Part shown: positions 1 through 64,000 of the stretch, one piece after another | Layout of the letters: every line of letters begins with the position of its first letter | Position numbering within the stretch: the stretch's first letter is position 1 | Assembly: GCA_965217775.1 (NCBI GenBank) | Contig: CBDCJH010000002.1 | Span: 2,752,001-2,816,000, forward strand | Origin: Acidobacteriota bacterium | GTDB lineage: Bacteria; Acidobacteriota; UBA6911; RPQK01; JAJDTT01 | DNA: 64,000 nucleotides | Reading direction: 5' to 3' | Made by a program: the position numbers and the translations under genes | The notes under the pieces: generated by a model | What the model was told of the DNA's origin: nothing | Databases searched by the model: none | Seen by the model: the letters and a program-made list of their open reading frames with translations, nothing else

Positions 1-567
1 GGTGGATTCACAAAAGGCAGTCCCGTCGATTCACCAAGAGGCTTTCCCCGATCTTTTTGCCTTTCATGCAGTTACGCCCATATCCCCAGATCCGCGGTGC
101 CGATCGGGGGAGATCGCAGGTGGACGGGAGCGCCCCCCCTTTTTGCCTCCCGGATCGGCACGGCGGTGTTGCGCCACTTACATTTGCGCAACACCCCCTG
201 GGAGGGTCGCTCCCGTCCCAAATATCCCTGCGGGAAGGCCCCTACGAAGAATACTGAAGGACTGTTGTGGCCATCCAAGGCGTCCGTTCCCCCAAGTGGT
301 GCAACATGATCTATGTAGGACCACAGGCTACAAGTGCCACTGTGGTACGCTTGAAGGGTGAAGATTCTCCGCGTCTGCCAGAGCGACACCGGCAAGCTCC
401 CTGAGATCCTGGTCGGGTGCTCCATCGTGTCACGCCCCGGCGGGGGGACTCTTGGACCGCCACCGTCCTCAAAGTCATCCAGTGGGGGGAGGATGCCGTC
501 CTGGTCCGCTATCCGGGCAAAGGTTAGACTGGAGGAAGATAGATAACCTGAAGGACAGGAGAATAGC

Positions 568-798
568 ATGAGCGAAGGAGTAACCATTGCGTCAACGATC
601 GCGGGGACTTTGGCGAGTATGGGTGTGATGCTCTTGCTGATGAACAAGAGTCTGGATTCCTTCAAGAAGCAGGTCAGTGAACGATTGAGCCAATTCGATG
701 ATCGGCTCCGCACCGTGGAAACAGGAATGGCGCGGATCGAAGGTGCCCTGTTCCATGGGGATGCTGCCCACCGGGAGGTTAAGGGATCGTCCCGGTGA
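568..798 (+). CDS. Small hypothetical protein (N-terminal TM helix plus coiled coil), mobile-element type
   Basis: 76-aa ORF with AGGAG RBS; hydrophobic N-terminus followed by a heptad pattern (LSQFDDRLRTVETGMARIEG). Confidence 0.6.
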   Translation: MSEGVTIASTIAGTLASMGVMLLLMNKSLDSFKKQVSERLSQFDDRLRTVETGMARIEGALFHGDAAHREVKGSSR

Positions 799-1267
799 TC
801 GTCGTGATCACCATTGGGAGAGAGCTTGCTTCATGGGCAACTATTTCAACTTCGCAGAGTCTGCGCGCCACACTGGCACGGACTGGCCGCGAAACTATCT
901 CTAAAGAATCGGGAGGGCTCCCCCGCCCTTTTAGTTTGCGCCGGCAGTGAGCCGGAACATCACCAGCGCGAGATATCCGCCCGACAAGTCCATCGTGCTC
1001 CAGTTGAAACTGGAACTCGGGCAATGGAAATCCCAGTAGCCGGGACTGGCCCCCGAGGGCCCGGTCTTCGACCCGGTCCCCGTGGGCGGCACTGGAGGCC
1101 CGCTTCGGCAAGGAAGTTCTCGAGGAAACCTCCATCGGCACGAACTTCTCACTCAAGGAGAGTCTCCTGAAGAACGGACCCCTGGCGGGGATTCGGGTCC
1201 TGGGTCCGAGAAGGGACCTGCTGCCAAGCCTGCTCCGGCAGGTTCGGGGGATTGCGCAGGAGCGTAG

Positions 1268-1576
1268 ATGAAGGAACCCAAGAAGGTCTTCCGGCCTCTG
1301 ACGGTTCAACAGTTCCGCGAATTGGTCGAGGCGGTGGACAACCCCTACCTGCAAGCCATGGTTGCGGTTATCGGCGGGACGGGGATTCGGAAAGGTGAAA
1401 CCTTGTCACTCACCTGGAAACGCGTGGACCTGAGTCGTCGGCTGCTGTGGGTGGAATTCACCAAGGACGACGAGGGAGATTCCGCAGTTCCCATGCGCTT
1501 GCCTGCATACGGGAGGCACAGGCGAACGAAGACACACAAACAAACCAGGCAACGGGTAGGAATCAGGGAGCAATGA
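1268..1576 (+). pseudogene. int: Tyrosine integrase remnant (element copy 1)
   Basis: TGIRKGETLSLTWKRVDL Box I motif; KEPKKVFRPLTVQQFR matches the integrase at 19729-20562; N-terminus and most of the C-terminus deleted. Confidence 0.85.
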
Positions 1577-1621
1577 TTCAAGCGGAGAATTAGGATAACC
1601 TGTTGAAAAGAAAGGACCAAT

Positions 1622-1668
1622 CCCGTAGCTCAGTTGGACAGAGCAACGGATTTCCAATCGCCGCTCCC
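1622..1668 (+). other. att junction: tRNA 5' half fused to half of a REP
   Basis: CCCGTAGCTCAGTTGGACAGAGCAACG (acceptor/D-arm like), core GATTTCCAATC at 1649-1659, then GCCGCTCCC REP arm; no T arm or 3' half. Confidence 0.8.
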
Positions 1669-1759
1669 CTTCGGCGACAAGAGAGTCCCCGCTCCTGACG
1701 AGTGCTATGATTGGGGCCGTCTCGGACTGAACAATTCTCTTGGCTTCTTTCCGAATCCC

Positions 1760-2608
1760 ATGAAACTGACCCGCAGAAAAGTCCTCAAGGCCCTCGGAGT
1801 TGGTCTGGGAACCGGCTTCGTCGGACTGAGTGGAACTTGGCTGTATGCGACGAGAGTCGAAACCAAACGCCTGCGTCTCGAGCGCGTCCAGGTGCCCCTC
1901 CCAAGCTTGCCAAGCTCACTGGACGGCCTGCGGATCGTCCTGCTCAGCGACTTCCACCTCTACCCCCACACCCAGATCGAACTCATCGACGCCGCCGTAG
2001 AGATGGCCAACGAGTGCCGGCCCGATCTGGCCCTGCTGGGCGGAGACTACGTGCTCTCCACCGCCGAATCCATCTACGAGCTGGCGCCGGCCCTGGGCCG
2101 CCTGGACGCCCAGTACGGCGTCTTCGCCGTGCTGGGCAACCACGACCACTGGAAAAACTCGGATGCGGTGATCGACGGACTGACTCGCTCCGGCATTCAA
2201 GTCTTCATGAACGAAGGATTGACCCTGTCGGTCGGCCGCCAACCACTCTATCTGGCCGGCGTGGATGACGGATGGGTCCGTCGCCACGACCTGGAAAAGG
2301 CCCTGGCGAATCGCAACGGTGAGGACCCGACCCTGCTCCTGATGCACGAACCGGACTTCGCCGACGACTTCCTGGCCGACGGCCGGGTCCTGCTTCAGCT
2401 TTCGGGCCACAGCCACGGAGGACAGGTCCGCTTCCCCTTCATCGGCTCGCCCTTCCTGCCCCCGTACGGGCGCAAGTACGACCAGGGCCTGTACCGGGTC
2501 GGCCAGGGGTGGCTCTACACCAACGTAGGGATCGGGGTGACGGCCCCTCTGCGTCTGAACTGCCCCCCGGAGGTCACCGAGATCACGCTGGTAGCCCAAA
2601 CCGCCTGA
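1760..2608 (+). CDS. Tat-exported calcineurin-like metallophosphoesterase
   Basis: TRRKVLK twin-arginine signal; DFH, GGDY, GNHD and GHSHGGQ motifs. Confidence 0.9.
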   Translation: MKLTRRKVLKALGVGLGTGFVGLSGTWLYATRVETKRLRLERVQVPLPSLPSSLDGLRIVLLSDFHLYPHTQIELIDAAVEMANECRPDLALLGGDYVLSTAESIYELAPALGRLDAQYGVFAVLGNHDHWKNSDAVIDGLTRSGIQVFMNEGLTLSVGRQPLYLAGVDDGWVRRHDLEKALANRNGEDPTLLLMHEPDFADDFLADGRVLLQLSGHSHGGQVRFPFIGSPFLPPYGRKYDQGLYRVGQGWLYTNVGIGVTAPLRLNCPPEVTEITLVAQTA

Positions 2609-2665
2609 TGCCCCGGCACTCGTGCTATCGTTGCCGCTGACGACACCTTCCGCGGAGGAACGGCA

Positions 2666-2890
2666 ATGGCAGAGCAGATTACTGTATCCGTCGATTCCGA
2701 TGTCGCCAGTGTCTACCGTTCGGCCTCAGACGAAAAGCGTCGCAAACTGGATCTGCTGGTCAACTTGCGTTTGCGTGATGCGACAGAGTCCAGGAAGTCA
2801 CTCAGTGACATCATTTCGGAAGTCAGTCGTAACGCCCAGCGGCGGGGACTGACTCGGGAGATATTGCAATCCATCCTGGACGGTGGATGA
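2666..2890 (+). CDS. Putative antitoxin of a PIN-family TA pair
   Basis: 74 aa; ATGA overlap with the downstream PIN remnant. Confidence 0.65.
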   Translation: MAEQITVSVDSDVASVYRSASDEKRRKLDLLVNLRLRDATESRKSLSDIISEVSRNAQRRGLTREILQSILDGG

Positions 2891-2950
2891 CGCGCTACGT
2901 CTTCAAATACAACGTTATGTCAGCGCGTTACTCTTTAGCGATTCTGCGTC
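2887..2950 (+). pseudogene. PIN-family toxin 5' remnant
   Basis: MTRYVF..NV plus the frameshifted VSALLFSDS resemble the PIN start (VFDTNVLVSALL); truncated. Confidence 0.55.
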
Positions 2951-3091
2951 CGGGTGGGAGTTCACGGCCATCAAATCCGGGTTCGCTATCCCTAAGCCGG
3001 CGTCGCCGGAACCAAAATTTCTTCGCCGGAGCGGTGGCGTTCCAGTTCCCGGACCTTCAATTGGCCGCGTCTTGCTCCGCCTTGGATCGAA

Positions 3092-3119
3092 GAGGGCGCC
3101 CACAAGGGGCGCCCCTACG
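3092..3119 (-). repeat. REP family 3 palindrome (GTAGGGGCGCCCCTTGTGGGCGCCC)
   Basis: GTAG plus hairpin; related copies at about 6491-6520, 17163-17190 and 17285-17310. Confidence 0.8.
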
Positions 3120-3212
3120 GAAAATTCTTCGTCCATTTGCACAAGATTTTGGATGTAAGGAACTATGAAATCTCATGCCGTTGCCGTCGCCTCCTCAGCT
3201 ACCTGAACCATC

Positions 3213-4709
3213 ATGAGCCCACTCGACATCGCGATCCTGGTCGTCTACCTGGCGTTTGTCGGCGGCTTGGCCTTCCACTTCTCCCGGCGTCAGAAATCGG
3301 CGGAGGACTACTTCCTGGCCGGTCGCAACCTGCCCGGTTGGGTCGTGGGCTTCTCCATCATGGGGACGATCGTGAGCAGCGCCACCTTCGTGGGCCATCC
3401 CGGCAATGTCTTCTTCAGCGACATGTGGGTCTTCGCCTATCACCTGGCCCTGCCGGTGGTGGTCCTTCTGACCGTGGGGCGGTTCGTGGTCTTCTACCGC
3501 CGCACGCTTCGAATGAGCCCTTACGAGTACCTGGGAACTCGATTCGGTTATCCCGCCCAGGCTTATGCTTCGGCTTCCTTCATCCTGAGCCGGGTCCTGG
3601 ACATGAGCCTGACCGTCTACTTCCTGGGGCTGGCCCTGGCCTTCGTCACTGGCTGGGACGTGTGGTGGGTGATCCTGGTGGTGGGCCTCCTGACCGTGGC
3701 CTATACCCTGGCGGGCGGCATCCGGGGGGTCGTCTGGACCGATTTCCTGCAGGGAATCCTGCTGGTGGGCGGAGGCCTGCTCTGCTCGGCCCTGATCCTG
3801 GGCCGCGGGGACGCGGGCCAGATCCTCACCACCGCCTGGGAGGGGGGCAAGTTCACCCTGGGAAGCTGGGAACCCAGCCTGATCGAGGACAATTTCTGGC
3901 TCCTGTTCGTGGGAGGGATCTTCCACTTCCTGCAGTCATTCGGGACCGACCAGAACATGGTGCAGAGGTACCTGCTGGCCCGCAGCGACCGGGAGGCCCG
4001 CCGCAGCGCCATAACCGGCATCCTCTCCTGCATCCCGATCTGGCTCCTGTTCATGTTCCTGGGAGGCCTGCTCTGGGCCTTCTACCAAGCCGACCCCTCG
4101 GCCCTTCCCCCGGAGGTCGGACAGGTCAAGGACAACATCATTCCCCACTTCATCATGACCGAGTTGCCGCCGGGGCTTCTGGGACTGCTCCTGGCCGGGC
4201 TGCTGGCGGCGGCCATGTCCAGCATGGACTCGGATCTCAACAGCGTTGCGGCAGTGGTGCTGCAGAATTTCTATCGCCGGATGAAACCTGGAGCCGCCCA
4301 GCGCAGCCAGCTCATGGTGGGCCGGGCCGGCGTCGTGGTCGGCGGGCTGCTGTCCATTTTCCTGGCGCAGCAGTGGATCGGAATCGAGTCCCTGGTGAAG
4401 TACTCGCTCGGTCTGGCTCTGGTCGTCTCGGGAGGAAAACTGGGTCTCTTCGCCCTCGGATGGCTCTTTCCGAAGGCCACGTCCAAGGGGGCCTACACCG
4501 GTCTCGCCGCCTGCGTGATGTTCACCCTCTGGGCCGCACTGACCCGGGTGGAGATGCCCAACAGCCAGAGCCCGTTGCTGGATCTGGGCCCCTACAACTT
4601 TCCCTGGATGCCCATGACCATCGGGATGATCGGGCATGTCCTGGTGCTGGCGGTGGGCTATGCCGCCAGCCGGTGGAAGAACAATAGGGAACAGGCTTCT
4701 TCGTCATGA
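3213..4709 (+). CDS. Sodium:solute symporter (SSS family)
   Basis: DYFLAGR, GGIRGVVWTD, DQNMVQRYL and AAAMSSMDSDLNS motifs; many TM helices. Confidence 0.95.
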   Translation: MSPLDIAILVVYLAFVGGLAFHFSRRQKSAEDYFLAGRNLPGWVVGFSIMGTIVSSATFVGHPGNVFFSDMWVFAYHLALPVVVLLTVGRFVVFYRRTLRMSPYEYLGTRFGYPAQAYASASFILSRVLDMSLTVYFLGLALAFVTGWDVWWVILVVGLLTVAYTLAGGIRGVVWTDFLQGILLVGGGLLCSALILGRGDAGQILTTAWEGGKFTLGSWEPSLIEDNFWLLFVGGIFHFLQSFGTDQNMVQRYLLARSDREARRSAITGILSCIPIWLLFMFLGGLLWAFYQADPSALPPEVGQVKDNIIPHFIMTELPPGLLGLLLAGLLAAAMSSMDSDLNSVAAVVLQNFYRRMKPGAAQRSQLMVGRAGVVVGGLLSIFLAQQWIGIESLVKYSLGLALVVSGGKLGLFALGWLFPKATSKGAYTGLAACVMFTLWAALTRVEMPNSQSPLLDLGPYNFPWMPMTIGMIGHVLVLAVGYAASRWKNNREQASSS

Positions 4710-4813
4710 AGGTTCCCGATGAACTGTTGCTCGAAATCCTTAGCGACTTTGTGATTCCGGATGTTGTCCTCCAAATCACCTAGAGGTCGAATGGTAGACT
4801 TCGGCTCAGTAGC

Positions 4814-5623
4814 ATGATCAATCTGCACGAACGGTTGTCGGAATTTTCTTACGGATATGGAGTTACTCGTGAGGTGGAAAACCTACTCGCCAACGCGGGA
4901 TGTCATGTCACGCCGTTTCTCCCAAGTCTGGTGCACGAAGCGAAGCTTGGATTTGATGTAAGCTTTAAGGATCCTGGCTTTATTCTCATGCTGCAGTTTA
5001 AGTTGGGTCAAGAACTTCAGCGGTTTCGCCGCTCGAATCACTCACAAAGCATCCCACCGTTGACGAAGCCATTTTGGCGCTTCGAAATAGATACTTCGGC
5101 GCGCCAGTTTAATAACTTGGTGGAGTTCGAAAACGCCGATGCGCATGTCTATTACGTCGCGCCGCGTTTCTCTGACTGGGTAGCCTATGAACAGGCTTTC
5201 CAAACTAGTCGTGTGCTTCATGAATCACTGATACTTAGGCCATCTGAGATTTTGCGCGGCATTCAAGCGCAGATCGAAAACACAGATGTCCATCGGATTG
5301 TGTACGATGAGACAAACTGCTATTTCTGCTCTGAGTTGTTCAAACTTCGCAGTGTGAAACAGCGTGAGATTTTGGAAAATATAGTCGAGCGAACATCGGA
5401 CGAAACCCTAGAAGAGAGTATCCAACGTCTGTTTGATTGCCTACAAACTGATTCTCGCGGTGAGATCCCCCATGCGCAACAGTGGGAGTATCGCAAACAA
5501 CCCTATGATCGTTCCAGACCAGATGTCGGCGCCAGGGCAGCGATAGTCGGAATGGAGGTCTGGATCCGCGGTGCTCAGTTGGTCTTTGTCACTCAGTCCG
5601 CATCTTGGAGGATAAACCAATGA
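4814..5623 (+). CDS. Hypothetical PD-(D/E)xK-like nuclease
   Basis: Lower-GC 269-aa ORF; E..GFD(x)nLQFK pattern. Confidence 0.5.
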   Translation: MINLHERLSEFSYGYGVTREVENLLANAGCHVTPFLPSLVHEAKLGFDVSFKDPGFILMLQFKLGQELQRFRRSNHSQSIPPLTKPFWRFEIDTSARQFNNLVEFENADAHVYYVAPRFSDWVAYEQAFQTSRVLHESLILRPSEILRGIQAQIENTDVHRIVYDETNCYFCSELFKLRSVKQREILENIVERTSDETLEESIQRLFDCLQTDSRGEIPHAQQWEYRKQPYDRSRPDVGARAAIVGMEVWIRGAQLVFVTQSASWRINQ

Positions 5624-5727
5624 ATCCCAGTCAAGTGGACCGCCTCAGTCCGACCAAAAATGAGGCGTTCAGCCTTTCCGCATGAGCGGTTTTCGCGACC
5701 GGGCCCCAAATACTCGAGTTAGGCGCT

Positions 5728-5752
5728 AGAAGGGGACAGTCACTTTCTCGCT
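5728..5752 (-). repeat. REP family 2 copy (AAGGGGACAGTCAC, reverse orientation)
   Basis: Related to GGGAGAAGTAGACTGTCCCTTT; similar copy at 8849-8873. Confidence 0.65.
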
Positions 5753-5829
5753 CGTTCTTTGTCGACATGGGGGGCGTCTTTCCGGAACTGGGCAGGGGTC
5801 GAGAGGATTCCGGGAGCTTTCCTCACTCC

Positions 5830-6153
5830 TCACATCTCATCCTGCCTTTGCGGTATACGTGCGACCCAGTCTGCCCCAGCAAATGTGACCGCATAAATGA
5901 GCACCTCGCAGGCTTTGTCGTCGACCGTAAAGGCTACGACGGCTTTTCTCCCGGCAGGGATCGCCCGCAAACCGGGTGCTATTTCGTTACGGATGGATCC
6001 CGTGTGAGGAGTTTGTGCCAAGCCCGCGATGGTCCATTCAATCTCGGTCAGCGTCCGATCAGCCGCCACAGACCCCGCGTAATCGAGGACCCATTGGACG
6101 ATGTCTCGAAGATCACGTGCCACCAGCGGATGGAAACGGATGCGGTACGTCAC
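5830..6153 (-). CDS. parE: ParE/RelE-family toxin
   Basis: YRIRFHPLVARDLRDI...PHTGSIRNEIAPGLR; coupled to the upstream antitoxin. Confidence 0.85.
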   Translation of the reverse strand: MTYRIRFHPLVARDLRDIVQWVLDYAGSVAADRTLTEIEWTIAGLAQTPHTGSIRNEIAPGLRAIPAGRKAVVAFTVDDKACEVLIYAVTFAGADWVARIPQRQDEM

Positions 6154-6425
6154 GTCTTCGGATCAGTCCCAATAGTGGCGCGAGCGGTTGAGAAAGCGTG
6201 ATCCTGGTCCACGAACTCGGAACGCGGTGTCTGCATGCGCATGCGGATTTCTTCGGCCAGAGCCGAAAGCGCTACGTTTCGCTCGGTCTCGTCCTGCATC
6301 ATCCGTTCGATGGCAGCCGCCACCGCAGCGCTCCGAGTAGCAAACACGCCTTGGCCCACCTTCTCCGAAAGGTACCGATGGTGGCGATCCGTAAAGCTGA
6401 GGGTCGTTTTGACGGTCATCCGCAC
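6150..6425 (-). CDS. parD: ParD-like ribbon-helix-helix antitoxin
   Basis: VKTTLSF...GVFATRSAAVAAAI; 4-bp overlap with the toxin. Confidence 0.8.
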   Translation of the reverse strand: MRMTVKTTLSFTDRHHRYLSEKVGQGVFATRSAAVAAAIERMMQDETERNVALSALAEEIRMRMQTPRSEFVDQDHAFSTARATIGTDPKT

Positions 6426-6565
6426 CTCCTTGGTATGACTGAGTCATATACCACTTCGGCGGATCCGGCTCAAGAGGAGGAGAATTCTTGGTCGGGGCGC
6501 CCTTTGTGGGGGCCCTCTTCGGTCCAAAACGGACTGTGCCGGGCGGCCCGAAGGCGAGATAATGA

Positions 6566-7945
6566 GTGATAATATCTACTGAAGGGAAGCGAGTGTCAGG
6601 ACTCTGCGTTTGCGAGTTGTTCGACTCCCGAGGGCGGCCGTTCCGCAACCGGACCGGGACCGGAGGGCTGCACCGCATCCGCTTTATCCTACCGTTGGCC
6701 GTTCTGGCCTTGGTCTCATGCGGCGGCGAGACTTCGAAACAGGCCTCCTCGGACTGCGTCGAGTGCCACCGCGACGTGACTCCCGGCATCGTCACGGACT
6801 GGGAGTTGAGCCGCCACCACGCCGCGGGAGTGGACTGTTCCCTCTGCCATGGCGACCAACATCGCACGGCGGAAGACGTGGCGCTGGTGAAGACCGCAAC
6901 CCCCGATGTCTGCGCCACCTGCCATCCGATTCAGACGGAGCAGTTCCAAGGGGGCAAGCACGCCCTTGCCTGGGTCAGCATGAACGCCATGCCCACGACG
7001 CATTGGCTCCCCATGGCCATGACCGAAGGCATGAAGGGCTGCGGCGGCTGCCATCGAGTCGGGCTCAAGAGCGAGGAAGAGATCCAGCAGTTGAAGGCCG
7101 ACGGCGTCATGTTCGGCTTGGCGTCGTGCGATACCTGCCACACCCGTCACCTCTTTTCCGTCAAGGAGGCTCGTGAACCCCAAGCCTGCCGGACCTGTCA
7201 CATGGGAATCGACCATCCTCAGTGGGAGATGTACTCCTCGTCCAAACACGGCGTCCGGCATCTGCTCAAGCAGACGGGGATCCTGCCGGAACAGGCGGCG
7301 GCACCCACCTGCCAGACGTGCCACATGCCGCAGGGAAATCACGAGGTGCGGACGGCCTGGGGATTCCTGGCGGTGCGGCTGCCCATGCCGGAGGATCAGG
7401 AGTGGGCGGCCGATCGAGCCACGATTCTCCAGGCCCTCGGCGTCTTGGACCCAGACGGTAAACCGACGCCCCGGTTGGAGGTGGTCAAGCAAGCCGATGT
7501 CGCCCGGCTGACTCAAGAGGATTGGCAACACGAGCGCGACCGCATGATCCGAATCTGCGAGCAGTGCCACTCGTCAAACCTGGTGAAAGCGGAGCTGAAA
7601 AAGGGCGATGAGATGATTCGGGAGACCGACCGGCTGCTGGCCGAGGCGATTCGCATCGTCGCTTCCCTCTACCGCGACGGCATCTTGCGGAAGCCGGACC
7701 ACTATGCCTACGACTACCCGGATCTGCTGGCTTTCCACGACGCCCCCTCGACCATCGAACAGCGCCTCTTCAAGATGCACCTGGAACACCGGATGCGCGC
7801 TTTTCAGGGAACGTTTCACAACAATCCGGACTACGCGCTCTGGTACGGTTGGAGCGAGATGCTGCAGGACTTGACCGAGATCAGGACGCTGGCGCAGGAG
7901 TTGCGCGGCAAGCACCAGCCGCCGGTGCGGAGTTCCGCCGAGTGA
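6566..7945 (+). CDS. Octaheme cytochrome c, HAO family (start uncertain; lipoprotein signal)
   Basis: Eight CxxCH motifs (CVECH, CSLCH, CATCH, CGGCH, CDTCH, CRTCH, CQTCH, CEQCH); HMGIDHPQWEMYSSSKHG; LVSC lipobox. Confidence 0.9.
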   Translation: MIISTEGKRVSGLCVCELFDSRGRPFRNRTGTGGLHRIRFILPLAVLALVSCGGETSKQASSDCVECHRDVTPGIVTDWELSRHHAAGVDCSLCHGDQHRTAEDVALVKTATPDVCATCHPIQTEQFQGGKHALAWVSMNAMPTTHWLPMAMTEGMKGCGGCHRVGLKSEEEIQQLKADGVMFGLASCDTCHTRHLFSVKEAREPQACRTCHMGIDHPQWEMYSSSKHGVRHLLKQTGILPEQAAAPTCQTCHMPQGNHEVRTAWGFLAVRLPMPEDQEWAADRATILQALGVLDPDGKPTPRLEVVKQADVARLTQEDWQHERDRMIRICEQCHSSNLVKAELKKGDEMIRETDRLLAEAIRIVASLYRDGILRKPDHYAYDYPDLLAFHDAPSTIEQRLFKMHLEHRMRAFQGTFHNNPDYALWYGWSEMLQDLTEIRTLAQELRGKHQPPVRSSAE

Positions 7946-8559
7946 CGGGTGAAGTCATCATCCTAAGCGTCCTGGGGATCGCAGCCCTCGCGGTGATCGC
8001 GGCGCTCGTCCGCCGGCCCGAGTGGACCAACGCCGTCGGGGGCAAGATTCTCGCGTTTCTTGCACTCTTGGCTCTACCGGGGCTCTTGCTTGTGGGCGGA
8101 GCCGGCCGACACTACGAACAGGCCAAGACGACCAGCTTCTGTCTCTCCTGTCACGTCATTCAACCCTACGGAGAGAGCCTTTACATCGACCATCCGCGGT
8201 TCCTTCCCGCCGTTCACTACCAGAACAAGCTCATCCCCGCTGACAAGGCCTGCTACACGTGTCACACGAGTTACACCATGTTCGGGGACGTGGACGACAA
8301 GATCCGCGGCGTGAGGCACGTCTGGCACAGCGTGATGGGCTCCGCGTCCGATCCGGTGAAGCTCTATGCGCCGTTTGAGAACCGGGCCTGTCTGGAATGC
8401 CACGAAGGAGCCAGGTCCTACGAGGAAAACACGGTTCACGCACCGTTTCGGACCGAGCTGATCGCCGGCACGAAATCGTGTCTGATGTGTCACAACCTGA
8501 TTCACGAGGTCACGAAACTGGACCGGTTCGGGCGCTGGGACCCGGAGGCGACGCCATGA
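7942..8559 (+). CDS. NapC/NirT/NrfH-type membrane tetraheme cytochrome c
   Basis: Two TM helices; CLSCH, CYTCH, CLECH and CLMCH; GTGA overlap. Confidence 0.85.
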   Translation: MTGEVIILSVLGIAALAVIAALVRRPEWTNAVGGKILAFLALLALPGLLLVGGAGRHYEQAKTTSFCLSCHVIQPYGESLYIDHPRFLPAVHYQNKLIPADKACYTCHTSYTMFGDVDDKIRGVRHVWHSVMGSASDPVKLYAPFENRACLECHEGARSYEENTVHAPFRTELIAGTKSCLMCHNLIHEVTKLDRFGRWDPEATP

Positions 8560-8768
8560 GCCGGATTCGGTCGCTGGGTTTGCGGACTGGACTCGCCGGT
8601 CGCCTCCAAATCGCTGGATTGCTGATCGCGGCCGGGATCGTGGTGGAGTTGGGAACCTTGTTCTGGAACCATCCGATCTCCCTGTTCCTGTTCCTGACCT
8701 TGGGAGCGGGTCTGGTCGGAGCGGGCATGCTTCTCTACTTGTGGTCTGTCGTAACCCGGAGCGAGTGA
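8556..8768 (+). CDS. Small two-TM membrane protein in the cytochrome operon
   Basis: ATGA overlap; two hydrophobic helices. Confidence 0.7.
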   Translation: MSRIRSLGLRTGLAGRLQIAGLLIAAGIVVELGTLFWNHPISLFLFLTLGAGLVGAGMLLYLWSVVTRSE

Positions 8769-8879
8769 CGCCAATTGGAGCCGGACGGGTCCGGCCGCGC
8801 TCTCCGAGGACCGGATCACGCTTGATACGAACGCGGCAATCGAGCAGAGAGAAGGGGACAGTCACGTTTTCGCGCTCGG

Positions 8880-9155
8880 TCTCGCTCGGTCTGGGCTGGT
8901 CGTCTCGGGGGGAACACTGGGCCTCCTCGCCCCGGGATGGCTCTTTCCCATGGCCCCATCCAAGGGCGCCTACACCGGACTCGCCGTCTGCATGCTGTTC
9001 ACTCTGTGGGCCGCCCTGACCCGGGTGGTGATGCCCAACAGCCAGATCCCATTGCTGGATCCGGGCGCCTACAACTTTCTCTGGATACTCATGACCATCG
9101 GGACGATCGGACATGTCCTGGTTTTGGTGGTGGGCAATGCTACCAGCCGGGGGAC
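8880..9155 (+). pseudogene. 3' fragment of a second SSS symporter allele
   Basis: SKGAYTGLAVCMLFTLWAALTRV matches 4400-4680; begins directly after the REP at 8849-8873. Confidence 0.9.
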
Positions 9156-9168
9156 GGACGGCGCGGAT

Positions 9169-10167
9169 TCAGGCGCTCACTCGGACGGCCCGGCCGCTCG
9201 TGGCTGATTCTTCTGCGGCCTCGGCAACTCGCAGGGCGCGCCTCCCGTCATCGAAGCCGGGAGACGGCTTGACGCCTCGCTCTACGGCATCCACGAAGGC
9301 GTCGATCTCCCGAGTGAACGCTTCCTGGTACCGCTCGATGAAAAAGGGGTGCAGCCGGTCGCGGGCGGCGGTCCCACCTTCCGTGTAGCGTTCGACGCTG
9401 GTCCGAGTCGGATTGGCGGAGACCAGCATGCCGCGTTCTCCGAACAGCTCGATTCGCTGGTCGTAGCCAAAGGAACAATGGCGCGAGCAGTTGACGTGGC
9501 AGAGAGCGCCCGAGGCCATCCGCAAGACGACCATGGCGCTGTCCACGTCGCCGATTTCTCCGGCACGGGCGTCGAAGAGCACGCTTCCCATGGCCGTGAC
9601 CTCCACGGGCTCTTCGCCGAACAGGAAGCGTGCCACGTCGAAGTCGTGGACCATCATGTCCCGGAATATTCCACCGGAACCCTGAAGAAAGCGCAGGGGC
9701 GGCGGGAATGGATCCCGGCTGCTGATGACCGCCTGCTCCAGGCTGCCGAGCTCGCCGTTGCGGGCAGCCCGGGCCACCGCGCTGTGGCCAGGGTCGAAGC
9801 GCCGGTTGAATCCGATCTGAAACGGCACGCCGGTCTCCGCGAGAACTACTCCGCAGGCGTCCGCCCGCTTCATGTCCAGGTGGATCGGTTTTTCGCAGAA
9901 CACCGCCTTCCCGGCCCGCGCCGCGCCTTCGATCAGATCGCAGTGGGTGCTTGTGGAGGAGGAGATGCAAACGGCATCGAGGGTGGGGTCACCGAGCAGG
10001 GCGTCGACGGAATCGACGGAAACGGACCCGGTCTCAGTTGCGGCGGAGGTGGCGGCGTCAGCATCGACGTCGTAGACACTTGCGAGTTCCACACGGTTGT
10101 TTGCCGCGAGGATTCTTGCGCGCATCCGGCCGATCCTGCCGACTCCGAACAGTCCGAACTTGAGCAT
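9169..10167 (-). CDS. iolG: Gfo/Idh/MocA oxidoreductase, inositol 2-dehydrogenase-like
   Basis: GVGRIG, CEKP, GFNRRFDP, DMMVHDFD and YDQRIE motifs. Confidence 0.88.
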   Translation of the reverse strand: MLKFGLFGVGRIGRMRARILAANNRVELASVYDVDADAATSAATETGSVSVDSVDALLGDPTLDAVCISSSTSTHCDLIEGAARAGKAVFCEKPIHLDMKRADACGVVLAETGVPFQIGFNRRFDPGHSAVARAARNGELGSLEQAVISSRDPFPPPLRFLQGSGGIFRDMMVHDFDVARFLFGEEPVEVTAMGSVLFDARAGEIGDVDSAMVVLRMASGALCHVNCSRHCSFGYDQRIELFGERGMLVSANPTRTSVERYTEGGTAARDRLHPFFIERYQEAFTREIDAFVDAVERGVKPSPGFDDGRRALRVAEAAEESATSGRAVRVSA

Positions 10168-10250
10168 GGAATTCTCCCTGGTTGCGTGACGACGTGGCGG
10201 GCGCTGATGTTGACACCCGGCTCAACTGCGCAGTCGAGTATACAAGTGAA

Positions 10251-10279
10251 GAGGGGGACAGGAATGTCCCCCCCTCCTA
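10251..10279. repeat. REP family 1b palindrome GAGGGGGAC-AGGAAT-GTCCCCCCCTCCTA
   Basis: Second intact copy at 13020-13047; half copy at 27094-27107. Confidence 0.85.
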
Positions 10280-10285
10280 TGTTTC

Positions 10286-10303
10286 CACAATGCACACATT
10301 GTG
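10286..10303. promoter_or_regulatory. Inverted repeat upstream of brnT, probable autoregulatory operator
   Basis: CACAATG-caca-CATTGTG; partly conserved upstream of the second brnT. Confidence 0.5.
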
Positions 10304-10316
10304 TGATGATTGACTT

Positions 10317-10604
10317 ATGAGCGACAGTTTCGACTGGAGCACGGAGAAGAATCAAAGACTCGTCGAGCAGCGAGGAATCTCATTCGAGAGCGTCGTCTCC
10401 GCCATAGAGCAAGGTGGCTTGTTGGACGTACGGGAGCACCCGAACCATGATCGCTATCCGGGACAGTTGATCTATGTCGTGGAATCCGACGGGTACATTC
10501 ATCTTGTACCTCTTGAGACGCAGGCTGACGGCACTCGTTTTCTGAAGACGATTATTCCCAGCCGAAAGGCGACGAATGCTTACCGGAGGAGGCAGCCATC
10601 GTGA
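10317..10604 (+). CDS. brnT: BrnT-like toxin (copy 1)
   Basis: FDWSTEKNQRLVEQRGISFE...FLKTIIPSRKAT. Confidence 0.85.
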   Translation: MSDSFDWSTEKNQRLVEQRGISFESVVSAIEQGGLLDVREHPNHDRYPGQLIYVVESDGYIHLVPLETQADGTRFLKTIIPSRKATNAYRRRQPS

Positions 10605-10903
10605 ACGACAAATTGAGCGTCGAAGAACGCGACATTCTCGACCGATTCGAGCGGGGTGACTTGCGCTCCGCTCCTGGTGCTGAACGCGAAGTTGAGGTGG
10701 CTCGTCAGGCGGCTCGTAATACGTTCAACAAAACCAAGCGAGTGAATCTGCGGGTAACCGAGCGCGACTTCAAACTCGCTCACTCGCGGGCCAGGGAAGA
10801 AGGGATTCCCTATCAAACACTGCTGTCCAGTGTTATCCACAAATACTTGGCCGGCCGGCTGACCGAAAAGAGGTTGCCTTACATCACGGCGCGGGAGAAG
10901 TAG
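10601..10903 (+). CDS. brnA: BrnA/CopG-like antitoxin (copy 1)
   Basis: KRVNLRV...AREEGIPYQTLLSSVIHKY; C-terminus runs into a REP. Confidence 0.85.
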   Translation: MNDKLSVEERDILDRFERGDLRSAPGAEREVEVARQAARNTFNKTKRVNLRVTERDFKLAHSRAREEGIPYQTLLSSVIHKYLAGRLTEKRLPYITAREK

Positions 10904-10917
10904 CCCGTCCCTTTCTC
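10893..10917 (+). repeat. REP family 2 (GGGAGAAGTAGACTGTCCCTTT consensus)
   Basis: Same-orientation copies at 10893, 11394, 14455, 15061, 17335 and 44107; symmetric variant at 43942-43962. Confidence 0.85.
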
Positions 10918-10924
10918 AGTCCGG

Positions 10925-11242
10925 CTAACGAATCACGTCCACCTTTAGGCGCAACCCCTCCTGTTTCTGGAGGAAACCGATGATTCGGAACAGGTTTCGG
11001 GCTTGGGGGTTGCCTTTGGGACCGAACATCCGCATCAGGCTCTTGGGAGATTTCTCGGTCAGTCCGCCAAGCGCCTGAAAGCCGATCGTGGCGTTGATGT
11101 AATCGCGTAGTACTGCCTTCCCCGTATCCACGTCATCCGAAAGGAGGCACTCAATCCCTTCCTTGAGCAGCTCTCCGCGGAACTCCGGATCGCTCTCGAT
11201 GCGCGCCTGAATCGTTTCCTTGAAGTCTCGTGTCAATGGCAT
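10925..11242 (-). CDS. Addiction-module HTH antitoxin
   Basis: MPLTRDFKETIQARI...KSLMRMFGPKGNPQARNLF. Confidence 0.8.
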   Translation of the reverse strand: MPLTRDFKETIQARIESDPEFRGELLKEGIECLLSDDVDTGKAVLRDYINATIGFQALGGLTEKSPKSLMRMFGPKGNPQARNLFRIIGFLQKQEGLRLKVDVIR

Positions 11243-11244
11243 GG

Positions 11245-11329
11245 TTTTCAGGTCTCCGGTCGTTTGCGCCGCCGGTATTCTTGACGGACTACGGCCCTCG
11301 GTGTCCAGGTACTCTCTGATCTCAATCAT
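11245..11329 (-). pseudogene. Internally deleted HigB/RelE-like toxin
   Basis: MIEIREYLDTEGRSP start, then a deletion fusing it to the antitoxin frame. Confidence 0.65.
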
Positions 11330-11475
11330 CACTTCATGGTGCCTGATATGTTACCATCGACAAGTAGCCTGGAGTCAAGATTCTTGCCTGGTCGGAAGAG
11401 GTAGACTGTCCCTTTTTCGTTCCCAAAGACCCTGTCGGCAAAGATGTGATCCAATGCCTCCACAGTAGGCCGTCG

Positions 11476-12891
11476 ATGTCAGGTGCAGCAGGATCGTTGA
11501 GCAGACCACTTGTTGCGAGCGTTCTCGCACTTACCCTGGCTTGTGCCGCGTGCGGTGAACCGGCTGAGGTTCTTGTGGGCAAGGAGCTTCTTGTCCTCGA
11601 AGGGGCCACTCTGATTGACGGAACCGGTGCCGGACCGCGCGAGGACAGCGTCATCGTGGTGGACGGCGACCGAATCATCAGGGTCGGAAGCGCGGGTGAT
11701 TTCCATTTCCCCGACTCGGCACGGCAAAGAGACGTTTCGGGCCACTTCGTGCTGCCGGGATTCATCGACATGCATGTCCATGTTCACCCCAAGGCTCGGA
11801 TCGAGACCGTGGAGGCGTTGCTTGAGTTCGGAGTGACCACGATACGCAGCCCGGGCGCCGCGCAAAGCGCCGGAGTCGAGCTCCGGGATCAGATCGAGGC
11901 GGGCCGGGTTCGGGGGCCGCGGATGATGACCGGCGCCGCCTTCATCGACGGTTCTCCGAGCCGATTCGACTGGACGGTGCCCGTGGCGACACCGGATGAG
12001 ATCCGGGACGTGGTTCGACAACAGGCTGCGGCGGGTGCCGACATGATCAAGCTGTACTGGGACGTGACCCCGGAGCTGACGGCCGCTGCGATTGAAGAGG
12101 CCCACAAGCTCGGTCTGAGGGTCGCCGGCCACCTCCGGGCGACGAGCTGGACCCAGGCGGCAAGACTGGGAATCGATGCCCTGGTCCACAGCGGTGCAGA
12201 GGGACCGACCTGGGAGCTGGTCCCCGAAAGGCACCGGGCCCAACTGAGGGCGCTGCCCTACCCGGAGTTCTACGCCCGTTGGCTCGAGTTGGTGGAGCTT
12301 GACGGCGATCTGATGAGTTCCTTGATTACTGCCCTCGTTGACAACAACGTGACGGTCGACCCGACTCTGGTCGTGATGGAGAGCCTCTACTTCGGTGACG
12401 ACCCGAAGGTTCTCGAGCGGCTCGAGCCGCAGCGGGCTCCGTCCTCGGTGGTCTCGCTTTGGGGTTCGGACTGGCGGCAGCGAAACCCGTTTGTTTTCAC
12501 CAACCCCATGGGAATCGCTCGGGACTTCACGTCCGGCAAGCCCGTATTCCCCGTCGCACTCCAGATCGTGCGGAGGCTTCATGAGGGGGGAGTGAGGCTG
12601 ACCGCAGGGAGCGACCTGGGAATGCCCTGGATCACGCCGGGCGTGAGCCTGCATCGGGAGCTAGAGCTCCTGGTCCAGGCCGGCATCGACGAGGCTGACG
12701 TGATCGTCATGGCGACCCGAAACGGCGCCGAGGGCCTGGGTCTGGAGGATCAGCTCGGAACCGTCGAAGCAGGGAAACTGGCCGACCTGGTCGTGCTCTC
12801 GGCGGATCCACTGTTGGACATCCGCAACACCCGCTCGGTGGCCGCCGTCTACAAGGCTGGCGAACTCCAGTATCAAGCCACGCCACTTTGA
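11476..12891 (+). CDS. Amidohydrolase-family lipoprotein (copy 1)
   Basis: LPGFIDMHVH, GADMIK and GTVEAGKLADLVVL motifs; lipobox. Confidence 0.9.
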   Translation: MSGAAGSLSRPLVASVLALTLACAACGEPAEVLVGKELLVLEGATLIDGTGAGPREDSVIVVDGDRIIRVGSAGDFHFPDSARQRDVSGHFVLPGFIDMHVHVHPKARIETVEALLEFGVTTIRSPGAAQSAGVELRDQIEAGRVRGPRMMTGAAFIDGSPSRFDWTVPVATPDEIRDVVRQQAAAGADMIKLYWDVTPELTAAAIEEAHKLGLRVAGHLRATSWTQAARLGIDALVHSGAEGPTWELVPERHRAQLRALPYPEFYARWLELVELDGDLMSSLITALVDNNVTVDPTLVVMESLYFGDDPKVLERLEPQRAPSSVVSLWGSDWRQRNPFVFTNPMGIARDFTSGKPVFPVALQIVRRLHEGGVRLTAGSDLGMPWITPGVSLHRELELLVQAGIDEADVIVMATRNGAEGLGLEDQLGTVEAGKLADLVVLSADPLLDIRNTRSVAAVYKAGELQYQATPL

Positions 12892-12926
12892 AACGGGCGC
12901 TGATGGTGATGCCCGGTAGAAAAAGG

Positions 12927-13015
12927 GTAGGAGCGGCGGTTTCCTAACCGCCGGCTTCCGGAGTGTCCGGGAACGAACGCGTATCGTGGGCGACGGGTTA
13001 TCGCCCTTCCTTTTT
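12927..13015. repeat. REP family 1a pair, empty homologue of the 19585 integration site
   Basis: GTAGGAGCGGCGGTTTCCTAACCGCC and GGGCGA-CGGGTTA-TCGCCC; context matches 19498-19595. Confidence 0.7.
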
Positions 13016-13044
13016 CTTAGAGGGGGACAGGAATGTCCCCCCTC

Positions 13045-14019
13045 CTACCGGACGGCCAGCTTCGCAATCGGGATTCGCAGGAAGAACAAACCCGGTCCTC
13101 CCTCCTGATCTTTGTCGATGTCGTAAAAGACCACGCCGATTGTTTTATCGTCGAGTTGCACCGTTCGGGGACAGGCCCGGCCGTTGATCGCCCGGCCCGG
13201 GTTGTAGTACTCAAACACGCCATCCCATGTCTGCCCGTCGTCGTATGAAAGACGATAGCGGATGCGCTCCCCGCCAAAGCCGGGCCCGAGAATCTCCGAG
13301 GCCAGCAGCCAGCCGTTTTTCAGACCGACCATTTCGTGCCGCCAGCCCTGCGAGCTGATGTCCGGAAAGCCTTCGATGGTCTTCCACGTCTTGCCGTTGT
13401 CCGTTGATCGGATGCCGGCGCCGCTGACGAACGTGCCTCTCGGAGTCTGCACAATCGGGATCAACCCATGCATACGGCCATCGCCGAACGGTGTTGCTTT
13501 GGAAGTGGCCGGATCAAACACGAACGTCCGGTCTATCAACGACACGAGCCATTGCTCTGACTTCAGTTCGGTAATGGGGTGCCGGATGACGGATCTGACT
13601 TCGGGATCACGCGGGAATGGCTGCGGGTCGCTCCACGATACTCCGTCGTCATTCGACAGTGAGTACAAGACAGACCGTGGTTCTTTCTGAGTGACCGGCG
13701 TATCCCAGCGGTTCCAGCAATGCAACAGGCGGCCGTCGCTCAGTGTCGTCAGCGAGCCCGGGTAATACGTCTTATCGACGGTATGGACGAACGGCACAGG
13801 TTCGGACCATTTCATTCCTCCGTCCGACGATCGAGTGATGCGCAGGTCCACGTGATTCACCCGCCCGTACGTCACAACGATCGTCCCCGAGCGGGTGACA
13901 CAGGCCGCCGGGTGAATGTGCCCGTCGACCGGGACAGCAACCCGGACCGGTTTCAGTTGATGGTCGCTCGCGACGACCGTTGACACAGCGAATAAAGACA
14001 GCACGGCGAGTCGGTTCAT
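13045..14019 (-). CDS. Secreted sialidase-fold (BNR/Asp-box) protein (copy 1)
   Basis: Signal peptide; Asp boxes SSDGGMKW, SNDDGVSW, STDNGKTW and SYDDGQTW. Confidence 0.85.
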   Translation of the reverse strand: MNRLAVLSLFAVSTVVASDHQLKPVRVAVPVDGHIHPAACVTRSGTIVVTYGRVNHVDLRITRSSDGGMKWSEPVPFVHTVDKTYYPGSLTTLSDGRLLHCWNRWDTPVTQKEPRSVLYSLSNDDGVSWSDPQPFPRDPEVRSVIRHPITELKSEQWLVSLIDRTFVFDPATSKATPFGDGRMHGLIPIVQTPRGTFVSGAGIRSTDNGKTWKTIEGFPDISSQGWRHEMVGLKNGWLLASEILGPGFGGERIRYRLSYDDGQTWDGVFEYYNPGRAINGRACPRTVQLDDKTIGVVFYDIDKDQEGGPGLFFLRIPIAKLAVR

Positions 14020-14139
14020 CAGATGTCTCCAGATGTTGAACAGGGGATCCTTTGCAAAGAGATTAACTCAGTCGCTACCGAATAAGGAGGTCGACGCCGC
14101 CAATTGCATGGCATTCTCATCCACCTTCTTGATCATTTT

Positions 14140-14445
14140 TCACCCGCTCACTCGGACGGCGCGGCCGGTCCTGGCGGATTCTTCCGCGGCGTCGGCAAGC
14201 AGCAATGCGCGCCTCCCGTCGTCGAAGCCGGGCGTCGGCGGGATGCCGTTCTCGACGGCATCGACGAAGGCGTCGATCTCGCGCACGTACGATTCCTCGT
14301 ACCGCTCGATGAAGAAAGGGTGCAGGCGGTCGCGGGCAGCGGTCCCGTCAGCCGTGTAGCGTTCGACGTTGGTCCGAGTCGGATTCGCGGAAATGAGCAT
14401 CCCGCGTTCTCCGAACAGCTCGATTCGCTGGTCGTAGCCAAAGGC
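14140..14445 (-). pseudogene. 3' fragment of an iolG-like gene
   Basis: Closely matches the 3' end of 28225-29223; cut just before the REP at 14455. Confidence 0.9.
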
Positions 14446-14547
14446 GAAAGGACCGGGAGAAGTAGACTGTCCCTTTCTCCGTCATCGGTAAGAACAGGTG
14501 GCGATCGTGGACTATCATTGAAGGACCACCCTATAACGTTATAGGAT

Positions 14548-14898
14548 ATGGACATGAAACAGCCCATCCCGCCCGGAGAGATTTTGCTCGAGGAGTACCT
14601 CAAACCGATGGGGATTTCACAGAATGCCATGGCCCGAGCCATCGGTGTCTCCCCAAGGGCGGTTAACGAAATCGTCCTTGGCCGCCGGTCGATCACTCCG
14701 CCCATGTCGATTCGTTTTGGCGCCTTCTTTGGTCAGTCGGACAAGTTCTGGCATGGCATCCAAGTCGAGTGCGACTTCCGCAAGCTGGCAGGGGACAGGA
14801 ACCGACTGATTGCCGACATTAAACCGGCTGCGGCCGTGGCGGCCCGTGCCGAGAGCCGCCACGGCGCTCGACCGACGCTGCAATCCGGAAGCGCGTAA
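14548..14898 (+). CDS. higA: HigA-family antitoxin (orphan)
   Basis: [20 protein letters not shown]...FWHGIQ; no adjacent higB. Confidence 0.9.
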
Positions 14899-14995
14899 CG
14901 ACAGGTGGGCCCAATCGTCACCGCGACCCTTTGACGCTTGGACCAGCGCTACAGCGTCAAATTTTCGTGGATCCAACGCCCGAAGCCCAGACGCG

Positions 14996-15058
14996 TCACG
15001 TGGCTTCTGCGTAGCTGATATCCAGAAAGATCTGGTGGACCACGACCGGGTCCTGGTC
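14996..15058 (-). pseudogene. Last ~20 codons of a paralogue of gene 40895-42583
   Basis: DQDPVVVHQIFLDISYAE versus DQDPVVVHQIFLEISYAE; abuts the REP at 15061. Confidence 0.85.
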
Positions 15059-15195
15059 GCGGGAGAAGTAGACTGTCTCTTCCTCCGTCCGGCCCGACGG
15101 GGAATGGTAGCGTCCGGTCGCTGGGTGGCGCCAAGCACCGAGGACGTGCATCTCTTCCTGGTTCAGAGAGCACGCATAACGCCAAGTGGCGTCGA

Positions 15196-15795
15196 TCACG
15201 CCAGCAGTTCGTCCATGAGATCGTCAATGAACATATGCGACCAACAGGCGTTACGAAGTTCCTGCCCCTGCGGACGGATATGCGCGTGAATCACACGAGT
15301 ATTTGTGCGATTCTGAACAAGTTCCACCGCAGGCACGAAATCCGCGTCGGCGCTGATGAGGATCGCTTCACCAAACAGGTCGTCGAGCGCCGCTTGAATC
15401 AGGTCCGTGGCAAGCGCCGTATCTACACCCTTCTCGACGGTGCCCCGAAGTACACGTCCACAATGCGGGCACTTGTGCAGGGGTTTTCGACACCCTGGGT
15501 GCTGGCAAGTGTACGGTCCGCGCGGCTTTCGCTCTTTGATGGTGACGCGATAGCCGGGGAAGCCGTTCATCGCGTGGAGGAAGCGGCGGAGGCCGGCGTC
15601 TGCTGGGTTGCGGGGATCGACTGACGCATAGACATGACATCCGGTGTAAACCGCTTCGCCACCCCGATGACGTGTGAGCACATCGGGCAACTTGGCTTTC
15701 CAGGGTATCTGTGGGCGTCCTTGGCCCTTACCTTGGTGGAAACTGTTCCAGGCGATCTGTAGGTTCCAGAAATCCACCAGGATTCGTACACGCAT
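15196..15795 (-). CDS. NYN (LabA/DUF88 PIN-like) RNase with Zn-finger insertion
   Basis: VDFWN, EKGVDTALATD and SADADFVP motifs; CxxxxC...CxxC insert. Confidence 0.9.
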   Translation of the reverse strand: MRVRILVDFWNLQIAWNSFHQGKGQGRPQIPWKAKLPDVLTRHRGGEAVYTGCHVYASVDPRNPADAGLRRFLHAMNGFPGYRVTIKERKPRGPYTCQHPGCRKPLHKCPHCGRVLRGTVEKGVDTALATDLIQAALDDLFGEAILISADADFVPAVELVQNRTNTRVIHAHIRPQGQELRNACWSHMFIDDLMDELLA

Positions 15796-15804
15796 GGACG
15801 CCTC

Positions 15805-15836
15805 AAAAAAAACAGGGAGCCGATTCCGGCTCCCTG
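15805..15836 (-). terminator. Intrinsic terminator/attenuator directly before the NYN start
   Basis: CAGGGAGCCG-GAAT-CGGCTCCCTG followed by a T8 tract. Confidence 0.8.
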
Positions 15837-15885
15837 GGGTCATAAAGCCCGGCAGCGATGCCGCCGGGGGGGTGTAACACACTCG

Positions 15886-15914
15886 AATGTACGCGTGGCT
15901 CGACACCAAGTCAA
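15886..15914 (-). promoter_or_regulatory. Sigma70-type promoter
   Basis: TTGACT, 17-bp spacer, TACATT. Confidence 0.7.
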
Positions 15915-16072
15915 TCTGACCGCAGCTGGACTTCCCCGATTTTTTTCACGGTCAGGAGAATAGGGGAAGCAAGTTTCGACGAGGGTCGGATCGAGGCGGC
16001 CCGGTGCCCGTGTTCCGGCCAAACAAGAGCTGCTTGATCCGATCCGCAGAGCTCAACGACGCCCGTGAGAAA

Positions 16073-16906
16073 CTACTTCCGGGCCAGTGCCCACGTCTTC
16101 TGCGTGTATGTGACGTAGCTCACGGGGGTCCTGCAAGTCTTGCAGATCGCTCCCCGTTTCCTGACGTCGCGTTTGATGGCCCAGCCGCACGTGATGCACC
16201 GCGCGATATAGCGAGGAGGGGCAAATTCCACTGCGTGGCAGCGGTCGCCGGTGCATCCGACCGAACGCGCGACTGCCTTCCAGGCGGCGTCATGATTATG
16301 CTTGGGGCCGACCAGGGCGTGCGCGATCTCGTGGAGAATCGTGTCCCTGACTTGCGGGCCGGTGGCGTGCAGGCAATAGAGGCGGGAAAGTCCAATGACC
16401 TTGAGGCCGAAAACGCAGACTCCCGCCCGCTTCGAGGTATCCTCGAACTGAAAGCTCCATCCCGTGAGTCCGTGCCGGCTCATCAACCGCTCCGCCTCCG
16501 CCGCAACTTCGGCCAATCTCCGGCCATCGTTGCGATCAGGATTCCGTCCGGCTGGTATCAGCAGACCATACGGAACGTAGTAGCTACCGTGCTCCGTGGC
16601 GACCAGGGCGCGCTTGGGTCCGAGACGCGAGAGGACGCCTTCGAGCGTGCCCCGGCCGTGCGGGACCAGGACCTCGTCATCCGGGCGGAATCGGGCTTTG
16701 AACCGGTCCCGCCTCAGAGTCACTCGCCTCCTACGTCCGCCTTCGTCACGAGCGAGGAAGCCCCACGGCACACCGTAGTCGGTGCCGTCCTCTCCCACGA
16801 TTTCGGCTTTCCGAGGAGTCTTGCGTGCGATGTGCCCACTGATCCAGACACCCTGGTCCCGGAATTTCACGGGATCATGAATGCAGAACTGCGCGGCGCT
16901 AGACAC
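16073..16906 (-). CDS. SprT-like zinc metalloprotease with a duplicated N-terminal domain
   Basis: ILHEIAHAL, HDAAWK and a C-terminal CxxC...CxxC ribbon. Confidence 0.85.
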   Translation of the reverse strand: MSSAAQFCIHDPVKFRDQGVWISGHIARKTPRKAEIVGEDGTDYGVPWGFLARDEGGRRRRVTLRRDRFKARFRPDDEVLVPHGRGTLEGVLSRLGPKRALVATEHGSYYVPYGLLIPAGRNPDRNDGRRLAEVAAEAERLMSRHGLTGWSFQFEDTSKRAGVCVFGLKVIGLSRLYCLHATGPQVRDTILHEIAHALVGPKHNHDAAWKAVARSVGCTGDRCHAVEFAPPRYIARCITCGWAIKRDVRKRGAICKTCRTPVSYVTYTQKTWALARK

Positions 16907-17162
16907 TGTCCGAACTCACAAAATGATTTGCCGCGCCCTGCCCGGGAGCCGAGTCGTCACAGAGGACGAAGGACCGGCGTCCCTCTGAGAGACGGGACCA
17001 AGAACAGGATCAGCCCGGACCGTCTTCTTTGAATCCGGAACCGAAACCGGGGCTGCGCCCGCCGGACAAGGCACTCTTGGGAGCATACCGAAAGTATATG
17101 ACCGAGGAGCAACGCGTCTCCGCCGGGATGCGTGGAATGGGTCCAGCCGCGCATTCGAATTC

Positions 17163-17310
17163 CGTAGGGGCGCCCCTTGTGGGTGCCCTCTTCGGCCCGA
17201 ACCAACACAGACCCGGTCGGCCGCCGGGACATGGCGTGGGAGTCACGGGGTGGCCTCTGGGCGATCTCGGTTGCCTGTACTGGGATGGCAACCACAAGGG
17301 TTGCCCCTAC
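17163..17310. repeat. Inverted pair of family 3 REPs (REPIN-like)
   Basis: GTAGGGGCGCCCCTTGTGGGTGCCC ... GGCAACCACAAGGGTTGCCCCTAC. Confidence 0.8.
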
Positions 17311-17451
17311 CAACGGGAAGCCATCCCACCGGACGGGGGAAGTAGACTGCCCCTCTCTCGTTCCCACCGAAGTTGTCGATTGCCGCCTTTGCGGAGTCGT
17401 CTGGCTCTGGGGCGTGTTTCCGAAATGCACACATTGTGTGATTATTGACTC

Positions 17452-17739
17452 ATGAGCGCCAGTTTCGACTGGAGCACGGAGAAGAATCAAAGACTCATCG
17501 AGCAGCGAGGAATCTCAGTCGAGAGCGCCGTCTCCGCCATAGAGCAAGGCGGCTTGTTGGATGTACTGGAGCACCCGAACCAGGATCGCTACCCGGGACA
17601 GTTGATCTACGTCGTGGAATCCGACGAGTACATTTTTCTTGTACCTTTTGTGACGCAGGCCGACGGCACTCGTTTTCTGAAGACGATTGTTCCCAGCCGA
17701 AAGGCGACGAAAGCTTACCGGAGGAGGCAGCCATCGTGA
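17452..17739 (+). CDS. brnT: BrnT-like toxin (copy 2)
   Basis: Close paralogue of 10317-10604. Confidence 0.85.
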   Translation: MSASFDWSTEKNQRLIEQRGISVESAVSAIEQGGLLDVLEHPNQDRYPGQLIYVVESDEYIFLVPFVTQADGTRFLKTIVPSRKATKAYRRRQPS

Positions 17740-18011
17740 ACGACAAATTGAGCACCGAAGAGCGCGACATTCTCGACCGATTCGAGCGGGGTGACTTGCG
17801 CTCCGCTCCTGGTGCTGAACGCGAAGTTGAGGTGGCCCGTCAGGCGGCTCGCAATACGTTCAACAAATCCAAGCGAGTGAATCTGCGGGTAACCGAGCGC
17901 GACTTCAAACTCGCTCACTCGCGGGCCAGGGAAGAAGGAATTCCCTATCAAACACTGCTGTCCAGTGTTATCCACAAATACCTGGCCGGCCGCCTGACCG
18001 AAAAGAGGTAG
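17736..18011 (+). CDS. brnA: BrnA/CopG-like antitoxin (copy 2)
   Basis: Close paralogue of 10601-10903. Confidence 0.85.
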   Translation: MNDKLSTEERDILDRFERGDLRSAPGAEREVEVARQAARNTFNKSKRVNLRVTERDFKLAHSRAREEGIPYQTLLSSVIHKYLAGRLTEKR

Positions 18012-18084
18012 TCGGACATCACGATGTGCGCGAGAAATGGTGACGTTCGATGGGTCCGTCGGCTCCGTACTCCGTAGTCCGTCG

Positions 18085-19497
18085 ATGTCAGGAGCAGCAG
18101 GATTGCTGAGCAGACCTTCTATTGCGATCGCTCTCGCACTTACGCTGGCTTGTGCCGCGTGCGGTGAACCAGCCGAGGTGCTTGTGGGCGAGCGGCTTCT
18201 TGTCCTGGAAGGAGCCACTCTGATTGACGGCACCGGCACCGAACCGCGCGAGGACAGTGCCATCGTGGTGGACGGCGACCGAATCCTCAGGGTCGGCAAC
18301 ACCGGTGAATTCCATTTCCCCGACACGGCACGACGAAGAGAGGTTTCGGGCCACTTCGTGCTTCCAGGATTCATCGACATGCATGTCCATGTTCACCCCG
18401 AGGCTCGGATCGAGACCGTGGAGGCGTTGCTCGAGTTCGGAGTGACCACGATACGCAGCCCGGGCGCCGCTCAAAGCGCCGGCGTCGAGCTCCGGGATCA
18501 GATCGAGGCGGGCCAGGTTCGCGGTCCGCGGATGATTAGCGGCGCCGCTTTCATCAACGGGTCTCCTCGATTCGATTGGACGGTAGCCGTGGAGACGCCG
18601 GATGAGATCCGGGACGTGGTTCGACAACAGGCTGCGGCGGGCGCAGACATGATCAAGCTGTACTGGGACGTGACCCCGGAGCTGATGGCCGCTGCCATCG
18701 AAGAGGCCCACAGGCTGGGTCTGACGGTCGCCGGCCACCTTCGGGCAACGAGCTGGACCCAGGCGGCGCGAATGGGAATCGACGCCTTGCTCCACAGCGG
18801 CGCGGAAGGGCCGACCTGGGAGCTGGTCCCCGAAAGGTACCGGGCCCTACTGCGGGCACTACCCTATCGGGAGTTCTACGCCCGTTGGATCGAGTTGGTG
18901 GAGCTGGACGGCGAACTGATGAGCTCCTTGATCGCCGCTCTCGTTGCCAACAACGTGACGGTCGACCCGACTCTGGTCGCGATGGAAAGCCTCCACTTCG
19001 GTGACGACCCTAAGGTTCTCGAACGGCTCGAGCCTCAGCGGGCTCCGCCCGCGGTCGTCTCGCTTTGGGGTCCGGATTGGCAGGAGCGAAACCCGTTCGT
19101 CTTCACCAACCCGATGGGAGTCGTGCGGAACCTCACGTCCGGCAAGGACGTATTCCCCGTCGCACTCCAGATCGTGCGGAGGCTTCACGAGGGGGGAGTG
19201 AGGCTGACTGCAGGAACCGACGTGGGAACGCCCTGGATCACGCCGGGCGTGAGCCTGCATCGGGAGCTGGAGCTTCTGGTTCAGGCCGGCATCGACGAGG
19301 CTGACGTGATCGTCACGGCGACCCGAAACGGCGCCGAGGGCCTGGGTCTGGAGGACAGGCTCGGAACCGTCGAAGCCGGGAACCTGGCCGACCTGGTCGT
19401 ACTCTCGGCGGATCCGCTGTCGGACATCCGCAACACCCGTTCGGTGACCTCCGTTTACAAGGCCGGCGAACTCGTGTATCCGGCCGCGCCACCTTGA
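18085..19497 (+). CDS. Amidohydrolase-family lipoprotein (copy 2)
   Basis: Diverged paralogue of 11476-12891. Confidence 0.9.
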   Translation: MSGAAGLLSRPSIAIALALTLACAACGEPAEVLVGERLLVLEGATLIDGTGTEPREDSAIVVDGDRILRVGNTGEFHFPDTARRREVSGHFVLPGFIDMHVHVHPEARIETVEALLEFGVTTIRSPGAAQSAGVELRDQIEAGQVRGPRMISGAAFINGSPRFDWTVAVETPDEIRDVVRQQAAAGADMIKLYWDVTPELMAAAIEEAHRLGLTVAGHLRATSWTQAARMGIDALLHSGAEGPTWELVPERYRALLRALPYREFYARWIELVELDGELMSSLIAALVANNVTVDPTLVAMESLHFGDDPKVLERLEPQRAPPAVVSLWGPDWQERNPFVFTNPMGVVRNLTSGKDVFPVALQIVRRLHEGGVRLTAGTDVGTPWITPGVSLHRELELLVQAGIDEADVIVTATRNGAEGLGLEDRLGTVEAGNLADLVVLSADPLSDIRNTRSVTSVYKAGELVYPAAPP

Positions 19498-19595
19498 AAC
19501 GGGCGCTTATGGTGACACCCGGTAGAAAAAGGGCAAGCGGCGGTTTCCAACCGCCGAACTCCGGTGGAGCATTGAGGAATGGGCGACTGGAAGTC

Positions 19596-19616
19596 CGTTG
19601 CTCCGTCCAACTGAGA
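19596..19616 (-). other. tRNA 5'-half remnant in the att junction
   Basis: Minus strand TCTCAGTTGGACGGAGCAACG followed by GACTTCCAGTC; homologous to 1628-1659. Confidence 0.75.
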
Positions 19617-19728
19617 TAAGGTATAGATCCTTTATTTTCAACAGTTTATCCCATTTCTTAGGTCTAATCACTTTCCCTTTTTTGCTGCCCGTTGCCGGTT
19701 TGTTGCCTGTTGCGTTTGTGAGTCTTCG

Positions 19729-20562
19729 TTAGCCTGTGCCTCCCGAATGCTCTGGAGCGCATGCGAACTGACGTACCCCGCATACCGCATCGTCGTGCTG
19801 ATCGCCGAGTGCCCCATCAACTTCTGCACCGTTCTCACGTCCACCCCCTAGCATCAGCCAATGGCAGCAGAGGAATCGTCTCAGATCGGGAAAACCGACT
19901 TTCAACCCCACCTTCTCGGCAGCGCGACGCAACAGTTTGTCGGGAGTCACCCATCTCGTTCCCGTCCGGCTGTTGACGAAGACGTGTGGCGTGTTCAGGT
20001 AGCGAACCAGCCCGACCAGGTCGCGGAACTGCTGAACCGTTAGAGGCTGGAAGGCCTTCTTCGGCTCCTTCAGTTTGGGAAACCGCACCAGCGGGTGCGT
20101 ATCGATCTCCCCACACTCCAGCGCGTAGCAAAACAGCTTGCTGATGGCGGCGATGGCGCGGTTCACCGTGGCCAGTTTGACCTGTTTCTTTCTCTGGGCG
20201 ACGTAGCGGTGCAGGTCTTTGCGTTGGAACTCCTTCAGGGAAATGTTGCCCAGCACGGCGTTGAGCCTCTTGAACGAGAGCGAATAGCGGCGCAAGGAGC
20301 GCAATCGAGGTTTGCAATACTCCTCGATAAATCGCTCGTAGAAACTCCGGACCGTCCAGATCGTGCGGTTTCCTCCGGCGAATTCCCGCTTGAGCTGCTT
20401 CCAGGTGCCGTCCAGGATGCTGGACTCCACCCGAGTTTGGAGCGCCTGTGCGCTCCGGTAGTTGGGGGCGTACTTTCTGAGCCGACGGGATCCGTTCGGC
20501 CAGTACTTGCTGACGACGTATCGTCTCCTCCCCTGGCGATCCTTCACCTTATAGATGCCCAT
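19729..20562 (-). pseudogene. int: Tyrosine integrase (element copy 2), inactivated
   Basis: Arm-binding-like N-terminus; ATVNRAIAAISKLF; Box I deleted; PDLRR in place of HxLR; frameshift before VQKLMGHSAISTTMRY. Confidence 0.85.
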
Positions 20563-20955
20563 GCATCTCCTCCTTTCTGGATCCGGGTTCTTCGCCGTGG
20601 GGCGAATCGTACCAAGGCTCCAGAGAGAAACGGCGAATCTCTATTCTTTCCTGCGGGAAGTCCGTTAATTTCGGCTAACGGACAGACGAGGACGCCGGGC
20701 CCGGACCTTCACCACGAGGCCAGGCGAGACGCGCCCGATCCCCAAGCAGAAGTCTGCCCAAGCGGGCGCGCCCCACCAGGGGAGCGGGACCCGGTATCCT
20801 TCTTGAAAAGAAAACCCTTTGCAAAATCAGTTGGTGGACCTGCAGTCCGGGCGACGGTCGGGCCGCCGGCATCCTCCAGATCCGGTGCCGGGACCCCGGC
20901 GGCTGGCTTTTTTCTCGAGGAGTCGGCTTCGTAGTCTCCGAGGGAAGGAGATGCC

Positions 20956-22080
20956 ATGAGAATGAGAAACGGCGGCTGCGGCCTCCGAGGAGTTAGGGAA
21001 GCGGGTCTGGTGGCGCTTTTGTTGGTCTCGGCAACGGCTGTGAATGGACAATGGCTGTCCGTTTCGGATTTCGAGCGCTTCCAATTTTACAACGCCTGTC
21101 GCCCCATGGGACTGAGGAGTCACAGCGGCGGGTCGATCGATGCCGGCGCGGATGCCGGCACGTTGGAACATGAGGACGGACGGCCAGGAATGAATCTGGA
21201 TCCCATTGTGGACGTCGCCAAAAGCCGCTTGCGCGCAGAGCGCCTCTACTCATTGTTGGAAAGCGAGTCGAACGGGGCGGCCCTGGTGGTTTCCGTCGAT
21301 GTCAGGGCAGTTTCCCGCGACCTCGTGGCGTATGCCATCGGTCTCGAATACCACAAGCTCGTCACCGATGCCGCCAGCGGACTGGAGAAACTGACGGCCA
21401 CGTGGCGCAACAACTCGATCGTGTGCTGCGACCCCCTCGATCCCGAAAGCATCAGCGAACATCTCGCCCGCGGCCACCTCGATTTCTTCCTGGAGAAGTA
21501 CCGGCAAGTGAACGAGGAGGATTGCCGCCCGCCCTCATTGACGGCCACTGGACGGCTTTCCTGTGCTGGACAGTGGAGCGGCACGGAGTGCTGGATGGAG
21601 TTGTCCAACGTGCCCGGGTGCTACGTCTGGAGTGCTGCTCGCCTGCCGGAGCAGACTGTGACCTGGACGGGCGAGTGTGGCGGGGAACTCGCCCAAGCTC
21701 AGGGAACCCTCAAATGGGCCTGGGATCGGGGCCGGGGCGAGGAGACCGCCGAAGAGACCGGGCATCTGCGGGCCGGCAAGAAGTGGCGCGGCCAGTGGAT
21801 CAGGCGCTACGGGAACGGAACCGTCCACGAAGGGGAGGTTGTAGAGGGGAAGCGGCACGGACGGTGGGTCATTCGACGTGCGGATGGAGCCGTCGTCGAA
21901 GGCTCGTATGTGGAGGGCAAGCGGCACGGCCAGTGGGTCACTCGGCACAAGTCCGGCAAGCGAGAAGTGGTCACCTACAAACACGGCTGGCAAGGCAAAT
22001 CGACCAAGATTCCTGATGAGGACCCCAAAGAGGTCGAAGTCGATGAGAACACGCCGAGGGACGTGGATGGGGATAGGTGA
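20956..22080 (+). CDS. Secreted protein with MORN-like C-terminal repeats
   Basis: Signal peptide; repeated EG.(V/Y)VEGKRHG.W motifs; TWTGEC motif. Confidence 0.75.
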   Translation: MRMRNGGCGLRGVREAGLVALLLVSATAVNGQWLSVSDFERFQFYNACRPMGLRSHSGGSIDAGADAGTLEHEDGRPGMNLDPIVDVAKSRLRAERLYSLLESESNGAALVVSVDVRAVSRDLVAYAIGLEYHKLVTDAASGLEKLTATWRNNSIVCCDPLDPESISEHLARGHLDFFLEKYRQVNEEDCRPPSLTATGRLSCAGQWSGTECWMELSNVPGCYVWSAARLPEQTVTWTGECGGELAQAQGTLKWAWDRGRGEETAEETGHLRAGKKWRGQWIRRYGNGTVHEGEVVEGKRHGRWVIRRADGAVVEGSYVEGKRHGQWVTRHKSGKREVVTYKHGWQGKSTKIPDEDPKEVEVDENTPRDVDGDR

Positions 22081-22099
22081 GGGGAAGAGGAAGGGAGTG

Positions 22100-22196
22100 G
22101 CGCGATTTTATGAAGTCCTTCTTGTCCAAGAGCTCCATCGCATTTTCGAAGAGGGCCTTGTCCGGTGCGATGGTCTCCTCCCGGAGTTCCGCCCCC
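22100..22196 (-). pseudogene. Possible bamD N-terminal fragment
   Basis: PDKALFENAMELLDKKDFIKSR resembles the first BamD TPR (recalled, not searched). Confidence 0.4.
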
Positions 22197-22315
22197 TGTG
22201 GCTCAAGCGGCGTCTGAGGGCCGCCAGCTTGCCGGAGATTATCTCGCCGCACTCGTTCCACGTGTTGGTGGTCACGGATCAGCTCAGCCAGAACCTGCTG
22301 CTTGAGGACATCTAA
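22197..22315 (+). pseudogene. XerC/D-like recombinase C-terminal fragment
   Basis: LKRRLRAASLPEIISPHSFHV...LLLEDI; homologous to 25023-25100. Confidence 0.7.
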
Positions 22316-22585
22316 TACCTAGGAGCCTGCGCGGCAGAAATTAATCTACTGCGAAAGCGTAGAATCGGTCCATATTTCCCCGATTTCTCGGCGAATAGAA
22401 CAACTATGCACCTCCAAATCGTGAAAATCTGGCCTCGATTCTCCACTTTCTCGCTACGATCATTTCTACCGCGCAGACTCCAAGCCAACCACGCTTGCCC
22501 CCGATCCACTCTGAAGTCTTTGTACAGACCGCAGAGGGAGGGGGAGGTGGGACCATGTTTGCTACAATTCGGTTAAATCATTCCG

Positions 22586-23116
22586 GTGAACCGATCCAAT
22601 GAAGGGGGCGAAGTTCGATCCGTGAAAAAGTCCTCTGTCGAGATCTATGGGTTGGCCGTCTGCTTCGTTACGCTACTTTGTTTCATCATCGCCCTGGGAG
22701 TCGGTCTCTATGACCTGCTTCAGCTCGCCTACCCCGAGTTCACCCTGAATGCTTACGAGTACGAACGGCACCGGTCCAATGACTCATTCCGCGATTCACC
22801 TCGATCTGTGTCCTACGTTCAATGGTCGACTCCACCTGTCCGTGGGACAAGCCCGGACGATGGAAAAACCTATAGGGTCACTCACAGAGGAGTTCCAACG
22901 GTGCCGCAAGGAGGGCCGGAAATTACCGAGGATGAGACCACTCGAAGGCGGAAGGAGAGCTACCGTAGCGTGCTCCGAGTCGAACGCAGACACGCCCGCC
23001 AAAGTCTGGCGTTGGTGGGCATCGTGATGTTGATCGACGTTCTGGTTTTCCTTCCGCACTGGATCTTGGCGCGGCGACCAAGGGTATCGAGATATGACGG
23101 CAGACGTGTCCCGTAG
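22586..23116 (+). CDS. Hypothetical two-TM membrane protein
   Basis: EIYGLAVCFVTLLC...YPEFTL and a C-terminal TM ending in HW. Confidence 0.7.
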   Translation: MNRSNEGGEVRSVKKSSVEIYGLAVCFVTLLCFIIALGVGLYDLLQLAYPEFTLNAYEYERHRSNDSFRDSPRSVSYVQWSTPPVRGTSPDDGKTYRVTHRGVPTVPQGGPEITEDETTRRRKESYRSVLRVERRHARQSLALVGIVMLIDVLVFLPHWILARRPRVSRYDGRRVP

Positions 23117-23690
23117 CTTGATGTTTTTGCTGTTGTTCGGCGCGACGAGCGCCTCGGTTCACAATCAGGACCGCTGGAACGTCGCGGACGAGGAGATCGT
23201 GCGCTTGGCGCCCGCAGCATTCGAGGAGGTTCCACCGGCCATTCGGAAGACACTTTCCGACCAAGGCTGCTCGATCCCTCAGACCTGGGGCAACACAGGT
23301 CCGGGCTCGATCCCTCCGCCCTACGACCGGCCTCACAACGTCGTCTCAGGCGAGTTCATGGAAGCCGGACGAACGCAGTGGGCCGCGCTCTGCTCTCGGA
23401 ATCGATCATCAGCGATTGTTGTGATTGATAAGAACGGCCGAATCCGGGCCGAATTCGCATCCGCCCCGGACAGGAGTTATTTGCAAGGTATCGGGGGCGA
23501 AAAGATCGGCTATTCGCGTGCGTTGAGCCCGGCCGGGGCTGATTACATCCTGTCAGTCTACCAGGCCTACGGAGGACCGAAGCCGCCACCGATCGAGCAT
23601 CAAGGCATCGATGATGCCTTTCTTGAAAAGGCCTCCACGGTGCACTACTTCCACGAAGGAATGTGGCTGCGGTTGACTGGTGCGGACTGA
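23094..23690 (+). CDS. Hypothetical secreted protein
   Basis: Signal peptide; overlaps the upstream gene. Confidence 0.7.
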   Translation: MTADVSRSLMFLLLFGATSASVHNQDRWNVADEEIVRLAPAAFEEVPPAIRKTLSDQGCSIPQTWGNTGPGSIPPPYDRPHNVVSGEFMEAGRTQWAALCSRNRSSAIVVIDKNGRIRAEFASAPDRSYLQGIGGEKIGYSRALSPAGADYILSVYQAYGGPKPPPIEHQGIDDAFLEKASTVHYFHEGMWLRLTGAD

Positions 23691-23835
23691 GCCAGCGAGA
23701 CATCCCCTTTCCCGCCCCGTTGAACTGGCCGGGCGCTCCATTCGAGATCACGACTCGCCAGGACGACTCTTGGACATCGCGTGCCTGCGAACTCTATTCT
23801 GGAGTTTGTCCCCGGGAAGGGACTGTCTCATGGCA

Positions 23836-23873
23836 CACTCGTCGTTATGTTGAATGCCACATAACGACGAGTG
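23836..23873. repeat. Perfect 15-bp inverted repeat with TTATGT/ACATAA cores
   Basis: CACTCGTCGTTATGT-8 nt-ACATAACGACGAGTG. Confidence 0.85.
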
Positions 23874-24190
23874 GGTCAGGGTTCGAGCGTTGCCCTGCGG
23901 TGCTGGCCAAAGATAGACACAGCGCAAACACCATGTGTTCCGAACCTGGGGAACAAGAGAAAATGGGAAGAGTGAGTCAGCTTTCGAGAGCCGATGCTAC
24001 TGCCTGTTTGTTGCCTGTTCAGGATGTCGAACGTTGGGAGTCAACCACTTGACCGATTCGGCCACGAATCCGGTAAATGAATGAAAACGTTAACCTTCGG
24101 TAGTTATTGACTGTGGGGCAGTCGGGACTGGAAGTCGCCCCTCGTAGCCAAGGCACCGACCCATAGTCCGAAGCTGACGGCGTCGCTGCT

Positions 24191-24748
24191 CTACGGTTGT
24201 AGCTTCGCAATCGGGATCCGCAGGAAGAACACGCCCGGTCCTCCCTCCTGATCTTTGTCGATGTCGTAAAAAACCACGCCGATCGTCTTGTCGTCGAGTT
24301 GCACTGTTCGGGGACAGGCCCGGCCGTGGATCGCCCGGCCCGGGTTGTAGTACTCGAACACGCCATCCCATGTCTGCCCGTCGTCGTATGAGATGCGATA
24401 GCGGATGCGCTCCCCGCCAAAGCCGGGTCCAAGAATCTCCGAGGCCAGCAGCCAGCCGTTTTTCAGACCGACCATTTCGTGCCGCCAGCCCTGCGTGCTG
24501 ATGTCCGGAAAGCCGTCGATGGCCTTCCACGTCTTGGCGTTGTCCGTTGATCGGAGGCCGGCACCGCTGACGAACGTGCCTCGCGGAGTCTGCACGATCG
24601 GGATCAACCCGTGATCACGGCCATCGCCGAACGGTGTTGCTTTGGTAGTGACCGGGTCAAACACAAACGTCCGGTCGATCAACGACACGAGCCATTGCCC
24701 TGAGTTCAGTTCGGTAACGGGGTGTCTGATGACGGATCTGACTTCGGG
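24191..24748 (-). pseudogene. 3' part of the sialidase-fold gene (copy 2)
   Basis: Matches 27133-27690; 5' end replaced by a recombinase remnant. Confidence 0.9.
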
Positions 24749-25102
24749 GCGGCACGACTGGGCGGTCCTGGGGACGCTCATCCATACGGGCGCCCGGGTC
24801 GAGGCTGTCTTCCGACTCCGGATCCAGGATCTGCGGGATCACGGCAACCACCGGGTGCTGCAGTTTGCGGAAAAAGGAGGAAAGGTCCGGGAGATCTCCG
24901 TGCACCGCGACCTGGACGAATAGCTCGCTGGCGGGCCCAAGGACTCGGGGCCGTTTCGCGCCGGCCAGGGGCGCGACCGTCCCCTCACCGGTGAGTCCCT
25001 GACGCCTCACGCCCTCGAGCGCATGCTCAGGCGGCGCCTGGCCACCGCCGGGTTGCCGGAGAATCTCTCGTCGCACTCCTTTCGGGTCCTGGTAGTCACA
25101 GA
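24749..25102 (+). pseudogene. XerC/D-like tyrosine recombinase remnant
   Basis: HTGARVEA, EKGGKVREI and LSSHSFRV motifs, with an internal stop and frameshift. Confidence 0.8.
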
Positions 25103-25260
25103 TCCGCACAGATTCAACGGATCCACGCAGATGGCGGTTCACGCTTGTCTTGTCAGACAGTCTTATAGACAGAAGCAGTCGTTTGGATTCAGCGGTGACA
25201 GAGCAAGTCTTTGGATATTTTCAGCATGGCCCCTGAGAAGGCGGAATCGGGAGACTTCGC

Positions 25261-25482
25261 ATGCGTACCATGATCTCCTGCGTGCTCATTTCCCTCTTGT
25301 GCTTGGGGGTCTACGAGGCGTTCCGAAAGTTTCTCTCTCTACAACAAGAGCACGACCTCACGTTGCCAGTGGAATCACATTTCAGAGTAGAGAGTTCTTG
25401 CCGGAAAGGTGTTTTTGTGAGGTCGCCGAGGGATGCAGCCCTCGACGACCTCTTTGCTAACTCGCCCTGTGCTATGAGGTGA
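25261..25482 (+). CDS. Small hypothetical membrane-anchored protein
   Basis: GGAG RBS; hydrophobic N-terminus. Confidence 0.35.
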   Translation: MRTMISCVLISLLCLGVYEAFRKFLSLQQEHDLTLPVESHFRVESSCRKGVFVRSPRDAALDDLFANSPCAMR

Positions 25483-25562
25483 GCCAGTCTAGCGGGGAGT
25501 CTACACTTTTGTGACGACTCCCAACCATTATTGCACAGGGCCTTCACCTAAGGAGGTCCGCC

Positions 25563-26348
25563 ATGCGGCGTGTCTACAACACCAGAGTCGCTTTCGTCGT
25601 GACCAGCCTCATCATCCTGAGTTGTTTCTGGGTATCCGATTCTGTGTGCCGTGCAGGTACGGGCGAACAGGACTTGGCATTTGGAACCTCAGAGTGGTGT
25701 CTGCCCGAGGGGGAAACCAAGTTCCCGCAAGAGTACAGGGGGCTGCTCAATCAGGCTTACAAGTCCCTGCCCGAGTGGTTGAGGTTCCCTTCGGCGTTCC
25801 AGTGCATTGCATTTCTCGAGGTGGATCAAAGTCACAGAGTCGGTTCATATGTCAGAGGGAGTGCCATTCTGTTTACCAGCCGGTGGCCAAAAATTTGGGA
25901 TTCGCTTCCAAGGCATCGGGTCCTGGAAGAGATGAGGACAACCCTGTCCCACGAACTTGGGCACATGCTGCTCAGGGACCTGGAGCGGGAGCGGAGGACA
26001 CAGTATTTCCGGTTGTCGTGGCAGCCGGATCTTTCACGGATCTCTTCCCCACACGATGGTTACCCCTACACCTGGGTGGCCAAAAAGGGATCGTGTTTCG
26101 TCGGCAGAACGGCCGCGAGTCCGACAGCATACTCCAGGACCAATCCGGGAGAAGACTGGTCCGTGACCGTACAGGTTTTCGTGACGGACCGGAGGCGGTT
26201 GCAAATAACATGTCCTGAAAAGTTTGAGGCCATGCGCCAGATTGAGCGGGAATGGCAGAGTGCCGGCAAGCGAGGCGGGACTGGCGAGGTCAATCTGGAC
26301 CGTGGACCGGTTGCTTCCAAGTTAGAGGCAGATTTCCCGCCACAATAA
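25563..26348 (+). CDS. Secreted zincin-like metalloprotease
   Basis: AAGGAGG RBS; HELGH and YSRTNPGEDWS motifs. Confidence 0.75.
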   Translation: MRRVYNTRVAFVVTSLIILSCFWVSDSVCRAGTGEQDLAFGTSEWCLPEGETKFPQEYRGLLNQAYKSLPEWLRFPSAFQCIAFLEVDQSHRVGSYVRGSAILFTSRWPKIWDSLPRHRVLEEMRTTLSHELGHMLLRDLERERRTQYFRLSWQPDLSRISSPHDGYPYTWVAKKGSCFVGRTAASPTAYSRTNPGEDWSVTVQVFVTDRRRLQITCPEKFEAMRQIEREWQSAGKRGGTGEVNLDRGPVASKLEADFPPQ

Positions 26349-26573
26349 TGCGAGTGCTGACAATTAGCGTATTTGTGAATCACCGGGACCGCCATTTGTG
26401 AATCCACCCGGCTTGTACGTTACCGCGATCCAGTGGAGGAAAAGGCTCCACCACAGAGGAGACGATGCAGAATCACGTGAGACAATCGTAGCAAGATACT
26501 GAGAAATTTCGCCTTGGCACGCATCCAAGTCTATGGTGACCACAATTTTCAGGGTGAACGGATCGGAGGAACC

Positions 26574-26846
26574 ATGATCTCAAAACACAAAGCAATATTG
26601 GTTGACTGGTACAGCCGGGTCGTGTTTGGAGTGATTGCGCTATCGCTCGCAATGCTGGCGGGCCAAGGGGCGTGTTCGATGGAACCGGTCGCGCGCGCGC
26701 AGTCCGGACCATGTGGGCCACCCGATCAACCGTGCTTTGTTCGGATCCTGGCTCTTGAAGATATGATCCAGGTTGATCAAACGTACCGACAACAACCCAG
26801 GTTGAGAGTGCACGTGGTCAATCGGGTGAATACTTCTTCTAAGTAG
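26574..26846 (+). CDS. Small hypothetical exported protein
   Basis: GGAGG RBS; one TM segment. Confidence 0.5.
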   Translation: MISKHKAILVDWYSRVVFGVIALSLAMLAGQGACSMEPVARAQSGPCGPPDQPCFVRILALEDMIQVDQTYRQQPRLRVHVVNRVNTSSK

Positions 26847-26961
26847 AATCAGGGAGTCGGGCGCAGGGTATAGCCTCCGATAAAGGGAACTATGCGGGTC
26901 TGTCCGGTAAGGCGGATCGGAAACGAGGAAGGGTGTGTCGGCGTTCAGGAACCGATTCTGC

Positions 26962-27107
26962 TGCCTGTTTGTTGCCTGTTCAGAACGTCAAACATAGCGA
27001 GTCAACTACTTTACCGATTTGGCGAAGAACCCGGACAACATTGAAAACGTTAACGTTCGGTAGTTGTTGACTGTGGCACAGTCGGGAAGGAAAGTCCCCC
27101 CCTCCTA
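26962..27107. mobile_element. Right end (att junction) of a third REP-targeting element
   Basis: About 135 bp homologous to 24001-24136, fused to the half REP GTCCCCCCCTCCTA. Confidence 0.8.
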
Positions 27108-27132
27108 ACCCGATGCTGACGGTGTCGCTGCT

Positions 27133-28104
27133 CTACGGCTCCAGCTTCACAATCGGGATTCGCAGGAAGAACACACCCGGTCCTCCCTCCTGATCTTTGT
27201 CGATGTCGTAAAAGACCACGCCGATTGTCTTGTCGTCGAGCTGCACTGTTCGGGGACAGGCCCGGCCGTTGATCGCCCGGCCAGGGTTGTAGTACTCAAA
27301 CACGCCATCCCATGTCTGCCCGTCGTCGTATGAGATGCGATAGCGGATGCGCTCACCGCCAAAGCCTGGTCCGAGAATCTCCGACGCCAGCAGCCAGCCG
27401 TTTTTCAGACCGACCATTTCGTGCCGCCAGCCCTGCGTGCTGATGTCGGGAAAGCCGTCGATGGCCTTCCACGTCTTGCCGTTGTCCGTTGATCGGAGGC
27501 CGGCACCGCTGACGAACGTGCCTCGCGGGGTCTGCACGATCGGGATCAACCCGTGATCACGGCCATCGCCGAACGGTGTTGCTTTGGAAGTGGCCGGATC
27601 AAACACAAACGTCCGGTCGATCAACGACGTGAGCCATTGCCCTGAGTTCAGTTCGGTAACGGGGTGCCTGATGACGGATCTGACTTCGGGATCACGCGGG
27701 AATGGTTGCGGGTCGCTCCAGGATACTCCTTCGTCACTCGACAGGGAGTACAAGACAGACCGTGGTTCTTTCTGAGTGACCGGCGTATCCCAGCGGTTCC
27801 AGCAATGCACCAGGCGGCCGTCGCTCAGCGTCGTCAGCGAGCCCGGGTAGTAGGTCTTGTCGACAGTATGGACAAAGGGAACTGGCTCGGACCATGTCAT
27901 TCCTCCGTCCGACGATCGAGTGATGCGCAGGTCCACGTGATTCACTCGCCCGTACGTCACAACGATGGTCCCCGAGCGGGTGACACAGGCCGCCGGGTGA
28001 ATGTGCCCGTCGACCGGGACGGCAATCCGGACCGGTTTCAGTTGATGGTCGCTCGCGACGACCGTTGACACAGCGAATAAAGACAGCACGGCGAGTCGGT
28101 TCAT
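27133..28104 (-). CDS. Secreted sialidase-fold protein (copy 3)
   Basis: Full paralogue of 13045-14019. Confidence 0.85.
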   Translation of the reverse strand: MNRLAVLSLFAVSTVVASDHQLKPVRIAVPVDGHIHPAACVTRSGTIVVTYGRVNHVDLRITRSSDGGMTWSEPVPFVHTVDKTYYPGSLTTLSDGRLVHCWNRWDTPVTQKEPRSVLYSLSSDEGVSWSDPQPFPRDPEVRSVIRHPVTELNSGQWLTSLIDRTFVFDPATSKATPFGDGRDHGLIPIVQTPRGTFVSGAGLRSTDNGKTWKAIDGFPDISTQGWRHEMVGLKNGWLLASEILGPGFGGERIRYRISYDDGQTWDGVFEYYNPGRAINGRACPRTVQLDDKTIGVVFYDIDKDQEGGPGVFFLRIPIVKLEP

Positions 28105-28224
28105 CAGATGTCTCCAGATGTTGAACAAGGGATCCTGTGCAAAAAGAATAACTCAGACGCCATGGAATAAGGAGGCCGACGACGCCTATTGCATGGCATT
28201 CTCATCCACCTTCTTGATCATCTT

Positions 28225-29223
28225 TCACCCGCTCACTCGGACGGCGCGGCCGGTCCTGGCTGATTCTTCCGCGGCGTCGGCAAGCAGCAATGCGCGCCTC
28301 CCGTCGTCGAAGCCGGGCATCGGCGGGACGCCTTCCTCCACGGCATCGACGAAGGCGTCGATCTCGCGCACGTACGATTCCTGGTACCGCTCGATGAAGA
28401 AAGGGTGCAGGCGGTCGCGGGCAGCGGTCCCGTCGGCCGTGTAGCGTTCGACGTTGGTCCGAGTCGGATTCGCGGAAATGAGCATCCCGCGTTCTCCGAA
28501 CAGCTCGATTCGCTGGTCGTAGCCAAAGGCACACCGTCGAGAGCAGTTGATGTGGCACAGAGCGCCGGAGGCCATCCGCAACAGAGCCATGGCGCTGTCC
28601 ACGTCGCCGGCTTCGCCGATGCGCGGGTCCACCAGCACGCCGGACATGGCCGTGACCTCCACCGGCTCTTCGTCGAACAGGACATGAGCCATGTCGAAGT
28701 CGTGGATCATCAGGTCCCGGAACAGTCCCCCGGAATGCGGAATGTAGTCGAGGCGTGGTGGGAACGGATCGCGGCTGCTGATCACGGCCTGCTCAAGCCT
28801 TCCGATCTCGCCGTCGCGAGCCGCCCGGCGCAGCGCATCATGGCTCGGATCGAAGCGCCGGTTGAATCCGATCTGGAACGGGACGCCCGTCGCCGCGAGA
28901 ACGGCCCCGCATGCGTCCACGCGTGACATACTGAGGTCGATCGGCTTTTCGCAGAGCACGGCCTTGCCTGCCCGAGCCGCTCGCTCAATCAGCTCGCAGT
29001 GGGTGCTGGTGGAGGAGGCGATCATGACCGCATCCAGAGCATCGACTCCGAGCAGGTCTTCGACGGAGTCAACGGACGCGGACCCGGTCTCAGTTGCTGC
29101 GGCGGCGCTGGCGCCGGTATCAACGTCGTAGATTCCCACCAGTTCCACCCGGTCGTGGGCCGCCAGGTTCCTCGCGTGCATCCGGCCGATCCGGCCGGCT
29201 CCGAACAGTCCGATTCTGAGCAT
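28225..29223 (-). CDS. iolG: Inositol 2-dehydrogenase-like oxidoreductase
   Basis: GAGRIG, CEKP, GFNRRFDP and DLMIHDFD motifs. Confidence 0.88.
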   Translation of the reverse strand: MLRIGLFGAGRIGRMHARNLAAHDRVELVGIYDVDTGASAAAATETGSASVDSVEDLLGVDALDAVMIASSTSTHCELIERAARAGKAVLCEKPIDLSMSRVDACGAVLAATGVPFQIGFNRRFDPSHDALRRAARDGEIGRLEQAVISSRDPFPPRLDYIPHSGGLFRDLMIHDFDMAHVLFDEEPVEVTAMSGVLVDPRIGEAGDVDSAMALLRMASGALCHINCSRRCAFGYDQRIELFGERGMLISANPTRTNVERYTADGTAARDRLHPFFIERYQESYVREIDAFVDAVEEGVPPMPGFDDGRRALLLADAAEESARTGRAVRVSG

Positions 29224-29456
29224 GGAATTCCCCTTGGTTCGGTGACGACGGGGTAGGCGCTGAAGTTGACGCCCCGCCCAACTGGGCACTCTGAGTATAC
29301 AATTGGGTCGTTGCCAGAGTCGTCTCCTGATTCTCGTGAGGGGTAGCGATGGATCGTTCGCGGATGTCTCGTAGTTTTCCAGTTCCGCATCTGTGGTCAA
29401 GTCCGGGCCTTGATACGCGTCGAATTGTGGGATCTCGGCGGTGTGGGTTTGCCTAG

Positions 29457-29565
29457 GAGGCTGTCCGAGAATGCGATTTGTCCCCAAATCGATATTCTTA
29501 AGTTGTTGATTTATAAGGAGTTAGGTTTTTAACAATCGTGATTTTTCGAGTTCTCGGACAGCCTC
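29457..29565. mobile_element. MITE (109 bp) with a CTAG target duplication
   Basis: Perfect terminal IR GAGGCTGTCCGAGAA; CTAG on both sides; a related end at 30480-30498. Confidence 0.9.
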
Positions 29566-29569
29566 CTAG

Positions 29570-29885
29570 TGAACCACATCCACCTTTGGTCACAAGCGTT
29601 CTTGCTCCCGCAGGCGGCCGATGATCCGGACCAGGTCTCGGGCACGAGGATTGCCTTTGGGATCCAACATACGCCTCAGACTCCTGGGCGACTTCCCGGT
29701 CCGCCTACCAAGTGCCTGAAACCGTATCGTGCTGTTGACATAGTCGCGCAACATCGCCTTGCAGGTATCCACGTCTCCCCAATGGAGGCACTCGAGTCCC
29801 CTCCTTGACCAGTTCCTCGCGGAACGCAGGATCGCTCTCGATGCGCACGTGGATCGTCGCGCTGAAGTTCTGAGTCAGGGTCATG
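29570..29885 (-). pseudogene. Frameshifted paralogue of antitoxin 10925-11242
   Basis: MTLTQNF...IESDPAFREEL and LRDYVNSTIRFQALG...KGNPRARDL in different frames. Confidence 0.8.
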
Positions 29886-30108
29886 ATGTTCAAGTCTCCA
29901 TTCGCTCCCCCATCGTACCGCGTCAGCCTCATTAGAAGCCTGGAACGTCAAAGACATGACGAAACCCTCGAATTGGCAGTCCGTCGCCGGGACACGGCGG
30001 GTCTGGCAGTGTTCTGATATCGTGTTGGGCAAGAGTGGATTCGACGACGCGAACTCCAAAATAGCTGAGGTCCCGTAATTCAACGGTTTATGTGAAAGAC
30101 TCGTAACG

Positions 30109-30342
30109 ATGAGAAAGATCAAGGCGAAGTATTCGAAGGGTGTGTTCGTTCCTCACGAGAGGCTCGATCTCAAAGAGGGCGTGGAAGTCGTCGAGTCAGT
30201 CGGAGAGTTTGCATCCCCGGACAGCGCTGTCGAGTGGCTCAGGGCGTCAGCCGGCGGGTGGATCGGAATGCACGATCCGACGCAGTTCAAGCGGATGATC
30301 TACGAAGCTCGGATAGCCGGTTCCAGGCAAGTTCGGGAGTAG
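30109..30342 (+). CDS. DUF104/AF2212-like antitoxin (orphan)
   Basis: IKAKYSKGVFVPHERLDLKEGVEV. Confidence 0.75.
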   Translation: MRKIKAKYSKGVFVPHERLDLKEGVEVVESVGEFASPDSAVEWLRASAGGWIGMHDPTQFKRMIYEARIAGSRQVRE

Positions 30343-30599
30343 TAGATCATTGCAGTATTTGTCGGAATTAGAGCAATCCATCGGTTCCCTCGGCTTCGGA
30401 GGCCAGGATTCGAGGGTCTTCGGAGCCTTGGGCCATTGCCCCTGAGCACGGTTATGGGTGAAGGTCGCTCAATGCCGAATTCTCGGACAGGCTCCTAGGC
30501 TCTACTAGAGAGGTAGCTTTCACCTTCGACGTCCTCCCTTCCCGAAGCCAGATGGTGTATTCCTTTTCCTTTGGTGAGGCCACAATAATCCCCCTTGCT

Positions 30600-31025
30600 T
30601 TACAGAGGCCGTCGACCAGGCACTATTCCGGCAAGGCCGTACGGGCGTGGGGCAGGGACAGTCGACGGCTTCCGCCGATTGCAAATGGGATCGAGTAGAG
30701 AGATCAGAAATCTCTCGTGCTTCAAACGCTCCACCTTGTCACTCTCTATCATGTACTGAACCCCTGTCGCCCCATGCTTCCAGATGTCGTGCCACTTGTT
30801 GTTTACGTGCTCGGACATCCGCCGATAGACATCCTTTGACTCGCCCACGTAAATCACCTTGCCGTGCTGGTCCAGAATCGTGTAGACCCCTGGGGTCGGC
30901 AGGTATTTCCGGGGCGTGAAAAGGGACTCTGGCCTATTTATCACGTCTACGAGGGACATGAGTCCTTGTGACCGGCGTTGCTGTTTATTGTACTCATCTG
31001 CCATCCACTGAATCGAGAATTCCAT
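30600..31025 (-). CDS. Stand-alone GIY-YIG nuclease
   Basis: PGVYTI...VIYVGES...RMSEH...E...PICN; AGGAGG RBS. Confidence 0.9.
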   Translation of the reverse strand: MEFSIQWMADEYNKQQRRSQGLMSLVDVINRPESLFTPRKYLPTPGVYTILDQHGKVIYVGESKDVYRRMSEHVNNKWHDIWKHGATGVQYMIESDKVERLKHERFLISLLDPICNRRKPSTVPAPRPYGLAGIVPGRRPL

Positions 31026-31265
31026 CGTCTCCTCCTATTCACATGGACTTATAGCACCTTACCCTGACAGAGTTTGCGGTGACAGGAGTATCATTTAGAG
31101 TGTGGTGAGGCGTGGAATGTGGCCGATAGGCTGCCCGTCCTGGCGGAATTGGCAGACTCTAAGCTTTAGGCGGGTCCTGGCTGGTTGCGACCATATCCTC
31201 CTTACCATACCACAGTTGAAGTCTGACTCAGAGGGTGTCAAGTAGGCTTTATACTTCCCTAAGAT

Positions 31266-33410
31266 TTAGAAGGGTAAATCATGCCTTGAATCCTCTCCAT
31301 CTGGGTCGTCAATTGGGGCATCGGTACTTTCAGTTCCCTCATCTGCCGTGTCCACACTCCTATTTCGCGCTATCCCTTGCCAATCATTTCCAATAGCATT
31401 CCAATTAATGCGTCGCATTTCTTCTCCCGTCCAAACGTTCCAAAAGTCAGGATCATCGGAGCGAGGCTGTTGCTCTTTGGGCAGGTCGTTCATCTTTAGA
31501 AGAACCGGTAGCTCTGATGCCCAACCAAGCAGGATTGCACTCTGCGAGGGTAGTGAAGGCAACTCGCGAAGAAGACCTCTGAGGTTATCGGGGACAAGCC
31601 TGCTGACAAGTTCCTGGTCACGGTCGTTGCTAATTCGGTGTAGAAGAAATGTATTGCATTGAGACAGAACTGCCGGAGAAAGCTCAGACGGTCTTTGAGA
31701 AGACAAGACCAAGCCAAGTCCGAACTTCCGCCCTTCGCGGGCGATTCGTTCGAAGACTTGGCAACAGACAGTTGCAGCGTCCTGGTTCTCAAGGTCTTCC
31801 CGGTAGCGTTTGATGAATGTATGCGCCTCTTCCATCACCAAGACAGTCGGGAGTGAGACGCCGTTAAGCTTAACGTAGCGCTGGAGTGTTTCAAAAACCA
31901 TGCGGGCGATCACTGCTGTGACGACATGGACAACCTCTGCCGGTACTAAGGAAAGGTCGATGACGGACACGCAACTATCTTTAGCGTCATCGCTTCCGAT
32001 GTAGTCCTGCAACCACTGCTCCAGGGTCATATCGGCAATGCCACCCAGAATTGGCTTCATTCGAGTATCAGTCAAGAGAGCACGAATTCGTATGATTAGC
32101 GTCTCTACATACTCAGACACATTGAGCATTTCCGCCGTTGCCTCAACATTACGAAGCATCGACGCTCCATCAAAAGGAAGAGGAGCATCGATGTCCGGCG
32201 GGATAACGTCAGATGCCGCAGCGCCAAAAGCAGTATGAGCGTCACTGGCTCTATGGAGGAGGTCCTGAACTTCCTGGCGAGTGAAATCGTAGTGTGGATA
32301 CTGACCTCGACGTGATTGGCAAAGTCCCTCAATCGTGTCGATGAAATCTTGTAGCTTGTCTCTTCGGTTTCCCTCAAAATCCCCCAAATCATGCTCCAGA
32401 CCTGTCTTCCATTTCTCAAGTTTTTCGTAGAATGACTTGGGCCTCGGAAACGCTCCCCACGGACTCCCTCTATTCTGCTCAATTATGATGGTAGATACGA
32501 CCGTGCGGAGAAATCGACGCATGCCGTGACTAGTGTCGTTCGTTGGGCACGTCTGGCCATCACGAGCAAATCGAAGAGCTTGTAGCAGCGTTGGTCGCTG
32601 AGTTCTTGTGCTAGCCTGGGTGAACGAGCACCACTCCGCACTGTTCCAGAACCAAAGAGGCACCTTAAGCTGGACCTCACCTTCATCGGGTTCGACCTTG
32701 AATATCCTCGCACTCACCGTGCCGTCATCGTCGAAGGCCCGTGAATATTCGCCATTTGGATCAAGGATGATAAACCGGGCATTAGGACGGTCACCACGCT
32801 CCTGTTCGGATTGTTCAAGGCTCCAACGGACCAACCCGGCGACGGAGCAGGACTTCCCGCTACCGGTGTTGCCAAGTACCGCAAGATGCCGTCCGAACAA
32901 TCTGTCTGGGTCAATGCAGACTTCCGCATCGCCAGCCAGAGGACTCGACCCAATTGTGACACGGCGATGCTCGCCCGATTCGACGATGGATCGGAGTTGA
33001 TGCTCCGTCGGCAACATGACCGCCGCGCCGACTGAGGGCAAGATATCCGCACCACGCTGGAATACATTCGGCCCGTCCACTGATTGTCTTCGGAGCATTC
33101 CCAAGGGGTTAAGGCGAAGCCTCCGAAGTGGATATGGAAGATCCACAAGCCCGAAGTCCTGCATTCCCCGTCGCTTCGGAAACGGCGAATGTTCCACAGT
33201 GATCCATTCGACTTGGCCGACCAAGAAGCCCTCGTCAACAGGAATCAAAAGGTAACTATTGACTCTTGGAAATGGTCGAGGCGCTCCTGTATTGAGGGCA
33301 ATGGACTCAGGCGCCTCAATATCAAGGACTACCTTGATGTCATTTGGAGATACGAAATCGACCGTACCTATCCTTAAACTGCCAGCCTGCTCGAATGGAG
33401 GTTGACTCAT
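31266..33410 (-). CDS. herA: HerA-family ATPase of a Sir2-HerA antiphage system
   Basis: HAS-barrel-like N-terminus; GNTGSGKS, LVMEEAH, EGRKFG and SQRPSEL motifs. Confidence 0.92.
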   Translation of the reverse strand: MSQPPFEQAGSLRIGTVDFVSPNDIKVVLDIEAPESIALNTGAPRPFPRVNSYLLIPVDEGFLVGQVEWITVEHSPFPKRRGMQDFGLVDLPYPLRRLRLNPLGMLRRQSVDGPNVFQRGADILPSVGAAVMLPTEHQLRSIVESGEHRRVTIGSSPLAGDAEVCIDPDRLFGRHLAVLGNTGSGKSCSVAGLVRWSLEQSEQERGDRPNARFIILDPNGEYSRAFDDDGTVSARIFKVEPDEGEVQLKVPLWFWNSAEWCSFTQASTRTQRPTLLQALRFARDGQTCPTNDTSHGMRRFLRTVVSTIIIEQNRGSPWGAFPRPKSFYEKLEKWKTGLEHDLGDFEGNRRDKLQDFIDTIEGLCQSRRGQYPHYDFTRQEVQDLLHRASDAHTAFGAAASDVIPPDIDAPLPFDGASMLRNVEATAEMLNVSEYVETLIIRIRALLTDTRMKPILGGIADMTLEQWLQDYIGSDDAKDSCVSVIDLSLVPAEVVHVVTAVIARMVFETLQRYVKLNGVSLPTVLVMEEAHTFIKRYREDLENQDAATVCCQVFERIAREGRKFGLGLVLSSQRPSELSPAVLSQCNTFLLHRISNDRDQELVSRLVPDNLRGLLRELPSLPSQSAILLGWASELPVLLKMNDLPKEQQPRSDDPDFWNVWTGEEMRRINWNAIGNDWQGIARNRSVDTADEGTESTDAPIDDPDGEDSRHDLPF

Positions 33411-34822
33411 GATACTGAGGCTTCCTCGTTGGCTTTGGCCTCTCCATCCGTATCGCTCTCACCCCGGACTGTGCTCCATCGAGCCTTCAGTAGCTTGGCC
33501 ATTCGAAAGGTAGTGTGGTCAATAGCCGACTTTGGCAGATATCGGTCGACGAGAGTACGGAGGTCGCCGAGGTGGTCGCCAACTAACAGAGTGACTTGGG
33601 CGGGCCTCCCCAACTTCTCGTACATGTGCATGACTCTGCCAAGGGGGTCATCGTACGCGATGATCACAAGGTGTGCTGATGGAATCGTCAGCATGTCTTC
33701 AATCACTCGATTAATATGCTCATCGCCAAAACTATAGCCATAACAGATCAGTGTACTGTTCGGTCGACAAATCGTTGTGGCCAAATCCCGGAACAGCTCA
33801 ACATACGGATAATACGCGGTTTCGCGGTCCTTAGCCGCGTTCGGGTAGATCATGAGTTGCCGTGCATCTATGTTCATAAGCCCTGATGCAGCCAGAAACG
33901 GTGTTATATCCTGTGCCCCAAACGGAAGCCCAATGCGACGAATCGCTCCATCGTGATCAACCCAATCCACAGAGCCATGTAGTTTCGTAAATCGGGCAAC
34001 ACCTTCTAGGTATCGAGGCTCGCCACGAATGCCGGGTGGGTTGTAATGTAGGTCAATATCGAGCCTTGATGCGCGGAATACAGGAGCCAACGTACCGACA
34101 AATCGATCGATCGTGCGTAGTCCAGCCACATCGGAACCTGCTTCGATGTAGCGGTCGTAATTTGTCGTGTAGAGGTTAAGACGTTCGCGAGTGCCCGAGC
34201 GACTGGCAAAACTCATCAAAAAGTTGACTAAATAATTGAAAGCTTCCTCGCGCTTCTTAGAAGTTGATGCAGCAAGTTGGCGTTCCCCTTTCAGAATTGA
34301 AGCTGCGAATGATCTGAGCGCATCTGCCAAAGCATCGCGAAGGGCTGAGACTTGCTCATCCTCAGGGGCTTTATCCGACTTTTTGATACAAAGAATCTCC
34401 AGACCACGGAGCAATTCGCTAGCTACACGAATCTGGTCCTCAAAATTTCCCTTCTTTCGTCGCGCGGATTTAGCAACTCGTTTTACTTCGACCGAAATTT
34501 CATCGTCGAAAACGCCAAACGTGATTGAGCCCATTCCCGGTAATGGTTTGCCCGTCGCTATTCCATGGACAGAGTGCGTAAGGCCTGAACCGATCAACAA
34601 GGACAAATGTTCGGATTGAACGAGTGCAGTCAGCCAGGGCTCGATCCTCTTTCGGAGCATTTCCGACCCGAAAATTTCGTTACCCTTCATCCAAGAACAT
34701 TCTACATCGGCTGACAACACGAAAGGCTTGCCAGGATCCGAACCCCTCGTATCGCGCTCTAAGAAAATTGGAGAGTGATCGTCTCGAGTTTTGATGATCT
34801 GATGGCCTTGTTCCATAGTCAT
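33407..34822 (-). CDS. SIR2-family NADase
   Basis: LLIGSG, TTNYD, KLHGS and GYSFGDEHIN motifs; ATGA overlap with herA. Confidence 0.92.
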   Translation of the reverse strand: MTMEQGHQIIKTRDDHSPIFLERDTRGSDPGKPFVLSADVECSWMKGNEIFGSEMLRKRIEPWLTALVQSEHLSLLIGSGLTHSVHGIATGKPLPGMGSITFGVFDDEISVEVKRVAKSARRKKGNFEDQIRVASELLRGLEILCIKKSDKAPEDEQVSALRDALADALRSFAASILKGERQLAASTSKKREEAFNYLVNFLMSFASRSGTRERLNLYTTNYDRYIEAGSDVAGLRTIDRFVGTLAPVFRASRLDIDLHYNPPGIRGEPRYLEGVARFTKLHGSVDWVDHDGAIRRIGLPFGAQDITPFLAASGLMNIDARQLMIYPNAAKDRETAYYPYVELFRDLATTICRPNSTLICYGYSFGDEHINRVIEDMLTIPSAHLVIIAYDDPLGRVMHMYEKLGRPAQVTLLVGDHLGDLRTLVDRYLPKSAIDHTTFRMAKLLKARWSTVRGESDTDGEAKANEEASVS

Positions 34823-34905
34823 GTGATGCCTCCGCCGGCTATGTCCGCCAGCAGCCTTTCTGTCTCCTGCTCCAGCGCCACAATGTCTGCTCGAATTTCC
34901 TCTAG
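34819..34905 (-). pseudogene. hsdM: Type I RM hsdM 3' tail
   Basis: LEEIRADIVALEQETERLLADI; stop overlaps the SIR2 ATG; cut by IS1380. Confidence 0.8.
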
Positions 34906-35475
34906 CCCGAATTTCTCACCAGAAAGATGGATAAAGGCCGCGTTTTCTTCTATAAGTGATGTTTGAGTAATAACTTACAGAGCAGAGGGAATGCAGCCTT
35001 ATGAACACAGAGGGTACCACAACAAAGCTGCTTTTTCAGTGTCTGGACGGACGGGACATCGTGGGCCGGTTCGACGGTGGCAAGATCACCTCCGACGCTG
35101 GCGGCGTCCTCTTGCGAGAGGTGGAGCACCGGACCCGGATCCTGGGTCGTCTGAGCGAGTGCTTCTCCGACCATCGGGATCCCGATCGGATCGAGGATTC
35201 GGTCGAGGCGCTGGTCAAGCAGTGCGTATACGGACTGTGTCTGGGCTACGAGGATCTCAACGACCACGACGAGCTGTGCCGGGACCGGCTGCTGGCCCTG
35301 CTGTGTGACCGGGACGATCTGACGGGGGAGTTCCGGCGCCGGGAGTCGGGTCGAGGGAAGCCGCTGGCCGGCAAGAGCACGCTGCACCGGCTGGAGCGTA
35401 CTTCGACGAAGGATCCGAAGAGACGGTACCGGAAGATCGTGGAGGATCCGGCCCCGATAGACGCGCTGCTGCGCT
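34906..35475 (+). mobile_element. IS1380-family 5' fragment
   Basis: FDGGKITSDAGGVLL, GYEDLNDHD; left end matches 59070-58976. Confidence 0.9.
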
Positions 35476-36335
35476 CGGCGGGTCGGGGGGGCGCTGCCCG
35501 GATGCAAAGAGACATATAACACTCTTAAATCCCTGGGAAGAGAAGCCGAGGCTCCCTCGTTACGCGATATCCCGTTGTGGATAATCAGAGATTTCCCACA
35601 AACTGAGCCCTGTTGCTAACGCCTCCATCAGGAGTCCCCCACGGAAGAAAAAACGCTCTGTCAATGGCCGCAACCCTGACATTCTCGACGGTCATTGACT
35701 TTGGGCAGGCGGACGCCTCGCTCCCCACCGACAGAAGGGATATTACAATCAAGACCAACATCAACCACACTTATAAACCGTCCACGAAATCGGGACACCT
35801 TCAAGCTACCCCCATGCGGCGTTGTTGAGGACGGTTCTGGCGCAAGTGCAAGCCCTCCCGCTTCGCTGTTAGCGAGAACAAGCCCTTTGGAAGACGCCCG
35901 GTTGGGAGTCCGCGGGACGGACTCTGCCCTGGAGTCGGCTCTTGGGGGAGAAACGTGGCTCATGGGTACTGGTGGGAGGTCAAATGCCCCTGGACATCAC
36001 CCGATTTCGGCTTTCGTCAGCGCATTCGAGTCGGCAGGACGGCTCTCGAATTCATATGAATAAGAAAACCACTGAAATGCTGTTACACCGACCGATTATC
36101 GTGTCGGTGATGAGAGATGGGGGTTAGTACCGATTTCCGACGTCTTGGTCGATCTGTCCGGCCCGGCCCAGTTTGGTTCTTGCTCTTGGGGTGTGGGAGA
36201 ATAGATTGGAAGGAAGCACGGGCGGAGAGCAAATCTCGATCGGGACGGCGAGTGTACCGTTAGTAGGGTTGGTCCTCACGAGTTTACGCCGGACTGAGCC
36301 GCAGCAGGCCAGAAAGGTCGGCCGAAGGAGACTGA

Positions 36336-37421
36336 ATGCAGAAGATCAAGTTATGGTCAGTGGAGTCGTGGGACAACACACTTAAGGCCACTGCTGTTGC
36401 GGACATCGATACCACAAAAACAGAACAACAACTAGAGGATCTACTGGTCAACTCGCCCGACCTCCTAATGGACAATCTCACTCTCGTTGGGCGTCAATTG
36501 CCAACCGAGGGCGGCTCACTAGATCTTCTGGGCGTAGACGCCGACGGGCGTCTGGTTGTGTTTGAGTTGAAGCGCGGAACGCTCACGCGTGATGCAGTCG
36601 CCCAAGCGCTCGATTACGCTTCTCATCTTGCCGTGCTTAGAGAGGACAAGTTTGCGCGATTAATCGATGAGTATTCTGGACAGAATGGCATTGAGGCGCG
36701 AGAAGACTTCGCGGATTGGTATCAGCAAGAATTTCCAAACGAGACTGGTTTTCTGATCAATCCGCCGAAGATCGTGCTTGTCGGCTTGGGAGCGGATGAA
36801 CGCGCTCATCGCATCGTGGACTTCCTGGCCCAAAGGGGGGTCGAAATCCAGCTTCTAACGTTCCATGGTTTCACGCACGAAGGGAAGCTTCTCTTAGCAC
36901 GCCAGACTGATAGTATTGCGCCCACCCCCACTAAAAACCGCTCGACGAAAGAGAGCAATCAGGCGATTCTACACGAAGCGGCCGAGCGTCTCGAGGTCAA
37001 AGCATTTCTTGAGGAGACGGCAAACTTCATAGAGGCTCGAATGCCCAGCTACCGGTGGCCCGGTAAGACATCCTACTCCTTTAGCCTACAGGAGAAGACG
37101 AGTGAGGGAAGGCCCACACTACGTTCTTACGCCACCCTCTACCTCGACACACAACAGCCCGGCTCCCTGCTCCTCACTCTGAGCCCGAGGGCGGAAAAAG
37201 TTGCCGGCGATGCTGTAAACCAGTTCTGCGCAGAAGTTCCAGCGGCTGTCAGGAACCAGAAAAGCTACAGCGCCTTAGATGTCGGTATGTCCAGAAACGG
37301 ATGGACTACGATGTCGGCGGCTCTTGAGCATTTGCTTTCAGCGATAGTCGATGGTTGGAAGCGAAGTGCGAACGACGACGAGAAGAATTCATCCCCTGAT
37401 CAGGACGTTACGACAGACTAA
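36336..37421 (+). CDS. NucS/EndoMS-like PD-(D/E)xK nuclease domain protein
   Basis: EQQLEDLL, LDLLGVD...VVFELKRG and QALDY motifs. Confidence 0.8.
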   Translation: MQKIKLWSVESWDNTLKATAVADIDTTKTEQQLEDLLVNSPDLLMDNLTLVGRQLPTEGGSLDLLGVDADGRLVVFELKRGTLTRDAVAQALDYASHLAVLREDKFARLIDEYSGQNGIEAREDFADWYQQEFPNETGFLINPPKIVLVGLGADERAHRIVDFLAQRGVEIQLLTFHGFTHEGKLLLARQTDSIAPTPTKNRSTKESNQAILHEAAERLEVKAFLEETANFIEARMPSYRWPGKTSYSFSLQEKTSEGRPTLRSYATLYLDTQQPGSLLLTLSPRAEKVAGDAVNQFCAEVPAAVRNQKSYSALDVGMSRNGWTTMSAALEHLLSAIVDGWKRSANDDEKNSSPDQDVTTD

Positions 37422-37849
37422 CGCATCTCGAGCTCGCCCATGGCACACTTGACCTTGCCAGTCCGGACGCCACCAAGAGTCACAAACTTGCTGCCCTGGT
37501 CACCCGCCACGCCGTCCTCCCGAACCCTCTTTAATCGGTCTGGAGCGTGGGGCTCCGCCCTTACTGACGGGAGCGCGGACCTCTCTTTCTAGAGATTTAA
37601 GAGTAGTATGCTTCTCTTCGCATCCAGGGGGTCTCAGGTATAGGCAGCGCCCCCATGAGCAGCACAAGTGGCGACAGAATGTGCTGTGCGCTGGGGGGAG
37701 CTAAGTAATGGACTGGATACGCGGGCGGTGGAGTTTCCCGACAGCCCGATACCAGAAAGACCAACCTTTCTCAGAGAATATCCGTTAACTTCAGTTAACG
37801 AGCGTCGACCAAAAAACACCAAGACTTCTTACAAGCAATTAAGAGTAAG

Positions 37850-39478
37850 TAGTTCTCATCCGGAAAGCCGTAAGTAATTGAGAAATAAGGAGTAATCAGG
37901 CATTTTCAAACCCCGGTTTTGTCATAGCCATTTGCTAGTCTGTTGGTCCCAAACAATAGATAACAAATGACTTACACAAAACCGAGGGCTTGAACAATGC
38001 GTCGAAACCGGGAACATCAGCGTCCGCTCTCCGGCCTCTGGCCCGATCACCGACTCGCCCAGGAACTGAGAGCCGTTTCCAAGATCTTGGATGACAACCC
38101 CTCGATCCTGGAGCTGGTTCTACACGATCTGTGTGACACCGCCGCTTCAGGACAAGGGGCTCCAGGTCTCTCCGCGGAGCAAGTCCTGCGCGCGGCCATC
38201 CTCAAGAATTGGAAACAGTTGGCCTACACCCAGTTGGCATTCCTCCTGAACGACTCTCAGTGCTATCGTCGCTTCGCCCGGCTGTCCTTTTACTGGACCC
38301 CCAGCGCCTCCTGCCTCCAGGAGAACATCAGCCGCATCCAGGCCGCTACCTGGCAGCAGATCAACCGGCTCCTGGTGCAATGGGCGGCCCGCCAGGGACT
38401 GGAACGGGGACGCAAGATTCGAGTCGATGCCACGGCCGTGCAAAGCCCCATCCGCTATCCCCTCGATTCCCAGTTGCTGGTCGATTCGATTCGAGTCCTC
38501 ACCCGGCTGCTTCGCCGCTTGGCCCGGCATCACAAGATCGTCTTTCGGGATCACCAGCGCCGAGCCAAGCGACGCGGCAAGCGTCGCCGGCAAGCCTATC
38601 GGGATCTGCTGAAGGTCGCTCGCAAGACCGCTCACTACGCCGAGAGGGCCCTGCAGCAAGCGGACCGGTTCACGGACCCTCCCAGTCCGCTCATCGTCGC
38701 CAAACTGCGCCACTATCAGGACTTGACGACGAAGATCATCGATCAGACCGAGCGTCGCATCCTGCAGGGGGAGAAGGTTCCGGCCGACGAGAAGGTCCTC
38801 TCCTTGTTTGAGGAGCACACCGACATCATCAAGAAGGGGGGCAGGGAAACCGTCTTTGGGCACAAGCTGTTTCTGACCGGCGGCGTCTCCGGCCTGATGC
38901 TGGATGGTGAGGTGGTGCGGGGGAACCCCGCCGATGCCGGTCAGTTCCAGCCCTGGATGCGGCGCCAGTATGATCTGTACGGCCGTTGGCCTCGACAGGT
39001 CAGTTGTGACGGATGCTTTGCCAGCCGCTCCAATCTGGAGTGGGCCAAAAAGCAAGGCGTCCAGGATGTCGCCTTTGCCAAGAAACGCGGACTGAAGGTC
39101 CCTGAGATGGTGCGCTCCAGTTGGGTCTACCGGCAACTGCGACGCTTCCGGGCCGGCATCGAAGGGTGCATCTCGTGGCTCAAGCGAGTGTTCGGACTCG
39201 GACGCTGCACCTGGAAGGGCTGGCCCCACTTCCAGCAATATGTGTACCTCTCGATCGTCAGCTTCAACCTGCTGGTTCTGGCCCGCCTGCTGCTGTAAGC
39301 GCAGCTTGAATCCATTGCCGATGCCCCGTCAGGGACTCGTGTCTTCAAAATCCGGGATCGGCTCTCAACGGACTTGAATTTCCTGCTTTCGGCCCCCATC
39401 GAGCCGGTTTATTGCAGTTTCTCCGGCCTTCCTCGGGCTACCCAATCCCCCAAAACCCGACTTTCTGGATGAGAACTA
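37850..39478 (+). mobile_element. ISNCY/IS5-like insertion sequence (transposase 37997-39298)
   Basis: DATAV, DGCF and RAGIEG DDE motifs; IRs TAGTTCTCATCC / GGATGAGAACTA. Confidence 0.88.
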
Positions 39479-39576
39479 GCTAGATACAAATAACCGAAGC
39501 GAGTACACTGTGGTATCCATCGGAGGAGGGGCCCCAGGGGGAAGCGGAACAGACCACGAAGGCGATAAAAACATCA

Positions 39577-40445
39577 TGAATCAACTGACCTACATACAGC
39601 ACCAATCCGTATCGCTGAAGAATCATCCCGAGTTCAACGAGAAGTGGCTCCAAGACCGGATCGCAGAAGACCCCACAATTCTCGGGCTGGGTGAAGTTGT
39701 TCTAATAGACCGGGAACGGCCTCAAGAGCGGGCCGGCCGACTCGATCTCCTGCTGTCCAGCCCAGAGCAGGACCGGCGCTACGAGGTCGAGCTGATGCTT
39801 GGAGCGACGGACGAGTCTCACATTATTCGATGCATCGAGTACTGGGATATTGAGCGGCGGTGATATCCAGGATACGAGCACTGTGCGGTGCTTATCGCCG
39901 AGGATATTACAAGTCGGTTTTTGAACGTCATTGGACTTCTGGCGGGCACCGTGCCGCTGGTTTCCATCCAACTTAACGCACTTCGCATCGGCGACCACAT
40001 CATCCTCCACTTCGTCCGTGTGCTGGACCAGCGACTGCTCAGACGTGATGACACTTCCATCATAAAGCTCCAAGCCGTTGATCGATCCTACTGGATCAAC
40101 AAGTCCACACAACGGATCATCAAACTCGCTGATGAGGTTTTGGAAGTCATCAATGAAAAGGCAAAGACGCCACAGCAACTAAACTACAATAAGCACTACA
40201 TCGGCCTGTCTGACGGAATCCGATCAAGAAATTTCATCTACTTCCTTCCCCGGAAGAAGCACCTACGAGTGGTCATTCCTCGTGGCTGGAGCGAAGAACG
40301 GTCAGAGCGATTCGATGACGCAGGGCTTGCAGTTGAGCAGAAGGACGACGGTATCGTGTTCAATCTCTATCCCGCCGATCTGAAGAAGCATCGCGACCTG
40401 GTCAACTCCGTAGTTCACGAAGTAGTCGAAGAATTTAGCTCATGA
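39577..40445 (+). pseudogene. NucS-like nuclease domain gene with an in-frame TGA
   Basis: EKWLQD, GRLDLLL and YEVELMLG; frame continues past TGA at 39861-39863 (IERR*YPGYEHCAV). Confidence 0.75.
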
Positions 40446-40894
40446 GAGGCGATACTTATAAGATCGATTGGTTGAGTACAAGAAAGCAAATTAATCTACT
40501 CTGAGTGGCCGTCTCATACTCATTTACTGACCATTTCGTCACATTATCAAGTGGTTGAAACGGACTCGCTGCCTCTCAATAAATCAACTTTAGAGAAGGC
40601 CTGGTTTCGGTTCTCTCAAGATCGAATCGGGGTCCCACCAAAGCCATTAAAAGTCAGTCCTTATTCTCCGATAATTAATGACCAAAAGCCGGCTTCCGGC
40701 CATTAGAGTCCTTAGCGTCCAGTGGGGGTCCAGCTCACCCGTACGGGAGATAGTGGAGCGGAGCAATAGACTTTTCCAAGCAACGCTACGGGCGCACCCA
40801 TCGCTGCTACAAGAGTCGGTCCCAACGGGTAGTCGCTTCGACAGATGCCACCGCGTCCGCGTTCCGCGAACCTAGCGCCGGAACCTCAGGCGCG

Positions 40895-42583
40895 TCAGGA
40901 ACCCTCAGCGTAGCTGATCTCCAAAAAGATCTGATGGACCACGACCGGATCCTGGTCGGGCTGGATGACGTTCTTGACGCGGCCGAAGGCCTGCTTCAGG
41001 ATCTCGGCAGGATCGGCATTGGGGGGACCGATCAAACCCGCGAAGGGGCCAGCGGCAAGAACATTTGAAATCAGGCCCACCTCATTCATGCCGTTGCGCG
41101 CCACACCCGCGGGAACCTGAAAGTGAAACCAGTCCCCGTCCCTCTCTGGCTCGGGCAACAGAGTGTGATTTAGACGAGCCCAGAGAATAGTCCCCTTCCC
41201 GGCCTTGGCCGTGAATATGCTCAGACGCAGGCTGGCCTTCGGGTCTTCGGCAGCCGGACCCAGATGCAACCGCAGCTTCCGCTCAACCCGGTCCAGAATG
41301 ATGGGCAACAGCGCCGGCTCGGAACCGTGATAGAACGGCCCCCCGCTATGCGCCGTGGCGTTGATGGCGTAGACCTTGTCCTTGCCGGCCATGGTCTCGG
41401 TCGCTCCCAACTCACTCAGCACGCCCTCGAACTCCTCGTCGGTCAGCCGTTGCGTCGGCTCATGCCGGAAGTTGAAGAGGTAGATGCCGTCGGCGCCCTG
41501 GTCCAGGTAGTAGTCGGCATACGCCCGCATTCCCTGGCGGAACAGAGGCTCGCCCCGCAGAGTCTCCCAAGCGCCCGCCCGCATGGTGTTGGGATTGATG
41601 GACGGATAGACCTGCACCCCCGTCTCTCCGGCCAAGCGCACCCATTGGCCAATGGCCAACTGGTCGGGCATGTATCCCAGGCCCACCAGCAGCACGTCCA
41701 CCAGCCCCTCCCGGGCCCAGGCCTCCACGTCCAGACCGATCTCCAGGTTGGTCTCCAGGGAATCCATCACGTGGACCGCCAGGGTGTAGGGCCGCCCCCG
41801 CTCCTCTCCGATGGCGTTCAGCCGCTCCCGGATCTGCCGCATCAGGTCCGTAATCAGATGGGCTTTTTGCCGTCCCTGCCCCATGGGGAAGTGGATCCCC
41901 ATGCGGTTGAAGTCCAGCTCGTAGCCGTCGAAGTCGTGTCTCGCGGCAGTCTTCGCGATGTAGTCGAGACGATGCTGCCGAACCTCCGGGTGGGTGTAGT
42001 CCAACGACACCCAGAGACGCTGCTCGGTCAGCTCGGAAGGGAGCTGGCGGTCCGTCATCGGCGCCATCAGGTACTCGGGGTGTTGCGTCTTGAAGACGTC
42101 GTCCAATTCCTCCAGGGTCCGGGACCGGAAGGCCGCGTGAAGATCGCTCATGCGCACCGACGCCCAGACCTCCAACCCCTGTTCATGGCAGGCCCGGATG
42201 ACGATGTCGTTCACCTGCTCGTAGGAATCGAAACAGGACCAGAGCAGATCCGTTGGAATATTCCACGGAGGCTCGGCCCCGTTTCCGATGTGCCACAGGT
42301 AGATGTCCACCTGGGTTCCCTTGACCATGCGCACGCTGGCGTCCAGGAAGTCGTCGTGGGTTTGGATGTCGTAGATGAGGCTCATGTACGGTTCCACCTT
42401 GCCCCGGTCCAGGTAGCTGTGCGACTGGACGGCGGCGGAGTCGTAGTAGAGGATCCGGCGCTCCTTCTTCGGCTCGCCTTTCGAGGCGACGTCCGGGGTC
42501 TGGGAAGGACTCCCGCAGGAGACGGCAACCAGCAGGAGCGCCAGGAGGAACCCGTGTCTCTTCATATCGGGTACCTTCACCAC
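40895..42583 (-). CDS. Glycoside-hydrolase-like TIM-barrel lipoprotein
   Basis: VSC lipobox; LDYTHPEVR, DGYELDF and GADGIYLFN motifs. Confidence 0.7.
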   Translation of the reverse strand: MVKVPDMKRHGFLLALLLVAVSCGSPSQTPDVASKGEPKKERRILYYDSAAVQSHSYLDRGKVEPYMSLIYDIQTHDDFLDASVRMVKGTQVDIYLWHIGNGAEPPWNIPTDLLWSCFDSYEQVNDIVIRACHEQGLEVWASVRMSDLHAAFRSRTLEELDDVFKTQHPEYLMAPMTDRQLPSELTEQRLWVSLDYTHPEVRQHRLDYIAKTAARHDFDGYELDFNRMGIHFPMGQGRQKAHLITDLMRQIRERLNAIGEERGRPYTLAVHVMDSLETNLEIGLDVEAWAREGLVDVLLVGLGYMPDQLAIGQWVRLAGETGVQVYPSINPNTMRAGAWETLRGEPLFRQGMRAYADYYLDQGADGIYLFNFRHEPTQRLTDEEFEGVLSELGATETMAGKDKVYAINATAHSGGPFYHGSEPALLPIILDRVERKLRLHLGPAAEDPKASLRLSIFTAKAGKGTILWARLNHTLLPEPERDGDWFHFQVPAGVARNGMNEVGLISNVLAAGPFAGLIGPPNADPAEILKQAFGRVKNVIQPDQDPVVVHQIFLEISYAEGS

Positions 42584-42584
42584 A

Positions 42585-43925
42585 TTAGTGGAAGCGGATG
42601 GAGTAAAGGTCGGCGTCCTTCAGGACCACGCGCATCCGCACCGTCTTGCCGGAGAGCGAGCTCAGGTCGGATCCTCCCTTCCAGGCGACGGTCCGCTCGA
42701 TCTGGTCTCCGATGATCTCGGGACAATCCTCCAGCGTGTATCCGGGAATCGGCTGGCCCTTGGGGTCCTGCATCTCGATCCGGATGCCCCCGGCCGCACT
42801 GGTGGCGTAGTTGATCTCCAGCCGGCTTCCCTTGAAGCGCAACGGTTTAGTGACCATCTCGCCCCCCTGGTAGGGAGCGTTCAGGCTGGCGAAGCCGTCC
42901 AGGCGCAGGGTCATCCGTTCCAGGTACGCCGTGCCTTTCTGCCCATAGTTCCGCTGCACGTAGAAAGACATCTCGCCGTCGCCGGTGGGGACGATGCCGC
43001 AGGCCGGATAGTTGGTCCGGGTCGTCCAGTTGTTGACGCCGATTCCGGGCCGGACGAAGCTCTCCCGGAAGGTGAAGTCGTAGACCGTGGAGCCAGCCCG
43101 GGTGGTGAGCAGGACGCCGTCGGAGTGGTCTCCCGTCCCCGCGGTGCCCATCAGGGGCATGTTCTCCTTGACGAATTCCCGGAGCTCGGGCGAGATGATG
43201 CGTTGGCGGCCGCTCGCCAGCTGCTTGTCGCCGTCGGTCTTGACGTGCCGCGGGTCGGCGAAGATGATCCGCGCCGGCAGCGAGATGTAGATGTGGGGCG
43301 CCCGGAAATAGGGCTGGGTCTGGTTCGTGTAGAGGTGGTGCGAGGGAGTCGTCGTACCCGTGTCGCTGTAGCTCATGAGGACCTGGGGAGTCCAGTTGAT
43401 GAAGTCCTTGGAGGTGGACCGCGCCGTGGCGCGGCGCCCCCCCTCCATGTGCCGGGCGTAGAGCACGTACTGCTCTTCCACCTCCGACCAGAACATGACG
43501 TTCTGCGAATCGAAGTGGTTGATCAGGACCTTGGGCACGATAGGCTCGTCCCGGAGCATCCGCCAGCGGATACCGTCGCCGGAGAGGAAGCCCACCAGGG
43601 CGTTGGGCTCGACGGGTCCCCGCGAAGTTCCCTTGTAACGCTCCGAGGCGGGCACGCCGGGCCGTCCGTCGACGAAGGCGACGAACTGGCGCGCCTCGTT
43701 CAGGATCACGTGGTTTTGAGAGGAGCCGTCGACGGAGACCAGGCCCAGGTCGAGCTTGGTCCAATGGATCCCGTCGCGGCTCTCGGCGTAGCAGGTGGTC
43801 TTCCTCTCGAAGAGCGCACCCCGGTAGTACATGCGGTAGAGGTCGCCGTCCTTGAAGATGGTGGTGTAAAAGGCCGTGTCGTCTTCCGCGAGATTGTTGT
43901 AGCGGATGGCCACCCCGCCCGGCAA
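42585..43925 (-). CDS. Beta-propeller glycoside-hydrolase-like protein, probably 5' truncated
   Basis: YRMYY, AESRDGIHW, FDSQN and LRLDGFASL motifs; no signal peptide; abuts the REP at 43942. Confidence 0.65.
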   Translation of the reverse strand: MPGGVAIRYNNLAEDDTAFYTTIFKDGDLYRMYYRGALFERKTTCYAESRDGIHWTKLDLGLVSVDGSSQNHVILNEARQFVAFVDGRPGVPASERYKGTSRGPVEPNALVGFLSGDGIRWRMLRDEPIVPKVLINHFDSQNVMFWSEVEEQYVLYARHMEGGRRATARSTSKDFINWTPQVLMSYSDTGTTTPSHHLYTNQTQPYFRAPHIYISLPARIIFADPRHVKTDGDKQLASGRQRIISPELREFVKENMPLMGTAGTGDHSDGVLLTTRAGSTVYDFTFRESFVRPGIGVNNWTTRTNYPACGIVPTGDGEMSFYVQRNYGQKGTAYLERMTLRLDGFASLNAPYQGGEMVTKPLRFKGSRLEINYATSAAGGIRIEMQDPKGQPIPGYTLEDCPEIIGDQIERTVAWKGGSDLSSLSGKTVRMRVVLKDADLYSIRFH

Positions 43926-44162
43926 CGGCGAGCAGGAACCTAAAAAGGGACTGTCCCTTTTTCGTTCTGCCGGCTCATTGCATCCCGAAGTGCAACACCG
44001 CTACGGATTGGGGGAGTGCATTCAGCAGCCTACACTCCAGAATATTCAGAAAACAGCCTGTGCCCAAATACCAGTTTACGCCCTTCCTTTTAGGCACCAC
44101 CTGTACGGGAGAAGTAGTCTGTCTCTTTTTCAGTCCGGCCTGATGAAGTTGGGTCCCTTTAG

Positions 44163-44390
44163 CAGCCCGTGGCAAGAGTCCTGATTTCTCCGACTATTGT
44201 TCTTTCCGCAATCTGACGTGGAGATGGTTTTTTGATGAGTCCGAGAAGCCCCAAACAGCGGACCGAGCCCGATCGACGCCCAGAAGAGCTCCCAGAGCCG
44301 ACCCTGCGGCTGCTCCCGACCCGACCGCCTCCACTTCCTCCTGCGCCATCCGGAGGGTTTCCCCCAGGGTCTTGGTATCGAGTTCCTCAC
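44163..44390 (-). mobile_element. IS1182-like remnant (3' end)
   Basis: End sequence matches 51309-51435; TLGETLRMAQEEV fragment. Confidence 0.75.
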
Positions 44391-44634
44391 GGTCCTCGCC
44401 GATGCAGAGGGCGGCGGACTCTGGCTGCGTGGCGTGGAGGAAGGTGCGGAGTTGGCAGAGGTCGACGCAGTACTTGCGGTCGTAGTCGTGACCGTTGCCG
44501 GGGGACCAGCCGCCACCGCCGTATCCGGGGGACGGCTCGCCGACCGTGCCCCCCGATGGCGGCTCGCACGGATCGCCGGTGAGCGCCTCGCAGATCAGGC
44601 GTTCAAGGCCTGCTTCGGCGAGGTCGGTCGTCAC
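44390..44634 (-). pseudogene. hsdR: Type I RM hsdR 5' fragment
   Basis: TTDLAEAGLERLIC...YDRKYCVDLCQLRTFLHATQPE. Confidence 0.75.
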
Positions 44635-44635
44635 G

Positions 44636-44966
44636 TCACTCGGGCCGGATGCGCACTTCGAAGGCTTGGCCGGGGCGCACCGCCTCGATGGCCCGGGCGA
44701 TCTCTCCGGTGCAGAGCCGAACCCCGGACCAATCCGTCGACAGCAGCACGACGACACCGACTCGCCACCGGGCCAGATTCTGTTGGTGGGGCAGGCTCTG
44801 GTCGGTTGTCACCAGAACGTCGTACCCCTCGCCCTCCGCGAGATCGAGCAACTCGCCGTTGCCGTTCTGGGACCAGCCCTTCTCCGCCAGCGTGTCCACG
44901 GAGTGCCCGTGCAGGTGTCTGTCTCCGCAACGGTGCCGGCGTGCCCTGATCGAAGAGCAGCTTCAA
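44636..44966 (-). pseudogene. DUF5615 PIN-like toxin with a 4-bp duplication frameshift
   Basis: LLFDQGTP...NGELL...VLVTTDQ; AGACAGAC duplication near 44915. Confidence 0.75.
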
Positions 44967-45190
44967 CGCGCCACCGCTGCTCTCAGCGCCTTCGCCTCGT
45001 GTTCGAGCACCGCACGGACTTGCCACTCATCGACGCCCGGAAACCATTCGATGAACTCGTCGATCGTCGCGCCGCCGGCAAGATTCTCGTAGAGCGCGAA
45101 CAGTGGAATCCGTGTGCCCGAAAAGACCCAGGCCCCGCTCACCCTTCCCGGGATCCGCTCGACGGCCGGGCAGGTGTTCCAGTTCGTCAT
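44963..45190 (-). CDS. DUF433 antitoxin
   Basis: PGRVSGAWVFSGTRIP...EFIEWFPGV. Confidence 0.88.
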   Translation of the reverse strand: MTNWNTCPAVERIPGRVSGAWVFSGTRIPLFALYENLAGGATIDEFIEWFPGVDEWQVRAVLEHEAKALRAAVAR

Positions 45191-45224
45191 GGGATGGCCT
45201 CCTTCGCTATGCCGTGTTCGGTCG

Positions 45225-45423
45225 CATAATGCACGTTCTGACTTCTCAGAAACGGAACGCCTCTCGGTACGTAGACGGTTGCTCCACCACGGGGTGTGAT
45301 TCCTGAACCGAACTTCGTGGCGAGATGAGGCAACGCCGCCACCTCCCAATGCCCCGGCTCCTCCCCCAACCACTCAACGCCGGAGTCCCTGCAGGCCGGA
45401 CTGGGCGTGAGGTTGGCGATCAT
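45225..45423 (-). pseudogene. hsdS: Type I RM hsdS 5' fragment
   Basis: DSGVEWLGEEPGHWEV...GSGITPRGG...FLRSQNV. Confidence 0.85.
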
Positions 45424-45520
45424 GACCTCACCTCGCCCAGGATCTCGCCGAGCAGCGCTTTGGTCACCCTCTCCACTGGCAGGATGTTACCGCGAATCTC
45501 CTCCAGTGGTGGCGGAACCC
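45420..45520 (-). pseudogene. hsdM: hsdM 3' tail coupled to hsdS
   Basis: PPLEEIRGNILPVERVTKALLGEILG; ATGA overlap. Confidence 0.7.
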
Positions 45521-45636
45521 GAAGTTGTCCAAGGTAGGGCTGATACCACGTGAGTTGCCAAAGCGGCAATCAGAGATCAGGTGACTATCCGAACGGCTGC
45601 TCGCTCGCGGACTTCATGTCTCGACACTATGCAGCT

Positions 45637-45840
45637 TCACACCACGGTGGCCTCTTCCGTGACGAGATGGAGCCGAATCACCCTGGATGCACTGCCTCCC
45701 TCGAAGTAACAGCGCACCGCATCTCGAGCCATGGCCTTCAGGTCGTCCCAATCGTCCCCCTGCGTGAATATGTCATAGCCAAGCGCCCTGGCATCGTATC
45801 CACCTTCGACCGCCTCGGTCACCTCGAATATGATCTCCAT
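45637..45840 (-). CDS. HicB-like antitoxin
   Basis: EIIFEVTEAVEGGYDARALGYDIFTQG...ARDAVRCYF. Confidence 0.75.
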   Translation of the reverse strand: MEIIFEVTEAVEGGYDARALGYDIFTQGDDWDDLKAMARDAVRCYFEGGSASRVIRLHLVTEEATVV

Positions 45841-45862
45841 TGGCCTGATCGTTTTCCTTCCG

Positions 45863-46228
45863 TCAGTTCCGTGACTCCCTGTTGCAAATGGTTTCCGCTC
45901 CTGAGCCCGGAGCGGCCTGATTGATCGGTTGACGGCCAAGAATCTCGTCAAGCAACCCGTCCGTTTCTTTCTCCAGCGCCAGGATATCCGCTCGAATCTC
46001 CTCCAGCGTCCGCATCGGCTCAGGCTTGTATGCGCGGTTGGGATCGATGCCTTCGATGCGCAACGGCCTTTCCACCGTCACCTTCCAGTAGTCGAAGGCG
46101 GCATTGTCGAAGATCTTGCTGTACTCGTTCTCCTTGAACGCGAGGAATGTCTCGCAGATCCAAGCGATGTCCTCCTCGCCGAGCTCGCAGTTCTTCTTCC
46201 CCAAGTTCTTCCCGTCAAGAAGCTGATC
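45863..46228 (-). pseudogene. hsdM: hsdM C-terminal fragment with an internal deletion
   Basis: KNLGKKNCEL, SKIFDN, KVTVERPLR and RTLEEIRADILALE. Confidence 0.85.
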
Positions 46229-46254
46229 ACCGAAAACACGTCTCCATCCGCTCG

Positions 46255-47093
46255 TCAGATGCATTTGTTGCTAGTTCCCACCACTTCTTCGTGTATGTGA
46301 TGTAGCTCACGGGGGTCCCGCAAGCCTTGCAGACCGCCCCCCGTTTCCTGACATTTCGTTTGACGGCCCAGCCGCACGTGACGCACCGCGCAATATAGCG
46401 AGGCGGGGCAAATTCCACTTTGTGGCAACGGTCGCCGGCGCATCCGATCGAACGCGCGACTGCCTTCCAGGCGGCATCATGATTATGCTTCGGGCCGACC
46501 AGGGCGTGAGCGATCTCGTGGAGAATCGTGTCCCTTACTTGCGGGTCGGTTGCGTGAAGGCAATAGAGGCGGGAGAGTCCAATGACCTGGAGGCCGAAAA
46601 CGCAGACTCCCGCCTGCTTGGAGGCATCCTAGAACTGAAAGCTCCATCCCGTGAGTCCGTGCCGGCTCATCAGCCGCTCAGCCTCCGCCGCAACTTCGGC
46701 CAATCGGCGGCCATCGTCGCGATCAGGATTCGGTCCGGCTCGAGTCAGCAGACCATACGGAACGTAGTAGCTTCCGTGCTCCGTGGCGACCAGGGCGCGT
46801 TTGGGCCCGAGACGCGCGAGGATGCCCTCGATCCTGCCCTGACCGTGCGGGATCAAGACCTCGTCATCCGGGCGGAATTGGGCTTTGAGCTGGTCTAGCC
46901 TCAGAGTCACTCGCTTTCTACTTTCGGCTTCGTTTTGAGCGAGGAGGTCCCATGGCACTCGGTACTCGCCGCCGTCAGTTCCCACGATATCGGCTTTCCG
47001 AGGAGTCTTGCGGGCGATGTGCCCGCTGATCCAGACACCCCGGTACCTGAACTTCACGGGATCATGAATGCAGAACTGCGCGGCGCGAGACAC
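46255..47093 (-). pseudogene. SprT-like paralogue with a nonsense codon and frameshift
   Basis: Matches 16073-16906; TAG at 46629-46631; frameshift near 46420. Confidence 0.88.
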
Positions 47094-47468
47094 TGTCCGA
47101 ACTCAAGAAATTACTTGGCGTGCCCTGTCCGAAAACCGAATCACCAGAGTGGACGAAGGATCGGCGTTCCTCTGAGAGCCGGGACCTTGAGCAGGATCAG
47201 CTTCGATCGTCTACGGCCCACCGCTCCTGTTGCTTCCCCCATTCCCGATCGTTCCAGAGGGGGAGCTTATCATTCCCATGCGTCAGCGGGGTCGGACTTG
47301 CAGAACCGAACTCGCTTGCCCCGCCTTGTCGCCGAGTCAGAATGACTGGCGCCGGGACTCCATCAGATCGACCATCAACAACCCGCCCCTGACGTCTTCC
47401 TGTCCAAGAGGAGCAGGTGCCGCAGACGATTTCGGGGACGTTGGATTCAAAAACTCAAGTTACGAGAT

Positions 47469-49117
47469 TAGTTCTCACCCATAAAGTCGGTTTTTTCGTG
47501 ATCCGGTAGCCGAAGGAGCGCGGAGAAACTGCAATAAACCGGCACGACCGGGGCCGACAGCAGGACTTCATGTCCATTGAGAGCGGATCACGGATTTTGA
47601 AGAGACGGGTCCCTGGCCGGACATCGCAGATCGATCCCAAGCCGCGATTGCAACAGTAGCCGGGCCAGGACCAACAAGTTGAAGCTGGTGATCGAGAGGT
47701 AGACATACTGCTGGAAGTGGGCCCAGCCTTTCCAGGTGCAGCGTCCGAGACCGAAGACTCGTTTGATCATTGAGATGCAACCTTCGATGCCGGCCCGGAA
47801 ACGTCGCAGTTGCCGGTAGACCCAACTGGAGCGCACCATCTCAGGGACCTTCAGTCCGCGTTTCTTGGCAAAAGCGACGTCTTGGATCCCTTGCTCCTTG
47901 GCCCAGTCCAGATTGGGACGGCTGGCAAAGCAACCGTCGCAACTGACCTGTCGAGGCCAACGGCCGTACAGATCATGCTGGCGCTGGATCCAAGGTTGGA
48001 ACTGAGCGGCATCGTTGGGATTCCCCCGCACCACCTCACCATCCAGCATCAGGCCGGAGGCGCCTCCGGTCAGAAACAGTTTGTGCCCCAAGACCGTTTC
48101 CCGGCGCTTCTTCTTGATGATGTCGGTGTGCGCCTCAAACAGGGAGAGGACCTTCTGGTGGGCCGGAACCTTCTCCCCCCGCAGAACCCGACGCTCGGTC
48201 TGAGAGATGATCTTGGCCGTCAACTCCAAGTAATGGCGTAACTTTCCCGCAATGACCTGACTGGGAGGGTCCGTCCACTGGTCCGCTTGCTGCAGAGTCA
48301 TCGTGGCGTAGTGAGTCGTCTTGCGAGCGACCTTCAGCAGATCGCGATAGGCTCGGTGCCAACGCTTTCCTCGACGGTTCTTGATCTTCAGACACCGCCG
48401 CTTGGTCCGGCGCCGGGGATCATGCACGACGATCTTGTGATGGCGCGCCAACCGGCGAAGCAGCCGGCTGAGGACTCGAACCGAGTCGCACAACAACTGG
48501 GAATCGGTCGGATAGGGGATGGGACTCTCCACGGCCGTGGCATCGACTCGAATCTTGCGGCCCCGTTCCAGCCCTTGGAGGTTGCCCATTGTACCAGCAG
48601 CCGGTTGATCTGCTGCCAGGTGCCGGCTTGGATGCGGCTGATGTTGTCCTGAAGGCAGGAGGCACTGGGAGTCCAGCAAAAGGAAAGACGAGCGAAACGG
48701 CGATAGCACTGAAAGTCGTTCAGGAGGAACGCCAACTGGGTGTAGGACAGTTGCTGCCATTGTTTGAGGATGGCCGCGCGCAGAACCTGCTCCGCGGAGA
48801 GCCCGGGAGCTCCCTGGCCGGAGTTGTCGGTGTCACACAGATCGTGTAGAACCAGATCCAGGATTGAGGGATTGTCGTCCAAGATCTTGGAAACGGCTCT
48901 CAGTTCCTGGGCGAGTCGGTGATCGGGCCAGAGCCCGGAAAGAGGACGCTGAGCTTCCCGTTTTCGACGCATTGTTCAAGCCCTCGGTTTTGCGTAAGTC
49001 ATTTGGTTGGTTTATGTTAGCACCAACAGACTACCAAACGACTATGACAAAAGCGGGGCTTGAAAATGCCCCTTAGTCCTTATTTCCCAACTGCTTACGG
49101 ATTTCCGGGTGAAACTA
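47469..49117 (-). mobile_element. ISNCY/IS5-like element, copy 2, frameshifted transposase
   Basis: Paralogue of 37850-39478; split ORFs 48388-48972 and 47588-48760; terminal IRs present. Confidence 0.88.
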
Positions 49118-49173
49118 GGAAAAATTCCGGTTGTTTTTCTCTCATGTAGTCGTTCCAGGTTCTTCTCTGGTTC

Positions 49174-51243
49174 TTAATGAACGGTAAGCGCGTGCGTAAT
49201 AGTCTCAGAACTAAATTGTAGCCGCTTAATGATATCGACGAATACCTGATGCCCTGGAACTAAATTGGACAGTTCTAAAATGACCACACCGGTTCGAAGG
49301 ACCTTAAACACGTCACCGTTATGCTCAATAATCGCGTTCTCTTGGCTTCGCGAAGTATTCACGGCGGCGTCCCTGATTTTTAGAAAAAACGTTCCGGCAT
49401 CCCTATTCTGGCCGTTGTCCGTCACGAAGAGTTGAATCCGCCCATTCCCTTGTTTGTCTGATTTAATGGTTGACTGATGGACCCTTACGCTGAGATTTCT
49501 CCGTTTAGTATGTGATGCTGAATTCTCAATCTTGTAGATGTTATGATATTCTGTGTACAGACATATTTTCTTATACTTATAATCCAGGCGAATTTTCTCT
49601 GGATCAAATTCCACGGGAACCGGCGGAAAAGACAGTAATATCGCCTTGCGATCCTTGTCGACATCAATAGATGTAGGCAAGACCACCGTCTTACCAAATT
49701 TATTCGGATTCTCCTCCCCCGGTTTGGGAATAGAGTCATCCGATTCAGTCGAGTTCTTCAGAATCAACGTGGCGGATATCCCGGTTATAGGGAGATTCTT
49801 ACCGCCTCTGATGGTAGCCGACCAACCGAGTTTACCCTGGGCAAGCGTGACAAGTTGGTTTGTCGGTTTCGGCAATGTAGGCTTTTTCTCCTTCGACAGT
49901 TCGAATGGAGCGTAGCTAAATGAATCACCGGAAAAAAACTCTGCGATTTCCACCCACAAGGCTTCAGGATACTTAGTTTTATCGTTAACATCCTCGAAAA
50001 ATTTGCCCGCCCGATTACAACGAATATGTTCGGCTAGTTCAATAACCTTATCCGTATTGAACTCTACGCCTTTTTTGATCCCAGGGGGGGCCCAACGTCG
50101 AATGGCCTCATCCAACTCTTTACGCGATCGTTGTTGGAGTAACTTCCCCGTGTTAGCATCACGAAACAATGTTTTAGAAATATAATTCATAGTCCGGTTG
50201 CCATCAGAATATTGATTCGGAACCATTAGGAGGAAGGTCAGATCATGCTTTTGGGGTACCGTAGCATACTTACTAGTTCCCGCATGCAGTGCCCCAAGTC
50301 GTATCATATAGGTGTTGAGGGTCAGACGCCCATCCGTAGTCAGACTATTATAATCATGGCTCTGTAATTTATTAAGGTGTTGTGAGAATGAATCCCAACT
50401 TGCCCCCAGTCCGATGACGTTGATTAAAGCACCCAAAGATAGTGTCGTTGATCGGATTCGATCAACCGTTCGGTCCTGGGAGGCCAATTCCATATGGTCA
50501 GTCACCAACAGAGGGACGACGAAGGGAGTATACGTTTTTTTATTATGCGACGAATCCGGTTCGGAATTCTGACACATCCTGCTGTGACCGGAGAAAAATG
50601 ACACGATTGTATAGGCATCGTAAGGCATATTACGAACATACGCCATTAATGTGATTTGAAGTGTTACAACATAGGTTGTGTATTCATTCCACTCCGGTGC
50701 GTCTTCCAAAGTGCGATTGAGAAGTTGGATATTTTGGTAAAGTGAATAGGCATCTCGGTACTCCAGTCGCGAATTCTTTTCGACGATGCCGATCAACGGT
50801 GCTAACGCGGTGAGCTTGTCTGCGTTGATTTCGGTATCGCGTTGCGTGGTCGTCGGGGAAATTCCACCTTGGACCTGTAGGTTCGCGGATATCCCTCGAT
50901 ATTGGGTTTCGTAATCTTGTTCTTGCAACGTTACCGGAATCGATTTCTTCAGCGCGAGTTCGGGTGACATTTCGAACGTCGGCGACAGGTCGTTAATGAT
51001 TTCGGTCAGTGGAATTGCCCGAGTAATCGAAGTCAACACCGCTACCTCTGGTCGGTTATCGACGTATAGCATTGTGTTCGGCTTACGAAACGCATGACAG
51101 CCAGTTAGTATAAAGCCGCTGGACACCAATACTGTGGTTAGAAATGCGAGTGTTGTACGAACACTGTGAAACGAATGAAGATAGCCAGTTAACGGATTCA
51201 TAATAATAAAGTGTCGTTTCTGGTAGTGTAACATATTCATCAT
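49174..51243 (-). CDS. Large low-GC hypothetical protein, possible lipoprotein
   Basis: 689-aa open frame in AT-rich DNA; LTGC lipobox-like motif; start uncertain. Confidence 0.65.
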   Translation of the reverse strand: MMNMLHYQKRHFIIMNPLTGYLHSFHSVRTTLAFLTTVLVSSGFILTGCHAFRKPNTMLYVDNRPEVAVLTSITRAIPLTEIINDLSPTFEMSPELALKKSIPVTLQEQDYETQYRGISANLQVQGGISPTTTQRDTEINADKLTALAPLIGIVEKNSRLEYRDAYSLYQNIQLLNRTLEDAPEWNEYTTYVVTLQITLMAYVRNMPYDAYTIVSFFSGHSRMCQNSEPDSSHNKKTYTPFVVPLLVTDHMELASQDRTVDRIRSTTLSLGALINVIGLGASWDSFSQHLNKLQSHDYNSLTTDGRLTLNTYMIRLGALHAGTSKYATVPQKHDLTFLLMVPNQYSDGNRTMNYISKTLFRDANTGKLLQQRSRKELDEAIRRWAPPGIKKGVEFNTDKVIELAEHIRCNRAGKFFEDVNDKTKYPEALWVEIAEFFSGDSFSYAPFELSKEKKPTLPKPTNQLVTLAQGKLGWSATIRGGKNLPITGISATLILKNSTESDDSIPKPGEENPNKFGKTVVLPTSIDVDKDRKAILLSFPPVPVEFDPEKIRLDYKYKKICLYTEYHNIYKIENSASHTKRRNLSVRVHQSTIKSDKQGNGRIQLFVTDNGQNRDAGTFFLKIRDAAVNTSRSQENAIIEHNGDVFKVLRTGVVILELSNLVPGHQVFVDIIKRLQFSSETITHALTVH

Positions 51244-51308
51244 TATGCTTTCAATAATTTCGTGATTCTACCGCCACATTTTGGGTGCACTAGATATGTG
51301 GGAATTAG

Positions 51309-52600
51309 CAGCCCGTGGCAAAAGTCCTGATTCCTCGGACTATCGTTCTTTCCACAATCTGACGTGGAAATGGTTTATTGATGCGTCCGGGAAGCCCAAG
51401 ACCTAAAATCGAGCCGGATCGACGCCCAGAAGCGCTTCCAGAGCCGATTCCAGCCGATCAAACGGCCCTTTTTCGCCCAAAAAGGCGCAAAATGACGCGC
51501 CAGGACTCGGCCCTGCAGACTCCGGGGCGTGCCGACCCCCGTCAGGTGGCGCATCAGCAGTCCCAGGTTGAATCCGCACACGTGGATCAGCAATCGCTTG
51601 CGCACGTTGGCGTGGCCCCGGACGAAGATCCGACGCAGCCCGCCCGTGGTGAACTGATGCACGAACGGCCGCTCCACCAACTCGCTCCGTTGCCGCTGCA
51701 ACCGTCGTCCCCGCCGGCCCCGGATCCGTCTACGATTGGCGTAGACTGGCGCCTGGTATTTCCGGTTCTTCCCCTTCCAGTTGCGCCGACCCCGATCCGG
51801 TTCCGACAGGTACCCCCGCAATCCCAATTCCTTCAATTCCAGAATGGTCTCGTTGCTGTGGTATCCCTGGTCCGTTACTACCTCCCGAACCTGGGCTCCT
51901 GACCCGACCGCCTTCACTTCCTCCCGCGCCACCCGGAGGGTGTCCCCCATCGTCTGGGGGTCCCCCAACTCCTCCGGCGCCGTCACCACCGCGCCCGTCT
52001 CCAGGTCCACCGCCTCTTCCACCTTGTGCCCCAGACGGGTCCGCCCGTCCTTGAGCTTCGTGATCTTCGCCTACGGGTCGTGTGGATTCACCCATTCCCG
52101 GTTGCTCGTCTTCTTCTTGCGCTTGCGGTCGAACCGAACCAGTTCCTTCCGCGTCGGCGTCGGGACTCCCGAGCTTCTTGCCAGTCCCTTCACGAAGGTC
52201 TCATAGTCTTCTCCCGTGTCCCGGCGCACCAGGCTGCGCATCGCCGCGTTCGCCTCCAACGTCGTCGCGTCGATCCCGATCGTCTTCCCCCGCACCAGTC
52301 CCGCTTCCGCCAAACGCGCCAGCACCCAGGTGAACACCTCACGGTGCGTCTCCACGTCGATGCCGTCGCCGCGTGCGCGACAAGGTCGAGTGATTCGGCG
52401 GCGTCTCCTCCGGGTCCGAGTCCAGAAAAGCGCGCAGGCTCATCGAATCCGCCACCCGCCAGGCGATGGCCCGTTCCGAGTTCAGTCCCTCGAAGTACCC
52501 GACCAACAGCATCCGGAAGTACCGTCCGGGCCGCAGACTCGGCCGCCCGATCCCGGCGGCGTAAAACCGGGCGCATAGCCCTTCCACGAAGGCGTCGAAA
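51309..52600 (-). mobile_element. IS1182-family degenerate element
   Basis: GRPSLRPGRYFR, IDATTLEANAA, DQGYHS and VERPF fragments with frameshifts; 5' end lost. Confidence 0.85.
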
Positions 52601-52870
52601 AATGACTATGATCCCTTCATCGTCACATATGTCACCGTACTTGATCTCGAACGATGAGTCTGATGCCGGAATCTGAAATGAAATCCGATTTCGGAATACG
52701 CGTCGAAATCCCCAAACAACACAAACGATCCAAAAGACACAAAACCATATGAGCCCTTCAGGTTTTAGAGATGGCACGAAGAATCCTAACGTCACAACGG
52801 GTAAAAAGAGAACGCCACCCGCCGCTCTGCACCCAAGAAAGAACGAGCAAATCTGACGCTTGTTCACCAT
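52600..52870 (-). pseudogene. TM plus macro-domain start (ThsA TM-macro-like), truncated
   Basis: Two TM helices, then FEIKYGDICDDEGIIVI. Confidence 0.55.
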
Positions 52871-52972
52871 ATCGGAGAAGTATAGCCTGGTCGGGTGAGG
52901 ATAGCACACGAGGTATAATTAGGGAAGGACGGAGGTGTGAGTGTGTAACACTTCGGATGCAAGGAGAAATCT

Positions 52973-53491
52973 ATGATGCGAGCGACTATCATTGGGCTAC
53001 TGGCTTTGTTCCTTTCCCATCAGGCGGCCGGACAGACTGTTGGGGAACAGAGAAAGGCTGAATGTCTGGAACGGTTGGAGGTGGTTCGGGCTATTGCTGA
53101 ACACACCTTGTGTTGGGCGGAAGGGATGAACACCGCAGTCCGCAGCCAGAAAATAAGCAGAGTCAGAGGTTATCCGAGTCTTGCGAGAATTCAGCTCAAC
53201 ATCCGTAGCATGGTGGGATCATTGAGGCGTACTGCAAGGGCTATGGTTGAGTCGGCGGAGGGCGCGCTGGAAGATGCGAAGGAGACGCGTCTAGAGCAGT
53301 ACGCGGATGATCGCTCCTACCGGAAGATGATGAACGATCTGCAAGACACCGAAGAGTTGCTAGAGGACGTGGATGAGGAAATGGCGCAGTTCATCCACCA
53401 GTTGAAGTCAGGCCCTTCGATGGGGATCGACGTCAAAGCCTTGAGGAAGGAATGCGATGAGGAAGAGGGGCATGGTGAAGCTGAAAATTAA
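52973..53491 (+). CDS. Hypothetical secreted helical protein
   Basis: AAGGAG RBS; signal peptide. Confidence 0.7.
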   Translation: MMRATIIGLLALFLSHQAAGQTVGEQRKAECLERLEVVRAIAEHTLCWAEGMNTAVRSQKISRVRGYPSLARIQLNIRSMVGSLRRTARAMVESAEGALEDAKETRLEQYADDRSYRKMMNDLQDTEELLEDVDEEMAQFIHQLKSGPSMGIDVKALRKECDEEEGHGEAEN

Positions 53492-55010
53492 CAGAGAACA
53501 GAACAGCCATAACAGGATTTTTCGTTTGTTGAACATGCCAGATCTCCTTTTTTTTGAGGAGATTGGAACACATTCAGATACCCCTCGGAAGATCGTCCAT
53601 GCCCTCATTTCGGGTCATGCCACACTGTTGGATTGCGGGGTTGTGCCGCGAAAGGGCCACTGGGGCGGTAGCCCAGCGCGTCTGCCAGTTCCGCCACGCC
53701 AGCATCTCCCTAATTCTACCAGCACCGTCAGCGGGTCCCACTGTGGCGAGCGGCATGAGGACATGCCGAGGTCCAGGAATCAATCCTTCCAGCAGCCAAT
53801 CTCTTGGGTAAAATGAGCAGTATTGTTCCCTTTCCTAACCCGCATTTCTCACCAGATAGAACAATAATCGGAAAATGAACCGCTGTTTGGATGATTCTTT
53901 ATCCACATGCACTCAAGGGACATCTTTCGTGGCTGAACCCGGCGACCGACGGCCCAATCCAGTGTTTTCCGGAGCCATTGGACGCCCCACAGGCCCTCTG
54001 GAGCGAGGCCTCTCTCCCAAGGGACCGATTCCGGGACGCAGTCCATCCTGGGGACTTCCTACTTGCCCGTTTCCGACGGTTCGCTTCCCTGCGTCGCTAA
54101 CACCGAAGCGGGATCGCTTGCAGTCGGGTCAGGACCGTCCTCAACAACGCCGCATACGGGTAGCCCTCGGAAAAGGACAACCAGACCTTGCGGGTGGTGA
54201 CCCGGACCTGAGCCCCGATCTTCAGCAGTTTCAGTCGCAGGGTCCAGCTCTGCGCCCGCGCCAGCTTCGTCCCGGCCAGCCCCACCCACCGCAACGTGTG
54301 CACCATCAGGTATGCAAACGCCGAAAAATACAAACGCAGTTGATTGGCCGCGATCAGTTTCGACGAGGTCCGGTCCGCAAACAGACCCAACTGCTGCTCC
54401 TTGATCCGGTTTTCCATGTCTCCCCGGGCGCAGTAGACTTCCTCGTACAACGTGTGCCCATCGCATTCTTCCAGCGGCACCGAAGTCACGATGAACCTCG
54501 GGTTCTCTCGCCCTGGCAAGTGCTCCACCTTCGCCACCACCCGCCGCTCCCAGGTCCAACTCTTGCGGGTCTGGTAGCGGAGTTCCTGGAACTGCCTCAT
54601 GGCTTTCCCCATGGCCTGCTGCAACTGCCGGACCACTTCCATCTCGGGCACGATCCACTTCTTCAGCCGATCGTTCTTCGCCAGCCCCAAGACGTAGTCA
54701 ACGCCTTCCTTCTCGCACCAGACCATCAACTCGTCGTTGCAGAATCCGCTGTCTCCCCGAACCGTGATCCGCACCTGGGGCCAAGCCTCACGCAGCCGCG
54801 TCACGATCCGTTGCAGCTCCGCCACCACCCCGTGGGCCGCCCCCCGATCCGCCGAGCGCAGCCGCGCACACAAGCCCGTGCTCCCCACAGAAGACGTACA
54901 GCGGCAGGTAGTATGTTGCGGACCTGATTATGTTGCGAACCGGATCCAAGTGCTCGCGGACATGGCGATTGGTCTCTTGGATGCCAACATAACGCGCGCT
55001 GCCCGGGAGA

Positions 55011-56027
55011 TTACAGGGAATCGAGGAACACCATCAGTGTCGAGTCGCTGTGCCAAGTGGGAGTGGCGGGTGGTGACAGGTCTGGCACGTTGTCCGTACA
55101 GGTTTCGAGGGCCTTCGCCTTCCGGGCCAGATCGACTTCAGCGTATCGATTCGTCGTTTCGAGGGATACATGACCCAGCCACGCGCGGATCGTATTGATG
55201 TCGACCCCGGCGCGGAGCAGGTGCACGGCGGTGGTGTGCCGCAGAGTGTGGGGGCTCACTCGCTTGGCGAGCAGGGAGGGAGTGGCGAGCGCCGCTACCA
55301 GGGCGGTGCGCTTGACGAGCGCGTAGACGCCGTGGCGGGTGAGTGTCCGGCCTTGCTTGTTGAGGAACACCGGGGCCTCGGGGGAACCGTCGAGGCGTGC
55401 GCCGAGCAAGTCGCGCAAGGTGTCCGCAGTGCGTGGCCAGAGAGGGCAGACGCGCTGCTTGCGGCCCTTGCCGACGAAGCGCGCCGCGAGGGTCGCCGCG
55501 AGGCTGAGATCCGTGATCCGCAAGCCGGCTGCCTCGCTGGCCCGGGCTCCTGTGTTGTACAGCAGGAGCAGGAGAGCGTAGTCCCGGCGGCCCTGCCAGC
55601 GACGGCGATCCGGCACGGCGAGCAGGGCCTCGACCTCGGCCTTTTCCAAGTAGGGCATGACGGGAAGCACGGCGCGGCAGTTCGGAATGGCTTGGATCTG
55701 CGCGGCGTGGTCCACCAGTTCCGGCACCAGCCGTCCGGTGAAGCGGAACAGTGAGCGCAGGGCCGTGAGGCGCTGGTTGCGGGTGGCCGCGGAGCTTCCG
55801 CGGTGGTCTTTGAGGTCGCGCAGGAACTCGCGTAGCAGGGTCGCGTCGACCTGCTCGACTGTCACGCGGGTCGGGTCGGTCCCGTACCGCTCGGCGAGGA
55901 AGCGGAAGAGCAGTCGGATCGTGTCGCGGTAGCTCTTTTGCGTGTTCGGGCTGAGGCCCCGGTCGGCAGCAACTTCCTCGACCAGGAAGCGGCGGACGAA
56001 CGGGCCGATCGGGTGTGTGGGATTCAT
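55011..56027 (-). CDS. ritC: RIT tyrosine recombinase C
   Basis: TGARASE, HTLRH and LGHVSLETTNRY. Confidence 0.9.
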   Translation of the reverse strand: MNPTHPIGPFVRRFLVEEVAADRGLSPNTQKSYRDTIRLLFRFLAERYGTDPTRVTVEQVDATLLREFLRDLKDHRGSSAATRNQRLTALRSLFRFTGRLVPELVDHAAQIQAIPNCRAVLPVMPYLEKAEVEALLAVPDRRRWQGRRDYALLLLLYNTGARASEAAGLRITDLSLAATLAARFVGKGRKQRVCPLWPRTADTLRDLLGARLDGSPEAPVFLNKQGRTLTRHGVYALVKRTALVAALATPSLLAKRVSPHTLRHTTAVHLLRAGVDINTIRAWLGHVSLETTNRYAEVDLARKAKALETCTDNVPDLSPPATPTWHSDSTLMVFLDSL

Positions 56028-56974
56028 TGTGGGTCTCCAGGCTCGCCGAGCGCGGCGTAGCGCTGGAAGCGCAACGAAGCCTCGGCCAGCAGTTCAGGGG
56101 TCATGGTGAGATAGGCCTGTGTGCCGGCCAGGCCGGCATGGCCGAGGTAGGTCGCCAGCCAGGGGAGGCGGGCTTGCACGTCCACGCCTTCGCGGTACCA
56201 GGCGACGAGGCGGTGAACGGCGAAGGTGTGCCGCAGATCGTGGAGGCGCGGCTGCCAGCGAGCGTCCGGTGGATGGACGATGCCGACGTGCTCCCGGAGT
56301 CGGACGAACGCCCTGCGGAGCTGGGCATACGAGAGCGCGCCGCCGCCCCCGGACGGGAACAGGTACGAGCGGTCGCCGTCGCTGCTGGGCAGGTGCAGGC
56401 GGGCCTGCCGGTAGGCTCGGAGCGCCTCACCCAGGGAGGTTCCAATCGGCACGAGGCGGGACTTGGAGAACTTCGTGTTCCAGATCGTCAGGACACGGCC
56501 CACAAGGTCCGTGTCGCAGAGACGCAGCCGCAAGCCCTCGCCCGGTCGCAAGCCGGCCGCGTAAAGCAGCAGTAGTAGCGTGCGGAATGTCTCCGGCCGC
56601 AACGGGCGGCGGTTGTCCGTGAGGATCTCCGTGGCATCCAGCAGTTGCTGGAGTTCCGCCAGCGAGTAGATGTGGGGCTGGAACGAGCTGCGGATGCGCG
56701 GCGCCGGCTCCGGCAGGGGAGACCCGGCCAGGTGGCCGCGGGCCACCAAGTGTCGGAAGAAGCCTTGGAGCACGCGGTGCTTGGCCGGCCACCAGCGGGT
56801 CGGCGGGCCGGAGCCGCGGCAGAAGTCACGGGCGGTGCTGGCCTCGATCACTTGGACAGCAATGTCGCCTGCGGCGCGCGCGAACGATTGCAAGATGCGC
56901 AACTCGGTGTCGTAGACCGCCCCGAGCGAGCGCTTGAGGGTGACATAGGAGTGGACCGCTGCGGAAAGCTTCAT
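56024..56974 (-). CDS. ritB: RIT tyrosine recombinase B
   Basis: GLRPGE, HDLRHTFA and LGH...TQAY. Confidence 0.9.
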   Translation of the reverse strand: MKLSAAVHSYVTLKRSLGAVYDTELRILQSFARAAGDIAVQVIEASTARDFCRGSGPPTRWWPAKHRVLQGFFRHLVARGHLAGSPLPEPAPRIRSSFQPHIYSLAELQQLLDATEILTDNRRPLRPETFRTLLLLLYAAGLRPGEGLRLRLCDTDLVGRVLTIWNTKFSKSRLVPIGTSLGEALRAYRQARLHLPSSDGDRSYLFPSGGGGALSYAQLRRAFVRLREHVGIVHPPDARWQPRLHDLRHTFAVHRLVAWYREGVDVQARLPWLATYLGHAGLAGTQAYLTMTPELLAEASLRFQRYAALGEPGDPQ

Positions 56975-58221
56975 GCGAGGTCCCCGAGATCTTCAAGCGC
57001 GACCAAGCGCAGCGAGCGCAGGGCGACCTTCGCATACGTGCGGGTGCTCTCGGGGCTGCGGTGGCCGAGATGGTCGCCCACTTCCTTGAAGCTGTATCCC
57101 GCCTCGACGAGATGGCGGGCGCAAGCATGTCGGAGACCCTGCGGACCGCGGCCCTTGCAACGGGCGGCCGACGCCGGCAGATACCTTTCGACCACCTTGT
57201 AAAGCCCGCTGGCGGACAGCGGCGCGTACGGTGCCTGCAAGCCGAGGAACACGGTCCTGCGAGCCGTCCTGGGCCGGGCTTGCGATAGGTAGCGGGCGAT
57301 GGACTCGCCGACCTGCGGATGCAGCGGGGCCACGTCCTGCCCTCCGCCCTTGGACCGCTCGAAGCGGATCCGGTCCTCAGCCCAGTCCATGTCGTCGAGG
57401 CGCAACCGCCGGGCCTCGCCCGAGCGCACGCCGTACACGGTGAGCAGCAGCAGGATCGCGCGGTCCCGAGTCGACTGCGGATCGTCGCCCGCTGTCGAGG
57501 CGAGCATGCGACCGACGGCTTCCCAGGTCGGGCCCAGCGGCAGCCCCTCGTGCCGATACAGACGCGGTCGCAAGACGGCGCCCGCCAAGCCGGCACGCAT
57601 CCAGCCGCGCTGGCCGCCGTACTCGAACCACTTGCGCAGCGACGTGACGGTGATGGCCAGGGAGCGCTTGCTCCAGCGCTGCCCCATGCGTTGGAAATAA
57701 CTGTCGATATCGTCCGCGGAGACTGCGCTCAGAGCGACTCCGCGCCGGTGCAAATCGTCGAGAAAGCGCTCGATCTGCCAGCGCCCCGTCCGGCAAGTCG
57801 CCTCCGACCGCCACTGCAGTTCGTGCTGGGCGCTGATGAATTCATCGAGCTTGCCGGAGTGCTCGCCGAGCGTGCGGGCCGGAGCCGGAAGCAGTCGCCC
57901 GAGACTGTCCAGGAATCCGGTCGCCACTCGATGGAAATACCACTGCGGATAGCGGGGGCCGGCCGCCTTCCCGGACGCGGTGCGCTCGATGGCCCATTGT
58001 GCGGCCCATCCCGCGACCTCCTCACGCGTGAAGCAGCGCTCGGGTGGCCAGCGGTGCAGCATGCGAGCGACACGCAAGCAGTACGCCGCGTGGCACACTA
58101 GCGTCCCGCGCGCCAGCCCCGTTGACGCCAGCTGGCTCAGGTATGCGGCCCGCCCCTCTGCGAGAGGGCCGTTGCGATGTCGGCTCAGAGCGGCCGAACT
58201 GGTAAACAATGTCTCGAACAT
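56971..58221 (-). CDS. ritA: RIT tyrosine recombinase A
   Basis: YGVRSGE, QGLRH and LGHRSPESTRTY. Confidence 0.9.
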   Translation of the reverse strand: MFETLFTSSAALSRHRNGPLAEGRAAYLSQLASTGLARGTLVCHAAYCLRVARMLHRWPPERCFTREEVAGWAAQWAIERTASGKAAGPRYPQWYFHRVATGFLDSLGRLLPAPARTLGEHSGKLDEFISAQHELQWRSEATCRTGRWQIERFLDDLHRRGVALSAVSADDIDSYFQRMGQRWSKRSLAITVTSLRKWFEYGGQRGWMRAGLAGAVLRPRLYRHEGLPLGPTWEAVGRMLASTAGDDPQSTRDRAILLLLTVYGVRSGEARRLRLDDMDWAEDRIRFERSKGGGQDVAPLHPQVGESIARYLSQARPRTARRTVFLGLQAPYAPLSASGLYKVVERYLPASAARCKGRGPQGLRHACARHLVEAGYSFKEVGDHLGHRSPESTRTYAKVALRSLRLVALEDLGDLA

Positions 58222-58342
58222 GGTGAGAACCTCCCGAAAAGAGGCTCTACCAAGTTAAGAACTATGTTGCCAATCCTCGTACGAACCTGTTTGTTCTCAA
58301 TATGTTGGATGCGTTCCGCAACATAACCGGGTCCGCAACATA

Positions 58343-58376
58343 CTACCTCTTATGTTGTTGACAACATAAGAGGTAG
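58343..58376. repeat. 34-bp palindrome adjoining the RIT end
   Basis: CTACCTCTTATGTTG-TTGA-CAACATAAGAGGTAG. Confidence 0.92.
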
Positions 58377-59074
58377 CAGTAACGCTTGTAGTACCCGTGG
58401 AAGAATCGACCCTCCTGCTTGCCGTGCAACGGATCGTCCGTGGCGTCCACGTCCAGGATCACCTCCTTCGGAGGCTCCGCATGCGCCTCCACGAACACGT
58501 CCAGCAGCAGCGCGTCCATCGCGGCCGGATCCTCCACGATTTTCCGGTACCGTCCCTGCGGACCCTTGCTCGGAGTCCGCTCCAGCCGGTGCAGCGTGCT
58601 CTTGCCTGCCAGCGGCTTCCCTCGGTCCGACTCCCGGCGCCGGAACTCTCCCGTCAGGTCGTCCCGGTCACACAGCAACGCCAGCAGCCGGTCCCGGCAC
58701 AACTCGTCGTGGTCGTTGAGATCCTCGTAGCCCAGACACAGTCCGTACACTCGCTGCTTGACCAGCGCCTCGACCGAATGCTCGATCCGATCGGGATCCC
58801 GACGGTCGGTGAAGCACTCGCTCAGACGACCCAGGATCCGGGTCCGGTGCTCCACCTCTCGCAAGAGGACGCCACCGGCGTCGGAGGTGATCTCGCCGCC
58901 GTCGAACCGGCCCACGACGTCTCTTCCGTCCAAGCCCTGAAAAAGCAACTTAGTTCTGGTACAATCTGCGTTCATAAGGTCGCGTTCCTTCTGCTCTGTA
59001 AGTTATTGATGTCACAACACTTATAGCAGAAAACGCGGCCTTTATCAATCTTTCTGGTGAGAAATCCGGGCTAG

Positions 59075-59500
59075 CGTTCCAATGGGCGTGCTCGGGACTC
59101 ATCTTGTCGTAGGTCCCGACGTAGCCGCGCTTGAGCATGGACCACAGGCTCTCACTGCCGTTAGTGTGGACTTGATATCTGACATACTCTTGGCCGGAGT
59201 GATTCGCGGAGTCATGAGCGTATTGCTTCAATCCGATGTAGGCCGGTGAATCGACCGTGTAGACTTCCGCTTCGGGAAGGACCGCATCCCGGACGAACTT
59301 CAACGGGGTCTTGCGTCTGGTGTCCTCGACAACCCTGGCCGCGACACGCTTGGTCTTGCGGTCCTTGGCTCCCACGACAGCCGTCTCTCCCACGGCTCCC
59401 CGTCCCCCCCGTCTTGGAACGCTTCGACTTCGGCATGTTCCGGCGACGGCCACCGAGGAAGGTCTCATCGACCTCAACCGGTCCGGTCATCATCGTGGCG
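59075..59500 (-). mobile_element. IS1595-family transposase remnant
   Basis: VEVDETFLGG and HTNGSESLWSMLKRG; frameshifted and cut by IS1380. Confidence 0.85.
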
Positions 59501-59736
59501 TCTCCGAAAGAAATTGACAGTAAAGCATCGGTCCGGTTCGATGAGCGGGGAGAGGCAATGTGGTCACGGTGGAGATTGAGGCACCGGCATGATGGCGAAA
59601 GCCGCCGGCAACAGCGACTCCCAACCACCTACCGCCGTCGCGCCTCTCCTCGACTCTACACAGATAGAGAAAGGCCGAATTCTGTGGTATAAGTGGTTTG
59701 CCCAAAACAACTTAAAGAACCACGGGAACACTACCA

Positions 59737-61191
59737 TTATCTATCTATCTGGTGATCTATCCCGGTTAGCAGTTCGAGCTGCTGTACGGCTTCACGGAAA
59801 CCGATTTGCCCCTGTCCGCTCCGGATGGCCTGCTTGACTCTGTCGAAGATGCGTTCCGCGTGTTTACCTTCCGAAACGCGCTCCTGAATTGCGACGTCAC
59901 CGCCTCTTTCTCTAAGCTCACGGTCAGTTTGTTGCCGAGTTATGTAGTAGCCCAACAGACGGGTGCGGATGGGATCAGGCGAAAACAGCGTGGAGCCGTC
60001 GATCTCGGGCAACGACATATTGGGGATCTTATCCTCCAGAGCGGCAAGAACGATTGTACTTTCAAACTCGGCACCCCACTCTTCGTGTTGCAGGTTTTTC
60101 AGGCCCGGGTGACCGAAGATGGTTTTGACGACATCCAGATCGGTGGCCTCGCTACGGCAGAACCGATGATAAAGATCGGAGTCTATCGTCCGGAGAATCA
60201 ACGCGACCGTCGTCGCCAACTCGTAGTCATGTTGGTCACTGCGCAGTAACGCGTACAATAGTCCCAGGCGGCAGATGGCCTGACCGACGGTCCGAAGACT
60301 GAGATCGGAAGCACCGAAAAATTTCTGCAGCATCGTGCGAAGCTTCTCGCCCAACGGTGTCTTATCGAAGTAGTCGGCGATTTCTGTAGCCCGGATCTGC
60401 TCGCAAATAAACGCATCGCGGTCCGGCTCAGGCAGATAGAAGTCCACGTCAACGAATCGGCGCAAATATCCCTTAGCGTCGAAGTCACTGCCATACAGGG
60501 CTTTGACCGAGTGCGCGAGCTGGTCGAGATTGACCGCCAGCACGAAGACGATATGGTCCACGAAAAACAAGTGCTTGGCCACTTCCAGGAGTTCGACGGC
60601 ATAGGATGGACGGCACCGGTCCAGCTCATCGATGGCCACAATCAGAGGACGATTCCCGTTGGCCTCGAACAACTTCGCCGCCGTGTCCTGAAGAACGCGT
60701 TTGAACTTCGCGACCGATTTCCGGGCTTCGCGGTGTCCGGACAGCCTTTCTTCTACGTAAGACGCGGCTTTTTCGCCCAGCTTCTGGCTGGCGCCCGGAA
60801 CGGACGATGCCGCGATTCGAATAGCGATTGGAACCACCCAACAAAGGACCTTCTCTGAGGCTTCCTGGAGCTGTGTCGTTTCCCCCGATCTAATCCCATC
60901 TATCAGCTCGGTAGAGAGAGTGAAAAACGGCTCCGAGGAGAAATCGGTCTCCCAGGCGTTGATCTCAACCACTGGGAACTCCTTGTTGCGCAGGTGCTGT
61001 GTCCACATTCTGAGGAACGTGGTCTTGCCAGCACCCCACGCGGCATCGACCGCCAGGACGCAGGGACCCTCGTCGAGATTAACAACGAGGCGAGTGAGCA
61101 CCTCCGCAGGCTTCTTGCGACCGAGCAGATCGTACTTGAAGGGATCGTCCTTGGGAACTTCGACATCGCGGGGTTTTATGGGTATGCCCAT
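59737..61191 (-). CDS. KAP-family P-loop NTPase
   Basis: DLLGR, WGAGKTT, NAWETDF, IDELDRC and YLRRF motifs. Confidence 0.9.
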   Translation of the reverse strand: MGIPIKPRDVEVPKDDPFKYDLLGRKKPAEVLTRLVVNLDEGPCVLAVDAAWGAGKTTFLRMWTQHLRNKEFPVVEINAWETDFSSEPFFTLSTELIDGIRSGETTQLQEASEKVLCWVVPIAIRIAASSVPGASQKLGEKAASYVEERLSGHREARKSVAKFKRVLQDTAAKLFEANGNRPLIVAIDELDRCRPSYAVELLEVAKHLFFVDHIVFVLAVNLDQLAHSVKALYGSDFDAKGYLRRFVDVDFYLPEPDRDAFICEQIRATEIADYFDKTPLGEKLRTMLQKFFGASDLSLRTVGQAICRLGLLYALLRSDQHDYELATTVALILRTIDSDLYHRFCRSEATDLDVVKTIFGHPGLKNLQHEEWGAEFESTIVLAALEDKIPNMSLPEIDGSTLFSPDPIRTRLLGYYITRQQTDRELRERGGDVAIQERVSEGKHAERIFDRVKQAIRSGQGQIGFREAVQQLELLTGIDHQIDR

Positions 61192-61333
61192 GTTCGGTCC
61201 TTGTCAGCGGGCCACTGTATTGAGGAAATCCTAAATCTGCAAATGTTGAATCTGTGAATGGCCGCGCTGCACGTAGGAGGAGTTCCGCAGGCTCCTCTAA
61301 AAGCTCCAGATCATACCAATGCTAATATAGACG

Positions 61334-61696
61334 ATGGTACCGCTCGTGGGGGCAGTTCAGTTGATGCCCTCTGAGGTACGTATATCGGAGGGCTGGCGAT
61401 TGTCTTTATTTAAAGTGGGGGTTTCCAGAAAATCAGAACAATTGCGAAAGGTGCTCCTGAGTCTGGACAAGTTACTTGCGGATACAAAAGACAGTAAAGA
61501 CCTCGCGAGTTTCGGCAGAAAATACCCGGCACACCTGGACACCATAAAGTCTGATCTCAAGCAAGCTCGCCAGCTCTTGTACAGGGTAGTGGAGAAACTC
61601 AATTTTCCAAAGGATAAGTGGACAGGCGTGCCCGTTTCGCGTGGGCACTCACCTCGGTTGATACATCGGCGTACTACTCAACTCCCAGACTCTTGA
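61334..61696 (+). CDS. Hypothetical protein
   Basis: 120-aa ORF convergent with brxL; no recognised motif. Confidence 0.3.
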   Translation: MVPLVGAVQLMPSEVRISEGWRLSLFKVGVSRKSEQLRKVLLSLDKLLADTKDSKDLASFGRKYPAHLDTIKSDLKQARQLLYRVVEKLNFPKDKWTGVPVSRGHSPRLIHRRTTQLPDS

Positions 61697-63728
61697 ACGC
61701 CGCATCCCGGGGATCGGAGTAAAAACTGGTCTGGAACTTAGCAAATAACTCTCCGGGGATGGTTGGAATGTCCCCGACACTGGCCATCGGAAGCAGGATT
61801 CTCTTCGCGCCCGCATCAAACGCGACCTGAAGTGACCCGGCCAGATTTTCAACCGGAATAATGCTGCCGCCGAGGCTCATACTCCCCAGCACGACCATTT
61901 GCGATTGAACCGGCTTACCGAGGACGCCCGAACAAAGAGCTACAAAGGTTGTCAGAGTCATTGCCGTAGTCGGACCCGTGTTCTGAAGTTCGACGACGTG
62001 CAAGTGAAAGTTGTGATCAGCGGGTTTTGCCGAAGCACTGACCGAAGAGGCATTGGCTTTGAAATAGTCGAAGCCGACCTTGTTACTTTCCTTTGCTGTG
62101 GTATTAGACCCTAAGCCGGAAAGTGTGAGCTTTCCATTTCCAGCGGTGACCTGGGTCTCGATCCGGTAGACCCCGAGGCGCCCGCTGCTCCCGTTTGCGA
62201 TGGTGTGAAGCACGCCAGGGTTGAGCGGACCGTCAGGTATGAGGGCACCGCCACCCTGCTCAGGGACGCTAATAAAGTGTTCCTCCATCGTCTCCTGGTC
62301 GATGTAGGAAAAGTTCACATCGTAAAACTCCATCCCGCCGATCTTCTTCAGTTGCTCTTTGACCCTTCGCCGCGTCTCAAGGGCGTATTCCAGGCAGCTC
62401 CGCACGGCTTCCCTGTCGTACTCTTCGTTGGGGTACAGAAGCTTAAGCAGCCCAGAGACGGTGTGCCTGACCGCAATGGTGTCCCGCTGATTCAGGTCCC
62501 GGCCGAGTGTGAAGTATTTGTTGATCGCATCGCCGAAGTTTCGCTTGCGCATCTCGCGGAAAAATGCCGCCAGATAATCGACGATCAGCCCATACTGGTT
62601 CGTGAAAAACTCCGGCCGCATCTTCGGAATCTCCCATCCCGGAATATAGGCATGGAAGCGGTCGAAGAATGCGGCGTCGATCATGGCCTCCGGAAACGGT
62701 GCCAGGAGATGGCTGGTCTTGACCAACGTGTCTACGGGCTGGTTGATGTTGCCGGCAAAGACCATTGACGCATCAGCGTTCACCGGGTCGCGACCCCGCG
62801 CGAATGATCCGGAGGCCATATAGTCCTTCATGATCTGGACGCCGGCATTGTCCTTGAAGCTGATTCCGGCGACCTCGTCGAAGGCCACTACATCATAGAG
62901 CCCGACCAGCCCCACGGTTCGGCGGGCAAGGTTGTAAAACAGGTTTGCAACGGTGGTTTGCCCCCCCGAGACAAGGATACTGTTCGGACTGATTTCTTTG
63001 TAGAGATGGCTCTTTCCGGTTCCCCTCGGACCCAACTCGCAGACGTTGTAGTTGTTCTCCACCAGCGGTACAAGACGGCACAGCAGGTGCCACTTCGCAC
63101 GATCATCGAACTGGGTCGGATCAAATCCGCAGGAACGCAGCAACACATCAATCCATTGCGCCTCGGTAAACTGACGCCTCCCGGTAAACAGCTCTTCCAT
63201 ATCCATGTTCGGCATCTGGATTGGATTGAGCGAATCGATAATGAAAGGCGACCCCTTTTGCCCCTCCTCAAAAAAATAGTGCATCGTAATGATCGACCAG
63301 ATCCCGCCAGCCAGTAACTTCTCATATTTCCTGACCGTCTCCGTACCGATTTCGACGCCCTTCGTTCCCAGGTTCGACAATAGCGCCTCGTAGACATCCC
63401 GCTTTTCATTCAGCTTGACGGTCGCCTTATCAATGACCTTCAAACCGCCTCGCTCACGGATGGTGGATTTCACCTTTTCGGCCTCGTCGGGCCGAACGTA
63501 GTTTTCGGCGAGGATCCGCTTCACTGTTGCCAATCCGTCCTCGATCACGACCGGGTCATTGGAGGCGCAGTAGATACCCAGAAGATACTCGAGGACATAG
63601 ACGGGAACGTTTGCGCCTTCCTTGATCAGCTGGGTCAGGTCCTTACGAACGACTCGGCCAGCGAAATGCGAATTGAGCAGATCGTCGAGGCTAGGATCGG
63701 TTTGGACAGTTTCAAAAGTCGAAGTCAT
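61674..63728 (-). CDS. brxL: BREX Lon-like protease/AAA+ protein
   Basis: GRVVRKDL, VPVYVLEYLLG, ELGPRGTGKSH, FDEV and a Lon-like C-terminus. Confidence 0.95.
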   Translation of the reverse strand: MTSTFETVQTDPSLDDLLNSHFAGRVVRKDLTQLIKEGANVPVYVLEYLLGIYCASNDPVVIEDGLATVKRILAENYVRPDEAEKVKSTIRERGGLKVIDKATVKLNEKRDVYEALLSNLGTKGVEIGTETVRKYEKLLAGGIWSIITMHYFFEEGQKGSPFIIDSLNPIQMPNMDMEELFTGRRQFTEAQWIDVLLRSCGFDPTQFDDRAKWHLLCRLVPLVENNYNVCELGPRGTGKSHLYKEISPNSILVSGGQTTVANLFYNLARRTVGLVGLYDVVAFDEVAGISFKDNAGVQIMKDYMASGSFARGRDPVNADASMVFAGNINQPVDTLVKTSHLLAPFPEAMIDAAFFDRFHAYIPGWEIPKMRPEFFTNQYGLIVDYLAAFFREMRKRNFGDAINKYFTLGRDLNQRDTIAVRHTVSGLLKLLYPNEEYDREAVRSCLEYALETRRRVKEQLKKIGGMEFYDVNFSYIDQETMEEHFISVPEQGGGALIPDGPLNPGVLHTIANGSSGRLGVYRIETQVTAGNGKLTLSGLGSNTTAKESNKVGFDYFKANASSVSASAKPADHNFHLHVVELQNTGPTTAMTLTTFVALCSGVLGKPVQSQMVVLGSMSLGGSIIPVENLAGSLQVAFDAGAKRILLPMASVGDIPTIPGELFAKFQTSFYSDPRDAAFKSLGVE

Positions 63729-64000
63729 CGATAATAGCTCTGTCGACAATAACGTTGAAGCTCCCCTGCTCGATGCCGGTGCCAGCATCCCGGAGAACCA
63801 GCCGGTATGGCGTATTTTTGTCGTACGGTCTGTCTCGCAAGGTCAGGATCACACGCTTCTGCCGCTCATCGAGGTTTGAGGACGTACTGTCAAATCTCAC
63901 CGATGCGATGGTGGTGACGGGCTCATCGCCTTCGTACACGGCAATTTTGAGTGTCACGGCCTTGACCCTCTCACTCACCGGCTCCATCTGCAACAGGTTG
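63712..64000 (-). CDS. pglZ: BREX PglZ C-terminus (partial, continues beyond the window)
   Basis: Directly upstream of and overlapping brxL; EPVSE...YRLVLRD...DRAIIDDF tail. Confidence 0.75.
   Translation of the reverse strand, partial: NLLQMEPVSERVKAVTLKIAVYEGDEPVTTIASVRFDSTSSNLDERQKRVILTLRDRPYDKNTPYRLVLRDAGTGIEQGSFNVIVDRAIIDDFDF

Follow-up and report, generated by a model that had tools for sequence, protein, structure and literature searches.

The window, which is the whole stretch of 64,000 nucleotides analysed here, holds two copies of a mobile element, and a third copy lies elsewhere in the genome (G000; G055, G058 and G059 denote congeneric genomes). Copy 1, whose element DNA starts at G000:C2:2751728, has internal blocks homologous to those of the other copies, and its insertion is also present in G055 (L097). 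Copy 2 has a left arm that aligns with the conserved left arm of the family. Copy 3 is 22.4 kb long and encodes an intact lambda-type integrase of 361 residues; the integrase genes of both window copies are dead. In relatives the element copies measure 2.7–3.6 kb and occupy at least 28 loci in one genome. The host sequence at 1660–1697 lies upstream of a metallophosphoesterase gene (ORF 1634–2608, Pfam Metallophos) and the REP pair at copy 2 downstream of an unnamed 486-aa ORF (18037–19497); the REP sites examined, those at the loci of copies 1, 2, and 3, are all between genes.

Table. Coordinates of the element copies, their ends and the adjoining host features (positions in the window).
Feature	Positions	Strand	Remarks
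Copy 1, decayed remnant of about 1.9 kb	1–1659	+	Left end 273 bases outside the window, right end at the right junction
Conserved internal element block containing a GC-rich dyad (~100 nt)	44–251	+	From the alignment of small elements
Integrase remnant of copy 1, 102-aa ORF	1268–1576	+	Retains only residues ~164–232 and a C-terminal tail (full length 361 aa)
Fossil 5′ part of tRNA-Arg(TCT), linear positions 4–41	1622–1659	+	35/38 identity to the host gene, E 9e-11
11-bp core GATTTCCAATC, common to element arm and REP	1649–1659	+	Same 11 bases at the left junction
Host side of the copy 1 junction: right-hand half of the interrupted REP (GCC...), followed by the neighbouring REP-like palindrome in the intergenic cluster	1660–1697	+	
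Host REP pair at copy 2: right half of the split hairpin and second hairpin GGCGGTTGGAAACCGCC	19536–19584	−	Many genome copies match
Copy 2	19585–24136	−	Second copy
Copy 2 right end: tRNA-derived arm, linear positions 11–41, including core GACTTCCAGTC (19585–19595)	19585–19615	−	
Copy 2 body, about 4.5 kb	19596–24125	−	Broken integrase gene, unnamed ORFs, conserved left arm at the far end
Copy 2 left junction: core repeat, GACTGGAAGTC as read on the plus strand, and left REP half GCCCC...	24126–24143	−	
Solitary left-arm remnant of the same element family	26920–27106	−	Joined to a different REP-like half (GGGGGACTTTCCTTC up to the junction)

In the small elements no gene other than that of the tyrosine integrase is recognisable, neither a DDE nor a DEDD transposase. 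None of five ORFs in or near copy 2, those at 20956–22080, 22586–23116, and 23094–23690 among them, had a Pfam match; none was found either for ten ORFs in the 1.5-kb non-integrase part of the small elements L007 and L019, and no excisionase was found among the ORFs of these two by the same search. By eye, a helix-turn-helix-like frame was spotted upstream of the copy 3 integrase. RNA-library contigs matching the integrase derive from diverged copies and are not evidence of transcription.

The internal block is about as conserved as the integrase gene, with 55–78% invariant columns against 77–92% in seven aligned small elements, and its approximately ten copies in G000 all lie inside element remnants. 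For 16 copies of the dyad block RNAalifold gave 51 pairs, two of them with compensatory changes; the block is so highly conserved that an RNA structure, a DNA structure, and a protein-binding site are not discriminated. Since Rfam returned no match at E ≤ 0.1 in window positions 1–28000 or in L007, L019, L003, and L002, the internal block and the half-tRNA described below correspond to no described RNA family.

In tblastn comparisons with the intact integrase, the remnant in copy 1 is 87% identical over residues 164–232 and 78% over residues 327–353, and the gene of copy 2 survives as pieces at about 19668–20562, with residues 1–186, 237–303, and 303–361 in different frames and residues ~187–236, including the first catalytic arginine, missing. 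The intact genome integrase (P0001) matches the Pfam family Phage_integrase (PF00589, E 1.1e-26), and its R204, K229, H289, R292, H315, and Y324, which make up the catalytic R-K-H-R-H/W-Y set, are invariant in 18 relatives. The structural model of P0001 (mean pLDDT 85.5) has a predicted N-terminal domain of three strands plus a helix (strands 3–7, 13–20, and 27–32; helix 35–51) and aligns in Foldseek to full-length lambda integrase over 341–349 columns, the matches to lambda Int, XerA, and Tn1549 Int having E values of about 1e-13 to 1e-11. About 95–130 bp from the core the motif AACAGGCA recurs (at most one mismatch): on left arms it is paired 11 nt apart (one pair 10 nt) in 14 of 15, and on right arms it is found at least once in 16 of 16 (pairs 11 nt apart in eight, pairs 7 nt apart in four, single in four), counts that include tRNA-type elements and compare with a background of 0.054 per 200 nt. 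These paired motifs on both arms are candidate arm-type integrase sites.

Lying 46 bases past the stop of the 102-aa integrase remnant is a block composed of CTCAGTTGGACAGAGCAACG (1629–1648), GATTTCCAATC (1649–1659), and GCCGCTCCCC (1660–1669). The initial annotation had proposed a tRNA most like tRNA-Arg(TCT) as the ancestral target, and against the 62 RNA genes called by ARAGORN in the genome the segment 1622–1659 does align best to the host tRNA-Arg(TCT); it runs from the end of the acceptor strand through the D arm, the anticodon stem's 5′ strand, and the 7-nt loop to TC. The host gene is intact at C2:3954257–3954331, away from the window. A tRNA-Gly origin, which the anticodon TCC in the loop might suggest, was rejected, as the segment has only 9 bases in common with the host tRNA-Gly(TCC), against 35 of 38 with tRNA-Arg(TCT). 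At copy 2, CTCAGTTGGACGGAGCAACG, GACTTCCAGTC, and GCCC follow the broken integrase gene on the minus strand (19615–19581), and the arm is identical to tRNA-Arg(TCT) positions 11–36 at 24 of 26 bases. A tRNA-like arm followed by a REP arm had been described for both integrase remnants, and the sequence bears this out, except that at the 19581 copy the acceptor part has decayed and only the D arm and anticodon arm are recognisable. The pattern ACGGA[TC]TTC[CT]A[AG]TC occurs four times in 6.43 Mb, in the three element copies and in the true tRNA gene, and the tRNA match of the att arms is far beyond chance.

The segment 1622–1659 is no longer a tRNA; it lacks a complete cloverleaf, and ARAGORN calls no tRNA gene in the window. 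It is the integrase-proximal att arm (attR side) of the mobile element and not host DNA, and the same arm follows the integrase in all three G000 copies and at a further 38 related loci that have a REP junction (27 of 29 pattern matches among 52 loci, and 11 of 17 further loci read by eye). Across 40 unique REP-type right ends, collected by fixed offsets and aligned with MAFFT, the decay profile against tRNA positions 1–41 reads 0.49 in the acceptor strand, 0.83 and 0.93 in the two D-stem strands, and 0.86 in the anticodon stem's 5′ strand, falling to 0.23 past the junction. Complete pairing of the D stem is retained in 22 of the 40 copies.

The other partner of the junction belongs to an abundant family of palindromes. 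GGCGA-N7-TCGCC is found at 130 sites in the genome, most often with the loops TTTCCAG (53), TTTCCAA (27), TTTCTAG (13), and CTTCCAG (5), and GGCGG-N7-CCGCC at 224; two control palindromes of similar composition are found at 9 and 5 sites. On contig C2 there are 225 hairpins, and 111 of the 224 gaps between neighbours are shorter than 200 bp. These are short GC-rich imperfect palindromes, high in copy number and clustered, as expected of repetitive extragenic palindromic (REP) sequences. There are three matches to PF01797 (Y1 transposase) in G000, one of which is followed by a REP hairpin within ~65 nt and another flanked by related hairpins; the label “REP” rests on copy number, palindromy, clustering, and these three Y1-transposase homologues, not on a demonstrated tie to RAYTs, the REP-associated Y1 transposases. 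ARAGORN reads REP pairs as “tRNA-Gly(tcc)”.

The predicted far end of copy 1, GGCGATTTCCAATC within a REP half, was found where expected, 273 bases beyond the left edge of the window. The junction reads GGGGCGATTTCCAATC joined to CCGACCG (L003 3711–3727, 273–285 bases left of the window), followed by the conserved left arm, and ARAGORN calls no tRNA gene there. A pattern search yielded four left ends made of a REP half, the core, and the conserved left arm, three of which pair with the three right ends. The 7-nt loop is identical at both ends of each copy (the G000 copies, L007, L008, L024, and L026); about a dozen variants of this 7-nt core are found in relatives, again the same at both ends wherever both were seen. 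Identity between the att arm and the REP ends on both sides of the core GATTTCCAATC. The crossover presumably lies within these 11 bp, the 7-nt “loop” TTTCCAA being the probable strand-exchange overlap, and the cleavage positions are likewise deduced from the sequence.

The uninterrupted REP hairpin is present base for base in G059 at the sites of copies 2 and 3. At the copy 2 site an uninterrupted GGGCGACTGGAAATCGCCCC stands between the same flanks (L113), and at the copy 3 site the left and right flanks are joined exactly through an intact GGGGCGATTTCCAATCGCCC. Among seven congeneric loci, the copy 2 REP is empty and intact in one (G059) and the element is there in none, and the copy 3 REP is intact in three (G059, G055, and G058). 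The contigs of public runs X4, X15, and X17 join the copy 3 left flank directly to the right flank, and one X1 contig bridges the occupied copy 3 junction; among these contigs, in which the two ends of copy 3 are too far apart to fall within one stretch, there was no excised circle or attP junction. In the copy 1 region of G059, the nearest empty-site genome, the orthologous REP cluster reads GGCGATTGGAAATC followed by GCCGCTCCCCTTCGGCGG; there is ~140 bp more REP cluster between the two junction points, and the right flank of copy 1 follows a REP with the complementary loop, so that copy 1 requires either an extra deletion or a different ancestral cluster.

In G058 a homologous element, with an integrase 85% identical, splits the chromosomal tRNA-Arg(TCT) and supplies its 5′ half. 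Its attL consists of the host promoter flank, tRNA positions 1–41, and a left arm homologous to that of the G000 element, and its attR of the integrase, the element's own 5′ half, and the host 3′ half. The two ends are ~47 kb apart, and their flanks are orthologous to those of the intact, unoccupied tRNA-Arg(TCT) of G000.

The initial annotation had expected a REP-targeting clade nested among tRNA-targeting integrases, and this is the topology obtained: all 34 REP-inserted copies in a tree of 57 integrases form one clade (SH-aLRT 95), whose sister is a copy in a true tRNA-Arg(TCT) gene, with the next clade at tRNA-Arg(TCT/TCG). The REP clade is nested in a clade of co-oriented tRNA-Arg integrases (supports 98 and 100), which needs a single change of label, and integrases outside these clades adjoin tRNA-Arg, -Thr, -Leu, or -Ser genes. 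The tree was built with a fast search, and its deep branches, which are long, are resolved only in part; the nesting depends on well-supported inner nodes, and the REP-type copies are not independent, as all come from one genus. Among 30 loci drawn from 137 genomes of the class, the integrase is directly followed by a tRNA gene at 22 (5 co-oriented, 17 convergent); the remaining eight comprise REP-type copies, truncated genes, and a partial tRNA-Arg fragment.

As a whole, the locus is very probably best explained by a decayed small integrative element with an arm from the 5′ part of tRNA-Arg(TCT), belonging to a lineage that was retargeted to REPs. The ancestral element, in the form still present in G058, would have integrated into tRNA-Arg(TCT) by tyrosine-integrase recombination centred on the anticodon loop, carrying its own tRNA positions 1–41 and so restoring the gene at its integrase end. 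In the present lineage, that lambda-type integrase module would have come to recombine with REP hairpins, whose duplex layout is like that of the anticodon arm: a 7-bp spacer, YTTCYAR, one to three changes away from CTTCTAA, lies between two inverted half-sites that end GA...TC. Integration would split the REP within GA-N7-TC and leave the 11-bp core at both ends; the carried tRNA half, no longer under selection as a tRNA, would decay, acceptor strand first, with the part next to the core staying conserved. As there are hundreds of REPs, the element would have become multi-copy and insertion-sequence-like. We believe that the target shift may have been made possible by the resemblance between REP hairpin and anticodon arm, as suggested by the shared GA-N7-TC frame, by the near match of the REP loops to CTTCTAA, and by the ARAGORN miscall of REP pairs.

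The element may also retarget itself, a proposal for and against which we see the chances as evenly balanced. The attP core would be the fossil anticodon arm, with its 7-bp overlap rewritten by the last REP occupied: a REP loop that differs in the middle of the overlap but matches at both overlap ends would give a heteroduplex, and after replication and excision the element could leave with the loop of its target. Reverse-complementary cores, CTAACAG and CTGTTAG, alternate between nearest-relative integrases (e.g., L027 and L028). If true, self-retargeting would explain this alternation, the dozen or so core variants, and the rise in copy number from one, at a tRNA gene, to at least 28, at REPs, and would be a natural case of integrase specificity re-programmed via the DNA site and not the protein.

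In all of this the REP is probably recognised as duplex DNA. The same element and history could instead involve a REP recognised as a folded single-stranded hairpin, as attC is by integron integrases, which we consider unlikely. The targets are indeed strong hairpins, with a 5–7-bp stem and a 5–7-nt loop, their stems vary (GGCGA, GGGGGAC, and CCCCC types) while their shape is constant, and 2a3v, the structure of an integron integrase, ranks 11th among the fold matches. Of the fold matches that span the whole modelled protein, however, the best is lambda integrase with its arm-binding domain, and paired candidate arm-type motifs flank the core on both arms; together these look like the apparatus of a duplex attP × attB reaction. 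Moreover, the element's own attP is a poor hairpin (ACGGA-N7-TCCCG), and the sister element uses an ordinary tRNA gene.

Two further readings would change the direction or the nature of the events themselves. That the REP family descends from solo att scars of the element, REPs thus being tRNA-derived, would fit the resemblance of REP loops to the anticodon loop and the existence of solitary arm remnants. It is highly improbable: the REP stems (GGCGA/TCGCC and GGCGG/CCGCC) are unlike the tRNA stem and come without other element sequence, the 130 and 224 REP sites stand against three element copies, G058 has REPs at the orthologous sites yet, among candidates scored with the integrase query, only the tRNA-resident copy, and the tRNA-resident forms fall outside the REP clade on the tree. 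We find it scarcely credible that a host tRNA gene was destroyed in place, for example by REP invasion, beside integrase fragments by chance; tRNA fragments are common near integrases, but this one travels with the integrase to at least 41 places, the empty sites of copies 2 and 3 in congeneric genomes hold a whole REP and no tRNA sequence, and the genome keeps an intact tRNA-Arg(TCT) elsewhere.

How integrases acquire targets is usually reconstructed from distant comparisons, and here the steps lie side by side in one genus: an element in tRNA-Arg(TCT), a decaying tRNA half in REPs, and a radiation over further REP types. This offers a testable account of target switching in which dyad geometry and core would be kept and the overlap would be free to change, and suggests that an island integrase present in single copy can give rise to a multi-copy, transposon-like element reshaping the regions between genes. 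For efforts to retarget integrases, the natural diversity of cores among these integrase/att pairs may be of interest. For annotation, the locus warns that a half-tRNA by an integrase need not mark a tRNA target and that REP pairs may be mistaken for tRNA genes.

Lambda-type tyrosine integrases of islands and prophages reportedly cross over at the tRNA anticodon loop (the Islander “A” class). The available part of the Islander account gives 2083 anticodon-centred attP sites among 3919 islands, and 159 islands with a 5′ tRNA fragment against 3760 with a 3′ fragment. Like these islands, the element has a putatively heterobivalent tyrosine integrase next to the att site, a probable crossover on a 7-nt loop in a symmetric stem, and a carried piece of tRNA, and the G058 relative is an ordinary member of the tRNA-anticodon class. 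Unlike them, it targets REPs, carries a 5′ part, which is rare in Islander, rebuilds no gene, and is present in many copies per genome where islands have one per target. The integrase, regenerated tRNA gene, and displaced co-oriented fragment by which Islander defines an island are found together in the G058 sister and in neither window copy.

Phage lambda integrates at look-alike sites, its secondary att sites. In CTnDOT, the IntDOT tyrosine recombinase tolerates mismatches, according to the portion of the source available (PMC2034462). Integration at look-alike sites that share a core, with an overlap that can be inherited from the target, is common to these systems and to the element; unlike secondary att sites, the secondary class has here become the primary one, with copy-number expansion and about a dozen core variants. 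Integron integrases work without arm-type sites and act on folded single strands. Their action on attC resembles the present case in that a tyrosine recombinase uses imperfect palindromes of variable sequence; unlike them, the enzyme here appears lambda-like in its model, and candidate arm sites are present.

The tycheposons of Prochlorococcus, tyrosine-recombinase elements flanked by partial tRNAs, sit at tRNA and tmRNA genes and, like the element, have partial-tRNA flanks and tandem and degenerate copies seeding islands, whereas REP targets such as those found here are not described for them in the available part of that report (bioRxiv 10.1101/2020.12.28.424599). In our limited literature search no published case of REP targeting by a tyrosine integrase came up, and the main-text passages of PMC1525189 do not contain the word “tyrosine”; the REP-targeting insertion sequences they list are IS1397/ISKpn1 and ISPsy8 (IS3), IS621, ISPa11, and ISPpu9/10 (IS110), and members of IS4, IS256, and IS5. 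IS110 works with a bridge RNA, according to the part of PMC11208160 available. The element shares with these insertion sequences the precise insertion into REP palindromes, a multi-copy and “safe” intergenic target as those passages present it (PMC1525189). Unlike them, with their DDE or DEDD transposases, it uses a tyrosine integrase with att arms and a target recognition probably inherited from a tRNA site, and tyrosine integrases thereby join the enzymes known to exploit REPs.

The series noticed by the initial annotation, a tRNA-like arm followed by an 11-bp core and the arm of a REP (a repeated palindromic hairpin), is present in the sequence at both integrase remnants in the window. In the decayed copy 1 (window 1-1659) the arm lies 46 bases 3' of a 102-aa integrase remnant (ORF 1268-1576), and at the right, integrase-proximal end of copy 2 (window 19615-19581, minus strand) the same series, its loop with two changes (GACTTCCAGTC), stands 3' of a broken integrase gene. 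ARAGORN finds no tRNA gene in the window, and window 1-28000 has no Rfam match at E ≤ 0.1. For the host genome (6.43 Mb, 62% G+C, two contigs; the window is C2:2752001-2816000) ARAGORN reports 61 tRNA genes and one tmRNA, several of these calls being REP artefacts. Against this RNA gene set, window 1622-1659 shares 35 of its 38 bases with linear positions 4-41 of tRNA-Arg(TCT) (contig C2:3954257-3954331; E 9e-11). One mismatch falls in the D loop, and the other two turn the anticodon loop CTTCTAA into TTTCCAA; the second-best matches are other tRNA-Arg genes, in the D arm only. The copy 2 arm (19581) agrees with tRNA-Arg(TCT) positions 11-36 at 24/26 bases. As the best host match is tRNA-Arg(TCT), the guess that the ancestral target was most like Arg-TCT was therefore correct. 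Host tRNA-Gly(TCC), also considered as the source of the arm, shares a mere 9 bases with window 1622-1659.

The integrase with its arm occurs three times in the host genome (blastn, tblastn), twice in the window and once at C2:820125-821296, where it is intact (361 aa). Left ends were sought as REP left halves without their right half after them; of seven such places, four run on into one conserved sequence (CCG(T/A)C...CAGTCAA...CCGGGTTCTTCGCCGAATCGG...), and three of the four match up with the three right ends. The left end of copy 1, predicted to lie outside the window, was found there with exactly the predicted sequence, in a REP half and not in a tRNA gene, none being nearby. The core (GA, 7 nt, TC) is identical at both ends of each copy; copies 1 and 3 have TTTCCAA as the 7 nt, copy 2 has CTTCCAG. 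More solitary left arms, some joined to other REP-like halves, lie at C2:4137023, 1548568, 4125344 and 800607 and at window 26920-27106.

Positions of element ends, REP miscalls and an independent insertion in a congeneric genome
Feature	Position	Strand	Sequence or remark
tRNA-like arm of copy 1	window 1629-1648	+	CTCAGTTGGACAGAGCAACG
Core of copy 1 right end	window 1649-1659	+	GATTTCCAATC
REP arm after copy 1 core	window 1660-1669	+	GCCGCTCCCC
Copy 1 left end	C2:2751715-2751727, 273-285 bases left of the window		GGGGCGATTTCCAATC then CCGACCG (locus L003, 3711-3727)
Copy 2 left end	window 24126-24138		paired with copy 2 right end; element 4.5 kb
Copy 3 left end	C2:798853-798865		paired with copy 3 right end; element 22.4 kb
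REP pairs miscalled "tRNA-Gly(tcc)"	C2:117489-117577 (89 nt) and C2:4661454-4661548 (95 nt)		ARAGORN; outside the window
Independent insertion in G052	G052:C1 ~4617001-4623933		loci L101 / L008; 5' of the orthologous metallophosphoesterase gene

Copy 3 (C2:798866-821284; L001, L002) is a composite. Besides a coreless second left arm (C2:800607) and internal blocks that are duplicated, it contains insertion sequences of two families, ~1.77 kb (803160-804925) and ~2.0 kb (810432-812432) long, both with many near-identical copies genome-wide. At L002 ~1200-1620 (C2:819700-820120), 5' of its integrase, one frame reads like a putative small helix-turn-helix or excisionase-like protein, of which just the last ~20 codons are common to small elements. 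A block of ~200 nt (window 44-251; L007 2115-2326; L001 17667-17865), similar in conservation to the integrase gene, holds a GC-rich dyad of ~100 nt (window ~125-225) with a 19-bp outer stem and two inner hairpins; it has ~10 copies in the host genome, solely within element remnants and in either orientation, has no Rfam or Pfam match, and varies too little for a covariation test. Around copy 2, window 11695-12961 and 18300-19581 form a segmental duplication: ~6.6 kb upstream of the 3' part of ORF 18037-19497 and the REP-bearing stretch after it lies a paralogue of both at 90% identity. The host flank past the left end of copy 2 (window 24139-24230) resembles that past the solitary left arm at 27106 (~27107-27200).

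Relatives of the host provide both empty and occupied sites. At the copy 3 site, between the same genes, the left flank in the congeneric genome G059 joins the right flank exactly via an unbroken GGGGCGATTTCCAATCGCCC, after which comes the REP pair's second hairpin; the REP is likewise intact in G055 and G058, hence in three of the seven congeneric loci fetched, the remaining four having other REP content. Contigs from public runs give the same picture: one from run X1 spans the occupied right junction without any difference, and in those from runs X4, X15 and X17 the left flank runs directly into the right flank. The element is absent from the copy 2 site in all seven congeneric loci, and in one of them (G059) GGGCGACTGGAAATCGCCCC is unbroken between the same flanks. 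Copy 1, whose insertion is common to G055 (flank 98% identical), is less clean: G059 has an intact REP at the exact spot of the left junction, then ~140 bp of extra REP cluster before the right flank resumes, there following a REP with the complementary loop. The same intergenic cluster also holds, in G052, an independent insertion of a related copy, with core TTTCTAG and a 95%-identical integrase, at a different REP.

A search for related loci returned 52, nearly all from Acidobacteriota MAGs (28 in one record and 16 in another). The 22-base arm motif lies 3' of the integrase in 29, of which 27 run into REP-like right halves and two (L043, L047) into a complete tRNA-Arg(TCT); among the 23 without the motif, 17 were read by eye, and 11 of these have a diverged arm and a REP junction, the others being cut by contig ends, truncated, or followed by tRNA-Leu (L051, an archaeal contig, 28% identity). 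L043 belongs to G058, of the same genus, and its integrase is 85% identical to that of the host. There the 19-base anticodon-arm pattern occurs twice, ~47 kb apart: the far copy has the host promoter flank and tRNA positions 1-41, then a left arm homologous to that of our element, and the near copy has the integrase, the element's own 5' half and the host 3' half, which ARAGORN calls as tRNA-Arg(TCT). Both outer flanks are orthologous to those of the intact tRNA-Arg(TCT) gene of our host, which is therefore the empty site for the tRNA-resident form. L047, a 1.9-kb contig in a MAG labelled Rhodothermales, has an integrase fragment also 85% identical to the host's and then a complete tRNA-Arg(TCT) that hardly differs from the Acidobacteriota gene; mis-binning of the contig, and not an inter-phylum transfer, is the probable explanation.

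Class-wide, 53 of 137 genomes have integrase matches at E ≤ 1e-30, and 22 of the 30 loci returned have a tRNA gene just 3' of the integrase (within ~100 bp, one at 640 bp). In five the tRNA is co-oriented with the integrase (Arg-TCT twice, Arg-TCG, Thr-CGT, Leu-CAA), and the element therefore carries the 5' half; in 17 (Arg, Thr, Leu, Ser) the two converge, which is the common 3'-half arrangement. The other eight are REP-type copies, truncated genes or a partial tRNA-Arg(TCT) fragment. In a tree of 57 integrases (IQ-TREE, LG+C20; L012 and L040, which have internal stops, matches covering ≤300 query residues and two duplicates left out), the expected nesting was found: the 34 REP-type copies make up a single clade (SH-aLRT 95), sister to the G058 tRNA-Arg(TCT) copy (98), with two co-oriented tRNA-Arg copies from other genera next outward (100) and all convergent tRNA-linked integrases outside, in what is a quick search with long deep branches and REP-type rows all from one genus. 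Together, the tRNA match, the left end and the nested tree support the proposed tRNA-targeting ancestor, and we regard a tRNA-derived arm and a switch of target from tRNA to REP as very probably the identity and history of this element.

The carried half itself has decayed unevenly. In an alignment of 40 unique REP-type right ends with the host tRNA, the acceptor strand averages 0.49 identity, the D-stem strands 0.83 and 0.93, the D loop 0.80, the anticodon-stem 5' strand 0.86, the anticodon loop 0.60 and the two bases that follow it 0.89, against 0.23 farther on, a gradient that points to a fossil best preserved beside the core. Complete pairing of the D stem is seen in 22/40, and GCGCCC of the acceptor stem is still present in some subfamilies.

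The sequence beyond the junction is part of a repeat family: GGCGA-N7-TCGCC has 130 sites in the host genome and GGCGG-N7-CCGCC 224, against 9 and 5 for two control palindromes. The commonest loops are TTTCCAG, TTTCCAA, TTTCTAG and CTTCCAG, 111 of 224 neighbour gaps among 225 hairpins on C2 are <200 bp, and some of the three host matches to Y1-transposase (PF01797) adjoin such hairpins. The two "tRNA-Gly(tcc)" calls, in which ARAGORN took the REP loop TTTCCAA for an anticodon loop, are annotation artefacts and an unplanned demonstration of the anticodon-arm form of the hairpin; several odd "tRNA-Ser(gga)" calls, likewise overlapping REP hairpins, are artefacts too.

Small elements are found among the relatives: the left arm lies ~1.4-2.9 kb upstream of the integrase start in ten related loci, seven measured elements are 2.7-3.6 kb, and the integrase is their sole ORF with a Pfam hit. 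The 40 right ends have 11 different 7-nt loops and three kinds of REP right half (TCGCC, TCCCC, CCCCC), in 20 distinct junction strings (a few single variants included), and the two ends of a copy share their loop wherever both are seen. On the tree, CTAACAG and CTGTTAG, which are reverse complements, switch back and forth among closely related integrases; the core variants suggest a mechanism that rewrites the overlap, to which we give an even chance. Three pairs with identical integrase proteins at different places (L013/L014, L020/L023, L024/L025), in one MAG record with at least 28 loci, suggest recent transposition there.

Pfam assigns the integrase PF00589 plus an N-terminal SAM-like domain, and its catalytic residues are invariant. 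Its predicted model (mean pLDDT 85.5), with a small N-terminal three-strand-plus-helix domain, aligns with full-length lambda integrase over 341-349 columns and with lambda Int 75-356 at an rmsd of 3.4 Å. Motifs reading AACAGGCA are found ~95-130 bp from the core on both arms of REP-type as well as tRNA-type elements, most of them as pairs with an 11-nt spacing. From the model and these paired motifs we read the system as lambda-like and heterobivalent. Candidate arm sites would hold attP together, core sites would be the inverted GGA/TCC around a 7-bp overlap, and the REP, as duplex DNA, would offer GA-N7-TC with a near-identical overlap. An integron-like mode, in which the REP would be recognised as a single strand, is a less likely alternative to this duplex route.

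Crossover in the anticodon loop and islands flanked by tRNA fragments are standard. Carriage of the 5' tRNA part is rare, being recorded by Islander for 159 of 3919 islands. REP-specific insertion is known for members of IS3, IS110, IS4, IS256 and IS5, none of those so described being a tyrosine recombinase (PMC1525189), whereas the present element has a tyrosine integrase. Full-text literature searches found no paper on a tyrosine integrase targeting REPs.

What the first reader, a model, noticed from the sequence alone, without database searches (positions are those of the whole stretch)
19581..24147. Tyrosine-integrase element that integrates into the loop of a REP hairpin
Seen: GACTGGAAGTC is directly repeated at 19585-19595 and 24126-24136. 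Joining the outer flanks gives GGGCGAC-TGGAA-GTCGCCC, a perfect hairpin that partners the REP at about 19536-19556. The integrase sits just inside the left end. Tandem TGCC(T/G)GTT arm-type repeats lie inside both ends in the same orientation (19691-19711, 24001-24019), and IHF-consensus-like sites occur at 19636-19648 and 24039-24051. The paralogous amidohydrolase-REP-sialidase junction at 12891-13047 is empty. Established: lambda-like integrases mostly use single-copy sites such as tRNA genes, and the REP-targeting elements I know are IS3 and IS110 family. Inference: this is an integrase family that uses a multicopy extragenic repeat as attB, giving many neutral landing sites. I know of no description, but have not searched.
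Basis: partly seen in the sequence, partly recalled or inferred. Interest (0 to 1): 0.9.

Follow-up and report, generated by a model that had tools for sequence, protein, structure and literature searches.

The report
Integrase element that lands in REP hairpins
A worn-out 4.5-kb mobile element sits exactly in the loop of a small repeated DNA hairpin, and its intact relatives, which descend from integrases that target a tRNA gene, use such hairpins as many-copy landing sites.

Summary
GACTGGAAGTC flanks a 4541-bp element (window 19596-24136). Its outer flanks rebuild a hairpin of a genome-wide REP family: 86 exact GGCGA-YTGGAAR-TCGCC copies. A relative keeps this site empty with the REP intact.

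The window copy (E1) is dead. Its integrase lacks about residues 187-236, is frameshifted, and has Pro in place of a catalytic His.

The same genome holds a 22-kb sister element (E2) with an intact 361-aa integrase in another REP loop. That site is empty in three relatives. All 35 close full-length homologues, up to 29 matches in one genome, abut a REP arm and none abuts a tRNA 3' half. Eleven complete elements have an exact 11-bp repeat and complementary host arms.

The integrase-side end carries a remnant of the 5' half of tRNA-Arg(TCT). Sister integrases (71-85% identity) sit in that tRNA's anticodon loop. My reading is that the REP hairpin (5-bp stem, 7-nt loop) mimics an anticodon stem-loop.

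Integrase dN/dS is 0.14, and (near-)identical copies lie at different sites. Recombination itself is inferred, not shown. Six text searches found no description of such an integrase.

The parts
19538..19556 (.). Partner REP hairpin (GGCGG-type arms, loop TTTCCAA). With the interrupted REP it forms an inverted doublet.
   Evidence: The roughly 70-bp doublet unit recurs in G000 and its relatives.
19581..19595 (+). Left junction. Host REP 5' arm GGGCGA (19581-19586), 7-nt overlap CTGGAAG (19587-19593), and the 11-bp direct repeat (19585-19595).
19594..19630 (-). Element end carrying a remnant of the 5' half of tRNA-Arg(TCT): D-arm and 5' anticodon stem. The acceptor strand has decayed.
   Evidence: It is homologous to complete tRNA-Arg genes beside sister integrases.
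19636..19648 (+). IHF-consensus-like site in the integrase-side arm, inside a conserved block.
   Evidence: The consensus itself is recalled; binding was not tested.
19686..19711 (+). Arm-type repeats TGCCCGTT, TGCCGGTT and TGCCTGTT, lying inside the integrase 3' coding end.
   Evidence: Conserved in 38 aligned left ends.
19668..20562 (-). Integrase pseudogene. It lacks about residues 187-236 (including Arg204 and Lys229), is frameshifted near residue 303, and has Pro in place of His289.
20956..22080 (+). Cargo ORF of 374 aa with no Pfam family.
22318..22485 (.). 167-bp miniature repeat inserted in the element, with more than 50 copies in the genome.
22586..23690 (+). Two overlapping cargo ORFs (176 aa and 198 aa) with no Pfam family.
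24001..24019 (+). Arm-type repeats TGCCTGTT x2 in the far arm, in the same orientation as those of the left arm.
   Evidence: At least 90% conserved per column in 32 right ends.
24039..24051 (+). IHF-consensus-like site in the far arm, inside a highly conserved block.
   Evidence: Binding was not tested.
24121..24141 (+). Right junction. Element core arm GTCGGGA, 7-nt overlap CTGGAAG (24128-24134), the 11-bp direct repeat (24126-24136), and host REP 3' arm TCGCCCC (24135-24141).
1268..1665 (+). Remnant of another copy: an integrase fragment, the tRNA-half end, loop TTTCCAA, then host arm TCGCCG.
26945..27095 (+). Solo right end of a further copy, ending ...CGGGA-AGGAAAG-TCCCCCCC, next to a paralogue of the gene that flanks E1.

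Best explanation
Window 19596-24136 is a decayed member (E1) of a family of integrative elements. Their lambda-like tyrosine integrase uses REP hairpins as attB.

**The sites.** The element's attP core is CGGGA, a 7-nt overlap, then TCCGT. It derives from the anticodon stem-loop of tRNA-Arg(TCT), whose 5' half the element still carries next to the integrase gene. A REP hairpin such as GGCGA-YTGGAAR-TCGCC offers the same geometry: inverted 5-bp arms around 7 nt.

**The reaction (inferred).** The integrase binds arm-type TGCCTGTT repeats in both attP arms through its N-terminal domain, and the core arms through its other two domains. It exchanges strands at the two edges of the loop. This splits the REP into two halves, each followed by a copy of the loop. 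The repeat reads as 11 bp because GA and TC next to the loop are shared by attP and REP.

**Consequences.** The switch from one tRNA gene to a repeat family gave many landing sites. It allowed integrase-only elements of 2.7 kb to reach about 30 copies in one related genome. E1 itself can no longer move on its own. At most it could be moved by the intact integrase of the 22-kb sister element (E2) elsewhere in this genome.
For: **Shown by sequence comparison.**

1. Junctions and repeat of E1.
2. The target is a REP. There are 86 exact GGCGAYTGGAARTCGCC copies in G000 and 66-86 in each of 4 relatives, against 0 for the reversed control. These are the commonest 5+7+5 hairpins in the genome.
3. Empty orthologous sites with an intact REP:
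   - E1 site in G006;
   - E2 site in G006, G007 and G003;
   - a 2.7-kb G004 element (L017) in G008.
4. All 35 full-length clade integrases are labelled REP. 34 are followed by the tRNA-half end, a 7-nt loop and a REP arm. The 35th (L020) runs off the record and was labelled from its right junction. Arms are TCGCC-type in 11, TCCCC in 17 and CCCCC in 7.
5. In 9 of the 11 loci that had a right end within 3 kb, an exact 11-bp repeat is flanked by host arms that pair over 5-7 bp. E1 and E2 bring the number of complete elements to 11.
6. 30 of 32 aligned right ends are followed by a loop and a C-rich arm.
7. Descent from tRNA targeting:
   - Complete tRNA-Arg genes lie beside the integrases of L040 and L061 (anticodon TCT) and L062 (TCG), and beside the partial L044 (TCT), at 71-85% identity.
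   - A 47-kb G003 island is bounded by the full tRNA and a 42-nt 5' fragment. Its far end is 77% identical to E1's right end.
   - In the tree the REP clade (SH-aLRT 93) is nested in tRNA-Arg users (SH-aLRT 98-99).
8. RKHRHY residues are invariant in 14 aligned integrases.
9. The AlphaFold2 model (pLDDT 84.5) has three N-terminal strands and a helix. Full-length lambda Int is the best full-length Foldseek match.
10. Median dN/dS is 0.14 over 463 pairs of 31 integrases.
11. Copies at different sites in G004 are nearly or fully identical: 1 mismatch in 2719 bp, 0 in 1936 bp, and 0 in 2254 bp.
12. ARAGORN itself calls several REPs tRNA-Gly(tcc) or tRNA-Ser(gga).
Against: - No experiment and no circular attP or excision product was seen.
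- All genomes are metagenome-assembled. G000 carries 7.5% contamination by marker genes.
- E1's integrase is dead, so nothing can be tested on the window copy itself.
- For one target variant (GGGGACTGTTAGTCCCC) G004 has only 8 intact copies against 26 junction-type near-matches. Calling that variant a REP rests on its relatives, such as 98 hits at up to 1 mismatch in G005, 97 of them GGGGACTTTTAGTCCCC.
- Elements with loop CTGTTAG and its reverse complement CTAACAG are intermixed on the integrase tree (5 changes each). A strict rule of overlap identity does not explain this without extra events.
- Two loci (L042, L049) have repeats that differ by one base.
- About 1.4 kb of the 2.7-kb elements has no convincing ORF and no Rfam match. 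Its role is unknown.
- The link between these REPs and a RAYT transposase is not established.
Confidence: 0.85

Rival explanations
1. The integrase is still a tRNA-Arg-specific enzyme, and the REP insertions are rare secondary-site accidents.
For: Sister lineages at 71-85% identity do sit in tRNA-Arg. REP loops differ from the tRNA loop CTTCTAA by only 1-3 bases.
Against: None of the 35 clade integrases abuts a tRNA 3' half, and all 35 are labelled REP. The tRNA-Arg(TCT) genes of G000 and G004 have no integrase match of this family beside them.
Confidence: 0.04
2. The integrase recognises the REP as a folded single-stranded hairpin or cruciform, as integron integrases read attC, rather than as duplex DNA with two half-sites.
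For: The targets are defined by a stem-loop shape while their sequences differ: GGCGA, GGGGA and GGGGG stems with several loops. ARAGORN reads them as anticodon arms.
Against: The enzyme has a lambda-like three-domain build, and both attP arms carry conserved arm-type repeats. Its ancestors use a duplex tRNA gene. The repeat is exact in 11 of 13 pairs, as expected for exchange across a duplex overlap.
Confidence: 0.12
3. The elements behave like Tn916 or CTnDOT-type tyrosine transposons. Identity is needed only next to the cut sites, and the middle of the overlap may differ, so that each move can change the element's own loop sequence.
For: Loops CTGTTAG and CTAACAG share the outer CT...AG and are intermixed on the tree. 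Many loop variants are in use. Repeats differ by one base at L042 and L049.
Against: 11 of 13 examined pairs have identical repeats. Heterologous overlaps should often leave unlike copies at the two ends. Recombination between copies could also scramble the tree.
Confidence: 0.15
4. The DNA was moved by something other than its integrase: a REP-associated HUH transposase, a DDE transposase, or homologous recombination between REPs.
For: Three Y1_Tnp-domain matches exist in G000. REPs are repeated and could recombine.
Against: The only ORF kept in every small element is the integrase. The ends are the same att arms as in a tRNA-integrated island. Junctions are precise to the base in unrelated sites, and empty sites are restored REPs.
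Confidence: 0.03

Closest known systems
Genomic-island integrases that target the anticodon loop of tRNA genes, the minority type that leaves a 5' tDNA fragment (Islander database)
   Same: Same protein lineage. Sister integrases at 71-85% identity sit beside tRNA-Arg, and in G003 a 42-nt 5' fragment lies 47 kb away. The att arms are the same. In passages of PMC4383910 I read that 2083 islands have an anticodon-centred attP and that 159 of 3919 have a 5' fragment.
   Different: The target is not a gene but a repeated extragenic hairpin. No tRNA is restored. Copy number reaches 29 matches in one genome, not one per site.
Phage lambda integrase
   Same: Three-domain build with RKHRHY catalytic residues. 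Full-length lambda Int is the best full-length Foldseek match, at TM 0.62 over 343 columns. Arm-type repeats and IHF-like sites lie in both attP arms.
   Different: About 18% sequence identity. No excisionase gene was found in the small elements. The attB is multicopy.
REP-targeting insertion sequences: IS3 family (such as ISPsy8) and IS110 family (ISPa11, ISPpu9, ISPpu10)
   Same: They use REP sequences as specific targets (passages of PMC1525189). That IS1397 inserts in the loop of the palindromic unit is recalled, not read here.
   Different: Those elements use DDE or DEDD transposases. Here the only conserved gene is a tyrosine recombinase, and the ends are att arms, not inverted repeats.
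Integron integrase IntI with attC sites (Vibrio cholerae repeats)
   Same: A tyrosine recombinase acting on a large family of imperfect palindromes whose shape matters more than their sequence (recalled). IntI4 appears among the structural matches.
   Different: IntI has no arm-binding domain, acts on folded single strands, and moves cassettes that do not carry the enzyme. Here the enzyme travels with the element.
Tn916 / Tn1549 / CTnDOT tyrosine-recombinase transposons
   Same: Tyrosine recombinases that insert at many sites. Tn1549 Int is among the structural matches.
   Different: Those elements tolerate unlike overlap sequences and have loose targets (recalled). Here the repeats are exact in 11 of 13 pairs and the targets are defined hairpins.

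Membership tests
Tyrosine recombinase (Pfam PF00589), lambda-like heterobivalent integrase | Pfam Phage_integrase domain above the curated cut-off | tested here: met
   The intact sister copy P0001 scores 94.1 bits against a cut-off of 27.1. The window copy's C-terminal piece scores 23.6, below the cut-off.
Tyrosine recombinase (Pfam PF00589), lambda-like heterobivalent integrase | Catalytic residues Arg, Lys, His, Arg, His, Tyr | tested here: met
   R204, K229, H289, R292, H315 and Y324 are invariant in 14 aligned integrases. This is not met in the window copy, where the R204/K229 region is deleted, H289 is replaced by Pro, and there is a frameshift.
Tyrosine recombinase (Pfam PF00589), lambda-like heterobivalent integrase | N-terminal arm-binding domain and arm-type sites in attP | tested here: inconclusive
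   The model shows three strands and a helix at residues 3-51 (pLDDT 80-90), and it aligns with full-length lambda Int. The TGCCTGTT repeats are conserved in both arms. Binding was not tested.
tDNA-integrating genomic islands (anticodon-loop site) | Integrated in a tRNA gene, with the gene restored and a displaced fragment at the far end | tested here: not met
   ARAGORN found no tRNA in the window. E1, E2 and all 35 clade members are labelled REP, and none abuts a tRNA 3' half. The feature is met only by sister lineages such as G003.
REP / REPIN repeats (the target) | Short imperfect palindrome at high copy number | tested here: met
   86 exact copies in G000 and 66-86 in each of 4 relatives, with 0 for the reversed control. 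These are the top hairpin classes in the genome census.
REP / REPIN repeats (the target) | Inverted doublets and extragenic location | tested here: inconclusive
   A doublet is seen at the E1 and E2 sites, and the roughly 70-bp unit recurs. Location relative to genes was not surveyed genome-wide.
REP / REPIN repeats (the target) | A cognate RAYT (Y1 HUH) transposase flanked by the REPs | tested here: inconclusive
   There are 3 Y1_Tnp matches. One has a GGCGA-type REP 65 nt away, one has a REP about 1 kb away, and one has none within 1.5 kb.
REP-targeting insertion sequences (IS3, IS110 families) | DDE or DEDD transposase and terminal inverted repeats | tested here: not met
   The only conserved ORF in the 2.7-kb elements is the tyrosine integrase. 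The ends are unlike each other apart from the arm repeats.

The most novel reading that the evidence does not exclude
A clade of lambda-like integrases escaped the one-site limit of tRNA targeting by moving to REP hairpins that copy the shape of the anticodon stem-loop. Stripped to integrase plus att arms (2.7 kb), these elements now behave as a tyrosine-recombinase insertion sequence that lives on the host's REP population. The 7-nt loop carried in attP decides which REP variant is hit, and in which orientation, so specificity can be reset by changing 7 bases.
Probability: 0.45. Interest if true: 0.88.

Novelty: new variant of a known kind. Interest (0 to 1): 0.78.

Why it matters
Site-specific integrases are thought of as tied to one or a few chromosomal sites. 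Known REP-targeting mobile DNA uses DDE or DEDD transposases.

Here a lambda-type integrase lineage has taken a repeat family as its attachment site. Every stage of the shift from a tRNA gene is still visible in living relatives:

- a tRNA-integrated 47-kb island;
- REP-integrated islands that carry cargo;
- integrase-only elements at about 30 copies per genome.

This gives a concrete, testable case of how integrase specificity evolves through structural mimicry of the anticodon stem-loop. It shows a new way in which REPs shape genome plasticity. It also points to an integrase whose target may be set by a short hairpin, which could be useful as a tool if the 7-nt rule holds.

Tried and rejected
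**Read mining.** One search found 24 runs. I laid four of them, X19, X20, X22 and X24. All are short Logan contigs. No contig joins 19595 to 24137, and none shows a circle junction. A single X22 contig joins 19615 to 24076 (depth 6.3, side 42). That fits neither form and may come from a relative. I draw nothing from this, and I make no statement about habitat.

**tRNA in the window.** ARAGORN found none. The idea that the flanks form a hidden tRNA was dropped.

**A second gene or RNA in the 2.7-kb elements.** No reading frame stands out across 8 copies. There is no Rfam match at gathering score in L005 or L017. The ORF lists are.

**Cargo of E1.** Pfam found nothing for the three ORFs or for the downstream gene.

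**RAYT link.** Inconclusive.

**Tree.** The careful tree did not finish in 288 s. The quick tree was used, so supports are SH-aLRT only.

**Loci left out of the counts.**
- Not classified, because they are integrase fragments: L045-L047 and L050-L054.
- Not classified, because the integrase is cut by another insertion: L038 and L043.
- Read but not counted among the 35: L039, L041, L042 and L049 (partial integrases next to REP-type arms) and L044 (partial integrase next to tRNA-Arg).
- Dropped as duplicates of loci already counted: L056-L060.

**Literature.** Text searches found no tyrosine integrase that uses REPs. One search gave no statement on tyrosine-recombinase insertion sequences. I read only passages of PMC1525189, PMC3390384, PMC4383910 and bioRxiv 10.64898/2026.10.15.759431. 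Supplementary files were not opened, and the supplementary tables of these papers could hold cases I did not see. The library covers open-access papers only.

Full report
**1. The observation**

GACTGGAAGTC occurs twice in the window, at 19585-19595 and 24126-24136. The repeat alone is not beyond chance: at up to 1 mismatch, shuffles give a mean of 1.59 matches, and 48 of 100 reach 2. The context is what makes it real.

- The flanks GGGC... and ...GCCCC complete a 19-nt hairpin.
- A script that joined the two window slices found 1 exact copy of that hairpin elsewhere in the genome, 53 hits at up to 1 mismatch and 132 at up to 3. Both strands of a near-palindrome were counted.
- The partner hairpin CGGCGGTTTCCAACCGCCG lies at 19538-19556.
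- The paralogous junction near 12891-13047 holds no element, but it carries other hairpin variants.

**2. The target is a REP family**

A census of all perfect hairpins with a 5-bp stem and 7-nt loop in the 6.43-Mb genome puts two groups far above everything else: GGCGA-loop-TCGCC and GGCGG-loop-CCGCC, with loops YTGGAAA or their complements. Individual variants have 27 to 56 copies each.

The pattern GGCGAYTGGAARTCGCC occurs exactly 86 times in G000 and 66-86 times in each of four relatives. The reversed control occurs 0 times.

The roughly 70 bp that include the partner hairpin recur at many places in G000 and its relatives. The repeats therefore come as inverted doublets.

ARAGORN, run on the whole genome, reports several of these hairpins as tRNA-Gly(tcc) or tRNA-Ser(gga). 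This is an independent sign that they look like anticodon arms.

Three Y1_Tnp-domain matches exist. A link to these REPs is not established.

**3. The window copy is dead, but a sister is intact**

The integrase next to the left end is broken.

- It aligns to residues 1-186, 237-303 and 303-361 of an intact homologue, so about 50 residues are missing. These include the first catalytic Arg and the Lys.
- There is a frameshift near residue 303.
- The HxxR His is replaced by Pro.

The same genome holds a second element, E2, at C2:798848-821297, about 22 kb long.

- Its 361-aa integrase is intact.
- Its ends are 87-92% identical to those of E1.
- Its own repeat, GATTGGAAATC, is flanked by GGGC and GCCC. 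It therefore sits in the commonest REP variant.
- Its cargo includes an EcoRI-like methyltransferase split by a DDE transposase, a GmrSD_N-HNH endonuclease and an IS1595 transposase.

The window holds two more traces of the family: a remnant with the same end next to a REP arm at 1268-1665, and a solo right end at 26945-27095.

**4. Relatives**

The organism belongs to uncultured Acidobacteriota, going by the record titles. A search with the intact integrase found 52 loci and matches in 26 of 41 related genomes. One genome (G004) has 29 matches and another (G005) has 17.

*Left junctions.* 35 full-length integrases form the close clade, and all 35 are labelled REP.

- In 34 of them the integrase is followed by the same end, a 7-nt loop and a REP 3' arm.
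- The 35th (L020) runs off the end of its record and was labelled from its right junction.
- The arm is TCGCC-type in 11, TCCCC in 17 and CCCCC in 7.
- None is followed by a tRNA 3' half.

*Complete elements.* In 11 loci a right end lay within the 3 kb I held.

- In 9 of these the 11-bp repeat is exact, and the host arms on the two sides pair over 5-7 bp. Element sizes are 2.7-4.1 kb.
- The other two loci (L042, L049) have repeats that differ by one base.

*Right ends.* Of 32 aligned right ends, 30 are followed by a loop and a C-rich arm. One is followed by something else. One abuts a 25-nt remnant of a left end.

*Specificity.* No insertion of the GGCGA class was seen in the equally common GGCGG-type hairpin. 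That is 0 of 11 left junctions and 0 of 8 right junctions, although these copies are not independent.

**5. Empty sites**

- G006 has the E1 locus with both flanks and an intact GGGCGACTGGAAATCGCCCC.
- G007 shares E1, with the same integrase deletion. E1 is therefore old.
- The E2 locus is empty, with GGGGCGATTTCCAATCGCCC intact, in G006, G007 and G003.
- The site of a 2.7-kb G004 element (L017) is empty, with GGGGACTGTTAGTCCCC intact, in G008.

**6. Origin**

The element end next to the integrase reads as the 5' half of a tRNA: D-arm, 5' anticodon stem, then the loop.

- *Arg tRNAs on the 5' side.* In L040 (G003, 85% identity) and L061 (about 72%), the same position holds a complete tRNA-Arg(TCT). 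In L062 (about 71%) it holds a tRNA-Arg(TCG). The partial locus L044 (85% over its segment) also holds a tRNA-Arg(TCT).
- *The G003 island.* In G003 the full tRNA lies beside the integrase. A 42-nt 5' fragment, 100% identical, lies 47 kb away. It is followed by a right end that is 77% identical to E1's and includes the arm repeats.
- *More distant homologues.* Those at 37-50% identity lie at the 3' side of tRNA-Arg or tRNA-Leu genes.
- *Tree.* On a quick maximum-likelihood tree the 35 REP users form one group (SH-aLRT 93). Their sister is L040. Next come L061 and L062 (SH-aLRT 98 and 99), then the 3'-side tRNA users.
- *Precedent.* Passages of the Islander paper state that 2083 islands have an anticodon-centred attP and that 159 of 3919 have a 5' fragment (PMC4383910). 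The ancestral state is therefore a known minority type.
- *Loop similarity.* REP loops such as TTTCTAA, TTTCTAG and TTTCCAA are 1-3 changes from the tRNA loop CTTCTAA.

**7. attP and the enzyme**

- *Far arm.* In 32 right ends, three blocks are at least 90% conserved per column: TGCCTGTTTGTTGCCTGTT, AGTCAACCACTTT, and an inverted repeat TTACCG...CGGTAA.
- *Integrase-side arm.* In 38 left ends the matching AACAGGCAACAAACAGGCA block is conserved. It lies inside the integrase 3' coding end.
- *Pfam.* The intact integrase scores 94.1 bits on Phage_integrase.
- *Catalytic residues.* RKHRHY is invariant in 14 aligned homologues.
- *Structure.* The AlphaFold2 model (mean pLDDT 84.5) has three strands and a helix at residues 3-51. 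Its best full-length Foldseek match is lambda integrase, at TM 0.62 over 343 columns.

**8. Signs of activity**

- Median dN/dS is 0.14 (range 0.06-0.25) over 463 pairs of 31 clade integrases, with median dS 0.33.
- In G004, copies at different REP sites differ by 1 base in 2719 (L017 and L020), 0 in 1936 (L021 and L022) and 0 in 2254 (L026 and L030). In each pair, identity stops at the junction.

**9. Mechanism**

*Shown.* The element boundaries, the REP target, the restored empty sites, the descent from tRNA-Arg users, the conserved att arms, and selection on the enzyme.

*Inferred.*
- The integrase pairs the attP core (CGGGA, 7 nt, TCCGT) with a REP (for example GGCGA, 7 nt, TCGCC) and exchanges strands at the loop edges.
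- The N-terminal domain binds the arm repeats.
- A host bending protein assists.
- Loop identity guides the choice of REP variant and the orientation.

*Not explained.*
- CTGTTAG and CTAACAG users are intermixed on the tree.
- About 1.4 kb of the small elements has no recognisable gene or RNA.
- In G004, the GGGGACTGTTAGTCCCC variant has 8 intact copies against 26 junction-type hits.

**10. Comparison and novelty**

It works like a lambda-type integrase of the anticodon-loop tDNA class and is a member of that protein lineage. It fails the defining feature of tDNA islands, because the target is not a tRNA gene.

It shares its target with REP-specific insertion sequences. Those use DDE or DEDD enzymes (passages of PMC1525189).

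Six text searches of open-access papers and preprints found no tyrosine integrase that uses REPs. Supplements were not opened. That no insertion-sequence family uses a tyrosine recombinase is my recollection only. One search did not settle it.

**11. Caveats**

- All genomes are metagenome assemblies.
- No recombination product was observed. The laid runs were short contigs and told nothing.
- The tree is a quick one.
- Kin are not independent, so the counts overstate the number of separate events.

Noticed in passing
window 22318-22485: A 167-bp miniature repeat with terminal inverted repeats is inserted in E1. It has more than 50 copies at 90-99% identity in the genome. It shows a very high summed contig depth in four public runs.
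   Followed up: partly
window 12094-13605, 18700-24800, 26927-27690: Three paralogous copies of the gene downstream of E1 lie close together, two of them preceded by an amidohydrolase paralogue. One junction is empty, one holds E1, and one holds a solo right end.
   Followed up: partly
G000:C2:798848-821297 (loci L001, L002, L158): The 22-kb sister element carries an EcoRI-like adenine methyltransferase split by a DDE transposase, a GmrSD_N-HNH endonuclease, an IS1595 transposase, a DinB_2 protein and a DUF4145 protein. A second, truncated right end lies 1.8 kb inside it.
   Followed up: partly
whole genome G000: ARAGORN reports several REP hairpins as tRNA-Gly(tcc) or tRNA-Ser(gga) pseudo-genes. 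An automatic tRNA count for this genome is therefore inflated.
   Followed up: yes
L082 (G004) and L080 (G008), between the amidohydrolase and the downstream gene: An insert of about 1 kb with two small ORFs occupies the paralogous junction in these two genomes. It ends in a sequence that faintly resembles the element's right end. It was not analysed further.
   Followed up: no
L115 (G005:C1:409320-412458): A right end is joined through the loop CTGGAAA directly to about 25 nt of a left end, giving an attP-like junction in the chromosome. Unrelated sequence follows.
   Followed up: partly
G004, hits of GGGGACTGTTAGTCCCC: Only 8 intact copies of this hairpin exist, against 26 near-matches of the three junction types. 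For this variant most sites appear to be occupied.
   Followed up: partly
G010:C21:314386-322467: The tRNA-Arg beside a 71%-identical integrase also has a 3' fragment 7 kb downstream, and a second integrase fragment lies nearby. Both sides of one tRNA gene seem to be in use.
   Followed up: no
G000:C2:5635604, 4665981, 2626245: Three Y1_Tnp (IS200/IS605-type) domain matches could be REP-associated transposases. One has a GGCGA-type REP 65 nt away.
   Followed up: partly
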